Shown piece by piece: positions 1-64,000 of a stretch of DNA of 64,000 bases. This DNA is from Leucoraja erinacea (lineage: Eukaryota): the NCBI RefSeq assembly GCF_028641065.1, contig NC_073386.1:54932001-54996000 (forward strand), given 5' to 3'. Below the pieces are notes generated by a model. It was not told the DNA's origin. It ran no database searches and was given only the letters and a program-made list of their open reading frames with translations. The position numbers and the translations under genes were made by a program. The stretch's first letter is position 1, and each line of letters begins with the position of its first letter.

Positions 1-7
1 CTCCTAA

Positions 8-180
8 GATAGACGCAAAAAGCTGGAGTAACCTAGCGGGTCAGGCAGCATCTCTGGAGAAAAGAAATAGGTGACGTTTCGGGTCGGACCCTTCTTCAGA
101 TTGAGAGTCATGGGAAAGGGAAACGAGAGACATAGTCGGTGATATAGAGAGATATAGAATAAATGAATGAAAGATATGAC
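8..180 (-). mobile_element. Penelope-like element 3' end with hammerhead-like core
   Basis: Same terminal unit as the GIY-YIG-linked copy at 28668-29275; minus-strand core CTGAAGA-A-GGGTC-C-GACCC-GAAAC-GTC at 73-99. Confidence 0.75.
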
Positions 181-1247
181 ATGCCCACCATCATAGAGAG
201 CAGCTCACCACCACTTTATTTATTAATGGAAACTTGAGTTGTTTCCTATAGAACTGAAAGGTTGTAGGGAATTTTAATTGAGTTGTACAAAGTATAAGGG
301 GCCATATACACTAAATACAGCTCCTTTAGACCTACGCAGCTACAATGGGTGAAATGGCCTCCTAAATGTTATAAATTTCTCATGATTCAATAAAATTGTT
401 AACTTTCAAACTATCCTTTTGTTTGCTTTGTTAATAATTGGAATGACCCTTCAGCACTTTTCAATGGTGTGTCAACATTACCATGAACGGTTTTGTTTTC
501 TAGAGAAATTGAATTGGGTTAGCAATAAACTCTGCTTCAAACATAGGTTACTTCTAACCTAATGCTAAAAGAATTCCAAGCATCTGACAATGTGAAAATT
601 ACCCTAGCCAACGGCTGACCTCCAAATGACCAACTTGCCCTCTGACAACAGTGAACTTTATGGCCTTTGAATAATATAGTTAAAATACATCTTGCATTAC
701 ATGGAATAACATTACAGTTGATGTGAAACATCTTCTTGCCTGTAAGCAAAAGCAATGAGGTGAACAATAATGTTACAAGCGATGCTGATCGTAACTCAAT
801 CAATGGCATGTGGAAACACAATTACATAGAATACCATAACTTTATTAATTAAATTTATATAGAAAATTTAATTTGTTACCACAAAGCAATTTAACTTGGT
901 TTCTAGCAAACAGTATAATAGTATATTATTCTGTTCATTATATAAACTTGCCAAACAATTCTGCGTACATCTGACTACATCTTTCAACGATCAGCCTTGG
1001 AAGCAAAATTTTATATACCAGAAAATAACATGTTCCCTCTTCTAAATAGAAGAAAAATAAAAAAACACAGAAAACTAGAATCCAGTATATTTTGGTTATG
1101 TTCAGTTAATGTGTTTCATACTTAAGGATCTTTGAATGCAAGGAGCGAGCTTTCACCATATTCCTGATTCACAATGGCATGGAAATTGAAGTACATCATG
1201 TTATGTAAAACTGTAAGTCCGAGCCCCTTTTGTCCCTAACCAAGTCA

Positions 1248-1820
1248 TCAATAGACAACAGATAATAGGTGCAGGAGTAGGCCATTCGGACCTTCGAGTC
1301 AGCACCGCTATTCAATGTGATCATAGCTGATCATCCACAATCACTACCCACAGTTCCTGCCTTTTCCCCATATCCCCTGACTCTGCTATCTTTAAGAGCT
1401 CTATCTAACTCTCTCTTGAAAGCATCCAGAGAACCGGCCCCATCGCCTTGTGAGGCAGAGAATTCCACAGACTCACAACTCTCTGTGTGAAAAAGTTTTT
1501 CCTCATCTCCGTTCTTAATGGCTTAATATTCTTAAAATGGGGCCCCTGGTTCTGGACTCCCCTAACATCGGGAACATGTTTCCTGCCTCTAGCGTGTCCA
1601 AACGCTGAATAATCTTATATGTTTCAATAAGATACCCTCTCGTCCTTCTAAATTCCAGAGTATACAAGCCCAGCTACTGCATTCTATCCACATTTGACAG
1701 TCCCGCCATCCCGGGAATTAACCTGATGAACCTACGTTGCACTCCCTCAATAGCAAGAACGTCCTTTCTCAAATTTGGAGAACAAAACTGCACACAATAC
1801 TCCAGGTGTGGTCTCATGTA
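1248..1820 (-). mobile_element. CR1 LINE 3' fragment
   Basis: Minus [39 protein letters not shown] plus the 3' UTR shared with other copies (gggccgaatggcctactcctgcacct-type end). Confidence 0.92.
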
Positions 1821-1899
1821 CATGCTAACAAAGGTATCTGGAAGCCCAAAATAAATAGTCATACCTTCTGAAAGAATTATGTGACAATTTATCTTTAAG

Positions 1900-2745
1900 T
1901 TCATATGTCACAGGAGCAGAAGTATTCAGATTTTCCCCATCGTGTCTACTCCGCCATCCAATCTTGGCTGATCTATCTTTCTCTCTCAACCTCATTCTAC
2001 TGCCTTCTCCCCATAACTGTTGACACCTTTATTAATCAGCAATCTGTCAATCTCTGCCTTAAAAATACCCAATGACGTGACCTCCACAACCGTCTGGCAA
2101 TGAATTCCACAGATTCATCACCCTCGGACTAAAGAGATTCCTCATCTCCATTCTAAACGTATGTCCATTTATTCTTAGGCTGTGCCCTCTGTTTTGAGAC
2201 TTTCCCACTAGTGGAAACATCCTCCCATATCCGCTCTATCCAGGCCATTCGCTATCCACTATTTGGTAAGTTTCAATGAGAACCCCCCCTCATCCTTCTA
2301 AACTCCAGCAAGTACAGGCACAGTGTTTTCAAATGCTCAACATACATTAGCCTAATCTGGTCCAGGTGAGCTATCCACCTTCAGACCTTTCAGCTTCTCA
2401 AGTACCTTCTGCTTAGTAATGGCCAGTCCACTAACTTCGGGTCCCCTGACTCTTGAATTTCAGGTACGTTGCTGGTGTCTTCCGCTATGAAGACTGACGC
2501 AAAAAACGTATTCAATTCATCTGCCATTCTTTATTCCCCATTAATATTTCTCCAGCATCATTTTCCAGTGGTACAGTGTCCACTCTTGCCTCTCTCTTAC
2601 TCTTTATATATCTGAAGAACCTTTTCCTATCATCTTTTATATTATTGGCTAGCTTACCATCATATTTCATCTTTAATTCCCCATATTGGCTTTTTAGTTT
2701 CCTCCTGTTGGTTTTTAAAGACTTCCCAATCCTCAAGCTTCTTAG
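1900..2745 (-). mobile_element. CR1 LINE fragments (3' end plus internal ORF2 piece)
   Basis: Minus ORF KLANNIKDDRKRFFRYIKSKR...EILMGNKE is typical of the CR1 ORF2 linker; degenerate 3' end at 1900-2350. Confidence 0.85.
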
Positions 2746-2974
2746 TGATGCCCACAACTACCAATTTCTAACTGCGCTAGAAACTCATCCACTTTGTTCT
2801 GTATACTGCGTGCATTCATATTTAATAACTTTTGTTCAGTATTCAAGACCCCTCTTCTCACATTCGTCCCGAATTTGCCTGACCTTAGAATTATCCCTCC
2901 TTAAACTTTGTGTCCTACTACTTCTGAAGACTTCCTGCACTTTCCTTCCCTTTAAATGCATCCATACATTTCCA

Positions 2975-3077
2975 GACATAAATTTCCGGAAGGATCTTGA
3001 CCCGAAATTTCGTCCATTCCTTCTCTCCAGAGATGCTGCCTGTCTTGCTGAGTTACTCCAGCATTTTGTGTCTACCT
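2975..3077 (+). mobile_element. Short Penelope-derived unit with 14-bp TSD
   Basis: Flanked by tccatacatttcca at 2961-2974 and 3078-3091; ribozyme core degenerate. Confidence 0.75.
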
Positions 3078-3197
3078 TCCATACATTTCCACTTTGTTGA
3101 CCTCACTCCCCCCCACTTTAATTACATTGATAATAGCTTGTAACCACAGGCAAAATATAAGTAATATGTCACAGGACAAACCAATATGTTAACATGT

Positions 3198-3367
3198 GCA
3201 GGAAGGAGTTGCAAATGCTGGTTTACACCACTGATTGATACAAAATGCTGGAGTAACACAGACGGACAGGCAGCGTCTCTGGAGAGAAGGAATGGGTAAC
3301 GTTTGAGATCGAGTCCCTTCGTCTGAAGATGCTGACTATCCCGCTGAGTTACCCCAGCATTTTGTGT
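3198..3367. mobile_element. Fold-back Penelope-derived unit with 16-bp TSD
   Basis: Two inverted halves; flanks caatatgttaacatgt (3182-3197) and caataagttaacatgt (3368-3383). Confidence 0.75.
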
Positions 3368-3704
3368 CAATAAGTTAACATGTCATAACATGTTATGAAT
3401 GTACCCCTGTCCAACAGGGTCTGCTGAAAGCCAGAGTTTGCCAAAATATAGCTGGCCACTAAGCTAAATTACTGTACATTTCTTATATGGGGTCCAACTG
3501 GTGTTTTCTAATAGCTATAGGAATTTATTGGCTTGTTGATTTACTACGTAGATTAAGTGCAGAAATGTTCACAGAAAATCTTTAATGAGCTTTTGTTTTT
3601 TTAAATGTTTCAAAAGGGTGAAGAATTTAGATTCTTAGTACATGAAAACCGAGTGCATGTTTATGCAAAAATTCCCTCAAGAGCCAAAATTGGGTATAAT
3701 AGGA

Positions 3705-3798
3705 GTCTGAAGAAGGGTCTCGACCCGAAACGTCACGCATTCCTTGTCTCCAGAGCTGCTGCCTGCCCGCTGAGTTACTCCAGCATTTTGTGTCTACC
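3705..3798 (+). mobile_element. 94-bp Penelope-derived unit with 15-bp TSD
   Basis: Flanks ttgggtataatagga (3690-3704) and ttgggtgtaatagga (3799-3813). Confidence 0.8.
3707..3734 (+). ncRNA. Minimal type I hammerhead ribozyme core (Penelope-type)
   Basis: CTGAAGA-(A)-GGGTC TC GACCC-GAAAC-GTC: CUGANGA box, stem II, GAAA box, palindromic ACGT stem III and GUC cleavage triplet. Stem I is weak. Confidence 0.65.
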
Positions 3799-3896
3799 TT
3801 GGGTGTAATAGGACATATGTTTGTGATTTGCAAAGGTCCTTTCTATGCTGAAGTGTGCTCTTGCATTAGTACATCTAGCATGCAGTAGACTCTCAC

Positions 3897-3988
3897 CTGA
3901 TTGACATGTGGGATGATGTCACAGTCTTCCTTCAGCTGCTCTAAATGAGAAATGAGGAAATTGCTCACTCCTATGGATCGACAGATTC
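3897..3988 (-). CDS. Aldo-keto reductase, next coding exon
   Basis: ctttcatag|GAATCTGT...AATCAG|gtgag; 92 bp, phase 1-0. (G)ICRSIGVSNFLISHLEQLKEDCDIIPHVNQ, containing the AKR GVSNF signature; in frame with the preceding exon. Confidence 0.95.
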
Positions 3989-4724
3989 CTATGAAAGGCA
4001 ATGTGAGAGACAATAATGCCAGAGAATTAGTTACGTATCAGGGGATATCCTGAATTTAGTACTTTTCAGGGTGACAAAGGTGCAGATGCAGAACAGTGCC
4101 TGGATGAAAGGAATTTTTAGAGAAGACCGGGAACTCCATTAGTGAACACTTGAACTAGATAAGTTATCTTATATGCCTGTTCCATCAAGCCACATAAGGA
4201 AACAGTTTTCTAACACAAACATACTGCAACTCCCTAGTGAATAAGAGCCTCAAGTTGAGGGCTGGGAAAATCTAATGAGGCATAAGTGAAAAAACAATCA
4301 GAAATGCGTCAGCATCAAAAGAAGGAAACCATGTGTCGCGCTGCTTGCCAAATTTATAGAGAACGGCAACAACTGAGAGGGTCACAGGCAAGGACACGGA
4401 GTTCTTAACAAGCACCATTCCATTGTCAACATGATGGTACTAATTGTGGAGAATATGCAACAAAATCTGAATAATACTTGTACTGACTGCAAGGTGCTAA
4501 GGTGCAAAGTTAAACTGGAAATGAAAAACCATTGACTTATAATAATCTACAGTATTATTTGTAGTACTGATCTATAATAATAGGAACAAAATTAAAACAT
4601 TTTACAACATACAAAAAACTATTTTGCTGATGTTAATTGCTAAAACATGGATTTCTGAAATATGAAATTTGAGGATGCAAATGGATCAACAATATTAGCA
4701 AATAACAGCTATCAAATAGATTCA

Positions 4725-6030
4725 GGGTCAGTTTCTGTGGATTTGAGGATAGCTAATGTTATCCCACTTTTCATGAAAGGAGTAAGAGAGAAAACGGAGA
4801 ATTACAGACCAGTTAGCCTGACTTCGGTGGTGGGAAAGATGCTGGAATCAATTATTAAAGAGGTAATAACGGGGCATTTGGATAGCAGTAAAAGGATTAG
4901 TCCTAGTCAGCATGGATTTATGAAAGGAAAATCATGCTTGACTAATCTAGAATTTTTTGAGGATGTGAAAAGTGAAATAAATGAAGGGGAGCCAGTGGGT
5001 GTAGTGTATCTAGACTTTCAGAAAGCCTTTGATAAGGTCCCGCACGGAAGACTGGTGACTAAAGTTAGAGCACATGGTATTGGGGGTATGGTGTTGACGT
5101 GGATAGAAAATTGGTTGGCAGTCAGGAAGCAAAGAGTAGGAGTGAACGGGTCCTTTTCAGAATGGCAGGCAGTGGCGAGTGGAGTGCCGCAAGGCTCGGT
5201 GTTGGAGCCACAACTGTTTACCATATATATTAATGATTTGGAAGAGGGAATTAGGAGCAACACTAGCAAGTTTGCGGATGACACAAAGCTGAGTGGCAGT
5301 GTGAACTGTGAAGAGGATGTTAGGAGGTTGCAGGGTGACCTGGACAGGTTGAGTGAGTGGGCAGATGCGTGGCAGATGCAGTATAATATAGATAAATGTG
5401 AGGTTATCCACTTTGGTGGCAAAAACAAGGGGGAAGATTATTATCTCAATGGGATTAGGTTAGGTAAGGGGGAGGTACAGCGAGACCTGGGTGTCCTTGT
5501 ACACCGGTCACTGAATGTTGGCGTGCAGGTACAACAGGCAGTGAAGAAAGCTAATGGAATGTTGGCCTTCATAATAAGAGGATTTCAGTATAGGGGTAGA
5601 GAGGTTCTTCTGCAGTTGTATAGGGCTCTGGTAAAACCACATCTGGAGTATTGCGTACAGTTTTGGTCTCCTAATTTGAGGAAGTACATGCTTGTGATTG
5701 AGGCAGTGCAGCGTAGGTTCACAAGATTGATCCCTGGGATGGCGTGACTGTCATATGAGGAAAGATTGAAAAGACTAGGCTTGTATTCACTGGTGATTTG
5801 AAGGATGAGGGGGATCTTATAGAAACATATACAATTATAAAAGGACAAGCTAGATGCAGGAAAAATGTTCCCATTGTTGGGCGAGTCCAGAACCAGGGGC
5901 CACAGTCTTAGAATAAAGGGGAGGCTATTTAAGACTGAGGTGACAAAAAACTTTTTCACCCAGAGAGTTGTGAATTTGTGGAATTCCCTGCCACAGAGGG
6001 CAGTGGAGGCCAAATCACTGGATGGATTGA
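4725..6030 (+). mobile_element. CR1 LINE ORF2 (reverse transcriptase) fragment
   Basis: ORF 4662-5747 with NYRPVSLTS, QHGF, YLDFQKAFDKV, SGVPQGSVL and FADD; stops and frameshifts downstream; 5' truncated. Confidence 0.97.
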
Positions 6031-6333
6031 TGAAATTGAAAAATCATTGTTTGTGAATTAGAATGGCAATTCAGGGTGAACTAGTTTAGCCAATTAACTA
6101 AGGCTTGAAATTTCCAAGCATTCTTGCCATATTTTGAACAAACATATTGAACATTTATTGTCCCATCCTCCTGTAATGTTGCAGTGAAGAGACTGTGATG
6201 TAAAAGGTATATTGTGCAAACCATACATAGTATAAATACAAGTACAGTAAACCCTCGTTATAACGGACCATGAATGGTGTCCATTATTGTCGAATGTCCG
6301 CTATAACAGAGTTATATCATTATAGCAGATAAT

Positions 6334-9300
6334 ATAGTAAGATTAAACGAGTACTTACCAGTACGAAGTTTGATCTGTATTTTATGAGGAGTTATGGTGA
6401 GGGATTAAGTGAAGACCCCAGCTCCAGTGCGCATGCGGCATACTTCGAAGCAGCGGTGTGAAATCACAGAATAGACACAATATTTGAAGTAAGATAGTAA
6501 AGATCACGAGACATCAGTTTATTAGCTTGATCTGTATAATGAGGGTGGGAGCGGCGGGCACTTAATCCCTCACCGTAACTCCTCATAAAATACAGATCAA
6601 ACTTCGTACTGGTAAGTACTCGTTTAATCTTACTATTTTACTTCGGAGTCACGTGAGTGATTCCGTGAAGACTTCAAAGGTCTGTGATTTCAAACCGTGT
6701 AACAGTTTTTATTTCACTCACTGCCGAAGTTTATGAAGGAGGAAGTGTTATCGTAATCAACCAGTGGATCTGCTTTCAAAAGAAACAGAAAGGTATTTGT
6801 TAACAATAACAACATAACAGAGCTCCTCTGAGCTTAAATTAATATTGCAGTTTGTAATATTCTCCTGCAATTAAATCAGGTTTATCAACGGTTTATAATA
6901 AAAAATGTTCTGAACGCGGTTCCCTTGACCATTCTGCTGTATTGAAAATGTGGTCAACCGGGATGTCCATTCGTTCAGCCGCTGATATCAATGCTGCCCT
7001 AGTGGAATGGGATTAAATGTATTATTATCTATTCCGGCAGCTTTCAGTACCTGTTTGAGCCACCTTGGAGTGGTTTGGCTCGTACCCCGTTTTGGGTTAC
7101 TGTGGTTGACCCATAGGCTTTCCTCTCCCTCTAAGATAGTGGGTTGTGTCTATATATAGTAGTAGATGGGTCACCACACTCAACCTGGACTCTGGTGGGT
7201 AGGCCCGGAATCCCACCAGTGAATCGGGCGTTCCTGGTCCATATAGCCATATAACACGACTACAGCACGGAAAACACAGGCGATCTCGACCCTGCTAGTT
7301 CGTGCCGAATCCATATACCTGCGAGTTAGATTTTACCAGACCTAAATATGAACTTGATGCGTCTGGGGTAATCACCATGTATCCAGTCTAGTTTATGGAG
7401 TGACCGGACTCTTTGAGCGTGTACGAGAGCCATAAGCATGAGCCTTTTTTAAAACATAGATTAAGCAAGCTGAGGGATCTGGCTGGTGCCATTCTCTGAG
7501 GTATGTCAATATCACACCAATATCCCATACATGGGTATATACCTGGGTGTTTGGGGCTTATATTATAGTTGCCCTTCATAAGTTTACCTTCAGTGGATGG
7601 GATCCCATGCTCTGCTGACATGCGGTTTTAGATAAGCAGATAAGGCGCTCCATGCTGTATTTACGGCACTGTAACTCACCTTTTAGTCATGGTGTAGATG
7701 TTCCAGGAACTCCAATACGTCAGTGGTTGAATAGTTCGTTGTCCCTGCGTCGTGGCAGTATTTTACCCATGTTAGCTTTTAGTGACTGTTCGCAGGGATG
7801 CCGACATGGTGGTAATGGTTCCTTTGGATAATCCCAGTCCCTGGTAAGGTCTATTCAAAACCTGCACCCAGGAGTTTGATGTTTCCCTGGCATGGGTGGC
7901 TTATGCCTGATACTGGGTTGAGTCAGCAACCATGGTCCACTAGGGAAATCCATAGGTGACTCGCCCACCGTGTCGTGATGAACTGGGAACCATGGCTGTA
8001 GGCCGGTCGGGCACGTTCAATATCTCGGAGACAGATCCCATCTGTATTGCGAAGTGCCCGACGGATGAGGCAGAAGGGAGGAAGGCAAAGCAGAAATTCC
8101 CCCTTCCAGCGTATAGGCATCTATCGCTGCTGCCTCTAATCTGGTTCCTAAGTCACATACATGGGTTACTGGTGATTCCGTCTTGTGCAACCAAATTGAT
8201 ATCTGGCTTTCAAACTGCTTAATAAATTTAGCAGATATTTTGGGTTATGACATCTATTCAATGTAATCATAAATTGTACCCCGTGACATGGTGTCTCCTA
8301 CTGTGTTCTAGCTTCCTAGGACATAGGCAGCTGATAGTTAAAATGTCTTTTGACACACCATTGACAGATTTGTTTGACCAATTTGTTGCACAATAATGAT
8401 TATTATGCTCCCCATATGGTTGATATAAGCCACCACCATAGTATTATCAATCCGTAACCACATATGTACGTGCTGCATTTGAAATGCATATGCTTTTTAG
8501 CCCAATAGGCGATCACCAATCCCAAGAAGTTGATGCCCGGTATGTGTAGTAACGATGTTTGTGACTTGGTCCATCTGTTACCTGTGCTGGATATGGAGTT
8601 TAGTTGCTCCCCAGCCTAAAGTACTGGCATTGGTTTTTAAAAATAACCAAGTTGGGATTGGTGATGATAATAGGGCTGAAAACTATGCCAAATATATGTC
8701 TGCCCACCACCTTAATTGTGATATAGCTTCAGTGGGTACATTCATGATTTGATTATAGTGACCCAAGTGTCTTGGCAAAGTAACAGTCATATGGACGGAA
8801 TTGTTATTGAAGCCCAGATAATCCTTGGTAGTAACGCTTCAATTCTGGTTTATCTGGGCGTGGGATGAACCTCAGCTTTAGGGAGCTGTTTCGTAGCTAG
8901 AACTGCTCCACAGCTAATTCCTTTGTTTCCCCTAATATGAGGATATCATCCAATATGTGCCATGATTATGCTTGTTTTCTTAATATTTTCATGGCCATTT
9001 TTAATAGTTTAGGGCGGAGGTTTAGACCATATGAAATGCTATATGCTCCCATGGTTGCCCTAACCGGGATATCCATGATCCAGGTAAATATATTTAGGTA
9101 TCTATAATGATCCTAGTGTATGGTATAAGATAGTTAGCATCTCCCATATCAATGCTCCCCATAGGTATCCTAGGGAGATCAGATGTCTGGCAGTGACAAA
9201 ACTCCACCTCCATCTTAAAGTGGATATACTCAACAGATTTATTTAGTGATATTAGATCAATGATGATGCTACATTCATCATCTTTTATAGTTTTGGTGAA

Positions 9301-11011
9301 TATATTCGATACAAATTCCAATCCGTTTAGTAATGTGCCTGTTTAGTTCAGCTTGCCTTCTCACTTCTCTTTTCTTAGAGGGAGAAACAGCCCCTTTGGG
9401 CGCATTGCTGAACTGGCAGTAAAATGCCCAATTTGAATTCGTTTTTATCCTCTAATGCTGTTGAGTATATTTTGGTTATTTGTGACAGCATCCCATGCTT
9501 AGCCCACTCCCCATGCAGTTTAGTAGAACACCCTTGTTTTAGTGTAAACTGGGAGGAACCAGACTACCTACCTCCATGCTTGTTGTTTTTCATGAAGGCG
9601 TAGTTTGCTGGTATGCTGGTGCTGTCGGTGGGGCGGCGCATCTTCCCACGGCTCCGCTCTGGGCCCCGTCTAAAAAGAACTATGGGGATCTGCAGCGGTC
9701 ACCAGGCTTTCACCAGTCCTTGTTTGATATTGCTGGTGGATGCCGAGGGGTGCTGCCAGCTGGGTGTTGGATGTGATGTCCTGCTCGTCCCATAGCCTGC
9801 TCCCTCTTCCCCGCCCGCAGCGGTTTGCATAGCCCCATATATTCGGGGTTGCGGGCAGGTCTATATGCACCATCGTTCAGTCGAGTATCCCAAATATGGG
9901 AACATCTTAGGCGTCAGCACCAAAGGCGAGCAAAGGTGGTAACATCTTGACCTTCTGTAGAATTCGCTGCTTGTCTGTGAGTCTACGAGACCCAGCTGCC
10001 TGCGGATTTGCCTCTGGAAAGGCCTGTTCCTGCAGGGCTTTTGTTGGGAAGATGGTCGCGTGGAGGAGCCATGTAGTGGCCCACGACACCCAGTGGCTCT
10101 TCCTGATCCTGCTCCCCTGGCATACTGCTGTTCTCGTCCGCCTGCCCAGCACTTAAGCCAGCCCAGCCCTGGCCTCCTTAGCCCTTAAAAAAGGAGCATA
10201 AAGGATGCGCTAAATGGGAGGAGGCAAAGCACTCCACTCCGCTGTTGCATCAATCCCTCGACAAGGGAGATGGCTAGTGCAATAGCACTGGGGTAAGAGT
10301 CAGCTCCCTTGGCATTCAGCCAGTGCCCCTTTACACCGGCGGCACAGGGAGCGGCTCGGTGTCGAGTGAGCGGGAGCATTGAAATAGCTCCACCGCTACC
10401 GGTGGCTGCCTCCCAGATAAGGACCCTCGTGTGGAGTTGGGCAGGCAGTCCTTCTCCTGGAGGTGAACTTCATGACCTCCTCTGGCTTGGGGAGACAGAC
10501 ATACTCATTTTTGCTGTCTCCAACCTGTTCCAGCTTGGAGGAAGATGGCTCCTGTAGAACCTGTAAATTGGTAAGATTTCCCCTTACCTGTATGTAGAGG
10601 CTGCCTGCCGTTTTCCAGGCGGCGTTGTGGCGGTTCCCGGGCGGTGATTCTCCTGGTCAGGAGTCTGCAGGGCTGCCGGTCGGGTTTTTAAATTTTTTTC
10701 CCCGCCGGTCCACGGCTGTACGGAACAGCTGTTCAGCGGACCGGCATAGCGCAGCTCCCTGCAGCGGTCCGCAGCGTTAGCGGTCCGGGTGGCACCTTTG
10801 GTCCGCAGCGTTAGCGGTCCGGGTGGCACCTTTTCCCCGTCACTGTCGGCCCCACGCCCCACGGGGGCTCACCAGTGCTCCCCCTGGAGCAAAAACCAAC
10901 GATTTAGGGGGCCCGCGGGAGCTAGCCCGACTCCCGCACTTTGCTTCCCGCTGGATAATGCCGCATGCGCACTGGAAAACACGGAACACTCATGTGACTC
11001 CGAAGTAAAAT
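6334..11011 (-). mobile_element. DIRS1-type tyrosine-recombinase retrotransposon, full termini, disrupted ORFs
   Basis: Minus-strand remnants: RT (LNKSVEYIHFKME ~9200-9250; LDDILI ~8935-8953), RNase H (TNASTLGWGA ~8605-8634; RIDNTMVVAYINHMG ~8410-8455), methyltransferase-like PPFCLIRRAL (~8055-8085), YR HSTRAA (~6991-7008). 19-bp inverted repeat 6423-6441/10958-10976; internal complementary region 6559-6667 matches both ends. Confidence 0.92.
10766..10833. repeat. Perfect 34-bp tandem duplication inside the DIRS 5' region
   Basis: ggtccgcagcgttagcggtccgggtggcaccttt x2. Confidence 0.9.
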
Positions 11012-11074
11012 CAGTATTATCGTTATATGGAGCCAGCCAAAACAAAGTATTGTAAATGAAGGTTAATACATAGA

Positions 11075-11220
11075 GGGACACAAAGTGCTGGAGTAACTCA
11101 GCAGGTCAGGCAACATCTCGGGAGAACAAGGCTAGGACATGATGTCGGGACATTTCTTCAGACTGGTTCAGTCTGCTGAGTAACTCCAGCACTGAGTTTC
11201 ATCTGCACCAACATCTGCAC
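11075..11220. mobile_element. Fold-back Penelope-derived unit (degenerate)
   Basis: gacacaaagtgctggagtaactcagca...tgctgagtaactccagcact inverted halves. Confidence 0.65.
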
Positions 11221-11227
11221 CAGCGAG

Positions 11228-11778
11228 CCCTTCTTCACCCACCGCACGGTGCGGTTGATGCGGCTGTTGTTGCAGCTCACGTTGTAGCCCCTGGCTGAAA
11301 GTTCATTCTTTGGGCCGCCGCCAATAACAGGACGCACTCAGTCTCCGTCGTGCTCCCTCCCCTCTCACTAACTGCCGCTACTTCCTGTCGCCCGTTGTTT
11401 TGTCCGTCCACCTCCTCCTTCCAAGATGGAGTATGTCGGCACCTCCGGGGAGCAGGAAGCAGCGGTGGAGCAGGGAGCATGGAGTGGCCACAGCAAAGGG
11501 CGATGGAGGCAGAGGTGGCGGTGGAGGGGTGCTATCGGACAGGCCGAGTGGACAGAGCGACGGGAGAAAGAGGAGGAGGAGGTTGTGATGGAAAAGCGGA
11601 GAGGACAAAGCGACGGCCGACTGGAAGAACAGGGTATGAGAAGAAAGAATCCAATAGTGACCGAGCGTGTCCTGGTGGTGGTGGTGCCAGCAGCCAGAAG
11701 AATGCATTGTCCCCAGGGGCTACAACGTGAGCTGCAACAACAGCCATGTCAATTGGACCGTGCAGTGGTGAAGAAGGG
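11228..11778. repeat. Long imperfect inverted repeat
   Basis: Perfect 33-bp inverted match 11262-11294/11713-11745; outer cccttcttcacc/ggtgaagaaggg. Confidence 0.85.
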
Positions 11779-12514
11779 ATCACTGGTGCACTTTGCAAGC
11801 TGGGGGTGGTGTCAATAATGCCTTACTTTTGATGAAATTCAGCGAGCAAACGCGATAATTCCCGATATTTTGGACCTTTAAATCTCCACGGCAAATGTCC
11901 GCTGTTCACTTCCGCTGGATTGGCACCTTCAGCTCCCTCTTTAATTTACCTTAGTTTCTATCTTTTTTTTTAACTGTAAATCTAGGTAGCTGTGCCTCAC
12001 GGTCACCCCGACTGGCACAATAAATTGCAGATCAAAACCTGGCCGTTTTCTATGTTTTTAACGGGTGGGAAAGTGCGTGTTTTCCCATCCACTAACATGT
12101 ACCGGATGTCTAGCATGTCCTCCACTTGAGATTTTCGGTCACGTGGGTGCGGATCTACGCTCCAGTGACCTTTCGTGAAATCACCCTATAAGTCGCCGGG
12201 GAGGAAGTGCGAGCCAGGGGTCGCAGTCAGCAGCCCTCGACAGGTAAATCCACTAGAACCAAAATCCTTTGTAAAGGGATCTGTCAAAACAAGGGCTTAC
12301 TGTACAGCCAAAATGATGGACAAATTGACCATCATGACCTTAAAAACCTAAGCTAACCCAACAGTAACTTCCAGGGACTTCATGTATGATCTGATTGCTA
12401 AGCCACAAGTGATTGCATCCAAAATTATTTTTGAATTTTATGTTTGAAAAGGACATGCTAGGAACAACTTACTCCTTTCAAGACTTTCTAGAAAAAGAAC
12501 GCCCTCCTCAGAGA

Positions 12515-13310
12515 GTCATACGATCTAGAAACAGGCCCTTCTTCTCCACCACGCCCATGGTGACCATTAATTACCCACCGACACTAATTCTATGTACCAG
12601 AATTTGATCTGTAGCCTCCTCTACCGTGACAATTCGACTGCCCATCTAGATAATTCTTAAATAGTGTGAATGTACCTGCTTCCACTACCCACTCAAGCAA
12701 CGAGTTCTTGATGCCAACCATAACGTAGGTAAAAAAATACTCCTTCACAGCCCCTCTGAATGTCCTACCCCTTTACAGCTCTTCCCCCTATTTTTGTCCT
12801 CTGTTATGGGGAAAAGGTATCTTACTATATACCCAATCTCTACCCCTTATACATTTGCACACTTCAAGTTCCCCTCAGCAACATCCACTTAAAGGAAACC
12901 AAAACACAGCCTCTTCTTCCTATGCACCTAACTGAAACATTGTAACCTGGCTAATATTCTGGTGAAACTCATCTGCACCCTCTCCAGTGCCATCTCTTTC
13001 TTCCAAAAGTGTGATGACACAGAGTACTTCAGTTAGCCTAACCGATGTTTGATAAAGCTGCTACACAACCTCTGCTCTTATATTCAATGCTCCTGATAAT
13101 GAAGGCTGGTATCTTATATGCATTCTTCACCACTTTATATACCACTATCTTTGGTGCTAAAACCATTTAGACCAATCTCTCATGTGAGACCGTGTCAAAT
13201 GCATCATTAAAATCCATGTAGTCCACAATAACTGCACTGCTCTCATCAACATATTTTACTTTCTATTCAAAAAATTCAATCAAATTAATCAGACAGGCGT
13301 TCACTCCAGC
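12515..13310 (-). mobile_element. Old CR1 LINE fragment
   Basis: Degenerate reverse-complement CR1 3' end (agaaacaggccctt...) and ORF2 remnants (ctctgcaccctctccagtgc). Confidence 0.65.
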
Positions 13311-13362
13311 AATGTCAAGATGATTTTCTTTGAATAAACCCTCAACTATTTATCCCCCAAAT

Positions 13363-13705
13363 AAGACACAAAATGCTGGAGTAAGTCAGCGGGTCATGCG
13401 GCACCATTTTCTCCCCCTCCCCTTCTACCTACATTCCTTCCTCTGGCTTCACAATTCACAACTCTTCAATCCTTTTGTTCCACGCCTTTTGACTTGGTCT
13501 TCTAGCCTTTGTCTATCAAAAGCTCTCCTCATCTACATCAACCTATTGCCTGTCAGGCTTTGTCCTGCCCCATCTCTCCTCTAGCTTCCCATACCCCATA
13601 CAATACGCCAGAAAAAAGGGTCCCAACCCAAAACGGCACCTATCCATATTCTCCAGAGATGCTGCCTGACCCACTGAGTTCCTCTAGCTATTTGCGTCTT
13701 GTTTT
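13363..13705 (+). mobile_element. Penelope-like 3' UTR/terminal unit with a short inverted copy at its 5' side
   Basis: Pyrimidine-rich UTR resembles the reverse complement of 28790-28960 and ends in the terminal unit. Confidence 0.7.
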
Positions 13706-14274
13706 GTAAATTAGCAATTCCACGTATCCAAGTTTTATCGCATTCTCTCATTACTATTGCATGTATCCTGAAAAACGATGAACTATCCTGAAACACTGCG
13801 ATTTTTGGCTCTAATACCCCCTTTTTTTCCCATTGGATAAATAGTCATTATTTTGTCCTCTCTGCACTTGTCATGCCAATCAGATCACCAGAGAAACATG
13901 CTGCATGTTCTGCCAACATTGCCTTTTCAATACGAGTAAACAAAGTTAAGCCAAATTCCAGTCAAAATGAGCTTAAAAGCTCAACATGAATGGCTGGTTG
14001 CAGATTGCCATTTTCCTTTATCAAATAAAAGTATAAGGGGCAGATAGACTGAGAGCAGCTGGTAGAGGGGGACACAACATTTGAAGTGGGAGGCGTTTAA
14101 GAGCAAGATGGTAAGAGTCAGGGTCAGCGTGCCTCTACAAGGGTAAGGCGCAAAGATGGTACATTATGGGAATCCCAGTTACCCAAGGACAGTGAAAGTT
14201 TGATCAGATCAAGTTAGGTCAGGTCATAGAGGTGTAGGAAATGAATGTCAAACAAGTCACTTTGAAGGTTATAG

Positions 14275-14674
14275 CAGGGCTGCCAACATTGGGTGAGAGT
14301 TGAGAGTGAGAAATTGCGAGGGAGTGTAGTGACCGGGGGGGGGGGGGGGGGGGGGGGGCTGTGGGAGGGGGTTACCGGGCGGATTCGGCCCATGTGTCGT
14401 GGGTTGCTGAACCCTGATCTAGATGTTTAGCCTCATTGTGATCCCCCCCATGTTTTACACCCAATTCACCACATCCAACCAAGCAAGAAGAGAAGAGAAG
14501 AGATGCGACGTCACTCACAGCCGCCAACTGACGCTCTTCCACAGACCGCACTTCGTTCTGATGTGGTGCAAAACTGTGCAGGGACTGAAGACAGCGTGAG
14601 AATTCTGTCATCAGGGTGAGAATTGGCTGAAATGCGTTACTCTCATGCTCAAAGCGTGAGAGTTGGCAGCCCTG
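14275..14674. mobile_element. hAT-like non-autonomous element (CAGGG termini)
   Basis: 13-bp perfect TIR cagggctgccaac/gttggcagccctg; same right end recurs at ~35150-35232; no TSD visible. Confidence 0.6.
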
Positions 14675-14694
14675 TCTAAGGCCAGGATGTGACA

Positions 14695-15145
14695 ACAGAC
14701 ACTCAGGGAAACACATACACAAAGGAAGACACATACACACACACAGGGAGACAGACACACACACACACAGGGAGGGAGACACACACACACACACACACGG
14801 GGAGACTCACACACACACACAGACACACACACACACATAGACACACAGACACGCACACACACATAGGGAGACACACGCACACAAGGAGACACACACAGGG
14901 AGACAGACACACAAGCACACACCTTTCCTTCCCCTTCCCTCCCGCCATCCTCCCCTTCCTCCCTCCTGCCTGCATCCCCCTCTTTCTCCCCCTCCCACCC
15001 TCTTTCCTCACCCTCCCTCTTTTGTTCCTTTCTCCTTTCCTTCCTTCATCCCTCTTCTACATTCCCTCCCCTTGTCTCTCTTTGCCTCCATCCCTCCCTT
15101 TTTTTCTTTCCCTCTCTCTCTTTCCCCCCTCCCTCTCTCTCCCCG
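14695..15145. repeat. Compound (CA)n/AGAC microsatellite followed by CT-rich low-complexity tract
   Basis: Direct inspection. Confidence 0.9.
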
Positions 15146-15399
15146 GCCGCCCAATAGGGAGTCTGGCGGGCACGGTATTGCGTGGATTGGCGGCGCTGCC
15201 GCTGCCGTGTGAGTTGAAGGGCAGGAGAGAGGGAGGGAGAGAGGGAGCGAGGCTGCAGCAGCGGCCGGCAGCGCAGCGCTCATAATCGGCGCACAGAGGC
15301 CCTGACACCCGGCGGCTGCACATCCAACCAAGAGAGAAGAGATGCGACGTCACTCACAGCCGTCAACCAACGCGCTTCCCCAGATTGTGCAGGTCGCTG

Positions 15400-18300
15400 T
15401 CATGTGGCGCAAAGAGACAAACAGTGCAGCAAAGATCGTATAGCTCCGCTGGTTATTAGAGGATCGGGAGAGCGGTGATCTTGAACGGATTAAGAAGATC
15501 CTAATTTAAGAAAAATCGGGATCGTACACAAGTGCAAACAAGCGTGTTGCTTTGAAGTGATCTTGATAAGTCGTCCTACACAACGATTGCCAATTACCCA
15601 AGAAGTCTGGGGGTCGGTTTAAAAAAATGCACGCATTAGATGGCCGTCTCTCAACAGTCAATGATGAAAAAATACAGATTACGCTTGGTGCTATCTAACT
15701 GCACAACGCATCGAATACATGAGGCAAGGGGTTCAAAATAACGGGTACAGTAGGCTATGTGTAGCTACCAGTGACACTAATGTACATAGTGCGTGGGGGG
15801 GGGAAATGAGTGATGTCATACCGTACTGATTCGGCTCCTAAACGAATAGGAACGTTCCAGCACCCCAGCCGTTGAAGCTAGAGCAATACCATCGCATACG
15901 CATTTTACCCCAACCCAGTAACAGCGCACGGAGTTAGTAAGCATGAAGAAGAGGAAGTGATTGGCCAAGAGAAATAGGTTGAGGAGAGTCAGGTAGAGGG
16001 AGTAACAAAAGTGGTCAAGTGTTTTCGACACGGTCGAGAACATAACGACAATAGTAGCAATGAAGAGGGAGAGGGCAAAAGAGACTATGAAGGACTAGCG
16101 TGGATGCGAGGCAAATACTAATGGATGTTTGGATTGCCCTACTTGACGCCCAAAAACGGCAACCTCGCTCCAGGAATTCATGTAGCGAGAAGCAGACAAA
16201 TCCCCGGGCTACACAAAAAAGAAAGGCGAAAAAAAAAAGGAAAGAGAAAAACACAGAATACTAGCCGAGTCAGGAAGAATTGGAGGCATCACGAGAAAAA
16301 GATGTAGCTGGATGGGCGGAAAAAATGACTACAAAGCAGAGCGGGGGACAGCAAAAGCACATTAACAAAAAGGGAACGAAAGGAGCGGTGGTACAAAAAA
16401 AGGTGAATTAAAGGAATGAACGGCAAACTACAAAAGGAAGATAAATGAAGGAAAATAGTGCGAAAAGTGTGACGATGCCTCAAAACAACGACTACAGAAA
16501 AGACAGATGTTGATTAGGACAAAATAGAAACATATAGTAAGAGACATGGGAAAAAATAGGACAAACAGTTATGTGGGACATAAAAAGAAAGCGAATACGG
16601 TCCACACAGGAACAAAGAGTCAACACCAAACGACAAGAGCGAGGCAACAAGAAGGGATAAGCAACAAAGTATGACAACGCTGGTTAGCGGGAGGGATAAT
16701 AGGGTGCGAGATGGGGCCAGGTAAAAGCATTGAAAAATGGGGGATGCTAGGTGGAAAAGAAAGGCAGCAAGGATAAGCGGAACTAATGTTGGTGACAATA
16801 GACGTGAGTATGAGATCTGAAAATCGCTACTGAAGGACAGGCATTCAGTGTTCATGCAGGCGCGGGGAACAGGGGAGAACAAAACGGAAGAAATAATGAG
16901 AATGAGAAATGGGGCGATAAAGATATATGGTCAAAGTAGCCCGAGCTCAACATATACAAGGGAAGAAAGCATAAAACATGGGAAAAAGCATAAAAACAAG
17001 CCGTGACGAGTTATTCCCCGTGGGGAAACGTGGATGTAGGACGGGGTTAACACGCTGCGCGAACAAAAAACCGAAGGCACAACAGTACAACTAAAGACAC
17101 ACGGACATGCTTGAATCAATACAAGTACAAGGCAGCTGGGGGAATGGAGTATGAAAGGTTGCACAATGACAAAAAACGATCGGTGCGGTAGCTCGGTGTG
17201 AAATGGGAAAGGAGAGGGGAAGGGGGAGTTCGGTACAACAAACCGGTAAGCAGCGATATGGGAATGTGGACACGATGCATATGCTGAGGGGACGCAGGGT
17301 GGAGGAGTGGGGACCGAAACGGACGAAGATACCGGTATGAACTAGGTGCAGGTGGGCGGGTTGGGGTGGGACTAGCCAAAGGTCCCGGCAGAACCACGGT
17401 CCACAGTGGTCACAGGAACGGTATAAAGATAAAAAGGAGGCGGATGCGGGGTGTCATTTAAATATGACGGGACAGATCACATGGGATCCAGTCGGAGGAC
17501 AAGCGTACGCGACACAAGGTGGGGGACAAAGGATCGGGAGTGTCACAGTGACTATACTAAAAGACTGGACATCCACAGTCTGTATAAGGCAGGGCCTCTA
17601 AAGAAACACAAAGTCCCCTTGTGGGTGCAGGTCACGATAACGGGTGTGGAAGATTAGGGGCGTTGCTGTCTGGGACCTTGGAGTGCGGGGCAAATGTTGG
17701 GTCTTGAAGGTGGACCCTTAGGGCTTAGTGGAACGGGTGTGCAGGCAATGGTGTAGTTGCCGTTACAGCGGCCCTTAAGAGAGGGTGGGAGCGAATCAAG
17801 ATGGCGGTGTATGGGGTAGGTTTTATAGCCGACGTAGGTGGTTGGTGGACAGAGTTCGGGTCACCGAGGGGGGCCACGAAGGAATGGTGAAAATGAGACG
17901 AGTGCTAAAGCAGATAACAGGGACATTGGGACCAGGGGGAGAAACTTGGGGCCGGGAAACCATCTATTCCTATAGCACGGTTTATCGCGTGCGTGGGGAT
18001 GGCTGCCCGCACACTCACTGACTCTGCGCGAGCTTTGGGGTCGTGTACAGCTCGGGGGCTTCAATGATGAGCTGGTATCCAAGACAGAGTGTGTGGTCGG
18101 TGGTACTGATCTGTGCTGTGCAGAATCGTGGGAGGTGGCATATAATCAAATTAAAACACACGACCAGGGGGACAGCAGAAACAGGGCAAACTCTCGTGTG
18201 AAGACCACCGAGGAGAGGCGAATCGGGAAGTCCAGGTGTGGGGAGCGAATGGAGTGCCACCAGTGAACAAAGGTTAGGTATAAACAACATGGATGGGTGA

Positions 18301-21300
18301 GGCGTGAGTAGACGTGCAGGGAGATGGAGTTGTGCCTGGACAAACAAAGGTGAACGAAGAAAAGGGCCTACAACTGGAAAAAAGAGTAGGCGGGCGACAG
18401 AACCCGGTGGGACGAAATAAAACATGCATTGGCGCGGAGGTATTGGCTAGGCGAGGCGCACCGGAGGAGGATCTTGCGGCCTAGACGGAGGCGTACTACA
18501 CAGGCTCATGACACAGGGACTGTAACACTAGCCGGTAATACACACGGGCGGGCGAAAAAATAGCCCGAGTGGGTATCTAGGGTGCATAGCATATTAGTCC
18601 AACAAAAAGCCTAAGCCGGCAAAGCGAACAGGCGAAGAGGGGGTACATGAAGAGGCGGGGGGAGAACTGCCTACATTGGAAACACTACGGAAAGAAATCT
18701 AGGGGACCGGGACGTAAAACTAGTTCAACCAGACGTAGAAGCTACACAAGCGGGAGAATGGGGAGACTAGATAAACAAGATGCAAAAAATGCGAAAAGAA
18801 CCGAGAGGCCCTAGGACGAGTAAATGGACCGGGGCGGGAGGGGTGGTGGGGGACGAGGGGGGGGGGGGCTAGGAGGTGTCGGGGAACGACGCAAGTAACA
18901 ATAAAAGTGGTAAAATACCCCCAACCCAACGCCCAAGCTGGTACGAAAATTTGCAAGGGATTCCAGCTCGGATGGTATAGGGGGCTAGTCATAGCCAACT
19001 TTTAAACCGTCACTTGATCGCAATAGTAGGTTAATTGAGTTGGCGTTGTGATGAAGGTGGGAGGTCCTGTTGCGAGCACTGATCACTGCCATTGGACCCG
19101 CAACTAGGGGAGGGTGGATGAGAGAGAGCTCAAGGGTGTCGGACTTATTTTAATTTATTGATATCTTAACTCAGCGATATTAGTGACTGTAGAAGTATGA
19201 TTTCAGGTGTTTTGTGTAGGAAGTATTGTGGAGATCTTTGTTAAGAGGTAACGAAGCCACACAAAGGGGGGGATGGTGTTATGCAGAAACTCGAAACCAG
19301 AGAGAATATTGAGGGCGCGGCCACCCCAACAGTTCTAAAAACGTTAGACTTATCATTGGAGTAGACAGTTATTGAGGTATGGACCAAAGCAGGTGGCAGG
19401 TGCGGGACATGTTGGCGGGTGTGGCAAGAGTTGCACCGTCGCAGGGCCTAGAAATCGTAACTCACGACTTGCATATCACTCTATGACTACAATTATCCTC
19501 CGACCATGCTGAATCGTCCTTCAAAATGCCGTTAATCGGACTCTTTAGAAACCCTAGACAAATGTGTGTGCCAGTGAATGTGCATCGACCCCTTCGCGCC
19601 ACGCACTGCCATTCTATATTATCAAGGCTATTCACCTAGCTAAATCACTCACCTCTATTCCTGTTTTTTCCCCATACGACTCCACTGCGTTGGTGCGTCG
19701 TTAGGCCCCAACGACACTATTGTCACTCTCACCGCTGCGTGGAAAACATCGCGTGAATTGGCCTGTACACTAGCGAGCGCAGCCAAGCAGCATTGTCGTA
19801 GAAAGTTGGAAAGCGCCTCCAGTCCAAAATTCCAGCGTCGAGCCAAAGACTCTGCTGCAGAAAGTTTGTTAATCATGCCATCTCGTCCTTACTGCCCCAC
19901 CCCCCCCTTATCTTAAAACTATACCCAATTGTTCTGACGCCCGCCAACTCGGAACATGTTTCCTGCGGAGTACAGTTAAAGCTGAAAATCTAGGCATGCC
20001 ACTGTTGCTTTCACCAACCAGCGCGCCACATTTGCAAGTCCCACTATCTTTCCAGCCGTATCTACCCAGGATGCTGTGGGTACCAGTACTTCCAGGCAGC
20101 CTGACTGGGGTTGTCCTTCCCAGATGCAACCGGCCCGCAAGCCTGAGTCCATGCTGTCAAGCGGTCAGCCGATGCACTTCGACACAGACTCTCTCTCTCT
20201 CCCCCCCTCTTCCGTCTACTCGAAAACTCTCAAACCGCCCCCCTCTCTATCTCCTCCCTAGGCCGCCCTACTCTTTCCCCTGAGCTTCGTGGCTCCTCTC
20301 TCCCTCTCCTCTCAGTCTCCCCCCTTCGCCAAGCCCATGAAACACGGGTCGCCTTCACAACTCTCCAGCCGGGCTCCTCCAACTCGTCGTCTGCTCTCCG
20401 CACGCCTCTCTTTCCCCCCCTCCTCCCCCTCCCCCTTACTCTTTTCCCTCTGTCTCCTCATCCCCCTGGACCCCTAGCGCTCTCCTCGCCCCCTGACTTC
20501 CTTCGCCAACCTCTTTGCGGCGTGAGATTTGTAGAAGGGTGTCGTGAATTCAGTCCGCTCAAATCACCTGTGATAGGGGCAGTGACGGCCAGCCTAGCCA
20601 GCTCTATCTCCTCTCCTACAGTCAACCCCCGCCCTTCCCCCCCTCCCTACTCCTTCATGTTCTCTCCCTTCTCATCCTCAGCTACTCGCCTCTCACTTTC
20701 CTCTCTGGCTCTCTCTCAGCAGGGATCACTTCCCTCTCTCACTCCCTCTCACCCCGTCAGCCCCCATCCCCCTCCTCCTCGGTCACGTCCACTCCTCCAC
20801 TGCCGCTGCTCTCTCTTCATACTCGCCCTCTCTCGCCTCTCATCCCCCTCGTCTCTCCACCCCTCTACTTCTCCCCTCTCCATCACCCGCGCCACCTCAC
20901 TCGCCCCTTTCTCGCCAGCAGTCACCCACACTCTATCGCTCCTCTAACATCTCCCACACACCTCTCTCGACACCGAGCCGTGCACACAACACCCATCTTG
21001 CCGCTGAGATAGAAACAATCGCTCAGAAACCCCCGCGTGTTCCCCTAACTCTCTGACTCCCACCATCGTTCCCCTCAACAGTCTCTCAGATCTGCATCCC
21101 CCCCTCTCGGGCTCCCTCTTTTCTTCTTCCTTCCCTGCTCTCTGTCTCCCCCTCTCGGAATACCCCCTCTCTAGTAGGAACTCATTCTTTCAGCGTACCC
21201 ATCCACGCCCTCATCAGATATCCGCTCCCATACTCATCATCCGTCTATACCACTCCTCCCCTCGCTCTGTGTCGCCTCGCGGCCACCTCTCTCCCCCCAC

Positions 21301-22060
21301 CCCGGCTCTCGCGCTCATCTCTCTCTCTCCCACATTTAACCCCTCCCACCTCACCATCCCCTCCTCCTGTCTCCATTCCCCTCGCTCTGTTCTCCTCTAT
21401 CTCCTCTGTCTCTTTTGCCCCCACGCCATCATCCCTCGTATCCGCCCCCGCTCCCGCTCAGTCTATTTACCACCACCCCTCTCTTACCCCGCTCTCCTCT
21501 CTCCTACCCTCTCCGGCTTTCCACCTCCTCTCTCTTCCCCTCTTTGTTCCTCAAGAAGATCACCCTCTCTCTCTACACCCCTCGTCCCCCCATCCCTCTC
21601 TGCCCCCCCTCTCCCTCTTGGCTCGGAGTCTCATCCATTCCCACAGGCACCCGTCGGTCTCTCCCCGTCTACTCATCCCTCTCACGCCCCTCGCTCTCCC
21701 CCCCCCACGTCGCCCTGTCTCCAGTCCCCTCTCTCTACACTCTCTCCCACCTCCCTTTGAGATGCTTGGTCCCGGCGGCACGAAGAACTCTCGCGGCAGG
21801 TCGAGCCACAACGCTTCCGCCAGCTCCGCGGCCCCGGGACCTCAGCCCTGTCCAAGGGACGGGCGTCAACATGCCTAGAGTCCCTTCCATCGTCAGGCCC
21901 CGCGACCACCGCAGCGCCGGCAACACTCGCCAAGTCCACCGACGCTCCCCAACGCACTGGTGTTCCCGACTCGCGCTGTTTCTTGTGGGGGGGGGCCTCA
22001 ACCATCCGCCTTATGGAATTCAGGCTCAGAGAAGCTTTATGCTGTGCATGTAGTGTTTCA
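15400..22060. other. Probable low-quality (unpolished long-read) assembly segment
   Basis: Loss of CpG depletion, long purine-rich then pyrimidine-rich stretches, indel-riddled CR1 3' end at ~19240-19490. Confidence 0.7.
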
Positions 22061-22466
22061 CAGCAAAAGAAAAAAAGAGTTAGATATCCCTGGGATTTCC
22101 TTTTTTGTACCCAAAAGATCAACACTGGAAATATGGAGTAATTTTCTTTATTTGGACACAACATGCCAGTTTCAACCATAAGCTCAACCTTATCTTAATT
22201 CAATTTTGCTGTATGTCTGGGAGATTCCTTGCTTTGTTTATACTTTCCCATCCTCATGTTTAAACAGTTTGTGTTAGTTCGCATAGTCACTTGTATAGTT
22301 TTGCTCCAAATACTTCACTTTGTTCTCAGACATTTTCCTTTCCAGGAATTGTGTACATTGGCAACCTTCTGTTTATTTCATGGAGAGACTGGGATTCCCT
22401 GAAAACATTGTTACTTTGAGTCTATGTTCATAAATTCAATCTCCTAATATAGCTACTGATGATTTA

Positions 22467-22766
22467 TGGGCCTGTCCCACTTACGCGACTTTTTCAGCGA
22501 CTGCCGACACCCGTCATAGGTTATTGCATGGTCGCTGAAAGACCAGAGAGACGCTACGACTCTTTGGGCGACTGGGGAGACTACTCACGATCATACAGGC
22601 GAACCTGGGGCCATGTCGCGGGGTGAAGCCTGTATGGTCGTGAGTAGTCGCCCAAAGAGTCGTACCTTGTTCTGGTCGCCGCTGTATTTTCAGCATGTTG
22701 AACATTTTCAACGACATTGCAACAACCTATGACGGCTGTCGCCGAAAAAGTCGTGGAACAGGCCCA
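22467..22766. mobile_element. PIF/Harbinger-like MITE
   Basis: TTA|tgggcctgtcccac...gtggaacaggccca|TTA; 3-bp TWA duplication. Confidence 0.85.
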
Positions 22767-22934
22767 TTAGGAAAAGCTACTGCTTTCCAAAATGAATGCA
22801 GACCATTCATTGGGACCAAACTTAATTGATCAGAATCTGGATGCCCAGAACGAATGTAAGAACACCTCATATTCTCCTTCAGTCGCCTACAACCCAACAG
22901 CATGAACGCCAAATTCTCCAATTTCGGGTAATTT

Positions 22935-23145
22935 TATGGGAGGTGGGTGTATGGAACAAGCTGCCAGAGGAGGTAGTTGAGGCTGGGACTATCCCAATAT
23001 TTAAGCAGTTGGACAGGTGCATGGATAGGACAGGTTTGGGGGGATATGGACCAAGCACGGGCAGGCGGGACTAGTGTAGCTAGGACATGTTGGTCAGTGT
23101 GGGCAAGTTGGGCCGAAGGGCCTGTTTCCACACTGTATCGTTCTA
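22935..23145 (+). mobile_element. CR1 LINE 3' end
   Basis: VWNKLPEEVVEAGT...FK; tail ttgggccgaagggcctgtttccacactgtat. Confidence 0.85.
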
Positions 23146-23149
23146 TAAA

Positions 23150-23600
23150 TCTCATCCACCCTGTTGGTTTGTCTCCCCACCCCCATCTGTGCACACACCT
23201 TTCCCCAATGGCCCCATCACCCAGTTTTTATCCCCTCCTCCTTATGCTCATCTCCCATCCCTCCATTTACCAGTTCTGCCATTTTCCATTCCACACCCCC
23301 CCCCACTATGTCCCCTTCCATGTACCATCCCTTTGCATTTCACTACTCCTCTTCCATCCTTGTCTGTCACCCTTTCATCTCCACTTTAACCTTTGTTATT
23401 ATCCCCACACATTTGCCAATCACCTCTGCTGTATCTACTTAACACTTGTCAGTTTTTGTCCCACCCCTTCCTTTTACCTCTCTTTACCAGCTTTCTCCCC
23501 TCTATCAATCTGCAGAAAATCCCATACCCAACATGTCATCTGTCCATTTCCTTCCTCAGATGTTCCCTGACCTGCTGAATTCCTCCAGCACTTAAGTGTT
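23150..23600 (+). mobile_element. Old Penelope-like 3' UTR/terminal unit
   Basis: Pyrimidine-rich UTR ending ctgcagaa...cctgacctgctgaattcctccagcact. Confidence 0.6.
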
Positions 23601-23741
23601 CTGGTTTTGAAAAAAAGACATATTGATCCACTTTAAAGGATATCAAGTCGTTTTTGGAGGGCTGTCCTTGTTAAATGGCATCAGTTTGTCAGAAATATTC
23701 CATAATCAACAAAATATTACAAGTTAATTTGTTCTCAGTTT

Positions 23742-24380
23742 ACCAGGGAGTACAAATACCTTGGAGTGTACATGTATAGTAAACTGGGCTGGTCAAGGAA
23801 CGCTGAGTGGGTACATGAAGGGACCGAGACGCCTGTATTTTTTGAGAAGGCTCCGCTCCTTCAACGCCTGCAGTAAGATTCTGCCGATGTTCTACCAATC
23901 TGTGGTAGCCAGTGCCATCTTTGTCGCTGTCTTGTGCTGGGGTAGCAGGGTAAGGCCGCAGGCGCCAATAAGAAATAACAAGCTCATCAGGAAGGCTGGC
24001 TCCATCCTGGGGGCGGAGTTGGATCCATGGGAGGTGGTCTTGGAGGGGAGGATGCTCCTCAAACTGCGGAGCATCTTGGATAATGCAGCTCACCCCCTCC
24101 ATGACACACTGGTCAACCTGAGGAGCACCTTCAACAACAGACTAGTTCCACCAAAATGCAGTACAGAACGCCACAGGAGATCCTTCTTCCCTGTGGCTAT
24201 CAAACTATACAACACTTCCCCATTTTGTTGTGGGGTAGACCTACTCCCCTCCCTCTGCAATCTTTGCACATCCCCAATCCTTTCCGCTCGTCACTTTAAT
24301 TTCATGTTTCATGTATCTTGTTGTGTTTTATGACTGTTAGCAGATCAATTTCCCTCCTGGGATAAATAAAGTTCAATTGG
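23742..24380 (+). mobile_element. Rex1/Babar-clade LINE 3' portion
   Basis: YKYLG, then RLYFLRRLRSFN...FYQSVVASAI...HPLH...RRSFFPVAIKLYN; tail ending cctcctgggataaataaag. Same end inverted at 32035-32290. Confidence 0.88.
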
Positions 24381-24509
24381 TTCGTATCATATGGTTCTTA
24401 GTGCTTTTCACTGAGCTATAAATATTCACCAGGACGCAATTCCAAATATGCCTGAAATCCCTTGAATATTGTTTCCCTTGATGTTAATGGAGGGTAGGGG
24501 TGGGGGGAG

Positions 24510-25500
24510 TCATAGAGCTATGTCGCATGAAAACAGGCACAAAGATTCAACTCGTCCCTGCAGTCAATTTGCCAAACCAAACCAATCCCACTTCCTTGCA
24601 TCTGGTCCACATGCCTGCAAACCTTTCCTAACAAGGTACAATTGTCAGAATGCTGCTTGGATTAGAAGGTATTAGTTCTGAGGAAAGGTTTGACAAATTT
24701 GGATTGCCTGGGGGATCTTTAATCAAACTTGGTGGGCCAGAGGGTGAGGGGAGACTAGACAAGAGTATATAAAATTATGAGAGGTGAAGATAGGGTGGAA
24801 AATCCAGATGATGCTTTTTTTCCCCAGGATTGAAATGTCAAAGACTTGATGGCAAAGCTTTATCAGAAGGGGAAAGTTTACAGGAGATATGTGGAGCAAG
24901 TCTTTTTGTGGAACGTGTTGTCAGGGATGGTGGTGAAAGCAGATGAGATAGTGGTGTTTCAGAGGCTTTTAGATAGGCACACGGATCTGCAGGGAATGAA
25001 GGGATAAAGATCACGTGTAGACAGAGAAGATTAATATGTCGTCCTGTTCAGCCCAGACATTGCGAGCCATAGAGTCTGTTCCTATGCTGTACTGTTGTAT
25101 GTTTTATGTTCATTTTTAAATATTGTAATTTTATCTCCCCCTCCCACTTCCTCTGGTAGTTCCATATGCACATAATCCTGTGTAAAAGAGTTGTCGCTCA
25201 AGTTCATTTATTTCTTTCCCCTCTGATTTTAAACAAATGTCTTACAGCTTTTGTCTCCACTGTCCTGAGGAAAAGTAATTATTTACCTTCTCTATGTCTC
25301 CCGCTATGATATAAACCTCTCTAAAGTCACTCCTCAGTTTCCTATGCTTTAAGGAAAAAAAAGTCCTAGTTTAATCAGCCTCTCCTTCCAACTCAAACCT
25401 TCCAGACCAAACAACATTTTGTGAACTTTTTTAGCACCCTTTCCAGTTTAATAACATCGCATAGCAGGGAGATCACAATACTCGATAGGTAGCTTTACTA
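24510..25500. mobile_element. Nested old CR1 fragments (plus copy ~24645-25110 inside a minus copy)
   Basis: Degenerate CR1 3' sequences in both orientations. Confidence 0.6.
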
Positions 25501-26699
25501 TTGTCTTCTGGTAGGCAACAAGTAATTGCTGGAAGAACTTAGCAGGTCAGGCAGCATCTATGGAGGGAAATTGAGAACTATGTTGTGGGGTTGTAACGGA
25601 GATGTGCATGTGAATTTTGTTTCCAGTTTTCTCCAAATATTTCTCTTCATCAAATATTTAATGCTTGCTGAAAGAACTGACATTTATTGGTCTGCGCCAG
25701 ACCAGTTAAAATGTCACGAAGAAGTGAATCAAGTGTTTGGAAGAAGGGAAATATAATTATGTGCGAACAAGCTGTAACTTAACCTAAAACTCTGTAAACT
25801 TCTCAGGTTATTTAGATCGAATCTTTTGCACCAAGTGCTGCATTTGTGAATTGGAAAATGAGTCTGGCAGTCAACAGCTGTGCTGCTCCAAAGAGCTTTG
25901 CCAACAACCTTCAATTATGTTGTAATATGTAGAATAAGCTAATTTTACTGGAAATCTAAATTTGGAAATCAAGAGTGATATTTTTTAATGTTTTAATTAG
26001 ACAGCACGATGGTATTTAGGCTGCTGGAGCAAACAGCTTTAGGTAATGCATTTTGATACCGTACCAACCTCTAGCAATTGGAAAATTTAATAACTGATGT
26101 TATTAAAAAGCATTTGTATCATTAATAATTTAAGTGAAACTTAAGTTAGGAGCTTACTTGGAGACAGACTACACTGACACAAGATACTTACTGCAGTGTT
26201 TTAGAAAGATCCGTCTCATAACAAACCAGATTTTATAGGAGAAATGATATTTATCCTGCATTGTTTTTTTGAGGCCAATATCATTGCAGGAAGCTTTCAC
26301 TTTGTAGACACACTCATAAATCATAAAAGTTAAAAAAAATAGTCTGGAAATTTTCTGGTGATGTTAAATGTCATCAAGTTACAATGCTCCCAAAGTGATA
26401 CTACCCAAATGAGAATTACAAAGTATGTTCCTAAGTGGATGCAACTTAGAATCCCCCAATTAAACAACACAATAGTGCACTGGAGAAAGCGTATATAAGT
26501 TCAACAGTAACTGCTCTCCAATTGGCCTTCCATGACATAAGGAAATACAGTAAAACTCCGATAATACTTGCATCCTTGGGATTTCGGTGGTGATAGGCCG
26601 GCAGATTTTCAGGACTATTGGATATTAGTCCCATTAATATACCAACACTCGTTTAAAGAGTTTATACAGGAGGTAAACATATTTTCTAGTGAACTAGCT

Positions 26700-26865
26700 G
26701 GGTTTTAAAGGAAGTGCAGGAACGGTTTCCCGGTGAGATTAAATGGAGAGTGGGAACTGGGTTCTGGTGCATTTAAAGTGAATGCGAGAATGGGGCCCCA
26801 GTAAGTTTAAAGCGTATGGAAGCAGAATCCCAAATGAGTTTAAAGAAAGTGCAGGAAAGAGTACC
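26700..26865. repeat. Degenerate 34-bp minisatellite, five units
   Basis: TTAAA at 26705, 26739, 26773, 26807 and 26840; tttaaag(g/a)aagtgcaggaa in units 1 and 5. Confidence 0.7.
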
Positions 26866-26871
26866 ATGTTA

Positions 26872-27775
26872 GGTGTTAGGTGTGAGGAGGATGCTAGGAG
26901 ACTGCAAGGTGACTTGGATAGGCTGGGTGAGTGGGCAAATGTTTGGCAGATGCAGTATAATGTGGATAAATGTGGGGTTATCCATTTTGGTGGCAAAAAC
27001 GGGAAAGCAGACTATTATCTAAATGGTGGCCGATTGTGAAAGGGGGAGATGCAGCGAGACCTGGGTGTCATGGTACACCAGTCATTGAAGGTAGGCATGC
27101 AGGTGCAGCAGGCAGTAAAGAAAGCGAATGGTATGTTGGCTTTCATAGCAAGAGGATTGAGTATAGGAGCAGGGAGGTTCTACTGCAGTTGTACAGGGTC
27201 TTGGTGAGACCACACCTGGAGTATTGCGTACAGTTTTGGTCTCCAAATCTGAGGAAGGGAAATTATTGCCATAGAGGGAGTGCAGAGAAGGTTCACCAGA
27301 CTGATTCCTGGGATGTCAGGACTGTCTTATAGAAGAAAGACTGGATAGACTTGGTTTATACTCTCTAGAATTTAGAAGATTGAGAGGGGATCTTATAGAA
27401 ACTTACAAAAATCTTAAGGGGTTGGACAGGCTAGATGCAGGAAGATTGTTCCCGATGTTGGGGAAGTCCAGGACAAGGGGTCACAGCTTAAGGATAAGGG
27501 GGAAATCCTTTAAAACCGAGATGAGGAGAACGTTTTTCACACAGAGAGTGGTGAATCTCTGGAACTCTCTGCCACAGAGGGTAGTTGAGGCCAGTTCATT
27601 GGCTATATTTAAGAGGGAGTTAGATGTGGCCCTTGTGGCCAAGGGGGTCAGAGGGTATGGAGAGAAGGCAGGTACGGAATACTGAGTTGGATGATCAGCC
27701 ATGATCATATGAATGGCGGTGCAGGCTCGAAGGGCCGAATGGCCTACTCCTGCACCTAATTTCTATGTTTCTATG
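26872..27775 (+). mobile_element. Young CR1 LINE 3' portion
   Basis: RLQGDLDRLGEW...[13 protein letters not shown]...FFTQRVVNLWNSLP; (tttctatg)n tail; near-identical to 39120-39550. Confidence 0.95.
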
Positions 27776-28041
27776 TGTATCAGATGCCGAACCATTGGAA
27801 TTCCTGAAGAATCAAATAGTGGATTACCAGAGATTTAATATTGCTGCAATGTTGAGATCTAACTTTAGGTTTCCCCCACACTCACTCTTTTTCTTTCATC
27901 CTTTGCTTGGCCAACATGGCATCCCTAATCTTCACTCATACCTGATGTGTGTTTCCTCCTCTGTCATTCCGTAATTCTCCAAAATACCGAACATTTTCCA
28001 ATTTCGAGATGTCCTTTAGAAAAAAATCTCTCTTTGACTGC

Positions 28042-28270
28042 AGATAGATGCAAAATGCTGGAGTAACTCAGCGGGCCAGGCAGCATCTCTGGATAGAAGG
28101 AATGGGTGACGTTTCGGGTCGAGACATTTCTTCAGACGAGTCCCTTCTTCAGCCTCAACCCGAAACGTCATGTATTCCTTTTATCCAGAGATATTGCCTG
28201 TCCCGCTAAGTTACTTGTATTTTGTGTCTATTTTCATGTGTAAACCAGCATCTGCAGTTCCTTCCTGCCT
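28042..28270. mobile_element. Fold-back Penelope-derived unit with 11-bp TSD
   Basis: tctttgactgc at 28031-28041 and 28271-28281; two inverted halves. Confidence 0.78.
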
Positions 28271-28667
28271 TCTTTGACTGCGCTTCTGCTCACCATTGTT
28301 CTAGTACAGCTGCTGACAACTAACCTTTAGCTGAAGGGCAATTTGAAGCATCTTGTTTTTTCCTCTCAAAGTAAAAATGAAGTTTGCTTTCGGTGAATAC
28401 ATATTGTCGCTGCTTCCTAAGCTGCATAACAGTAGCCTTGGTTTTGAGGAATGGGCTCGGTATTGCATAATGTTCTGCAATTCAATGTCAGTAATCATTG
28501 CACATTTGTTTCCTGTGCCCCATTCCTGTTCCCTTGTTAGCTCTCTGTGCTTTCCAAATAATTCTCCAATCTGTTTAAATGAAATAAAGACTTGCCATTA
28601 TTTTGATGCATACAGAATACTTCCTATAAGATCACTTTTGAAAAATCAAACCCACTCCGTATCATAA

Positions 28668-29275
28668 AAAGACACAAAGTGCTGGATAAACTCAGCGGGT
28701 CAGGCAGCATCTGTGGAGAACATGGATAGGTGACATTTCGGGTAGGGATACTACTACAGACTGATTATGGTGGGGCCGGAGGGGGGGGGGGGAACAAAGC
28801 TGGAAGACAGAAGCGGCAGGACAAAGCCTGGGAAGTGATGGGTGGATATGGGTGAGGGGTTTTTTTTTAGGCCATGATGAAAAGGCAAAGGGTCTGTGAT
28901 AAAAATAGAAGAGCTGCAAATTGTGAAGTCAGGAAAGGAATGTAGGTGGAAGGGGGGGGAAAGGGAAGAAATGGATCGGAGTCTAGGTGGGATACAAGTA
29001 AGAAAGGAGGGGAGGAAAATGAAGGGGGGAGGAAAGAAGTGCGGACTGCAGATGCTGGAAAATAAATTGTAGACAAAAATGCTGGAGAAACTCAGCAAGT
29101 GGAGGCAGACTGGGCTTAGGTTAGTTATTTAAAATTGGCGAATTCAATGCTCATTTTGTTCGGTTGTAAGCTAACAAGCAGAATGTGAGGTGCTGTTCTT
29201 CCACTTTGCGTGTGGCCTCATTCGGGTAATGGAGAAAACCCAGGAAAGAAAGGTCAGTATAGAAATGGGAAGAGC
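28668..29275 (-). mobile_element. Penelope-like element 3' end including GIY-YIG endonuclease C-terminus
   Basis: Minus translation SHFYTDLSFLGFLHYPNEATRKVEEQHLTF, then after a frameshift MSIEFANFK* (stop 29125-29127), matching the Penelope GIY-YIG C-terminal pattern; followed by UTR and the terminal unit. Confidence 0.82.
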
Positions 29276-29334
29276 CTCTTGTGTCCCCAATAAGAATTAA
29301 CTGAGCTTTTCCAAATTTAGCATTCAGCGTGCCA

Positions 29335-29475
29335 TGTGCCACGAAGGCGCAGCAGTAGAGTTGCTACCTTACAGCACTTGTAGGGCCAGAGACCCGGGTT
29401 CGTTCCCAACTATGGGTGCTGTCTCCGTGGGCCGAAGGGCCTGTTTCCACACTTTATCTCTGAAACTGAAACTAG
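29335..29475 (+). mobile_element. Internally deleted HE1/V-SINE (tRNA head joined to LINE tail)
   Basis: ggcgcagcagtagag...gacccgggttcgttccc (A/B boxes) fused to gggccgaagggcctgtttccac. Confidence 0.7.
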
Positions 29476-29699
29476 CTTGGTGCTGTAGGGATCAATGTTG
29501 GGTCATCAGCAATTGACCATTTATATAAGTGTCTTGGTTGAAAAGGCAGATTGTAATGTATTTGTGTTTGCTGATGCTGAGTGGGACAGTGAACTGTGAG
29601 GAGGGCAGAGATAGTATGCAAAAAGACATGCATTAAACCTGTGGGCAACAAGGCAGTAAATTGACTAGTGTGTGAGAACGTGAAATGTTGTACCTTGGA

Positions 29700-30058
29700 T
29701 CCAATCTGACTGAGCTTGAGCTATTTTGCAAAGAAGAATGGGCAAAAATTTCAGTCTCTAGTTGGGCAAAGCTGGTAGAGACATACCCCAAAAGACTTGC
29801 AGCTGTAATTGCAGCGAAAGGTGGTTCTACAAAGTATTGACTCAGGGGGGCTAAATACTTTTGCACGCCACACTTTTCAGTTTTTTATTTGTAAAAAAAT
29901 TTGAAAACCATGTATCATTTTCCTTCCACTTCACAACTATGCGCCATTTTGTGTTGGTCTATCACATAAAATCCCAATAAAATACATTTACGTTTGTGGT
30001 TGTAACGTGACAAAATGTGGAAAAGTTCAAGGGGTATGAAAACTTTTGCAAGCCACTG
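29700..30058 (+). mobile_element. Tc1 transposon 3' end (transposase C-terminus plus IR/DR terminal repeat)
   Basis: NLTELELFCKEEWAKISVSSWAKLVETYPKRLAAVIAAKGGSTKY*; internal direct repeats (acttttgca..ccac at ~29857 and ~30042); ends cactg|TA. Confidence 0.93.
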
Positions 30059-30672
30059 TATATTATGTTCTGAACTTATGCCTTCATCTTCAATTGCTTC
30101 ATATCAAAGTAATTATAGCACAAAATGTATGAAATCCAAACCACAGCTGTGCAAATCACACAAACTGTGGCAAAATAAAAATTGCTCCAACCTATTAAAT
30201 TTATTGACAGTGGAATACAGTGTGCTTTTAGATAATGATGTAACGATAATGATAATATCCTCTATTCATCTCTTTGCAGAGAACAAAGTGCAGAAACTCT
30301 CTTGAATCATACATTTCCAAAAACAGTTTTCCAATTTGCCTGCCTTACATTTACCTTGGAAAGTAATTTATATATTGAAAATATATAATCCAAGTGAGAA
30401 TTTAAATGTTTAAATTTAAAGAATGTTTGGTTTTAAATGGCAATCCTTACAATTCACACAGGAATGCACATCTCACTGCCTTGCAATGTTAATAATATAA
30501 CCCAATTTTGGGGAATTTGTGATTCATTATTCACATTCATGTGGATACTGGATAGATTATCCATCAGATCCTGATTAGTTCATTGTTCAAAACATCAGGT
30601 TGTATTAAAATTCCTTGTTCACAAGTAGCTCACAGAATAAACAGTTTGCATATATACAATATACAATATATG

Positions 30673-31713
30673 TAGGTATGTTGCAAAGCGTACCTGAAGC
30701 GTCGCTGAAAATCTGTCGCTGCGGGTGTGCGCGATTTTGGCGCCGTTTAGAGGGGGGCGGGTTTAAAACGCGATTTTCCCTAGGCTGTTCAAATCGAGGA
30801 TGTTCAGCCTAGTTAATTATTAACGAAAAATCGCTGGAAGATTCCGTCGCTTTAGCTATTATTACTTTTAAGGGCTTTATCTAATTGTTATAGTAGTTTA
30901 AAAATTAACCTCTAAACCCGCGACCGCCGGCAACCGGCCGGATCTCATACAGGGGACAACAGGAGGTAGGCTGTTTATTTTTACATTAAAAAGGGCTTCT
31001 TAAGATCCCTTTATACAAAGTTTAATGTTGCGAGTAGCTAATTTGGGCCCCATTATATCCCGCAGTATTTTTCTGGGCATTTGAGGGCACAAATCTACCG
31101 CAATGTGAACGTTCTAAACCAGCGCGTTCACAGGATCCCACTAGAAAGCTGATTTAAATGGACTTTAATTTACAGCAATTGAACACTAAATTCCTTCCAT
31201 TTGGCCTATAAATTAATGTAAATGAGATTTTAAAATCATGTTTTATTGTGAATTATTTGTGAATATTATTTGGACACTTAGGCTATTTAAAAATGTTAAT
31301 CATTTATTAAGAAATGGATAGATGTTTAGATCTAGTAATTGAAGTTTAGAATTAGCTACAATTAGGTAACTAACTAATTATATGCTTTAATTTCACGTCA
31401 TCCAAGTAAGATTATTTTATATTTGTTTCAGAATGCTTCAATCTATGATAACTGAAAATTTCATTCAGTTCTCTTAATTTTTAAGAAAGTTGTGGGCTTT
31501 TGACTGTCCACGATCACAGCTTTTTTGTTATGTCCATAGAAAATCAATAGGGAACAAGATGCTAATTTCAGAGTATGAAAATGGCCATAACTTTTTAAAT
31601 ACTTGAGATATTAAAGTGAATTAGGTGTCAAATTAAATTTATTGTTATGCTTTATCTGATGGGATAAATTGCAGACTTGATTTTTAAAATCTCAACATTT
31701 TGTAACATTGCTA
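30673..31713. mobile_element. Non-autonomous DNA transposon with TAG...CTA termini
   Basis: taggtatgttgcaaa / tttgtaacattgcta imperfect TIR; atatatg duplicated at 30666-30672 and 31714-31720. Confidence 0.75.
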
Positions 31714-32034
31714 ATATATGGCAATGATAAATACGATAAATATAATGGTAAGTGCAAAACAGCAGAATGGTGCAAGATTGTAGTGCAAACCAAGTAATGT
31801 AAAAGAATATTAATGTACAATAACGGAATAACCCAATGAGATACAGTTAAAAATAAGTGTACGTGGCAGCACCTCTGGGGAGGGGGTGTGAAAGAGGTGA
31901 TGGTTCAGGAGTCTGATAATAATGTGGGAGAAGCTGTTCTTAAGTCTGGATGTCCAGGTTATTAAGCTTCAGTATCTTCTCTGACAAGGCAGAAAGGGGA
32001 AAAGCCAATGTCTAGGGTGGCTGGCAGCCCTTAC

Positions 32035-32290
32035 AATACAATACAATACAATATAACTTTATTTATCCCAGGAGGGAAATTGGTCAGCCAACAGTCATAA
32101 AACATAACAAGATACTTAAAACATGAAATTAAAATGATGAGTGGAAAGTCCAGGATTTGAGATGTGCAAAGATTGGGGAGGGGGTGGGGGGGCAGGAGGA
32201 AGCGGAGAGTCTACCCTAAGACAGAAGGGCGAGGAGTTGTACAGTTTAATAGCCACAGGGGAAAAGGATATCCTGTGGTGTTCTATGCTG
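32035..32290 (-). mobile_element. Rex1/Babar LINE 3' end
   Basis: SFSPVAIKLYNSSPFC on minus strand; (attgt)n tail; matches 24160-24375. Confidence 0.85.
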
Positions 32291-32854
32291 AAATTTCCAG
32301 CCTTCCTCATGCAATACACCATAAAGATAGACCGGAAAGAAGGAAGTGGCTAGCCGATCAGTGGCCAAATTGGGCTAATAAGCATAAAATACACTTTTTG
32401 ATAAGCTCTCAGTTTTGCAAGGTTGCACTTTGGTGCATTTAAGCAAATATTTGCAGATTGCACATTTAATCTCAATTCAGTACAACTGTAGATAACTGTT
32501 TGTTCACTTGGAATAAATAGCAATTTATTAATATATTAATTTAGCGGGGATGGGCTGCTACAAATGGTTTTTGCCATGGAAGAACAGAGGAAAACTATGA
32601 AGAAAAGGAAAAATAGACAAAATTCCTGCTCTTGATCACCATCTATCCCGGTAGGATCTGTACAGTCAGAATTGGTGGAATTATATTTGGGGACAAAGAA
32701 ATAGCTGAATAATTAAATATATACTTTGATTTTGTCTTCATAAAGGAAGACAGATATAACCTCCAGGCTCCTTTGAGATCGAAGGTTGTAGAGAGAGAAA
32801 TAATTCAATATCAGTAAAGATTTAGTCCCAGGGACATTAATGGGGCCAACAATG

Positions 32855-32961
32855 TTTGCTGTCGGAGGTTGTCGTAGTTTGTCGCGAGGTGTCGTAGGTG
32901 AATGCTAGTAAAACTAGTCTGTGACAGTCGCCTAAAGAGTCGCCTCAGTGGGACAGGTCCA
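32855..32961. mobile_element. Harbinger-like MITE right-end fragment
   Basis: cctaaagagtcgcctcagtgggacaggtcca|taa matches the end of 59252-60037. Confidence 0.7.
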
Positions 32962-33339
32962 TAAGTGCGTAGGAATAGCGTAGATCAGGGGAGCCGCGAC
33001 CAGCTGCGTCATTTGTTGTCCAGCCCACTCTCCAAGTCACTGATAGACATAAAAAGCCGGATTAACAGCCAATTTCCTATCTGTTTCTGTGGATGGACTC
33101 CAAGCACCAGAGGCCCATTGATCTGTGGCGCTGTTCGATACGTGATTGGCTTTGTGGAGATCAGAGCCAGATGTCACTGTGTCCCGGCACTCGGCCCTAC
33201 ACAGCCCTGCTAACCGGCCAAGGTTCAGTTTAGAGATACAGAGCTGAAACAGGCCCTTCGTCCCACCGAGTCCCCGCACATTAACACTACCCTACACACA
33301 CTAAGGACAATTTACACTTATACCAAGCCAATTAACCAG

Positions 33340-33475
33340 ACCTTCAGTCTGAAGAAGGGTCTCGACCCGAAACGTCACACATTCCTTCCCTCCAGAGATG
33401 CTGCCTGACCCGCTGAGTTACTCCAGCACTGTGTGTCTATCGGTTTAAACCAGCATCTGTAGTTCCTTCCTACAC
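33340..33475 (+). mobile_element. Penelope-derived unit with intact hammerhead-like core (33349-33376)
   Basis: ctgaagaagggtctcgacccgaaacgtc followed by the conserved terminal sequence. Confidence 0.78.
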
Positions 33476-33804
33476 GTGTACCTGTCCAAATGCTGTTTAA
33501 ATGTTATTGTGGTAATTTCAAGTGTAGAATGAAGACAAGAGTGTTTAGTTGTCGCGTGCAGCAACATCAGAACAATGACATTCTCAGTTGCTGCACCTTA
33601 ACAGGCCGGTTAAAGCAACAACACACAGTACATGTAAATAGATTGATTTAGTTTACTATTGCCACCTGTAGCGAGGTACAGGGAAAAGCTTTTGTTGCGT
33701 ACTAATCGGGGAAATGCAAGCAAGCCGCTCACAATGTACAGATAAAGGAGAACGGGTGCAACATATATAATCAATAATACAATATTGGGTAATCATCCGG
33801 GGAT

Positions 33805-34130
33805 ATCAGCGGAGGCCCAAGTATTAGCATTACAATTAATGCCCCACAGCCCAGGAGACCCGGGCTCGATCCTGGTCTCAGCTGCTGTCTGTGTGGAGTT
33901 TGTACATTCTCCCTGTAACCGCGTGGGTTTCATCTGGGTGCTCCGGTTTCCTCCCACATCCCAAAGACGTGCGGGTTTGTAGGTTAATTGGTCCTCTGTA
34001 AATTTCCCCCTAGTGTGTCGGGAGTGGATGAGAAAGTGGGATAACATAGAACCAGTGTGAATGGGTGATCAATGGTCGGCACTGACTCGAGGGGCCGAAG
34101 GGCCTGTTTCCACGCTGTATCTTTGAACTA
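33805..34130 (+). mobile_element. HE1-like V-SINE
   Basis: tRNA-like B box (gacccgggctcgatcc), V-domain (gtgtggagtttgtacattctccc...gtgctccggtttcctcccacatcccaaagac), CR1-type tail ggccgaagggcctgtttcc. Confidence 0.88.
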
Positions 34131-34519
34131 ATTATAATATTGAACAAATCAAGACTTACCTATCTGATTTTAACATGAACAATATTATCTCAAGGTTACA
34201 GAGTATTTAAATGGCATTTACTGCATAATCCCTGAGGTTATTCTTTGTAATGTGAAGGGCAAAGTTCATCTCTACAAGTTTCATTTTCTGAAGTTAATTT
34301 GTATTTATATTTACCATCTTGCCTTTGCTTATTTGTTCCCGCGATACATGAATCCAAGACTTACATTTAAAGATGAACAAAATATCAATTTAAAGACAGA
34401 TTGAATTGAATTGAATACCTTTATTGTCATTCAGACCTTACGGTCTGAACGAAATTTCGTGCCTGCAGTCATACATACAATCATACAATAATAACAACAA
34501 TAAACACAAATTGATATCA

Positions 34520-35232
34520 AGTAATTTCCCCGATTGAGTATTAATATCGAGTTTGTTAACATCCCCTCTCTCTCCGTCCCTCCCGCACCCGACTACTACC
34601 TGGTACTAGCTGCAAAGTCGTCTTGTTGGGTCTCATTGTGTGAGAAGGAACTGCTGGTTTAAACCGAAGAGAGACACAAAATGCTGGAGCAACTCAGCGG
34701 GACAGGCAGCATCTCTGAAGAGAATTGGAATGGGTGATGTTTCGGGTCAAGACCCTTCTAAAGGTTTCGGGTCGAGACTCTTAGAAGGGTCAAGACCAGA
34801 AACGTCACCCATTCCTTCTCTCCAGAGACGCTGCCTGATCCATGCCGGTCACCAGGGTGAATTCGGCACAGAGACTAACGGCGGCGGCGCAATGCTTCCG
34901 ACGCCTCTGACGGCCCAGGACTCTTGCACTGCTCCATGGCCGGAGCTGCAGCAAGCGACTTGCCTGCCCGGCAAACACTCGCCAGCCCGGCAAACACTTG
35001 CCAGCCCCGGCTCCCCGTCCGCATCTGTCCCCGCCGCTGGTTCTGCTTCCATCCCTCCCTCAGCCCCGGCTCTCCAACACCCACGGCCCATGCAGTTGAT
35101 ATGAATTTTGAAATTCTCGTTGATCACAGAATTTCACACGACAGCATGGGAATTTTGTGATCAGCGTGAGAATGTGAGAATTTGGCCAAAAGCGTGATTC
35201 TCATGCTCATAGCGTGAGAGTTGGCAACCCTG
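34520..35232. mobile_element. hAT-like element right part with nested fold-back Penelope unit (~34640-34840)
   Basis: Ends gcgtgagagttggcaaccctg like 14654-14674. Confidence 0.55.
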
Positions 35233-35845
35233 GGAAAGTAAAAACAACAGGAAATTACCATTTAATAATTGTAACATTATTAATGGGGAAGTTGCTAGAA
35301 GCTGTTATAAAAGAAGTAATTACAGAATACTTGGAAAGCAACTCTTACATGTCAGCAAGATTTGGACTGATATCTAAGATGACACAACTGAAGTATGAGA
35401 AGAGATTAGGCCAGGTATGTCTGTATTCCCTGGAGTACAGAGGGGACCTCATTGAACCCCATAACATTTTAACAGGACAGGATAGGCTAGATACAGGGAG
35501 AATTTTCCTGGTGGATGGAAAGTCCAAAATGAGAGTCGTGGAAGAGTTATTTAGAATCGAGGTAAGGAAAAATGTCTTTAGTCAAAGAGTGATGAATGTA
35601 TAGAATTTTCAACTTTAAAGGTGATAAAACTCAAGTCAATAAACATATTCAGGAATGTGGTACATATGTTTATATAATATATGTTAGGCGTTATATAAGG
35701 GATATGGAAAAAAGGCAAGAACAGGATACTAAAGTGGATAATCAGCGATGCTAATGTTAAACGGTTCAGCCAAGCTATTCAACATAATTGTGGCTAGTCG
35801 ATCATGAAGGGCCAAATCTTTCACTCCTGCTCCTATTTTCTATAT
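35233..35845 (+). mobile_element. Old, internally deleted CR1 fragment
   Basis: GKLLEAVIKEVITEYLE...LYSLEYRGDLIE...FSQRVMNV. Confidence 0.8.
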
Positions 35846-36139
35846 TACTGTGAACTTCCCCTTATTTCATTATTTATTGCAAAACCATTGAAAAATGCTT
35901 CACAAGGTATTTATCAAACAAAATAATATTGCTGAGCCCTGTGATGACATATTAAGGGAAATTAACAAAGTCGAATGGGAAGGTTTTGAAATGCATTCTA
36001 TGAGAGGAAATATAATTAGAACAGTTTAGGGAAGAAAATCAGGGGAGCGTTTAATTTCAGAGATGAACAAGAGGTCATAATTGCAAAAGAACTAAAATCA
36101 GAATAGCACAGATAGTGCTAAATGAAAAATTAGTTGTAC

Positions 36140-36460
36140 AATATTACTGTATGGGAATAGGTCCTTCAGCCTCTCAAATCCATGATCATTGTAAAGCACC
36201 CACTTATTATAATCCTTCACTAATCCCATTATATTCTTTCCACATTTGCATTAACTCCTCCAGATTTTACCAGTCACCTGCACACTAGTGACAATTTAAT
36301 TGACTAATTAATTTATCAACCCATACATCTCTGGCACGTGGGTAGAAACTATGGAAAAGGGGAAAATGTGCAAACGCCCCTTATACATCACCGAAGATGG
36401 GGATTCGACCAACGTCAATGTAGCTCTGAGGCAGCAGCTCTATTAGCAGTGCCACTGGAC
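36140..36460 (-). mobile_element. Old V-SINE copy
   Basis: Reverse complement of a degenerate tRNA head and V-domain (aaaatgtgcaaac...ggattcgacc...gctctgaggcagcagctct). Confidence 0.6.
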
Positions 36461-37629
36461 CATCTCAAATGTTTTTAAAAAACTAAAATGGATAGAGAGG
36501 TTTGAGGCCACAGAGGGATTTGAAAGGAAAGGATGAAGACTTTAAAATGAGGTACTGCTTAATTAGAAACCAGCATGTGTCATATAGCACAGGGTGATGT
36601 TACTTTGAACATGGTCAGCAGAGCTTTGTGTGACAAGTTGGCAAGGAGCAGAGGGAGTTGAGTCGGGTAGCAATGAGGAGGAAGAGTCAGGTCTGGTGGA
36701 AACAACAATGGCTTTAAGTGCAAGGTAGAAGAAAGTGCTGATACGGCAATGGAAACAAGCCATCTGGCATAGACATGTCCAAAACACACACATGCCTGCC
36801 TCCATTGTTCGTTAAATATTCACCCGTTTAAAACGTGAATATCGGTGAATTAAGTTAAGGTACTACTGGTAAGGCACGCATGTGAAATTATAATGGTGAA
36901 TGACCTCACAAAATGGAAAGCAGAAAGGCGGAAGGAAAATTACAATCATAATATTAATTTAGGAAAGTAAATTAACATCCAAAACATTTAAATAACTGAT
37001 TACATTACATTTCCTCAAAATGGAACCATCATTACCCAGCCAAATTCACCTTTTACTGATTTTAATTTGTTCCAGTTTTCATCGCAGGTTATAGAAGATA
37101 GAACAGTCCAGCACAAGAACAGGCCCTTCAGCTTGCAATGTCTGTGCTGAACATTATGCCAACTCCATCCCTTGTCTACCTGCACATAACCCATATCCCT
37201 CCATTTCCTGCATATCCATATGCTTATCCAAACGCATTTAATGCCTCTCCTATCTGTCCTTCATTTGAGACATACTGGTCCTGATCTCTACCTTCCAAAC
37301 ACTTCTCATTTCTAACCTACTACTCTGGTTTCCACCCCTGCCTCTCTAGTTTAAACCCTCCTGAGTAGCTCTAGTGAAACCTCCCTGCAAGGATACTGCT
37401 ACCTGGCCAGTTCAGATGCAATCCATCCCTCTTGCAGAGATCTTGTGGAGATCATTTCTGCTCCAGAAGAGATCCCAATACGATGGCTTAGTTCATATCC
37501 TCTGAATAGATTTACAAATGTCACAATGGCCTATACCAGCATAGTTATGTTTTCTGGAATTGCAAAAGTGTAGCCTTGTTTTTTTTTCAGTTTGATGTCT
37601 CGAAAATCATTTTATTTCAGAGTGGAATG

Positions 37630-38473
37630 CAAAAATGGGCGGCGCGACTCATGTTGCAGAGGCCTCTGCAGTCCATCTGTCTTTTTTATTATTTTTTGTC
37701 TCGTTTGAATGTAGTTTTAATTATTTTTTTTTGTGTATGTGTGTGGGTATGTGTGTGGGGGGCGGGGGGTGGAGGAAACTTTTAAAATCTATCCCCTGCA
37801 CGGAGAACCCGACCTTTTCTCTGTCGGGTCTCCGTTGTCGTTGGGGCCGAGCACCGTGGAGCGGCCCCCAGCAGGAACGACCTGGGGCTCCAGTCGCGGA
37901 GCCTGTGGACCAACTCACCATCATGGAGCTGGCCAAGTTCGGAGCGGGTGGAGCTGTGGTGGCGCTCGGCTGCGACCTGACCCCGGAGATTCGAAGGCTT
38001 ACCGCAGGTCTGGTGGACAGTGACACCGGGAGCCCGCGGGTCCCTGCTGGGAGACCGCTTTTCGGGGCTTCCGCAACGGCGACTTCACCCGCCCGAGTTG
38101 CGGGGTTGAAGAGTACCTGGAGCGGGGCCTTACATCATCGCCCGGCGCGGCTTGGAATGGCTGTGGGACTTTGCTAGCGCACGCCGGGGGCTCCAACAAC
38201 AAGACCCGGAGCGCGGCCTTGCATCACCCGGCGCAGCGTTAATGGCCGCGGGACAATTACCATCGTCCGCCGGGGGCTTTGACTCTGACATCGGGAGTGC
38301 AGGGGAGAGATAAGTCTTTGCCTTCCATCACAGCGAGGAGGAGATGCGCTGTGATGGATGTTTGTGTAAATCGTGTTGTGTCTTGGTTCTTTCTTGTGTG
38401 TATGACTGCAGAAACAACATTTCGTTTGAACCTCAATGAGGTTCAAATGACAAATAAATTGTATTGTATTGTA
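37630..38473 (+). mobile_element. GC-rich non-autonomous retroelement with LINE-type structured 3' tail
   Basis: Starts aaaatgggcggcg; ends in hairpins plus aataaa and (ttgta)n; related architecture at 48098-48830 (minus). Confidence 0.65.
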
Positions 38474-38869
38474 AGTGCGATCATTTCTTCATAAATTTTC
38501 TGCTCCCCAGAAATGTGACCTGGAACGCTGCTGCAATTCACCCGTATACCAGTAATATAATTCCTGCTCATTTAGAGTGTTAATTGGGAAATTAAGTCAT
38601 GCTGTTCTGAGGAGCACATGTCGTGAATCACTCCTATAATAATCTATAACATCATAGTTTTAGTCATACACATCATAGTGATGGGTCCTCTGCAGCAGCT
38701 TATGAAAGGGTGCATTCTGGATCATCCACAACCTGGAATCTGACCAAGGAGAAGATACCTCCATTGTTTTTTAAAGAGTAAATTTAAACATACCGATCAA
38801 TGTAAATGTAAATAGCAGCATAAAAAAAGGACATTTTTCAATATAATCCTTGTAATAGCTGCCACTCAC

Positions 38870-38971
38870 CTTCATCGTATAATTCTTCTATTGCTTGCCA
38901 TGTTTCAGCTCGAAGTTCACGATTAGTTTTTCCTGGGACATTTGCATCAGGCCAATGCATGAGGTAAAGAT
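38870..38971 (-). CDS. Aldo-keto reductase, next coding exon
   Basis: ctatttcag|ATCTTTAC...GATGAAG|gtgagt; 102 bp, phase 1-1. (D)LYLMHWPDANVPGKTNRELRAETWQAIEELYDE(G), containing the catalytic His motif HWP; joins the previous exon in frame. Confidence 0.95.
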
Positions 38972-39028
38972 CTGAAATAGGAATATATACATATATTATT
39001 ATATTCACTGAATAAGTCATGAATATGT

Positions 39029-39550
39029 GGATATGCAATGGAAGACATGGATATGCAATGGAAGACATTTAAAGACTGCATGGATGAACTACAAAATTTG
39101 TTCATCCCAGTTTGGTTTATAGACTTGGTTTATACTCTCTAGAATTTAGGAGATTGAGAGGGGATCTTATAGAAACTTACAAAATTCTTAAGGGGTTGGA
39201 CAGGCTAGATGCAGGAAGATTGTTCCCGATGTTGGGGAAGTCCAGGACAAGGGGTCACAGCTTAAGGATAAGGGGGAAATCCTTTAAAACCGAGATGAGA
39301 AGAACTTTTTTCACACAGAGAGTGGTGAATCTCTGGAACTCTCTACCACAGAGGGTAGTTGAGGCTAGTTCATTGGCTATATTTAAGAGGGAGTTAGATG
39401 TGGCCCTTGTGGCTAAGGGGATCAGGGGGTATGGAGAGAAGGCAGGTACGGGATACTGAGTTGGATGATCAGCCATGATCATATTGAATGGCAGTGCAGG
39501 CTCGAAGGGCCGAATGGCCTACTCCTGCACCTAATTTCTATGTTTCTATG
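39029..39550 (+). mobile_element. Young CR1 with large internal deletion
   Basis: DMQWKTFKDCMDELQNLFIPVW fused to RLGLYSLEFRRLRGDLIETYK...; 20-bp tandem duplication at the 5' end. Confidence 0.9.
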
Positions 39551-39727
39551 AATTGAAGCCAATATTTAGAGACATATCAAATATGTGTGGAAGAGAGACA
39601 TAAATGCTGGAGAAACTCAGCGGGTGAGGAAGTATCTATGGAGCGAATGAAATAGGCAACGTTTCGGGCCGAAATCCTTCTTTAAACAGCAGAATCGTTA
39701 CATGTTTGGATATTTAGTACATTTGGA

Positions 39728-40172
39728 TACATAGAAACATAGAAAATAGGTGTAGGAGTAGGGTATATGGCCCTTCGAGCCAGCACCGCCATTCAATATC
39801 TTCATGACTGATCATCCAAAATCAGTACTGTTCCGGCTTTTCCCCCCATCTCCCTCGATTCCCTTAGCTCTAAGAGCTAAATCTAACTCTCTCTTGAAAA
39901 CATCCAGTGAATTGGCCTCCACTGCCTTCTGTGGCAGAGAATTCCACAGATTCACAACTCTGGGTGAAAATGTTTTTCCTCATCTCAGTCCTAAATGGCC
40001 GACCCCTTATTCTTAAACAGTGACCTCTGGTTCTTGACTCCCCCAACATTGGGAACATTTTTCCTGCATCTACCCTGTCCAATCCTCTAAGAACTTTATA
40101 TGTTTCTACAAGATACCCTCTCATCCTTCTAAATCCTGGCAAAAACAAGTGCAGTCGACCCATTCTTTCATC
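39728..40172 (-). mobile_element. CR1 LINE 3' end
   Basis: FRRMRGYLVETYKVLRGLDRVDAGKMFP on minus strand; (catagaaa)n tail. Confidence 0.92.
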
Positions 40173-40329
40173 TACTTAGGCACGATAGCAAACAAATTGT
40201 CTCAGTGGGTTCAGATTATAATCTGATATCAATGTCAGTACTAAGGTGTCATAGAACAAAAATAAGATTTTTCATTTTGTTTGTTCAGCGGCATGAAGTA
40301 AAATCCCTCCGGAAGAGGAAGCTGAGGAG

Positions 40330-42435
40330 ATGCTGAACAACTTAAGGGGTATGAAGGTGGATAAAATCTCCTGAGCCTAATCAAAAATATCCAAAGATAC
40401 TGTGGGAGGCTGGAGAAGAAACAGCAAGCACCCTGGATGAGATATATGAATTATCATTCGGTGAGGTGCCGGAGGAATGGAGAATGGCTAATGTTGTACC
40501 TCTATTTAAGAAAGGCTGAAAGGAAGAGCCTGGAAAGTGAAGACTTGTGAGCCTAAGTATGCACGTTACCAGATTGGCTTCAGAGATAGAAGATATATGC
40601 ATGTGGATAGGCAGACTGAGTTAGGATAGTCAGCATGATTTTGTATGTGGGAGATCTGATTGAGTTTTTTGAAGAAATAACCAAAAAGGTCAACGAGGGC
40701 AAAGCTGTAGATATTGTCTATATGGAGTTAAGCAAGGTTCCGCTGGGTAGACTGTTCCGGAAGGTTAGATCGCAGGCATTTTGGGAAGAGCTACCCAACT
40801 GGTTTGAAAATTGGCTTCATGGAACGAAGCAGCAGATGATGGGGGAATGTTGATTTGCAGACTGGAGGCCTGTGACTGGTGGGGTACTGGGTCCATTGCT
40901 GTTTCTGGTTTATATGAACAATTTAGATGAGAATGTATAAGGCATGATTAGTAATTTTACAGATGGCACTAAAGTTGGTGGTATTGTAACCAACAAAAAT
41001 GGTTATCAAAAAATCACTGCAGGATCCTGTTCAACTGGGTAAGTGGATGCAGGAATGGTTGATGGAGTTTAATGCATATATGTGCAAGGTGGTGTATTTT
41101 GGGAAGTCAATCCATGATAGAACCTTCACAGTGAATGCCAGAGCACTGGAGAAAGTCGTAGAGCGGAGGGATCTAAAAGCGCAGGTCCTAGTTCCCTGAA
41201 AACGGCATCACAGGTAGATAGGGTGGTAAAGAAGACTTTCGGTACTTTGGCCTTGATCAGTCAGAGTATTGAGTATAGAGTTGGAATGTTACATGACAGC
41301 TGCACAAGATGGTGGTGAGGTCGCAGATGGAGTATTGTGTTCAGGTTTGGCCACCCTGCTACAGGGAAGATGTTGTTACACTAGAAAGAGTGCAGAGAAG
41401 ATTTACAAGGATGTTGCCAGTACTTGAGGGCCTGAGACCATATAACCATATAACAATTACAGCACGGAAACAGGCCAACTGGGCCCTTCTCGTCCATGCC
41501 GAACACTTATTCTCCTCTAGTCCAATCTAACCTATCCATTCCTTTCCCGTCCATTTATCCAATTTATTTGTCTATCCCTCTCATCACTTTAAAGACCTCT
41601 ATCAAGTCCCCCCTTAATCTTCTGCGCTCCAAAGAATAAAGACCTAACTTGTTCAACCTTTCTCTGTAACTTAATTGCTGAAACCCAGGCAACATTCTAG
41701 TAAATCTCCTCTGTACTCTCTCTATTTTGTTGGCATCCTTCCTATAATTAGGCGACCAAAATTGTACACCATACTCCAGAATTGGCCTCACCAATGCCAT
41801 GTACAATTTTAACATTACATCCCAACTTCTATACTCAATGCTCTGATTTATAAAGGCCAGCACACCAAAAGCTTTCTTTACCACCCTATCTACATGAGAT
41901 TCCACCTTCAGGGAACTGTGCACAGTTATTCCTAGATCCCTCTGTTCAACTGCATTCCTCAACTCACTACCATTTACCATGTACGTCCTATTTTGATTTG
42001 TCCTGCCAAGATGTAGTACCTCACACTTAGCAGCATTAACCAGGCTGGGACTTTATTCCTTGGAGCACTCGAAGATGAGGGGTGTTCTTTAGAGATGTAA
42101 AAGATCATGTGGAGAATAAATAGATGCACAGTCTTTTCCCCAGAGTAGGGGAATCAGGAACCAGAAGACATAGGTTTAAAATGAGAGGGGAACCATAGGA
42201 GCAACATTTTCACACAGAGGGTGGTGGGTAACTGGAACAAGCTGCCAGAGGAGGTAGTTGAGGCAGGTACTACAACAATATTTAAAAGACCTTAGGAAAG
42301 GTACCTTGATAGGAAAGGTTTAGAAGGAAATGTGTCAAACGTGGGCAGGTGGGACTAGTATAGTTGGGGCATCTTGGTCAGCACAGGCAAGTTAGGCCGA
42401 AGGGCCTGTTTCCGTGTTGCCTGATTCTATGACCC
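40330..42435 (+). mobile_element. Old CR1 ORF2/3' end, interrupted by a younger antisense CR1
   Basis: LIEFFEEITKKVNEGKAVDIVYM; EYCVQVWPPCYREDVVTLERVQRRFTRMLP; resumes at ~42040. Confidence 0.88.
41437..42039 (-). mobile_element. CR1 LINE fragment nested in older CR1
   Basis: Minus ORF 41564-41980 QRDLGITVHSSLK...RPILEYGVQFWSP...RGDLIEVFK; (ccatataa)n tail at ~41438-41453. Confidence 0.92.
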
Positions 42436-42829
42436 TATGTCAAACCATGATTCCAATTTTTGCGGGGGATAGAAAAGGTTCAGTTATCTTTTAATTAATT
42501 CATCAATAGATTTATCATTCAATTTTGTTAATGATTAACAAATGATCTCAACATGACACTAGTTGCAAGCAGCACAATGGTTTCCAATTACTATGAATAG
42601 GTGTATGAAGCTGTGCAATTTGTATCAGAATTTGATTCAACAAATACATCTTCCAAATGTAATTATTTTTGTGAAATTCCACTTTAATAAATCTGTTGAA
42701 ATTGCAAATCATAGTCATAGAATCATACAGCAGAGAAACAGGCCCTTCAGTGCAACTTGTCCCTGCTGACCAAGATGCCACTTCTAAGCGAGTCCCATTT
42801 GCCTACATTTGGCTCATATCCCTCTTAAC

Positions 42830-43160
42830 CAGGGGTGGCCAACCTTTTACATTCCGTGCGCCAATATTTTCACGCACTAGTTCGGATGCGCCATACAACA
42901 CGTGTACCCCCATTCAATTCTTGTAAAAATATGTTAATATGTACATATGTTAATATGTTAATATGTACATATGTTAATATCTACCTTGAAGAAGGGTCTT
43001 GACCCGAAACGTTGCCTATTTCCTTCGCTCCATAGATGCTGCCTCACTCGCTGAGTTTCTCCAGCATTTTTGTCTACCTTTAATATGTACATAGCATTTT
43101 TATGTGATATAATGATTTACTATAAAAACAAGATATTACTTACTTTAATGAGACTCTTGA
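42830..43160. mobile_element. hAT-Charlie-like fragment inside a minus CR1 end, containing a Penelope-derived unit (42981-43079)
   Basis: Begins caggggtggccaacc; host CR1 resumes at ~43165. Confidence 0.55.
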
Positions 43161-43714
43161 GTCTTCTTAAACCTTTCCTATCCATGTACCTTTCCTAAGG
43201 TCTTTTAATGTTGTTATGGTACCTGCCTCAGATACTTCCTCTGGCAGCTTGTTCTGTTCTCCACCACCCTGTGGGGTGGAGATACGTTCCCATTAATTCT
43301 TTTTCCTCTTGCCTTAAACATATTCCCTTAAGGATAAATCATAATTTACTTCTCTGATTATTCAGAAATCCCAATGATTCAGCATTTGGATTATTGTACC
43401 CCTGTTTCCTGCACTTCGTTATAAAACATCGGGAGCCCATTTTCATGCTCCATATGAACTCACCAGGTTCTGCTTATAACATTCCTCATAAACTCAGCAG
43501 AGCCCCAAACCTTGGCACCTTATAAACCAATGGGGGGGGGGGGGGGGGGGGTCCTGTTACCAAATCTTTATTAAATATCTTGGGTATCTATTTCCAACAC
43601 TCCCTTTAATATCACCTGTTTAGTTAAGTTTAGTTAAGTTTAGTTTAGTTTAGTTTAGATACACAGTGTAGAAACAGGCCCTTCGGGGCCAGTCTCACCC
43701 CGGGTCAAGTCTCA

Positions 43715-44062
43715 CCCCGGTCACCCTCTTCTCATCACTCCCATCAGGCAAGGAGTATAAAGACACACACCTCCAGATTCAGGGAGAGCGTCTTCCCAGT
43801 TGTTATCAGGCAACTGAACCATTCTATCAACAACTAGAGAGTGAGCTACTATCTACCTCATTGGAGACCCTCGGACTATCTTTAATCAGACTTTACTGGA
43901 TTTTATCTAGCACTAAACGTTATTCCCTTTTTCATGTATCTGTAAACAGTGGATAGCTCGGTTTGTAGTCATGTATTGACTTTCTGCTGTTAGGTTAGCG
44001 TGCAACAAAAGGTTTTCACTGCTCCTCAGTACACGTGACAATAACGTAAACTAAGCTAAACT
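43715..44062 (+). mobile_element. Rex1/Babar-like LINE 3' end
   Basis: LFSSLPSG...TSRFRESVFPVVIRQLN; tail with gtgacaataac and (ctaaa)n. Confidence 0.7.
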
Positions 44063-44234
44063 AAGGTTTGTAGGTTAAATTGCCCCTAGTGTGTAAGGAG
44101 TAGATGAGAAGTGAAATAACATAGAACTAGTGTGAACGAGTGATCGATGCTCGGTATGGACTTGGTGGGCTGTAGGGCCTGTTACCATGGTGTATCTTTC
44201 AATCAATCAATCAAATGAAAGTTGCCCACATCGG

Positions 44235-44910
44235 TGGAAAAGCATGGATACAGGCCCTATGGCCCAACTAGTCCACACTGATCAAGATGCCCACCGAATG
44301 AATGCTGGTGCCACTTGGCTGCGTTTGACCCATATTCCCCTAAATCTTTTCACATACCTGTCCAAATGCCTTTCAAATGTTTTTATGGCATCGTTCTCAA
44401 CTTAATTCAATTCAATTCCATTCAACTTTATTGTCATTGCACAGATACAAGTATGGGTACAACAAAATGCAGTTTAGCGTCTGTTCGTAGTAATAGTGCA
44501 ATATAGAAATAAAAACACAGAATAAGCAAACAATGTGGACGGAGAGACTGGAGAAATCTATCGGCGGGACTCTGAGTTCAGCAATGTAATAGTGTTGTTG
44601 AAGAAGCTGTTCCTCATCCTACTTCCTCATCAGCTCGATCCTCATACATATCACCCTAAGATCCCTGTTAAATCATTCCCCTCTCATCTTAAACTTATGT
44701 CCTCTGGTTCTTGATTCTGCAACGCTGGGAAAATACTGTGCACATTCATCCTATCTATGCCCCTCATGGTTTCATACACCTGGATCAGATTTTCTCTCAG
44801 TCTCCTAAATTTCAACGAATAAGGTCCCAACCTACACAATGTCTCCCTACAAATCAGTCCCTCGAATCCTGGCAACATCCTGGTAAAACCTTTCTGCACT
44901 CTTTGTAGCT
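44235..44910 (-). mobile_element. CR1 3' fragment interrupted by another LINE tail (~44403-44620)
   Basis: Minus ORF KLQRVQKGFTRMLPGFEGL...YSLKFRRLRENLIQVY. Confidence 0.8.
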
Positions 44911-45855
44911 TAATCTTTTCTGCGTTCTTTCCAGGGTTGTGGACCATGGCGAATGTTGGTTGCTGCGAAGAAACATCACTGAAGAAGGGGTTATATGAAG
45001 TGATAGGAAGTGGAGAAAAAAATCCTGAGTTTTAGTTGGAGATAAATATGACCAGGTTTGGGTTGATCCTTTGGGTGTGGTGTCATGACCGGCTGTTGGT
45101 TGAAGAGGAATTATCAGGGTTGCAATAAGTTTGGGAGTGCGACAAATTTGATGTATGGTGGTAGGGAAGGGAGACAGAATTAGCTGGTTTTATAGTGAGA
45201 TGAGAAAATTGTTTACGGGAATGGTTCTATCTTAAATGACACTTATAAAGTCAGGAAAAATGGGGAGAAGGCAGGAACTGATTGTGGATGAACTGATTGT
45301 GGATGATCAGCCATGATCACATTGAATGGCGGTGCTGGCTAGAAGGGCCGAATGGCCTACTCCTCCACCTATTGTCTATTATGTATTGTATTTACAGTGG
45401 GTCCCCAGACCTAAACTGAACAGGGGTTTGATCTACTGCGAGGAATGCCCTACTTTTACCCAAGTATACTCTGCAGAAATGGCAACCAGACATATCCCAA
45501 TATGTATTTGCATTAACAAATCAAATACAAGCAGGATTTGGCATCAATGTTATGATGTTAGGAGTTCAATAAAATTCTGAAGTGTGTCTCAGATAAAGGT
45601 TGTATAATTGAATAGAATTTGTAGCTTATAACTCCTACAAATCACTATAAATTCTGGGACCAGAACGACAATTTAACATTAAAAGATGTTACTAAAGTAT
45701 TTCTGGACCTGTTTCTATCTAGAGCTAGTCATCCAATCGCCTAATCCCTGTTCTAAACTCTAGCTCTGACTTGATTCCTGTAAAAAGGCAGCTCCTTCCA
45801 AAATCATGACTAACAACTGCTGCTGGAGATTGTACCTTATCAAGGATGAATTATT

Positions 45856-46040
45856 TAGGAAGGAACTGCAGATGCCGGTTTACACCACAGATAGACACAG
45901 AATGCTGGAGTAACTCAGTAGGACAGATAGCATCTCTGGAGAGACCAGTCTGAAGAAGGGTCTTGACCCGAAACGTCACCCATTCCTTCTCTCCCGAGAT
46001 GTTGCCTGCCCCGCTGGGTTACTCCAGCATTTTGTGTCTA
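45856..46040. mobile_element. Fold-back Penelope-derived unit, intact core at 45950-45977
   Basis: ctgaagaagggtcttgacccgaaacgtc; degenerate TSD tcaaggatgaattatt/tcatggctgaattgtt (13/16). Confidence 0.75.
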
Positions 46041-47544
46041 TCATGGCTGAATTGTTGGTGGATAAAATATGTTACTATTCTCAGAGATAGAATGCCAAGG
46101 TTTTGATTTGGGTTAGTAAGGACTGGGGTACTAACTTTACTCACATTAGCAAATTCTAACATCCTATACTTTGCTAACACTACTTGTACAAAATGATGGG
46201 TTAATTAAACCTTGAACGATAAAGGCCCAGTTTGCAAAACTGGCACTGAAAGTATGCACACATTCAGTTGGTGAATGAATGTCCTCATCATAAACAAGAA
46301 CAGCACCTGCAAGGAAAAAAACCCTTGCATACAGCTTGTACAGAGGGCAACCCACTTTATCTCATCCTTACACATGTTAGGTCACTTCCCTCCTACCTCC
46401 TACATACATGCAAACTGATGCCAAAAAATATGACGTGTTTTCAAGCTAAAATAAAAGACCACTTTATAGAAAATAAGAGAATTTATCGAGCTTATTGTGC
46501 AATACTTTTTTCAGTGCCTCCTTATCAGTACAATTCATCAGTACTAAATGCCAGCGGTCCCCCAATTGTTAGATGAGAGTCTAACAAATCCAAAAGAATA
46601 CTATGTCCTACATATAGTAACTCCAGTTTGCAAAGACGGAAATAGGCAGGCACATATTCAACAATGCTAATGGTCTGCTTTGAAAGTTTGCCCTTTATAT
46701 GAAAATTGCCAGCAAGTTACATCAACATTGTTTGTTCAGCTGTTCTTTGCCAAATTGTACAAATAACAGGTTGTAAGTTACAACCTTCTTCCTGGCATCA
46801 AATCCTTCCTTTTAAAAAGTAGTAAAGGAAAATAGGGTGAGTGTAAAGATTAAAAATGAGCTACTTGTAATAGTCCCATTAGTGTGTTTTAAGAACTAGC
46901 AGCAAATTTGAAAAATATGTAATTTCTGACTGTGAGGAAATGCCAACGAAGGACAACTAATACAAAGTTACTTCCTTCCTCTATGATACACGTCAAGAAA
47001 GAGCTCACCAAGCTAAATAGGTACTGAAAAATGGAAATGAAAATAGTGGCAGTACAAAACAGATCAATCTACATTTGAAATAACAAGACAGAACAACATC
47101 AGAAGATTCTCATGAAAACTGTTAATCAGTGTTTCTCTTTGATTTGTGGACTATTACGCAAAGTGATTTGTTTCAGATTTTTAAGAATTTTTGTTTTAAA
47201 TAAAGGCAGCTGAAGAACATGTTGGCAAGTATAATTGAAGAAATAAGAACAAGAAAATTCACTATACATCAATTGAATAAAATAACTGGCATTTATTGCA
47301 AAGGTATTCAAACATTGATGATATTCAAGCCATGAAAGAACTTGCACAGCTCGAATACCATCATGGGCAATGAGCCTGTCAGGGCGATATCTGGCTATTA
47401 TCTCTTCCCGATAAGCCTAATGCCTTTTCAACCCATTTTGAACAGGCAAATAAAATGACACCCTGACATTTTCCCTCATCTCCTGCTGGCTCTGTCCCAC
47501 TCATCTCGGTGGCAGAAGAAAATTGGCCCGCCAGGATGGAGTCC

Positions 47545-47730
47545 CTGAATGGTTTTTGAAATCATGCACCAATCAGTTCTCACTAACATCTTCAACTTTT
47601 TACTTCAACGGTCTTCTGTTCCCATCTGCTACAAGGAAGCCTCCATCATTCAACTCCGCATGAAAAATAATGTGACATGTCACGACGACTGGCATCCATT
47701 AGTTCTAACATTGCCAATAATGAAGTTTGG
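47545..47730 (+). mobile_element. Old Rex1/Babar RT fragment (continues ~48850-49010)
   Basis: NIFNFLLQRSSVPICYKEASII...NNVTCHDDWHPLVLT; later VRLLFIDYS. Confidence 0.7.
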
Positions 47731-48095
47731 TAATGGCCCGGAGCTTACGGCACGGCGACCCGGTAAGGCATTGCCCGCTCTGTGCCTCTCCGACCAGGTA
47801 GGGGACTAAGAATTAAAGTTTCCCCCTTCCCCCCCCCCCCCCTTCACCACATAAAAGCCCTCCATACTAACTGACTAACATTTAAGCAATGATTTACAAA
47901 TGTTTAAGTGTCTCCCCAGTCTCCGGAGAGGAGGCAGCCGCTACAGTAGTACAGACCTGGGTTGACCGTGGGTCGTTTCGGTTCAAGTTTGGCGCCAAAC
48001 GTGAGCTTTGGTGTGCAGACAACATCCTGGAAAAAAATGTCCGGTTTTCGGAGCTTTCCGGTTTCCGGAATTTCGGATAAAAGGTTGTGCACCTG
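47730..48095. mobile_element. Tigger/pogo-like DNA transposon right end
   Basis: Subterminal ccgg/tcgga repeats ending ggataaaaggttgtgcacctg|TA. Confidence 0.65.
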
Positions 48096-48097
48096 TA

Positions 48098-48830
48098 GTA
48101 CTTTATTTGCCAAGTATGTTTTGCAACATACGAGGAATTTCATTTGCCAAGTCAGTCATACAAATAAAAAGCAACAGAACACCCAAAACACATTTTAACA
48201 TGAACATCCACCACAGTGACTCCTACACATTCCTCACTGTGATGAAAGGTGAAATAAAGTTCAAGTCTCTTCCATTTGTTCTCTCGCGGTCGGGGGCCTC
48301 GAGCCCACCATTGACGGGACGATCTTGATTCCCGTAGCCGGCGGCGTTCGGTCCCTCCGCGTCGAGGCCATCAGCTCCTGCATCGGGGGGATGTCAGCTC
48401 CCCCGCGCTGGACGATCAAACCTTGCGTTGGGGCTGGTCAAACCCTCTGCATCGTTGGAGCTCCCGACTCGGCCTCTCCCAAGACTGCGAGCTCTTGATG
48501 GTAAGTCCGGAGGCCATGGTTGGAGCGATCCCAGGCTAGGGATCAGCTCCGATGTTGCCCACGCCCTGCGGCGGGGCTCATGACAGTCCAAGGACGCCTC
48601 CAGCACCATCGATGGAAGGCCGCAGAGCGCCCGGAGAATGCGATCCGAAAATGAATCACATCTCCGGCAAGGTAAGAACTTGAAAAAGGTTTCGCCCGAT
48701 CCCCTCCCCCTCCCTCCACATAAGACAAACTGGAGAACATTAAAACAAACTTTTAACAAACATAAAAAAAAGATGAAAAAAAAACAGACTGTCGACGGAG
48801 CTGCCACGTACGGCGCCCTTGGTGGTATCA
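48098..48830 (-). mobile_element. GC-rich non-autonomous retroelement related to 37630-38473
   Basis: Same order of T-rich leader, G-run, GC-rich body, catcacag hairpin and gtatgactg...aataaa tail. Confidence 0.62.
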
Positions 48831-49035
48831 ACATCCAACATCCAGTACAACATCCAGCCCTGGATCACAGAAAGATCAATGTCAGACTACTATTCATTGA
48901 CTATAGCTAAGCCTTGAACACCATAATACTAAATACGTTCATCTTTAAACTTATGGACTTTGGTCTTGCACCTGGATCGGCATCTGGCTTCTGATCTCCT
49001 GAACCATTCAAAAAACCCTATCTATCTAAATATAT

Positions 49036-49039
<4 letters not shown>

Positions 49040-49102
<63 letters not shown>
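49040..49102. repeat. (CT)n(AT)n microsatellite
   Basis: Direct inspection. Confidence 0.95.
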
Positions 49103-49106
<4 letters not shown>

Positions 49107-49129
49107 TTATTTAAGTATATAGATATAGC

Positions 49130-49349
49130 GTGTAGGAAAGAACTGCAGATGTTGGTTTAAATCGAAGGTAGACACAAATTGCTGGAATAACTCAGCAGGA
49201 CAGGCGGCATCTCTGGAGAGAAGGGATGGGTGACGTTTCGGGTCGAGACTCGTTTGAAAAAAGGTCTCGACCCGAAATGTCACCCATTCCTTCTCTCCAG
49301 AGATGCCGCCTGTCCTGCTGAGTTACTCCAGCATTTTGTGTCTACCTTC
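49130..49349. mobile_element. Fold-back Penelope-derived unit
   Basis: Near-perfect inverted halves; flanks tatatagatatagc / tatatttatatagc. Confidence 0.78.
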
Positions 49350-49780
49350 TATATTTATATAGCTATGATTTTCGGGAGTTTAACCAGGTCGTTTTTTTGA
49401 AGAGGTAACTAAAAAGGTTGATGATAGCAAAGCCGTAGAGGTTGTCTCTCTAGTCCTCACAGTACTCTCCAATGATCAAGAAAGTTCATCAACATATTTA
49501 CTTTATTGGGCACTGAGAAGATTAAGCATGTCCACGAGGATTCTCTCAAGCTATTTTGTAGATACGCTGCAGAAAGTACTCCGATGGGATGCATCTCACC
49601 CAGGATAATTAGTCAGGACCATCAAAATGACTATCAACGAAAAATTTAGAGCAATTGTAGATCTCAAAATATAAATCCAAGTTTATGTCAATTCATACTT
49701 CACAAAAAAACCAAGCAACAATGACTTAAACCTTTCCATTTAAGTTTGTTTCTTAAACTTATCATGCTCGTTCTTCTTAC

Positions 49781-50029
49781 CAATATAATCCACGCCGAGG
49801 TTCCTGCAGGATTCCAGACATGCTGCTTTTGTTGTTCCATAGCCATAATCCCCAGGCCAAAGTTTTGTAGTAATCCAGAGACTCTCACGATTTACACCAC
49901 TCTCTCTGATGGCTTTATTTAGATATGATTCACAGCCATACCTTTTTGCAGTATCAATGTGACGAATGCCACATTCTTTTAGGGCATACAGGACTGAAGA
50001 GTGGGAATAGCCACCATCATGTGATGTGC
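49781..50029 (-). CDS. Aldo-keto reductase (ZK1290.5/zgc:110366-like), internal coding exon
   Basis: Minus strand ttttctttcag|GCACATCAC...GATTATATTG|gtaag; 249 bp, phase 1-1. Translates (G)TSHDGGYSHSSVLYALKECGIRHIDTAKRYGCESYLNKAIRESGVNRESLWITTKLWPGDYGYGTTKAACLESCRNLGVDYI(D), with AKR motifs IDTA (Asp), RYG (Tyr) and TKLW (Lys). Subfamily name is from recalled similarity, not a search. Confidence 0.95.
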
Positions 50030-50654
50030 CTGAAAGAAAATTATGAGAAAAGTAATAAATAGCTAAATTGGCTTGTAACAGCTAAGGTTTACAGGAGCTA
50101 GAAGTTTAGCCAGGTAGTTTAAGGATATTTAAATGGCATTATTGATCTGATTTCCTCATGCCTATTTCTCGTTAAAAAATAGCTTCAGAAATATGTCTAT
50201 CGTCATCTAAACTAAACTTGTATGATTGTACATGACGTAGAGCAGGATTGTTACTGAACTCTCTGCCAAAATAAATTCACTGTACTTGGGTAAATGTGAC
50301 AACAAAATGCCATTGAACCCATGACCCTACAAGAAATGATTTTCCTGTCTCGACTTTTATTTTGGTGATCTGTAGACTTGGACCATACACTGCATTATAG
50401 ATTCTGTAGCATTATGCTATGTAACATGTGTTCATTTTCTAGCAACATGCGGCCATGTCTCTTTAAAATTTACTCTTGGGCAAACAGGTCAAAGTTAAAT
50501 TATTGCTTGGTCAAGAAATTCTATAAATTGGAATGTGCTTGTCAAACTAGTAGTACACAATGTTGTAAAATAGTTTATCATCTGGTATATGAAGAAGACC
50601 ATCTGAATTGACAGACATCCTATTTTGTTAAACTCGGAAAATTAATGCAACATT

Positions 50655-51040
50655 CACATAAGAATAAAATAAACTGGAGGGGAGCAGACCATTTGGCTTT
50701 TCAAGCCTGCTCCATCATTCATCAAAATCGTGACTGATCTTGTACCACAATGCCATTTTCTAGAACTATTCCAATATCGCTTCATGTCCAGAACCAATCT
50801 CTGTTTTGCATGAACAGAAAGATTGAATTTCCACAGCTGGCCAGGGAAGAAAATTCCAAATGTTAACCAGGTGCTTGGTGAAAAAACTTCTCATCTCAGT
50901 TCTTAATGTCTTATCACTTATTTCCAACCTGTGTCCCCAGTCCCAGGCTCTTTAATCCTCCCTGTATCTAGCCTGTCAAGCCCTCTGAGAGCTTTGTAAG
51001 TTTTCACACGCGATCTCCTCTCATTCTTCTAAACTCTAAA
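50655..51040 (-). mobile_element. Old CR1 3' end
   Basis: LEFRRMRGD on minus strand; degenerate 3' UTR. Confidence 0.7.
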
Positions 51041-51503
51041 CCATCACAGTCTATCTGAGCCAAACGCTGAGTTAGTGTGGCAAGCGGCTGCGAGAGGCAG
51101 TGCACTGCCCCGACGGTGGAGTGGGCTGCTGGAGGCCCTGCAGCAGCATGGGACTCAGCTGGACCAGAGGCCAAGCTCGTGGATCGGATGCGGCCTACAG
51201 CAGTGGAGGACATCATGGCTGTACTTGGCCAGGTCGACCCTGCAATGCCGCCAGGGCAATGGGCTTCATGGTCAGGTCAGGATCCCTGCACCTATAACAA
51301 CTGGAAATTGCTTGAAAATGTCACCAAACTGGGGACTATGCATATTTCCTCAGTGTATTACTGCTGTAAACTTGTACTGTAACTGAGGTGCTTATCTAAT
51401 ATGTATCTCAGTGCTAATGCAAAGTGATACTTGTACTGATCTGTATACTAAAATGAATTTCACTGTACCTTTGTACATGTGTCAAATAAAGTACCATACC
51501 AAT

Positions 51504-51600
51504 GAGTCTGAAGAAGGGTCTCGACCCGGAACGTCACCCATTCCTTCTCTCCATAGATGCTGCCTGTCCTGCTGAGTTACTCTGGCATTTTGTGTCTACT
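51504..51600 (+). mobile_element. 97-bp Penelope-derived unit with 8-bp TSD
   Basis: ataccaat at 51496-51503 and 51601-51608; GAAA box mutated to GGAA. Confidence 0.75.
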
Positions 51601-52534
51601 ATACCAATAAAACAAAATCCCATACCATGATTGTCCTAAACTAACCCTAATCTGCCCAACTGATTTAATTCAAAATTCTCATTATTATCTACAATCTCTA
51701 TTCAATTGTGTCCATGGTCTCATTCTTGGTGTGCCCTGCAGCTCATCCTGAAATACATGCTGCTCCAACTTTTGACATTGAAAATATGTTTATTTACCTT
51801 TATTTACTTTATTCAAGCCGTATTACCAGTAATATTTTTCTGCCTTAATATCACTCATTGTAACTCCCTTCGTAAAATTCACTTTTAAGACCATCATCAA
51901 AACACAACCTTCAGAGCACACTCTTGCTATCTCTCCCAATCTATTTCTGGCTCACCATCTATCTTCACCCACTTGTGAATCGACTTTTAACTTTTGCATA
52001 GTGACCCCAATGTTAAAGAGTATTAAGCCAGGTTTCATCCTAGAATCGCTACGGGACCAACACAAACAAAGTTCCAATCCTCATTAATTCCCTGTCCAAT
52101 ATACAGTGATTTAGGTGAGCATGATTGAGAAGTATATAAGTCTGGTTACACAATTGGAATGGAAGAGCAGAATGCCTTTGCAGACAACACAGTAGTTTAC
52201 TTGTTGGGACAATTAATGAATGCGCACTTAATGCAGTCAATTTATAAAAGGCATTGTGGAACACACACAGCCAAAAGCCACTGCATATTTGCTGCCAACT
52301 CACGAATCAATCCTTTTCAGCTGATTCTTTCCCACCGTTGTCTAAAACATTTCCCATTACCAAACAAATTGTTTTCAGATGCTATGTTCCACACAGCTTC
52401 CTTAGAAACCATTTATTTTATATTAGGAATTGTGGCTTTCTTCAATAGAAAACTCCAGCTGTGAAAATGCTACATTTCTGGCATATATTATACCCCATTA
52501 ATAGGGTTCAACAAACCCTTTCTCGCTGAAAAAT

Positions 52535-53800
52535 ATCTTGTGACTGCATCCTAGCTGTTATGGGATGCAAATGTGGTACAAAGTCCGGGCCCTTCACTGT
52601 GGAAATGGGGGTCAAACATGGATGCATCATTGCACCCACCCTGTTTGTCATCTTCATTGCTGCCATACTTCACCTCATTGGTGAAGAGCTGCCACAGGGG
52701 ATCTAAATCCTCTACAGAACTGACAGTGGGCTCTTCAACCTTCACAGGTTGAGGCCAAGAGCAAAGTCAGTAACTCCGCCATCATGGAGCTTCAGTACAC
52801 GGACGACTGAGCCATTGCAGCACACTCTGTAGAAGACCTCCAGGGCATCCTGAATGCCTTTGCCAAGGCATACAGAGCCATGGGCCTAGCCTTAAATATC
52901 AAGAAGACCCAGGTCCTACATCAACCTCCACCCAACCAGCCCTCTACCCAGCCCACTATAAAAGTGGACAAAACCACTCTTGAAAACGTTGACCACTTCC
53001 CCTACCGTGGCAGCATTCTTTCCTCAAAATCTGACATTGACTCATTAGGTCAACCATCACCTGAGTTGTGCCAGTGGAGCCAATGCCAGACTCAGGAAAA
53101 GAGTCTTTGAAGACCGAGACTTAAAGGCTCAAACAAAACTGCTGGTCTACAGAGCCGTTGTCCTCTCAACCCTGTTGTATGGAGCCGAGTCATGGACAAC
53201 CTACAGCAGGCACCTGAGAGCCCTGGAACAATACCAACAAAGATCCTTACGAAAGATTCTGAGGATCAGCTGGGAGGACAAACGCACCAACATCAGCATT
53301 TTGGACGAAGCCAACATGACCAGCATCACCACCACAATAATGCAGCACCAACTTCGATGGACTGGCCATGACATCCGCATGTCCAACACACGTCTCCCTA
53401 AACAAATCCTGTACTCTCAACTGAAGGAAGGTCGGCGAGCCCCCGAAGGGCCAAAGAAACGCTTCAAGGACAACATCAAGAACAGTCTGAAGAAATTCCA
53501 CATCACATCGAGCAACTGGGAGCACATTGCACTGGACCGGCGCTCCTGGAGGAAATCCGTACAGGAAGGAGCTGCACGTCATGAAACGGAACTACGCCGT
53601 GTCACAGTGACCGTAACGAGAGAGAGAAGGGGGCTCGACGACTACCAACCACCACCAGTCTCCGCCTGCCCACGTTGCACCAAGGTGTGTGGATCGCGGA
53701 TCGGCCTCTACAGACATCTGCAAACCAACAAGTAGACGACCCTATGGAGAGGAGAGGAGAGGCCAGTCATACTCGTTTTGAGTGACTCCCGATGACATTT
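52535..53800 (+). mobile_element. RTE-clade (BovB/RTE-1-like) LINE, 3' half of ORF
   Basis: GVKHGCIIAPTLF, ELQYTDD, GLALNIKKTQV, LYGAESWTTY...QLRWTGH..RM...RLPKQILY, and C-terminal CxxC zinc finger CPRCTKVCGSRIGLYRH. Confidence 0.93.
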
Positions 53801-55031
53801 ATGTGAATTTATTACATGAGTATTTATGTGAATTTCTGTCAACAACTTTTAATAACAAATATTGAGCAATATCTACTGCTAAGATCAAATGCTTATACCA
53901 TATCTACTACTACCATCAGGTGCTTATCAAAGCTACCAAACTCAAGGATTAGGTTACAGCAAAGGGAGCTGCCCTACGGATATTTGAGCACTGGTTAACA
54001 TACTGAACTTTACTATTTAAAAATAATTTTTGATAAAACATTAAAAATAACTTCCATCACGGGGGAAACTTGAAGAAAATCTCCTGCTGAAAAACGTCCC
54101 GAAATATAATAATGTGCAGTGATATTTGCAAGTCACACAGAAAATGTTGGTCCCACAAACTGCTCTTTATTTCAGACGTTGCTTTGTCTGCTCAAACTAT
54201 CACACAGGAGTATTGAACAAAAGCCTATCCAGCTCACTGATAGACACCAGAGGTCAGTGTGACTGTGACCAATTCAAAATGGAACGAAAAGAATGCAAAG
54301 CTTTTCAAAGCGATTCACAACATTCACCAAGAACATAAAGGCTTTCACATTGGCTCAGAGCCTAGTTTTGTCGCTACTTTCTTCCACAAAATGTGGCCTC
54401 CAAAAACAGCATGACAGACAGAAACTAACAGACACGATTGAGTGTTCGGGAAAACAATACAGAGCACAATAAAAACTCTCCCAGAGAACTGGCTACTGTA
54501 AAAATTCTGCCTCAGATGAATCAGTATGTCCTGAAAGTAGAAAAAATAACGAGCATACAAAGGGAATTTATAAATGTTCTGTTTCATCCTAGACAATGAA
54601 GGATGGCTTTCGCAATTCAATTCCTCAACACCATCTTGCATGTAAATGCTGGCTGAACGAAGCTGATGAGAAAACAAACACTTAAAATACCAGTTTCCAA
54701 AGGCAAGTGAGAAAATTGCTCCTTTTCATTTTCACTACTTGCCTGAAAATAAACATTATTATGATCAATTCTGCTTTTTTTGCTTTTTTTTTCCATTTTC
54801 ACAGCCTGAGATCTGTTAGCATGGCAGAGTTTGCTTCCATACCATTTGAAGATAGTTGCTGAAGCGCAATTCAATGTTTTGCTTTTACCCACATATATTT
54901 TCTTTGAACACCATTAGGATATTCTACAACTCATTTATTACGGAACTGCAGGAGACTGCAAACTGCTGGAGGAATTCAGTGGGTCAGGCAGCAGTTATTA
55001 CCCAAGTAGGCACAGGAACTGCAGATGCTAG

Positions 55032-55540
55032 AACATAGAAACATAGAAAATAGGTGCAGGCCATTCGGCCCTTCGAGCCTGCACCACCATTCAATATGGT
55101 CATGGCTGATCATCCAACTCAGTATCCCCGTACCTGCCTTCTCTCCATACCCCCGATCCCTTTAGCCACAAGGGCCACATCTAACTCCCTCTTAAATATA
55201 GCCACTGAACTGGCCTCAACTACCTTCTGTGGCAGAGAATTCCAGAGATTCACTACTCTCTGTGTGAAAAATGTTTTTCTCATCTCGGTCGTAAAAGATT
55301 TCCCTCTTATTCTTAAACTGTGACCCCTTGTTCTGGACTTCCCCAACATTGGGAACAATCTTCCTGCATCTGGCCTGTCCAACCCCTTAAGAATTTTGTA
55401 AGTTTCTATAAGATCCCCCCTCAATCCTCTAAATTCTAGCGAGTACAAGCCGAGTCTATCCAGTCTTTCTTCATATGAAAGTCCTGCCATCCCAGGAATC
55501 AGTCTGGTGAACCTTCTCTGTACTCCCGCTATGGCAAGCA
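55032..55540 (-). mobile_element. Young CR1 3' end
   Basis: Minus ORF 55119-55565; nearly identical to 27270-27775. Confidence 0.95.
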
Positions 55541-55634
55541 TCAATGAATGCCTTGCACAGATCACTCGAATACTGGCAAAATCCTGGCTCTAGTCATTAC
55601 CAAAACATGGCTAAGAGAGGGACAGGGCAGGCAG

Positions 55635-55990
55635 CTTAAGCAAAAAAACGCAGGACAAATCCAATAGGGCATGCAGCATCTGTGGAGGGAAATGGACAGA
55701 TGACAATTCCAGTTGGGGCCTTTCCTAAGAGTGATGGAGTAAGGGGTGAAAGCTGGCAGAGCGTGGTGAGGGAATGGGGCAGGGCAAGAACTGGTAAGTG
55801 ATGTGAATTTAGGTGAGGGGGGGTTTGATGCTGGTGGTGGAGAAATGAGTGGAGATAAGAACCAAGAATGAATGTGAGGGTACAGATGTGGAATCTGAAA
55901 AGGAAGGAAGATGGGGATGAAATGTAAAACCAGAGGGAGGAATGATGAACGGTGGAGAACATTGTTGGGGATGGGGGGGGAAGGTGAAGT
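55635..55990 (-). mobile_element. Old Penelope-like 3' end
   Basis: gcagcatctgtggagggaaatggacagatgac...purine-rich UTR as in 28668-29030. Confidence 0.6.
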
Positions 55991-56857
55991 GGGGAATGGA
56001 AAGCATCTTGGTCTCCATTGGCATCTTCATGGGGTTGAGAGGGAATGATAGGTCAGCCATGATTGAGTGGTGGAGTAGACTCGATGGGCCGAATGGATTA
56101 ATTCCGCTCCTATATAACCTATGAACATTAACTGGCAGCTTAATGTTCCAGGCTACAGGTGCTACAGATGGGATCAAGGTGGAGGAAAGAAAGGAACTGG
56201 AATTTAATTACTAATTAAAGAGGACGTCATAGCAATAGTCTAAGATAAGGTTACAGGATCATCCTGTAAGGTTTAGTGGGCGGAGCTGAGAAATAAGAAG
56301 GGGATGATCACACTGGGATAGTACGACAGCCCACCAGGTCTTTAGCTAAGTTTCACGCTGTTCGAACCTGACATGGAATATATGGTCTTTCCTCATTTGT
56401 CCCTGTCCAGAAAAGTAGGTGGCTGAGAGTTTAATCAACTCAGCTTTTAGCGGGGCCACTGCTACAAAGTGTCAGAGTTCTGATCTTGGGTGTTTGCTGC
56501 ATGAATTAAAGGGCCAAAGTTATAATCCTACCATCATTGTACTTTGAAGGCATGGTGTCCATGTCAAACCTCTCTAAGTGCTTACCAATGAAATGTATAT
56601 AAAGGAAAGAAAAGCTGTCATGTTGGTGTAACGTAAATAAATAGAATGATCCAGTTTGTATTGTGAAATGTGGAAAATTAATGCACGGTATTATACATCT
56701 GCAAATTTTACAAAGTGCATTTCTAAAAAAATAACACGTCTAATGGGACCTGATTGCATGTGTTGGCGTTGGGTCTGTTGCAACCTTGAACAAAAAACAC
56801 AAAGTGCTGGAGTAACTCAGCGGGTAACTCAGTAACTCAGTGATAGACACAAAATCT

Positions 56858-57122
56858 TTTAGGACCGAGATGAGAAAAACATTTTTCACACAGTGACGGT
56901 GAATCTCTGGAATTCTCTGCCACAGAAGGTAGTTGAGGCCAGTTCATTAGCTATATTTAAGAGGGAGTTAGATGTGGCCCTTGTGGCTAAAGGGATCAGG
57001 GGGTATGGAGAGAAGGCAGGGATGGGATACTGAGTTGGATGATCAGCCATGATCATATTGAATGGCGGTGCAGGCTTGAAGGGCCGAATGGCCTACTCCT
57101 GTATCTAATTTCTATGTTTCTA
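56858..57122 (+). mobile_element. Young CR1 3' end flanked by Penelope-derived sequence
   Basis: Matches 27510-27775; Penelope terminal sequence on both sides (56795-56850, 57125-57203). Confidence 0.9.
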
Positions 57123-57597
57123 TACTGGAGTTACTCAGTGGGACAGGCAGCATCTCTGGAGAAGGAATGGGTGACTTTTCAGTTTGATACCCTTCCTCAG
57201 ACTTATTGTAGTGGCTAGGTTACTAGAGCACACTGCATTTATTACACAAGCCTGTTTTTCTTTACGTCTCCTCAGGTCTGGCTGAAGTTTTTCCCCCTCC
57301 TGTAACACTGACAGGAATCTGCCAATCGCACAGAACTGGGATTGTACATTGGATCTTTTACACTATTGGTCATATCAAACAGCTGAAAAATAGTGATCTC
57401 AGCTTCTTTATACAACTCTATAAATGGTTCAAGATACCAAGAGGCAGACATGATTAAAAGCTTGATGTCTCACATCCAAGTCATAGTACTATTGGTACAA
57501 AAGTCCTATATAATATTTACATAGGAAATTTAGACTTCACATATTTAAAAAAACAATGTTTTTTATTGAGAAATATGGCTATGGGACATCAATTTTC

Positions 57598-57890
57598 GAA
57601 ATGCTGGAGTAACTCAGCAGGACAGGCAACATCTCTGGACAGAAGGAATGGGTGACTTTTCGGGTCAAGACCCTTCTTCAGACTGAACGTTGGGGAGAGG
57701 GACATAGAGATATGGGATGGTAAGGTGTGAAAACGAGAGATCAAAGGGGACAAAATTCAAGGAAAATGTAGAATAGATCATTGTTAGCTAGGGGAAGATA
57801 GTATATTTAATGATAAAATGCAATCAGGAGGACAGTCAGACTGGTCAGAGAAACAGGATGGGGGAGGGAGAGAGACATAATATAAGTATG
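57598..57890 (-). mobile_element. Penelope-like 3' end
   Basis: Terminal unit with minus core ctgaagaagggtcttgacccgaaaagtc and purine-rich UTR. Confidence 0.7.
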
Positions 57891-58079
57891 GAGAATCTGC
57901 CATTGACATCAAACGTTAAGTGTAAAAGTTTGAATACAACAGGAAAAATCAATATAGAGATGAGGAAGATCAGCACTGATGATCCAACCAACAAACAAGC
58001 AGTCACAAACCAGCAGGAAGAGCACTGGCATCAGTTGCGCCTGTGCAACAGTGAACGAAAAAGCGTGGATACAAGCTGA

Positions 58080-58410
58080 TGTGCGGCTTGATGGTACAGC
58101 AGTCACCGCTTTTACCTCACAGCTCCAGGGACTCGGGTTCAATCCTGACTTTAGGTGCTGTCTGTCATGCCCCCAAGACTCCGTGAGCTCCTGCTGGGTG
58201 CTCTGGTTCCCTCCTCTATCCTGAAGACATGCAGGCTTGTTAATTAGCTACTGCATATTATCCCTTAATGTAGATAAATGGCAAAAGAATCAGAGGGAAA
58301 TTGATATTATAAGAGAGAATAAGTTGCAGGGGTAGAGGGAAATAGAGAAAAGGAGTTCTGCTGAGAACCAGCATGGACCCGATGGGTCAAATAGCCTGTA
58401 CTAATTAGCC
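58080..58410 (+). mobile_element. Old V-SINE copy
   Basis: cctcacagctccagggactcgggttcaatcctg head; gggtgctctggttccctcc V-domain. Confidence 0.7.
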
Positions 58411-59251
58411 TGTAATAATTACGTAAGAGTTTTTTATTGACTGAACTTTTATTGCCTTCCCTCACGGTGGGAAACGTTGCTTCCGCTGTGTGGGGATGTT
58501 CATGTTAAATTCTATCGTGTTTTGTGTTCTTTTTATTTGTATGACTGTATGGCAACCCAAATCTTGCTGTAGCAATTGGTACAGTGACAATAAATGTCAA
58601 CTTGAACTTTATTTGTATTCAGTCCACCAATACACGAATTGTGTTAAAATCAGATTTAGAGCTATTCAAGTATCAAGATGTGTTTAGGCTTTAATGAAAC
58701 TGAATATTATCAAGTACAAATGTGTTTGGCACCAAATTGGAAATAGCTTTAGTATGGTAGGAATTTCATTTGGCACTAGATCATGCACGGACATCCTAAG
58801 ACAGATCACCAACACCTTGGTTATTAAAAGGATTTTAAGCTTGAAGATCATCTAAAATGAAGAGAGAAAAAGAGAACGAGCTAAGAGTTTAGAAAGAGTT
58901 TTACAGATGGTCAGGAAATTGCCACAGCTGCCAATCGTTGAGACACGTGTAAAAGACTGACGGTGAGGCCTTTGTTCGATCTGATAACAAGGATGAGAAT
59001 TTTGAAATCAAGGCAATCCTGGACCAGGAAGCACGTCAGCAAATAATCTCATAAGCATGGGTAAAAGCTTCAGCAACTGATGATGTGAGGATGTACGTTG
59101 CACATATCTTAATGATGCACAAAGTTTTTGTGTACGGCATTGTACTTTGTTCCCTGCATGACAACAGTGACATAACTTAAGAATTGTTTAATGACTATAA
59201 AACACATTGGTATAGTGACATATTTCATACTTTCCAAAATGGAACAGCTAA

Positions 59252-60037
59252 CGAGCCTGTCCCACTTAGGTGATTTTTCAGGCGACTGCTTGCGACTATC
59301 AAGTTGCCGGCAGTCTCCTGATAAACCGGCAATTGGAAGGGCGACTGTCAGAGTGGAACACACACACACCCACACAACACATCGCAGGCGGGGGACAGGG
59401 CAAGTGGGTGGAGCGCTGTCTGAAATTCACACGGTGCAAAGCCAAGGTGATACAGACACACACCGCGATGAACAGGAAGGTTGGCGCTGTAATTAAGACG
59501 ACTAAAACGCAGTGTTCGGTAAGTCCTTTAAAAGAGGGGGGGGGGAGGGGGGAGAAGGAGGGAGAAGGAGTGGAGACAACTTTTAAGAAGCCAGACAACT
59601 TTTAAGGAGCCAGAGACACACGGCTGTGAAGCTCGGCGGACATTAACATTACCGGTTGGTTATCCTTGGTTCTGAAAACTACTGCTTACATTTTTTTTCC
59701 CCAATGAGCCAATGAAATTCACCGGTCAGCACCGGCTACAACCTACAAGAACCTACGAGAATCTTCGACCTCCTGGCAACCCACTAGGACCTCCTGGCGA
59801 CCCACCTAGTGCACGGGAATTCTCGCTACTCTCCATGGCGGCTTCAGTCTAGTCGCCGCTAATTATGTAACATGTTGAAAAATTTGCGGCGACCATAATG
59901 AGGCCGCGACTAGTTCCGAGAATGTGGGAACTTCCTCACGACCATGAAGGCGACTACCCGGCAACCACCCGCGAACATGTGGCGACTGCATAGTCTCCTG
60001 CAGTCCCCTAAAGAGTCGCCTAAGTGGGACAGGCCCA
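59252..60037. mobile_element. PIF/Harbinger-like MITE
   Basis: TAA|cgagcctgtcccacttagg...cctaagtgggacaggccca|TAA. Confidence 0.88.
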
Positions 60038-60499
60038 TAAGTTATCCAGAGCAATATCCACTGCAGTAATGAAATAAATGACCAAAATGTTTTACACTTT
60101 TCTCAGGGGGAGAAGCCTCTTCCTATTCTTCAAGTAACAAAATATGACCATGGTACTGAAGAGCAGACGGAATCCCATTTCAACATCACGTCTGAAAAAC
60201 GGAATCTCTAACCGTTTAGCCCCTCCCCTCTCCCCTCCCCCTCTCTTTCATCGAGCACAAGAACAGGCCCTTCGGCCCATACAACATATCAGTCAAATGT
60301 GATCTGCCTTTCTCAAGTTCAAGTTGACTCTGGCCAAAAGTATTTGTACATACCAAGTGCACTGATATTGTTTATTGATAATTGTTTCCCTACTACTGAT
60401 GTTGGAGTAACAGTGTGTGCGTCCCAGTTTTCTCTCCCCCTCCTTTTGTAGGCGGTGAGTTGAATTTGTTATCTTCCATTTAGTGGGAAGTGTTCTAGA

Positions 60500-60800
60500 A
60501 TATAGAACAGTTCTGGGACAGCCCTTTATGTCCACACCGAACATGCTGCCAAGTTTAACTAATCTCCTCTGCCTGTACCTGATCCACATCCCTCCATTCC
60601 CTGCATATCCATCAGCCTTTCTAAAAGCCTCTTTAATGCCACTATCGTATCTGTCTCCACCACCACCCCTGGCAGCACGTTCCAGGCACCCACCACTCTC
60701 TGTGTAGCAAGACTTGCCACACACACGTCCTTTAAACGTTGCCCCACACACCAAGCCAAGTCCATAGTCGTTGACATTTCTACCTTGGGTAAAAGGTTCT
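60500..60800 (-). mobile_element. CR1 3' end
   Basis: TQRVVGAWNVLPGVVVETDTIVALKRLL on minus strand. Confidence 0.8.
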
Positions 60801-61127
60801 GAGTGATTTAAGAGGTTTTGGAAGATATCCAATTCACCCATTTTCTCCAAAGCTGACCGTGTTAAAAGCCCAGGACATGGGTCACCAGTCCTGCTTTTAT
60901 TGCCATTCAGTTCCATTAACTTGGTGGTGCTTTTAACTAATGACCTTCATTCACTCTAATCCAGTAGTCTTACACTTTTAGGAGGACTTCTGCATCCTCT
61001 TGCATGAAGACAGGTAAAGGCCGTTAGTTAATGCCTCTGCATTTCTCTACTATTTCTCCTGACTCAGTCTACAAGGCATTAACATTAGGTATTGGCAATA
61101 TTATTCTTTCTATATTCCTATGTCAGT

Positions 61128-61190
61128 TTTTGTTTCTCAACAAAGAGAAACATTTTGTTTCTCAACAAAGAGAAACATTTTGTTTCTCTT
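61128..61190. repeat. 26-bp tandem repeat with internal palindrome
   Basis: tttgtttctcaacaaagagaaacatt x~2.4; tgtttctc/gagaaaca arms. Confidence 0.85.
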
Positions 61191-61856
61191 TGTGTTTCTT
61201 TTGTTTCTTTGTATTTATATAACAAGATGTTGGAATTTGACAGAGCGATGGTTACAGGTTCAATAGTAATATCCAAAGGAATTGCAATGAATACACGAAG
61301 AAAAAAAACATTGTCAAATGAACATGTCAGGAGAATATTGTTAGAACTTTGCAGTTTATTCGGTGCAACTGACAGTAGAGAAACATAATTTGCTCTACAA
61401 ACCAAACACATATACTGTACGTGGAAAATATACAGTGCTACTAGTTACTGGGTAATCGCCAATTTTGGGGAAACATATGAAAGCATATGACTGAAATAAA
61501 TAACGATACACACTTGGGCACATGGTAGGTTTATTTACTGGAATCAACGGTGCCACTTTTTGTCTGAACAGCAAGTCATACCAGTACCACAGATTTCAAA
61601 ATGCTTCCTCCACGTTTTCTATTAAACGTTGTCGGTATCTTAACATTTCCCCTCCAGAAGTAGTCCTTTCTTTGTACACTATTTATTCTCCATTTACACC
61701 TCACACTGCCTTCCTACTGCACCTCATGCTGCTTCGGCAAGGTCACCAGCATAATCAAGGACCTGGTCACTCCCTCTTCTCCCCTCTGCTTTCAGGCAAG
61801 AGGTACAGAAGTTTGAAAATGCATACCTCCAGATTCAGGGACAGTTTTTTCCCTGA

Positions 61857-62895
61857 ATGGGAGTGCTTGTACATCAATCACTGAAAGTCATAGCCCTGTC
61901 CCACGGTGTGGGTTCATTCCAAGAGCTCTCCCAAGTTTTAAAAAAAATCAAACTCGTTGTAAGCACGGAGAATGAATGTAGCGGGTACGTCGGAGCTCGG
62001 GGATGTATCTTAGCGGCTCGTAACGATAACGGCAGGTATTCGGGTAGACTTGCTAACGGCAGGTAAGCATGGGAAGACCTGTGAAGATTTTTCAACACGT
62101 TGAAAAATGTCCACGAGAGCCCCGAGTACCGACGTGTGGCCATTACTGTAAATCTCCGAGTTCGAATAAGGGCAAACTCGGGAGAGCTCTTGGAATGAAC
62201 TCGCACCGTGGGACAGGGCTATAAGCATGCAGGTGCAGCAGGCAGTGAAGAAAGCTAATGGCATGTTGGCCTTCATTGCACGAGGATTTGAGTTTAGGAG
62301 CAAGGAGGTCCTACTGCAGTTGTACAGGGCCCTGGTGAGACCGCACCTGGAGTGTGCAATTTTGGTCTCCTAATTTGAGAAAGGACATTGGTCCTATTGA
62401 GGGAGTGTAGCATAGGTTCACCAGGTTAATTCCCAGGATGGCAGGACTGACATACGATGAAAGAATGGGTCGACTGGACTTGTATTCACTGGAATTTAGG
62501 ATGAAAGGGGATTTTTTATAGAAACATATAAAATTCTTAAAGGATTAAAAGATGCAGGTAAAATGTTCCCAATGTTGGGGGAGTCCAGAACCAGGGGTCA
62601 AAGTTTAAGAATAAGGGGTAGGCCATTTAGGACTGAGATGAGGAAAAATGTCTTCACCCAGAGAGTTGAGAATCTGTGGAATTCTCTGCCACAGTAGGCA
62701 GTGGAGGCCAATTCACTGGACGTTTTCAAGAGAGTTAGATTTAGCTCTTAGAGCTAAAGGAATCAAGGGATCTGGGGAAAAGCAGGAACGGGGTACTGAT
62801 TTTAGATGATCAGCCATGATCATAATGAATGGCGGTGCTGGCTCTAAGGGCCGAATGGCCTACTCCTGCACCTATTTTTTTTTCTATGTTTCTAT
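61857..62895 (+). mobile_element. CR1 3' portion split by a Harbinger-like MITE
   Basis: GVLVHQSLK | [17 protein letters not shown]...; full 3' tail. Confidence 0.92.
61891..62221. mobile_element. PIF/Harbinger-like MITE nested in CR1
   Basis: tagccctgtcccacggtg...caccgtgggacagggcta TIR; tca/taa flanks; removal restores the CR1 sequence ctgaaagtaagcatgc. Confidence 0.88.
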
Positions 62896-63341
62896 TCACC
62901 CAATCTTAGGCAATTAGTAAATATTTCAGCAATAACAAGGTCTTTTCTTAGAGTCCAAGGGGGCAATCACAGGAAGAAAGAGCTGGAGTGACTGAATAAT
63001 CTGTCTTTTGAATTGACCATTTATGCTTGACTGACTCCTCTTCCCGTAAAACCCTATAATGCCATATAGTTTACAATAATTTCTTCACCACAGATCCCAG
63101 CTGAACATCAGCGTGTGCTTTTTATACATAGCAATTATTTTTCCATCAATTATTAACTTTGCAGTCAAGAGGTGAAGCATCATGGAGGTTTGCGGGATAA
63201 AGCCACCAAGAAGTGGGATTTATTTTTGGTAGTTTGAACTAATATGCTGCTCTTACTCGGACTGAATTACATGGTATTTCTCAAAAGCAGATTCAGTACC
63301 TCCAGTGTTTGCATGTCCTTTGACCAATGTCATTACCATGC

Positions 63342-63588
63342 CGAAGATAGACACAAAATGCTGTTGTAACTCAGCGGGACAGGCAGCATCTCTGAAGATA
63401 AGGAATGGGTGGCATTTTCGGGCTGAGACCATTCTTCAGACCAATGAACCTTCTTCAGACCCTTCCTCAGTCTGAAGAAGGGTCTTGACCTAAAACGTCA
63501 CCCATTCCTTCTCTCCAGAGATGCTGCCTGACCCGCAACATTATGCGTCTATTTTGGGTGTAAACCAGCATCTGCAGTTCCTGCCCAC
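63342..63588. mobile_element. Fold-back Penelope-derived unit with 12-bp TSD
   Basis: tcattaccatgc at 63330-63341 and 63589-63600. Confidence 0.78.
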
Positions 63589-63714
63589 TCATTACCATGC
63601 TCTCACCCCATCAGTATCCATTACTTCCTCTTTCAGCACATTCCCTAATGTTACCACAAGTGTGTTTCACATCTATTTTTCCTGTGAGACTTACTGTAAG
63701 CTTAAGCACATTAT

Positions 63715-64000
63715 CCTAAGGTGGATAACGCCCGGTTACGGTCCCAGCCCATCCCCACGTCCCTCGGTGTGAAGCTCGACAGAACGTTGTCATTCAAACA
63801 ACACCTGGAAGGTGCCAAGGCAAAGGCAAGCGCCCGTGCCGCACTGATACGCCGCCTAGCCGGCACCACGTGGGGAGCCACGGCATAGACCCTGCGCATG
63901 TCCACAGTGGCCCTGGTGGTCTCAACCGCCAAGTGCTGATGCCCTAGCCCTCACGCCAAGAAGCCGGATGCTGCCCTCAACAGCGCCCTGCAGACTTTCT
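63715..64000 (+). mobile_element. I-group (Ingi/Vingi-like) LINE fragment
   Basis: PTSLGVKLDRTLSFKQHLEGAKAKASARAALIRRLAGTTWGATA*TLRMSTVALV; continues past the window. Confidence 0.75.

Follow-up and report, generated by a model that had tools for sequence, protein, structure and literature searches.

The most frequent short repeat in the 64,000-nucleotide stretch of Leucoraja erinacea DNA analysed here (the window) is the hammerhead-plus-tail segment of a Penelope-like retrotransposon (PLE), that is, the pseudo-LTR (pLTR)/5'UTR of the element itself. We consider it quite probable that the short copies of this segment, termed stubs below, are by-products of the copying of full-size PLEs and not a self-propagating family; some stubs may be re-mobilised in trans. 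The class of element is already known, and the new part is the sharp 5' end of the stubs, together with the pairing of long and short copies at such a scale.

A profile search found 31 copies of the repeat in the window, in agreement with a preceding sequence-only reading, which had put their number above 15. The hammerhead motif gave nine matches at three or fewer mismatches, as compared with none in 100 shuffles, and an Rfam scan of the window returned nothing at gathering score. The main copies in the window, with their target-site duplications (TSDs), are as follows.

2961..2974, plus strand: left TSD of a degenerate solo stub, 14 bp, exactly equal to 3078-3091
2975..3077, plus strand: degenerate solo stub with short 3' end, broken hammerhead core and about 14 filler bases at the 5' junction
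3078..3091, plus strand: right TSD of the degenerate solo stub, 14 bp, exact
3182..3197, plus strand: left TSD of a head-to-head pair, 16 bp, one mismatch to 3368-3383
3198..3367, arms on both strands: head-to-head pair, minus arm 3325-3198 with long tail, plus arm 3314-3367 with short end
3368..3383, plus strand: right TSD of the head-to-head pair, matching 3182-3197
3690..3704, plus strand: left TSD of an intact solo stub, 15 bp, one mismatch to 3799-3813
3705..3736, plus strand: predicted minimal type I hammerhead motif, from its sequence and the PLE-hammerhead architecture described in the accessible part of PMC4209133
3737..3798, plus strand: PLE 5'UTR segment up to the first (short) 3'-end site, the segment that precedes the start codon in loci L153 and L156
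3799..3813, plus strand: right TSD of the intact solo stub, 15 bp, one mismatch to 3690-3704
28661..29224, minus strand: 5'-truncated PLE remnant with decayed GIY-YIG C-terminus, pyrimidine-rich UTR and hammerhead-plus-tail end at 28762-28661
33346..33475, plus strand: solo stub of the long form (~130 bp), core intact
45854..46049, arms on both strands: head-to-head pair, long minus arm and short plus arm with intact core; TSD of 15 bp, two mismatches
51505..51596, plus strand: solo short stub, TSD 51492-51503 / 51597-51608
63339..63586, arms on both strands: head-to-head pair, short minus arm and long plus arm; 12-bp TSD

In the motif at 3705-3736, a stem I of 2 bp (3705-3706 with 3735-3736) would be followed by CUGAAGA at 3707-3713, an extra A at 3714, stem II at 3715-3726, GAAA at 3727-3730 and a palindromic ACGU stem III, with predicted cleavage after 3734. 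The short 3'-end site that closes the segment at 3737-3798 is presumably a priming site of reverse transcription. The motif copies given earlier at 3707-3734, 33349-33376 and 45950-45977 are present exactly as written. Among the four copies quoted there as intact minimal examples, only that at 3707 proved to be a solo 95-bp copy: the copy at 33349 is of the longer 130-bp form, that at 45950 is an arm of a head-to-head pair, and that at 73-99 on the minus strand is one base short in loop II and retains about 80 bases of PLE UTR. The direct repeats reported at 3690/3799 (15 bp, one mismatch), 51496/51601 (8 bp exact, 12 bp with one mismatch) and 2961/3078 (14 bp exact) are real. The pair at 3198-3367, absent from the earlier reading, is a third insertion located between the stubs at 2975 and 3705, and the PLE remnant at 28661-29224 (minus strand) encloses a second stub fragment. 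Among the joints listed for contigs of four other organisms (X3, X4, X8 and X13), none was an empty-site joint for the stub at 3705-3798; these contigs enter the stub by 3-22 bases from both flanks, below the 31-base bridging rule, and there are hints that it is an old insertion common to other organisms.

A sample of 1 Mb was drawn from the 2.19-Gb assembly: 35 contigs contributed 100 pieces of 10 kb each, placed at round coordinates. In this sample the profile search found 501 copies per Mb (~0.5 per kb), covering 46,994 of 1,000,000 bases (4.7%), which by extrapolation corresponds to about one million copies in the whole genome. The exact 23-base core occurs 29,971 times genome-wide, and an intact hammerhead core was kept in 53 of the 501 sampled copies. 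With respect to orientation, 34 of the 501 stood in direct tandem behind another copy and 172 were head-to-head. The 274 sampled copies that include the hammerhead start comprised 101 solo, 91 inverted, 70 UTR-class (five of them chance neighbours of another repeat) and 12 tandem copies. Solo copies (n=103) were short in 50 cases, long (~132 bp) in 39 and of other size in 14; the size of ~95 bp proposed earlier thus describes one of two size classes. Clustering yielded six subtypes; in five of these, some copies carry a pyrimidine-rich UTR particular to the subtype, and the remaining copies lack one. The youngest variant was sampled by an exact tail-motif pattern, as 30 loci taken in genome order.

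The core consisting of CUGANGA, stem II, GAAA and UH was kept in all six subtype centres, with a stem II of 4-5 pairs, the stem III palindrome ACGU and a stem I of 2 pairs, as the earlier caveat of a ~2-bp stem I in most copies had it. Changes in stems I and II were of the A-U to G-U type in subtypes 3 and 5, and one pair each departs in the older subtype 4. The presence of core and palindromic stem III in every centre supports the earlier assignment of the motif, as judged from its sequence, to the minimal type I hammerheads of PLEs. In the predicted folds of both monomer and dimer the hammerhead was not the minimum, a result that is uninformative for such motifs. Column change in the core versus other columns was 0.056 versus 0.091 in stubs, and 0.054 versus 0.077 in UTR-bearing copies. 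Selection on the stubs was considered and rejected, since the constraint on the core is equal in UTR-bearing copies and hence reflects parent variation. Solo and head-to-head stubs have no tandem partner with which to form a dimer, and hammerhead cleavage is probably needless for making stubs.

As far as the accessible text of Cervera and de la Pena (2014, PMC4209133) goes, the motif resembles the minimal PLE hammerheads in its extra base after A9, its G10.1-C11.1 pair and its palindromic helix III, and its 2-bp helix I is as in Penelope of D. virilis. PLE hammerheads are described there as having low activity even as dimers, and the PLE motifs as lying mostly alone, in some cases on opposite strands, and as "probably related to truncated PLEs". 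The same portion of that paper names no cartilaginous fish and leaves ends and TSDs unmapped, whereas here both ends and the TSDs are mapped and the ribozyme is predicted.

The parentage is seen in the neighbourhood of the copies. Translation of the sample revealed decayed GIY-YIG C-termini directly upstream of many copies, and in loci fetched for the GIY-YIG domain the hammerhead-plus-tail followed shortly 3' of the ORF in nearly all; over all fetched DNA, the hammerhead was located 78-242 bases 3' of the PLE ORF end in 77 of 98 ORF ends. L153 and L156 are full-length partial tandems with a pLTR holding the hammerhead, and run in the order truncated upstream copy, hammerhead, tail, start codon, reverse transcriptase (RT), cysteine linker, GIY-YIG, UTR, hammerhead and tail; the start codon follows some 170 bases after the hammerhead begins. 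This layout indicates that the repeat serves both as the 3' end of PLE insertions and as the 5'UTR of the ORF. The 1052-aa frame of L153 matched Pfam RVT_1 (E 7e-6) and GIY-YIG (E 0.009), both below the curated cut-off; P0001 carries RT and endonuclease (EN) motifs in a single ORF, RT preceding GIY-YIG, and a C-x4-C-x2-C cysteine motif in the linker between them. The parent PLE would accordingly be named Neptune type, a clade set by the linker motif alone, and the source of this criterion, a Zn-finger-like cysteine motif between RT and EN (PMC8557442, in the part available), gives it as common to Nematis.

The locus L153:697-5545 (minus strand) belongs to a very young PLE family, many copies of which are 99-100% identical over 90 aa of RT, and an RT-core search found open frames of up to 1052 aa in this family, which is probably recently or still active. 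Frame breaks were seen in the N-terminal part of the L153 and L156 frames.

TSDs showed that stubs are inserted units. Direct repeats scoring at least 8 flanked 38 of 97 solo copies, as compared with 2.5% of 482 shuffled pairings, an enrichment that bears out the earlier view of stubs as insertions and not decayed debris. At the stricter score of 9, repeats were found at 32/98 solo copies (control 4/293), 25/75 pairs (control 1/222), 4/103 internally starting copies and 11/64 UTR-bearing copies (control 3/186), at least three of these 11 being element-internal repeats and no TSDs; controls were at 0.5-1.6%. In the youngest set, counted with L250 excluded, an exact TSD of 9-18 bp was present at 18 of 25 loci; two further loci belong to a single inverted insertion whose TSD is 14 bp long, so that 19 of 24 events have a TSD. 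The claim that each copy has its own TSD therefore holds for 38/97 solo copies of mixed ages and for 19/24 of the youngest insertion events, and not for all. TSD length overall was 8-18 bp; TSDs of 8-10 bp are on record for PLEs in the available part of PMC3846280. The TSDs around stubs imply insertion at stub size. Since TSDs also surround long PLE copies, the youngest flanked events including copies of 0.9 and 1.1 kb, a TSD does not single out a separate element.

The 5' ends were sharply focused. About 45% of copies begin 1-4 bases before CUGA, which is some 15-20 times the truncation rate farther upstream. Of 145 non-inverted copies, a fraction of 0.89 still matched the parent at -1 and 0.54 at -4, and 62, 50, 33, 20, 13 and 5 copies extended to 25, 50, 100, 200, 300 and 500 bases, respectively; the loss was thus ~17% per base at -1 to -4 versus ~1% per base at -25 to -100. 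This peak differs from the uniform spread along the parent that the sequence-only reading had set out as the mark of simple truncation. Judged by eye, the 25 events of the youngest set began at -1/-2 in 11 cases, between -7 and +2 in four, at about -15 in two and inside the element in two, and six extended at least 280 bases upstream. Genome-wide, position -12, a pyrimidine in most parents, is a purine in 10,126 of the 29,971 exact cores, implying that roughly 55-65% of exact-core copies are already without UTR at this position; among 100 purine cases listed, a hand count of the bases at -1 to -4 gave T 82, G 78, A 64 and C 48. Junctions often contained filler or re-copied first bases of the hammerhead. 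There was no peak of 5' ends at the predicted cleavage site (7/256 starts at columns 31-35) and no excess of a cap-G signature (G at -4 in 8/44 solo copies). The pile-up likely marks the start of the element's RNA or a stop of copying. Of the 30 best copies with an ORF start, 21 continue past the hammerhead into UTR as partial tandems, one begins at it and eight begin farther downstream; some tandem arrays also connect the ORF-start region with positions within the UTR. The hammerhead start therefore cannot terminate all templates, and one has to assume two populations of them.

In all five UTR types the 3' end of the UTR consists of a long pyrimidine tract and TCAG; TCAGT reads as initiator-like, and TCAG also as a 3' splice site abutting helix I, as in the D. 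virilis intron. For the cause of the end, an RNA 5' end, produced by a start at the conserved TCAGT or by trimming to a protein-bound hammerhead, stands at about an even chance in our estimation; a stop of the reverse transcriptase at the folded hammerhead is a serious candidate of somewhat lower probability, and a splice-acceptor effect is rather improbable. The last is only a minor option because none of the 77 ORF-end-to-hammerhead distances was short enough for a spliced copy (minimum 78), and stubs are not preceded by any common exon. Contigs of four presumed RNA runs, which are blind to starts and expression, contained no clean splice or circle joint at the pLTR-ORF junction. At L035:5019-5196, two repeats of 42 bp, both from the hammerhead's 5' part, stand before a complete stub, an arrangement that resembles repeated re-copying of a template start.

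In the profile alignment, 3' ends were bimodal, at columns ~91-107 and 126-133, 37-40 bases apart. In the 30 loci of the youngest variant they mostly fell exactly at +96 or +136, both AC-rich, and overlapped the TSD by 1-5 bases. The available text on the anole Poseidon element PAc (Frangieh et al. 2024, PMC11167929) traces the PLE tail to two AC-rich internal priming sites; the two 3'-end sites here are the PLE tail, and correspond to such sites as described there. Among 92 head-to-head pairs, 62 joined a long and a short arm, four were long+long, six short+short and 20 unclassifiable; long+short pairs hence made up 62 of 72 classifiable pairs, as compared with about half expected with independent ends. 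Only four tail-to-tail pairs were seen. By analogy with the anole element in vitro, the bias would fit priming of both target strands at different sites. Junctions at which an inverted arm makes a long stem I were rare, with 2/92 pairs beginning at column 32.

In the mechanism proposed here, the PLE protein would nick the target and start cDNA synthesis internally on the RNA template, at one or the other of the two AC-rich sites (~95 and 135 bases 3' of where the hammerhead begins); both target strands would often serve as primers. Internal priming has been demonstrated in vitro for the anole element in PMC11167929, which also describes extension of both target strands, no need for hammerhead cleavage and no reads ending at the cleavage site. 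The cDNA would end at the 5' edge of the hammerhead, and may be joined to the target or to a second cDNA via microhomology of 1-5 bases. A more specific version, which we put forward tentatively and regard as doubtful, is that stubs are integrated strong-stop cDNAs: the RNA would start at the first hammerhead base and be terminally redundant, the segment would act as a retroviral R region, and long+short pairs would be failed transfers. A dimeric enzyme might then prime both target strands via the R-like segment, switch template and rebuild the pseudo-LTR. If this were true, hundreds of thousands of stubs and pairs would constitute a fossil record of PLE end regeneration.

Mobilisation by the Penelope enzyme, as suggested in the sequence-only reading, is supported by the PLE parentage, the PLE-type 3' ends and the TSDs. 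Its further suggestion of a separate, non-autonomous, retrozyme-like element found no support, since the segment is the PLE's own pLTR/5'UTR and TSDs flank long PLE copies too. The genomic unit also begins before the ribozyme, not at the cleavage site, and copies are solo or head-to-head, mostly not tandem. Whether stubs nevertheless propagate in the manner of a SINE, with the hammerhead start serving as transcription start of stubs or UTR-promoted truncated copies, which the PLE protein would then copy in trans, was weighed against several observations, and we judge this unlikely. The 5' ends are sharp and at a single site even though long ORF-bearing cDNAs pass through it, the stubs retain the inferred priming sites, PLE pLTRs can mobilise unrelated DNA in trans (PMC3846280, in the part available), and in the youngest variant stubs outnumber ORF-start loci by over ten to one: an ORF-start pattern, which left out one of four last letters, gave 194 matches (~200 sites), as compared with 3,116 matches of the tail motif. 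The unit-length insertion, TSD and defined 5' end are present as well, and are equally expected of the short products of an autonomous element. However, the age of stubs follows the parent subfamily, divergence of solo and UTR-bearing copies being 0.087/0.079 in subtype 2, 0.042/0.039 in subtype 3 and 0.147/0.165 in subtype 0; subtype 1 stubs were older than their UTR-bearing copies (0.155 vs 0.098), and copies of subtype 5 are few. Tested column by column, alleles specific to one class were absent from subtypes 2, 3 and 5 and numbered one each in 0 and 1, and allele sharing among stubs was not raised in subtypes 0, 2, 3 and 5; these tests used 100-bp sequences and 5-25 UTR-bearing copies per subtype, and thus have little power against many weak stub masters. 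The excess sharing among subtype 1 stubs (p 0.003), by eye without a common haplotype, is in favour of a SINE-like family. Distant TSDs, which would mark carried 5' flanks, were not in excess (3/55 vs control 7/163). Furthermore, ORF-start sequence was present in 2 of the 11 youngest hammerhead-start events despite its rarity, which indicates that ORF-bearing elements supply at least part of the templates, consistent with stubs as by-products of full-size copying.

A true retrozyme cycle, in which tandem units self-cleave as dimers and circularise, and the circles are reverse-transcribed and inserted, appears highly improbable. The hammerhead has the palindromic stem III, and animal retrozymes derive from PLE pLTRs (bioRxiv 10.64898/2026.07.22.740005, in the part available). 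Against this, direct tandem copies are far fewer than head-to-head ones (34 and 172 of the 501 given above), two intact cores occurred in 1/18 close same-strand neighbours, the cleavage site lacks a 5'-end peak, ends are fixed without circular permutation, and stem I is of 2 bp without loop-loop contacts. Some resemblance is seen at L251:680-3150 (G000:C1:24092480-24094950), a 14-unit array copied from the 5' part of the youngest PLE, in which some units have complete hammerheads and others begin anew 3-4 bases past the predicted cleavage site. Its units end at ~+215 to +225 in the ORF start and restart at the hammerhead start (203-209 bp) or the post-cleavage site (177 bp); the +215-to-hammerhead junction was seen again at L238/L239. 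This array could stem from repeated template jumps, hint at cleavage in vivo or mark the onset of a retrozyme-like array. Equally remote is random 5' truncation followed by decay, with the pile-up as an artefact of a fast-changing C-rich UTR. UTR-bearing copies do drop off smoothly with length, and the rarity of TSDs in internally starting copies (4/103) indicates that decay contributes; however, the TSD abuts the hammerhead start in the near-identical young copies L223, L236, L240, L246 and L249, and the step in per-base loss described above is not that of random truncation.

Among known systems, as far as the accessible parts of PMC8557442 and PMC3846280 go, the element resembles Neptune-type EN+ PLEs in its RT with C-terminal GIY-YIG, linker cysteine motif, partial tandem pLTR, heavy 5' truncation, inverted 5' copy and 8-18-bp TSDs. 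The spacing of ~37-40 bases between 3' ends recalls the optional 30-40-bp tail at one end of EN+ PLEs in the descriptions available. According to the available portions of PMC8557442, PMC2377424, PMC6765202 and PMC6155905, such partial tandems, the inversion of 5' copies, tails at one end only and 5' truncation are all usual in PLEs. Unlike Neptune-type PLEs as described in those portions, the shortest products dominate here and begin at one site. The anole PAc belongs to another clade, and in its accessible description the ORF starts inside the hammerhead, whereas it starts ~170 bases downstream here. Similarly, the repeat shares with animal non-LTR retrozymes (PMC7229834; bioRxiv 10.64898/2026.07.22.740005) its non-coding nature, type I hammerhead, PLE-pLTR origin and PLE-dependent spread. 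Retrozymes are defined in the available text of these papers (Cervera and de la Pena 2020; Li, Clavereau and Pollet 2026) by tandem 150-450-bp units, consecutive complete ribozymes and circular RNAs; the 2026 preprint includes one chondrichthyan species. The stubs, in contrast, stand alone or in head-to-head pairs, and their ends are fixed. The sampled copies do not conform to this tandem pattern, in view of the 34/501 and 1/18 counts above, although a few local arrays such as L251 approach the definition as rare exceptions. In the literature covered (full texts, few subscription papers), neither the repeat in cartilaginous fishes nor a 5'-end peak at the hammerhead start is described.

With about a million end-products, a very young subfamily and long ORFs, both cDNA ends can be mapped to the base in this system. 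According to the data, the first bases of hammerhead stem I should coincide with either the start of the RNA or a halt of the RT; the long+short pairs offer natural support for two-site priming on both target strands. In annotation, ~5% of the genome is best assigned to PLE ends and should not be labelled a new SINE or retrozyme.

Several further arrays were noticed. ORF-start arrays with irregular periods of ~190-400 bp were found at G000:C9:41121083-41124279, C1:131858659-131859223, C7:47494193, C10:849907 and C12:25314113. At L067:1983-6001 (minus strand), open stretches of more than 1,000 codons in two frames adjoin a PLE fragment, and are probably a low-complexity tandem repeat. L252:410-650 (minus strand) consists of three 83-bp tandem units of the tail region only, with no hammerhead.
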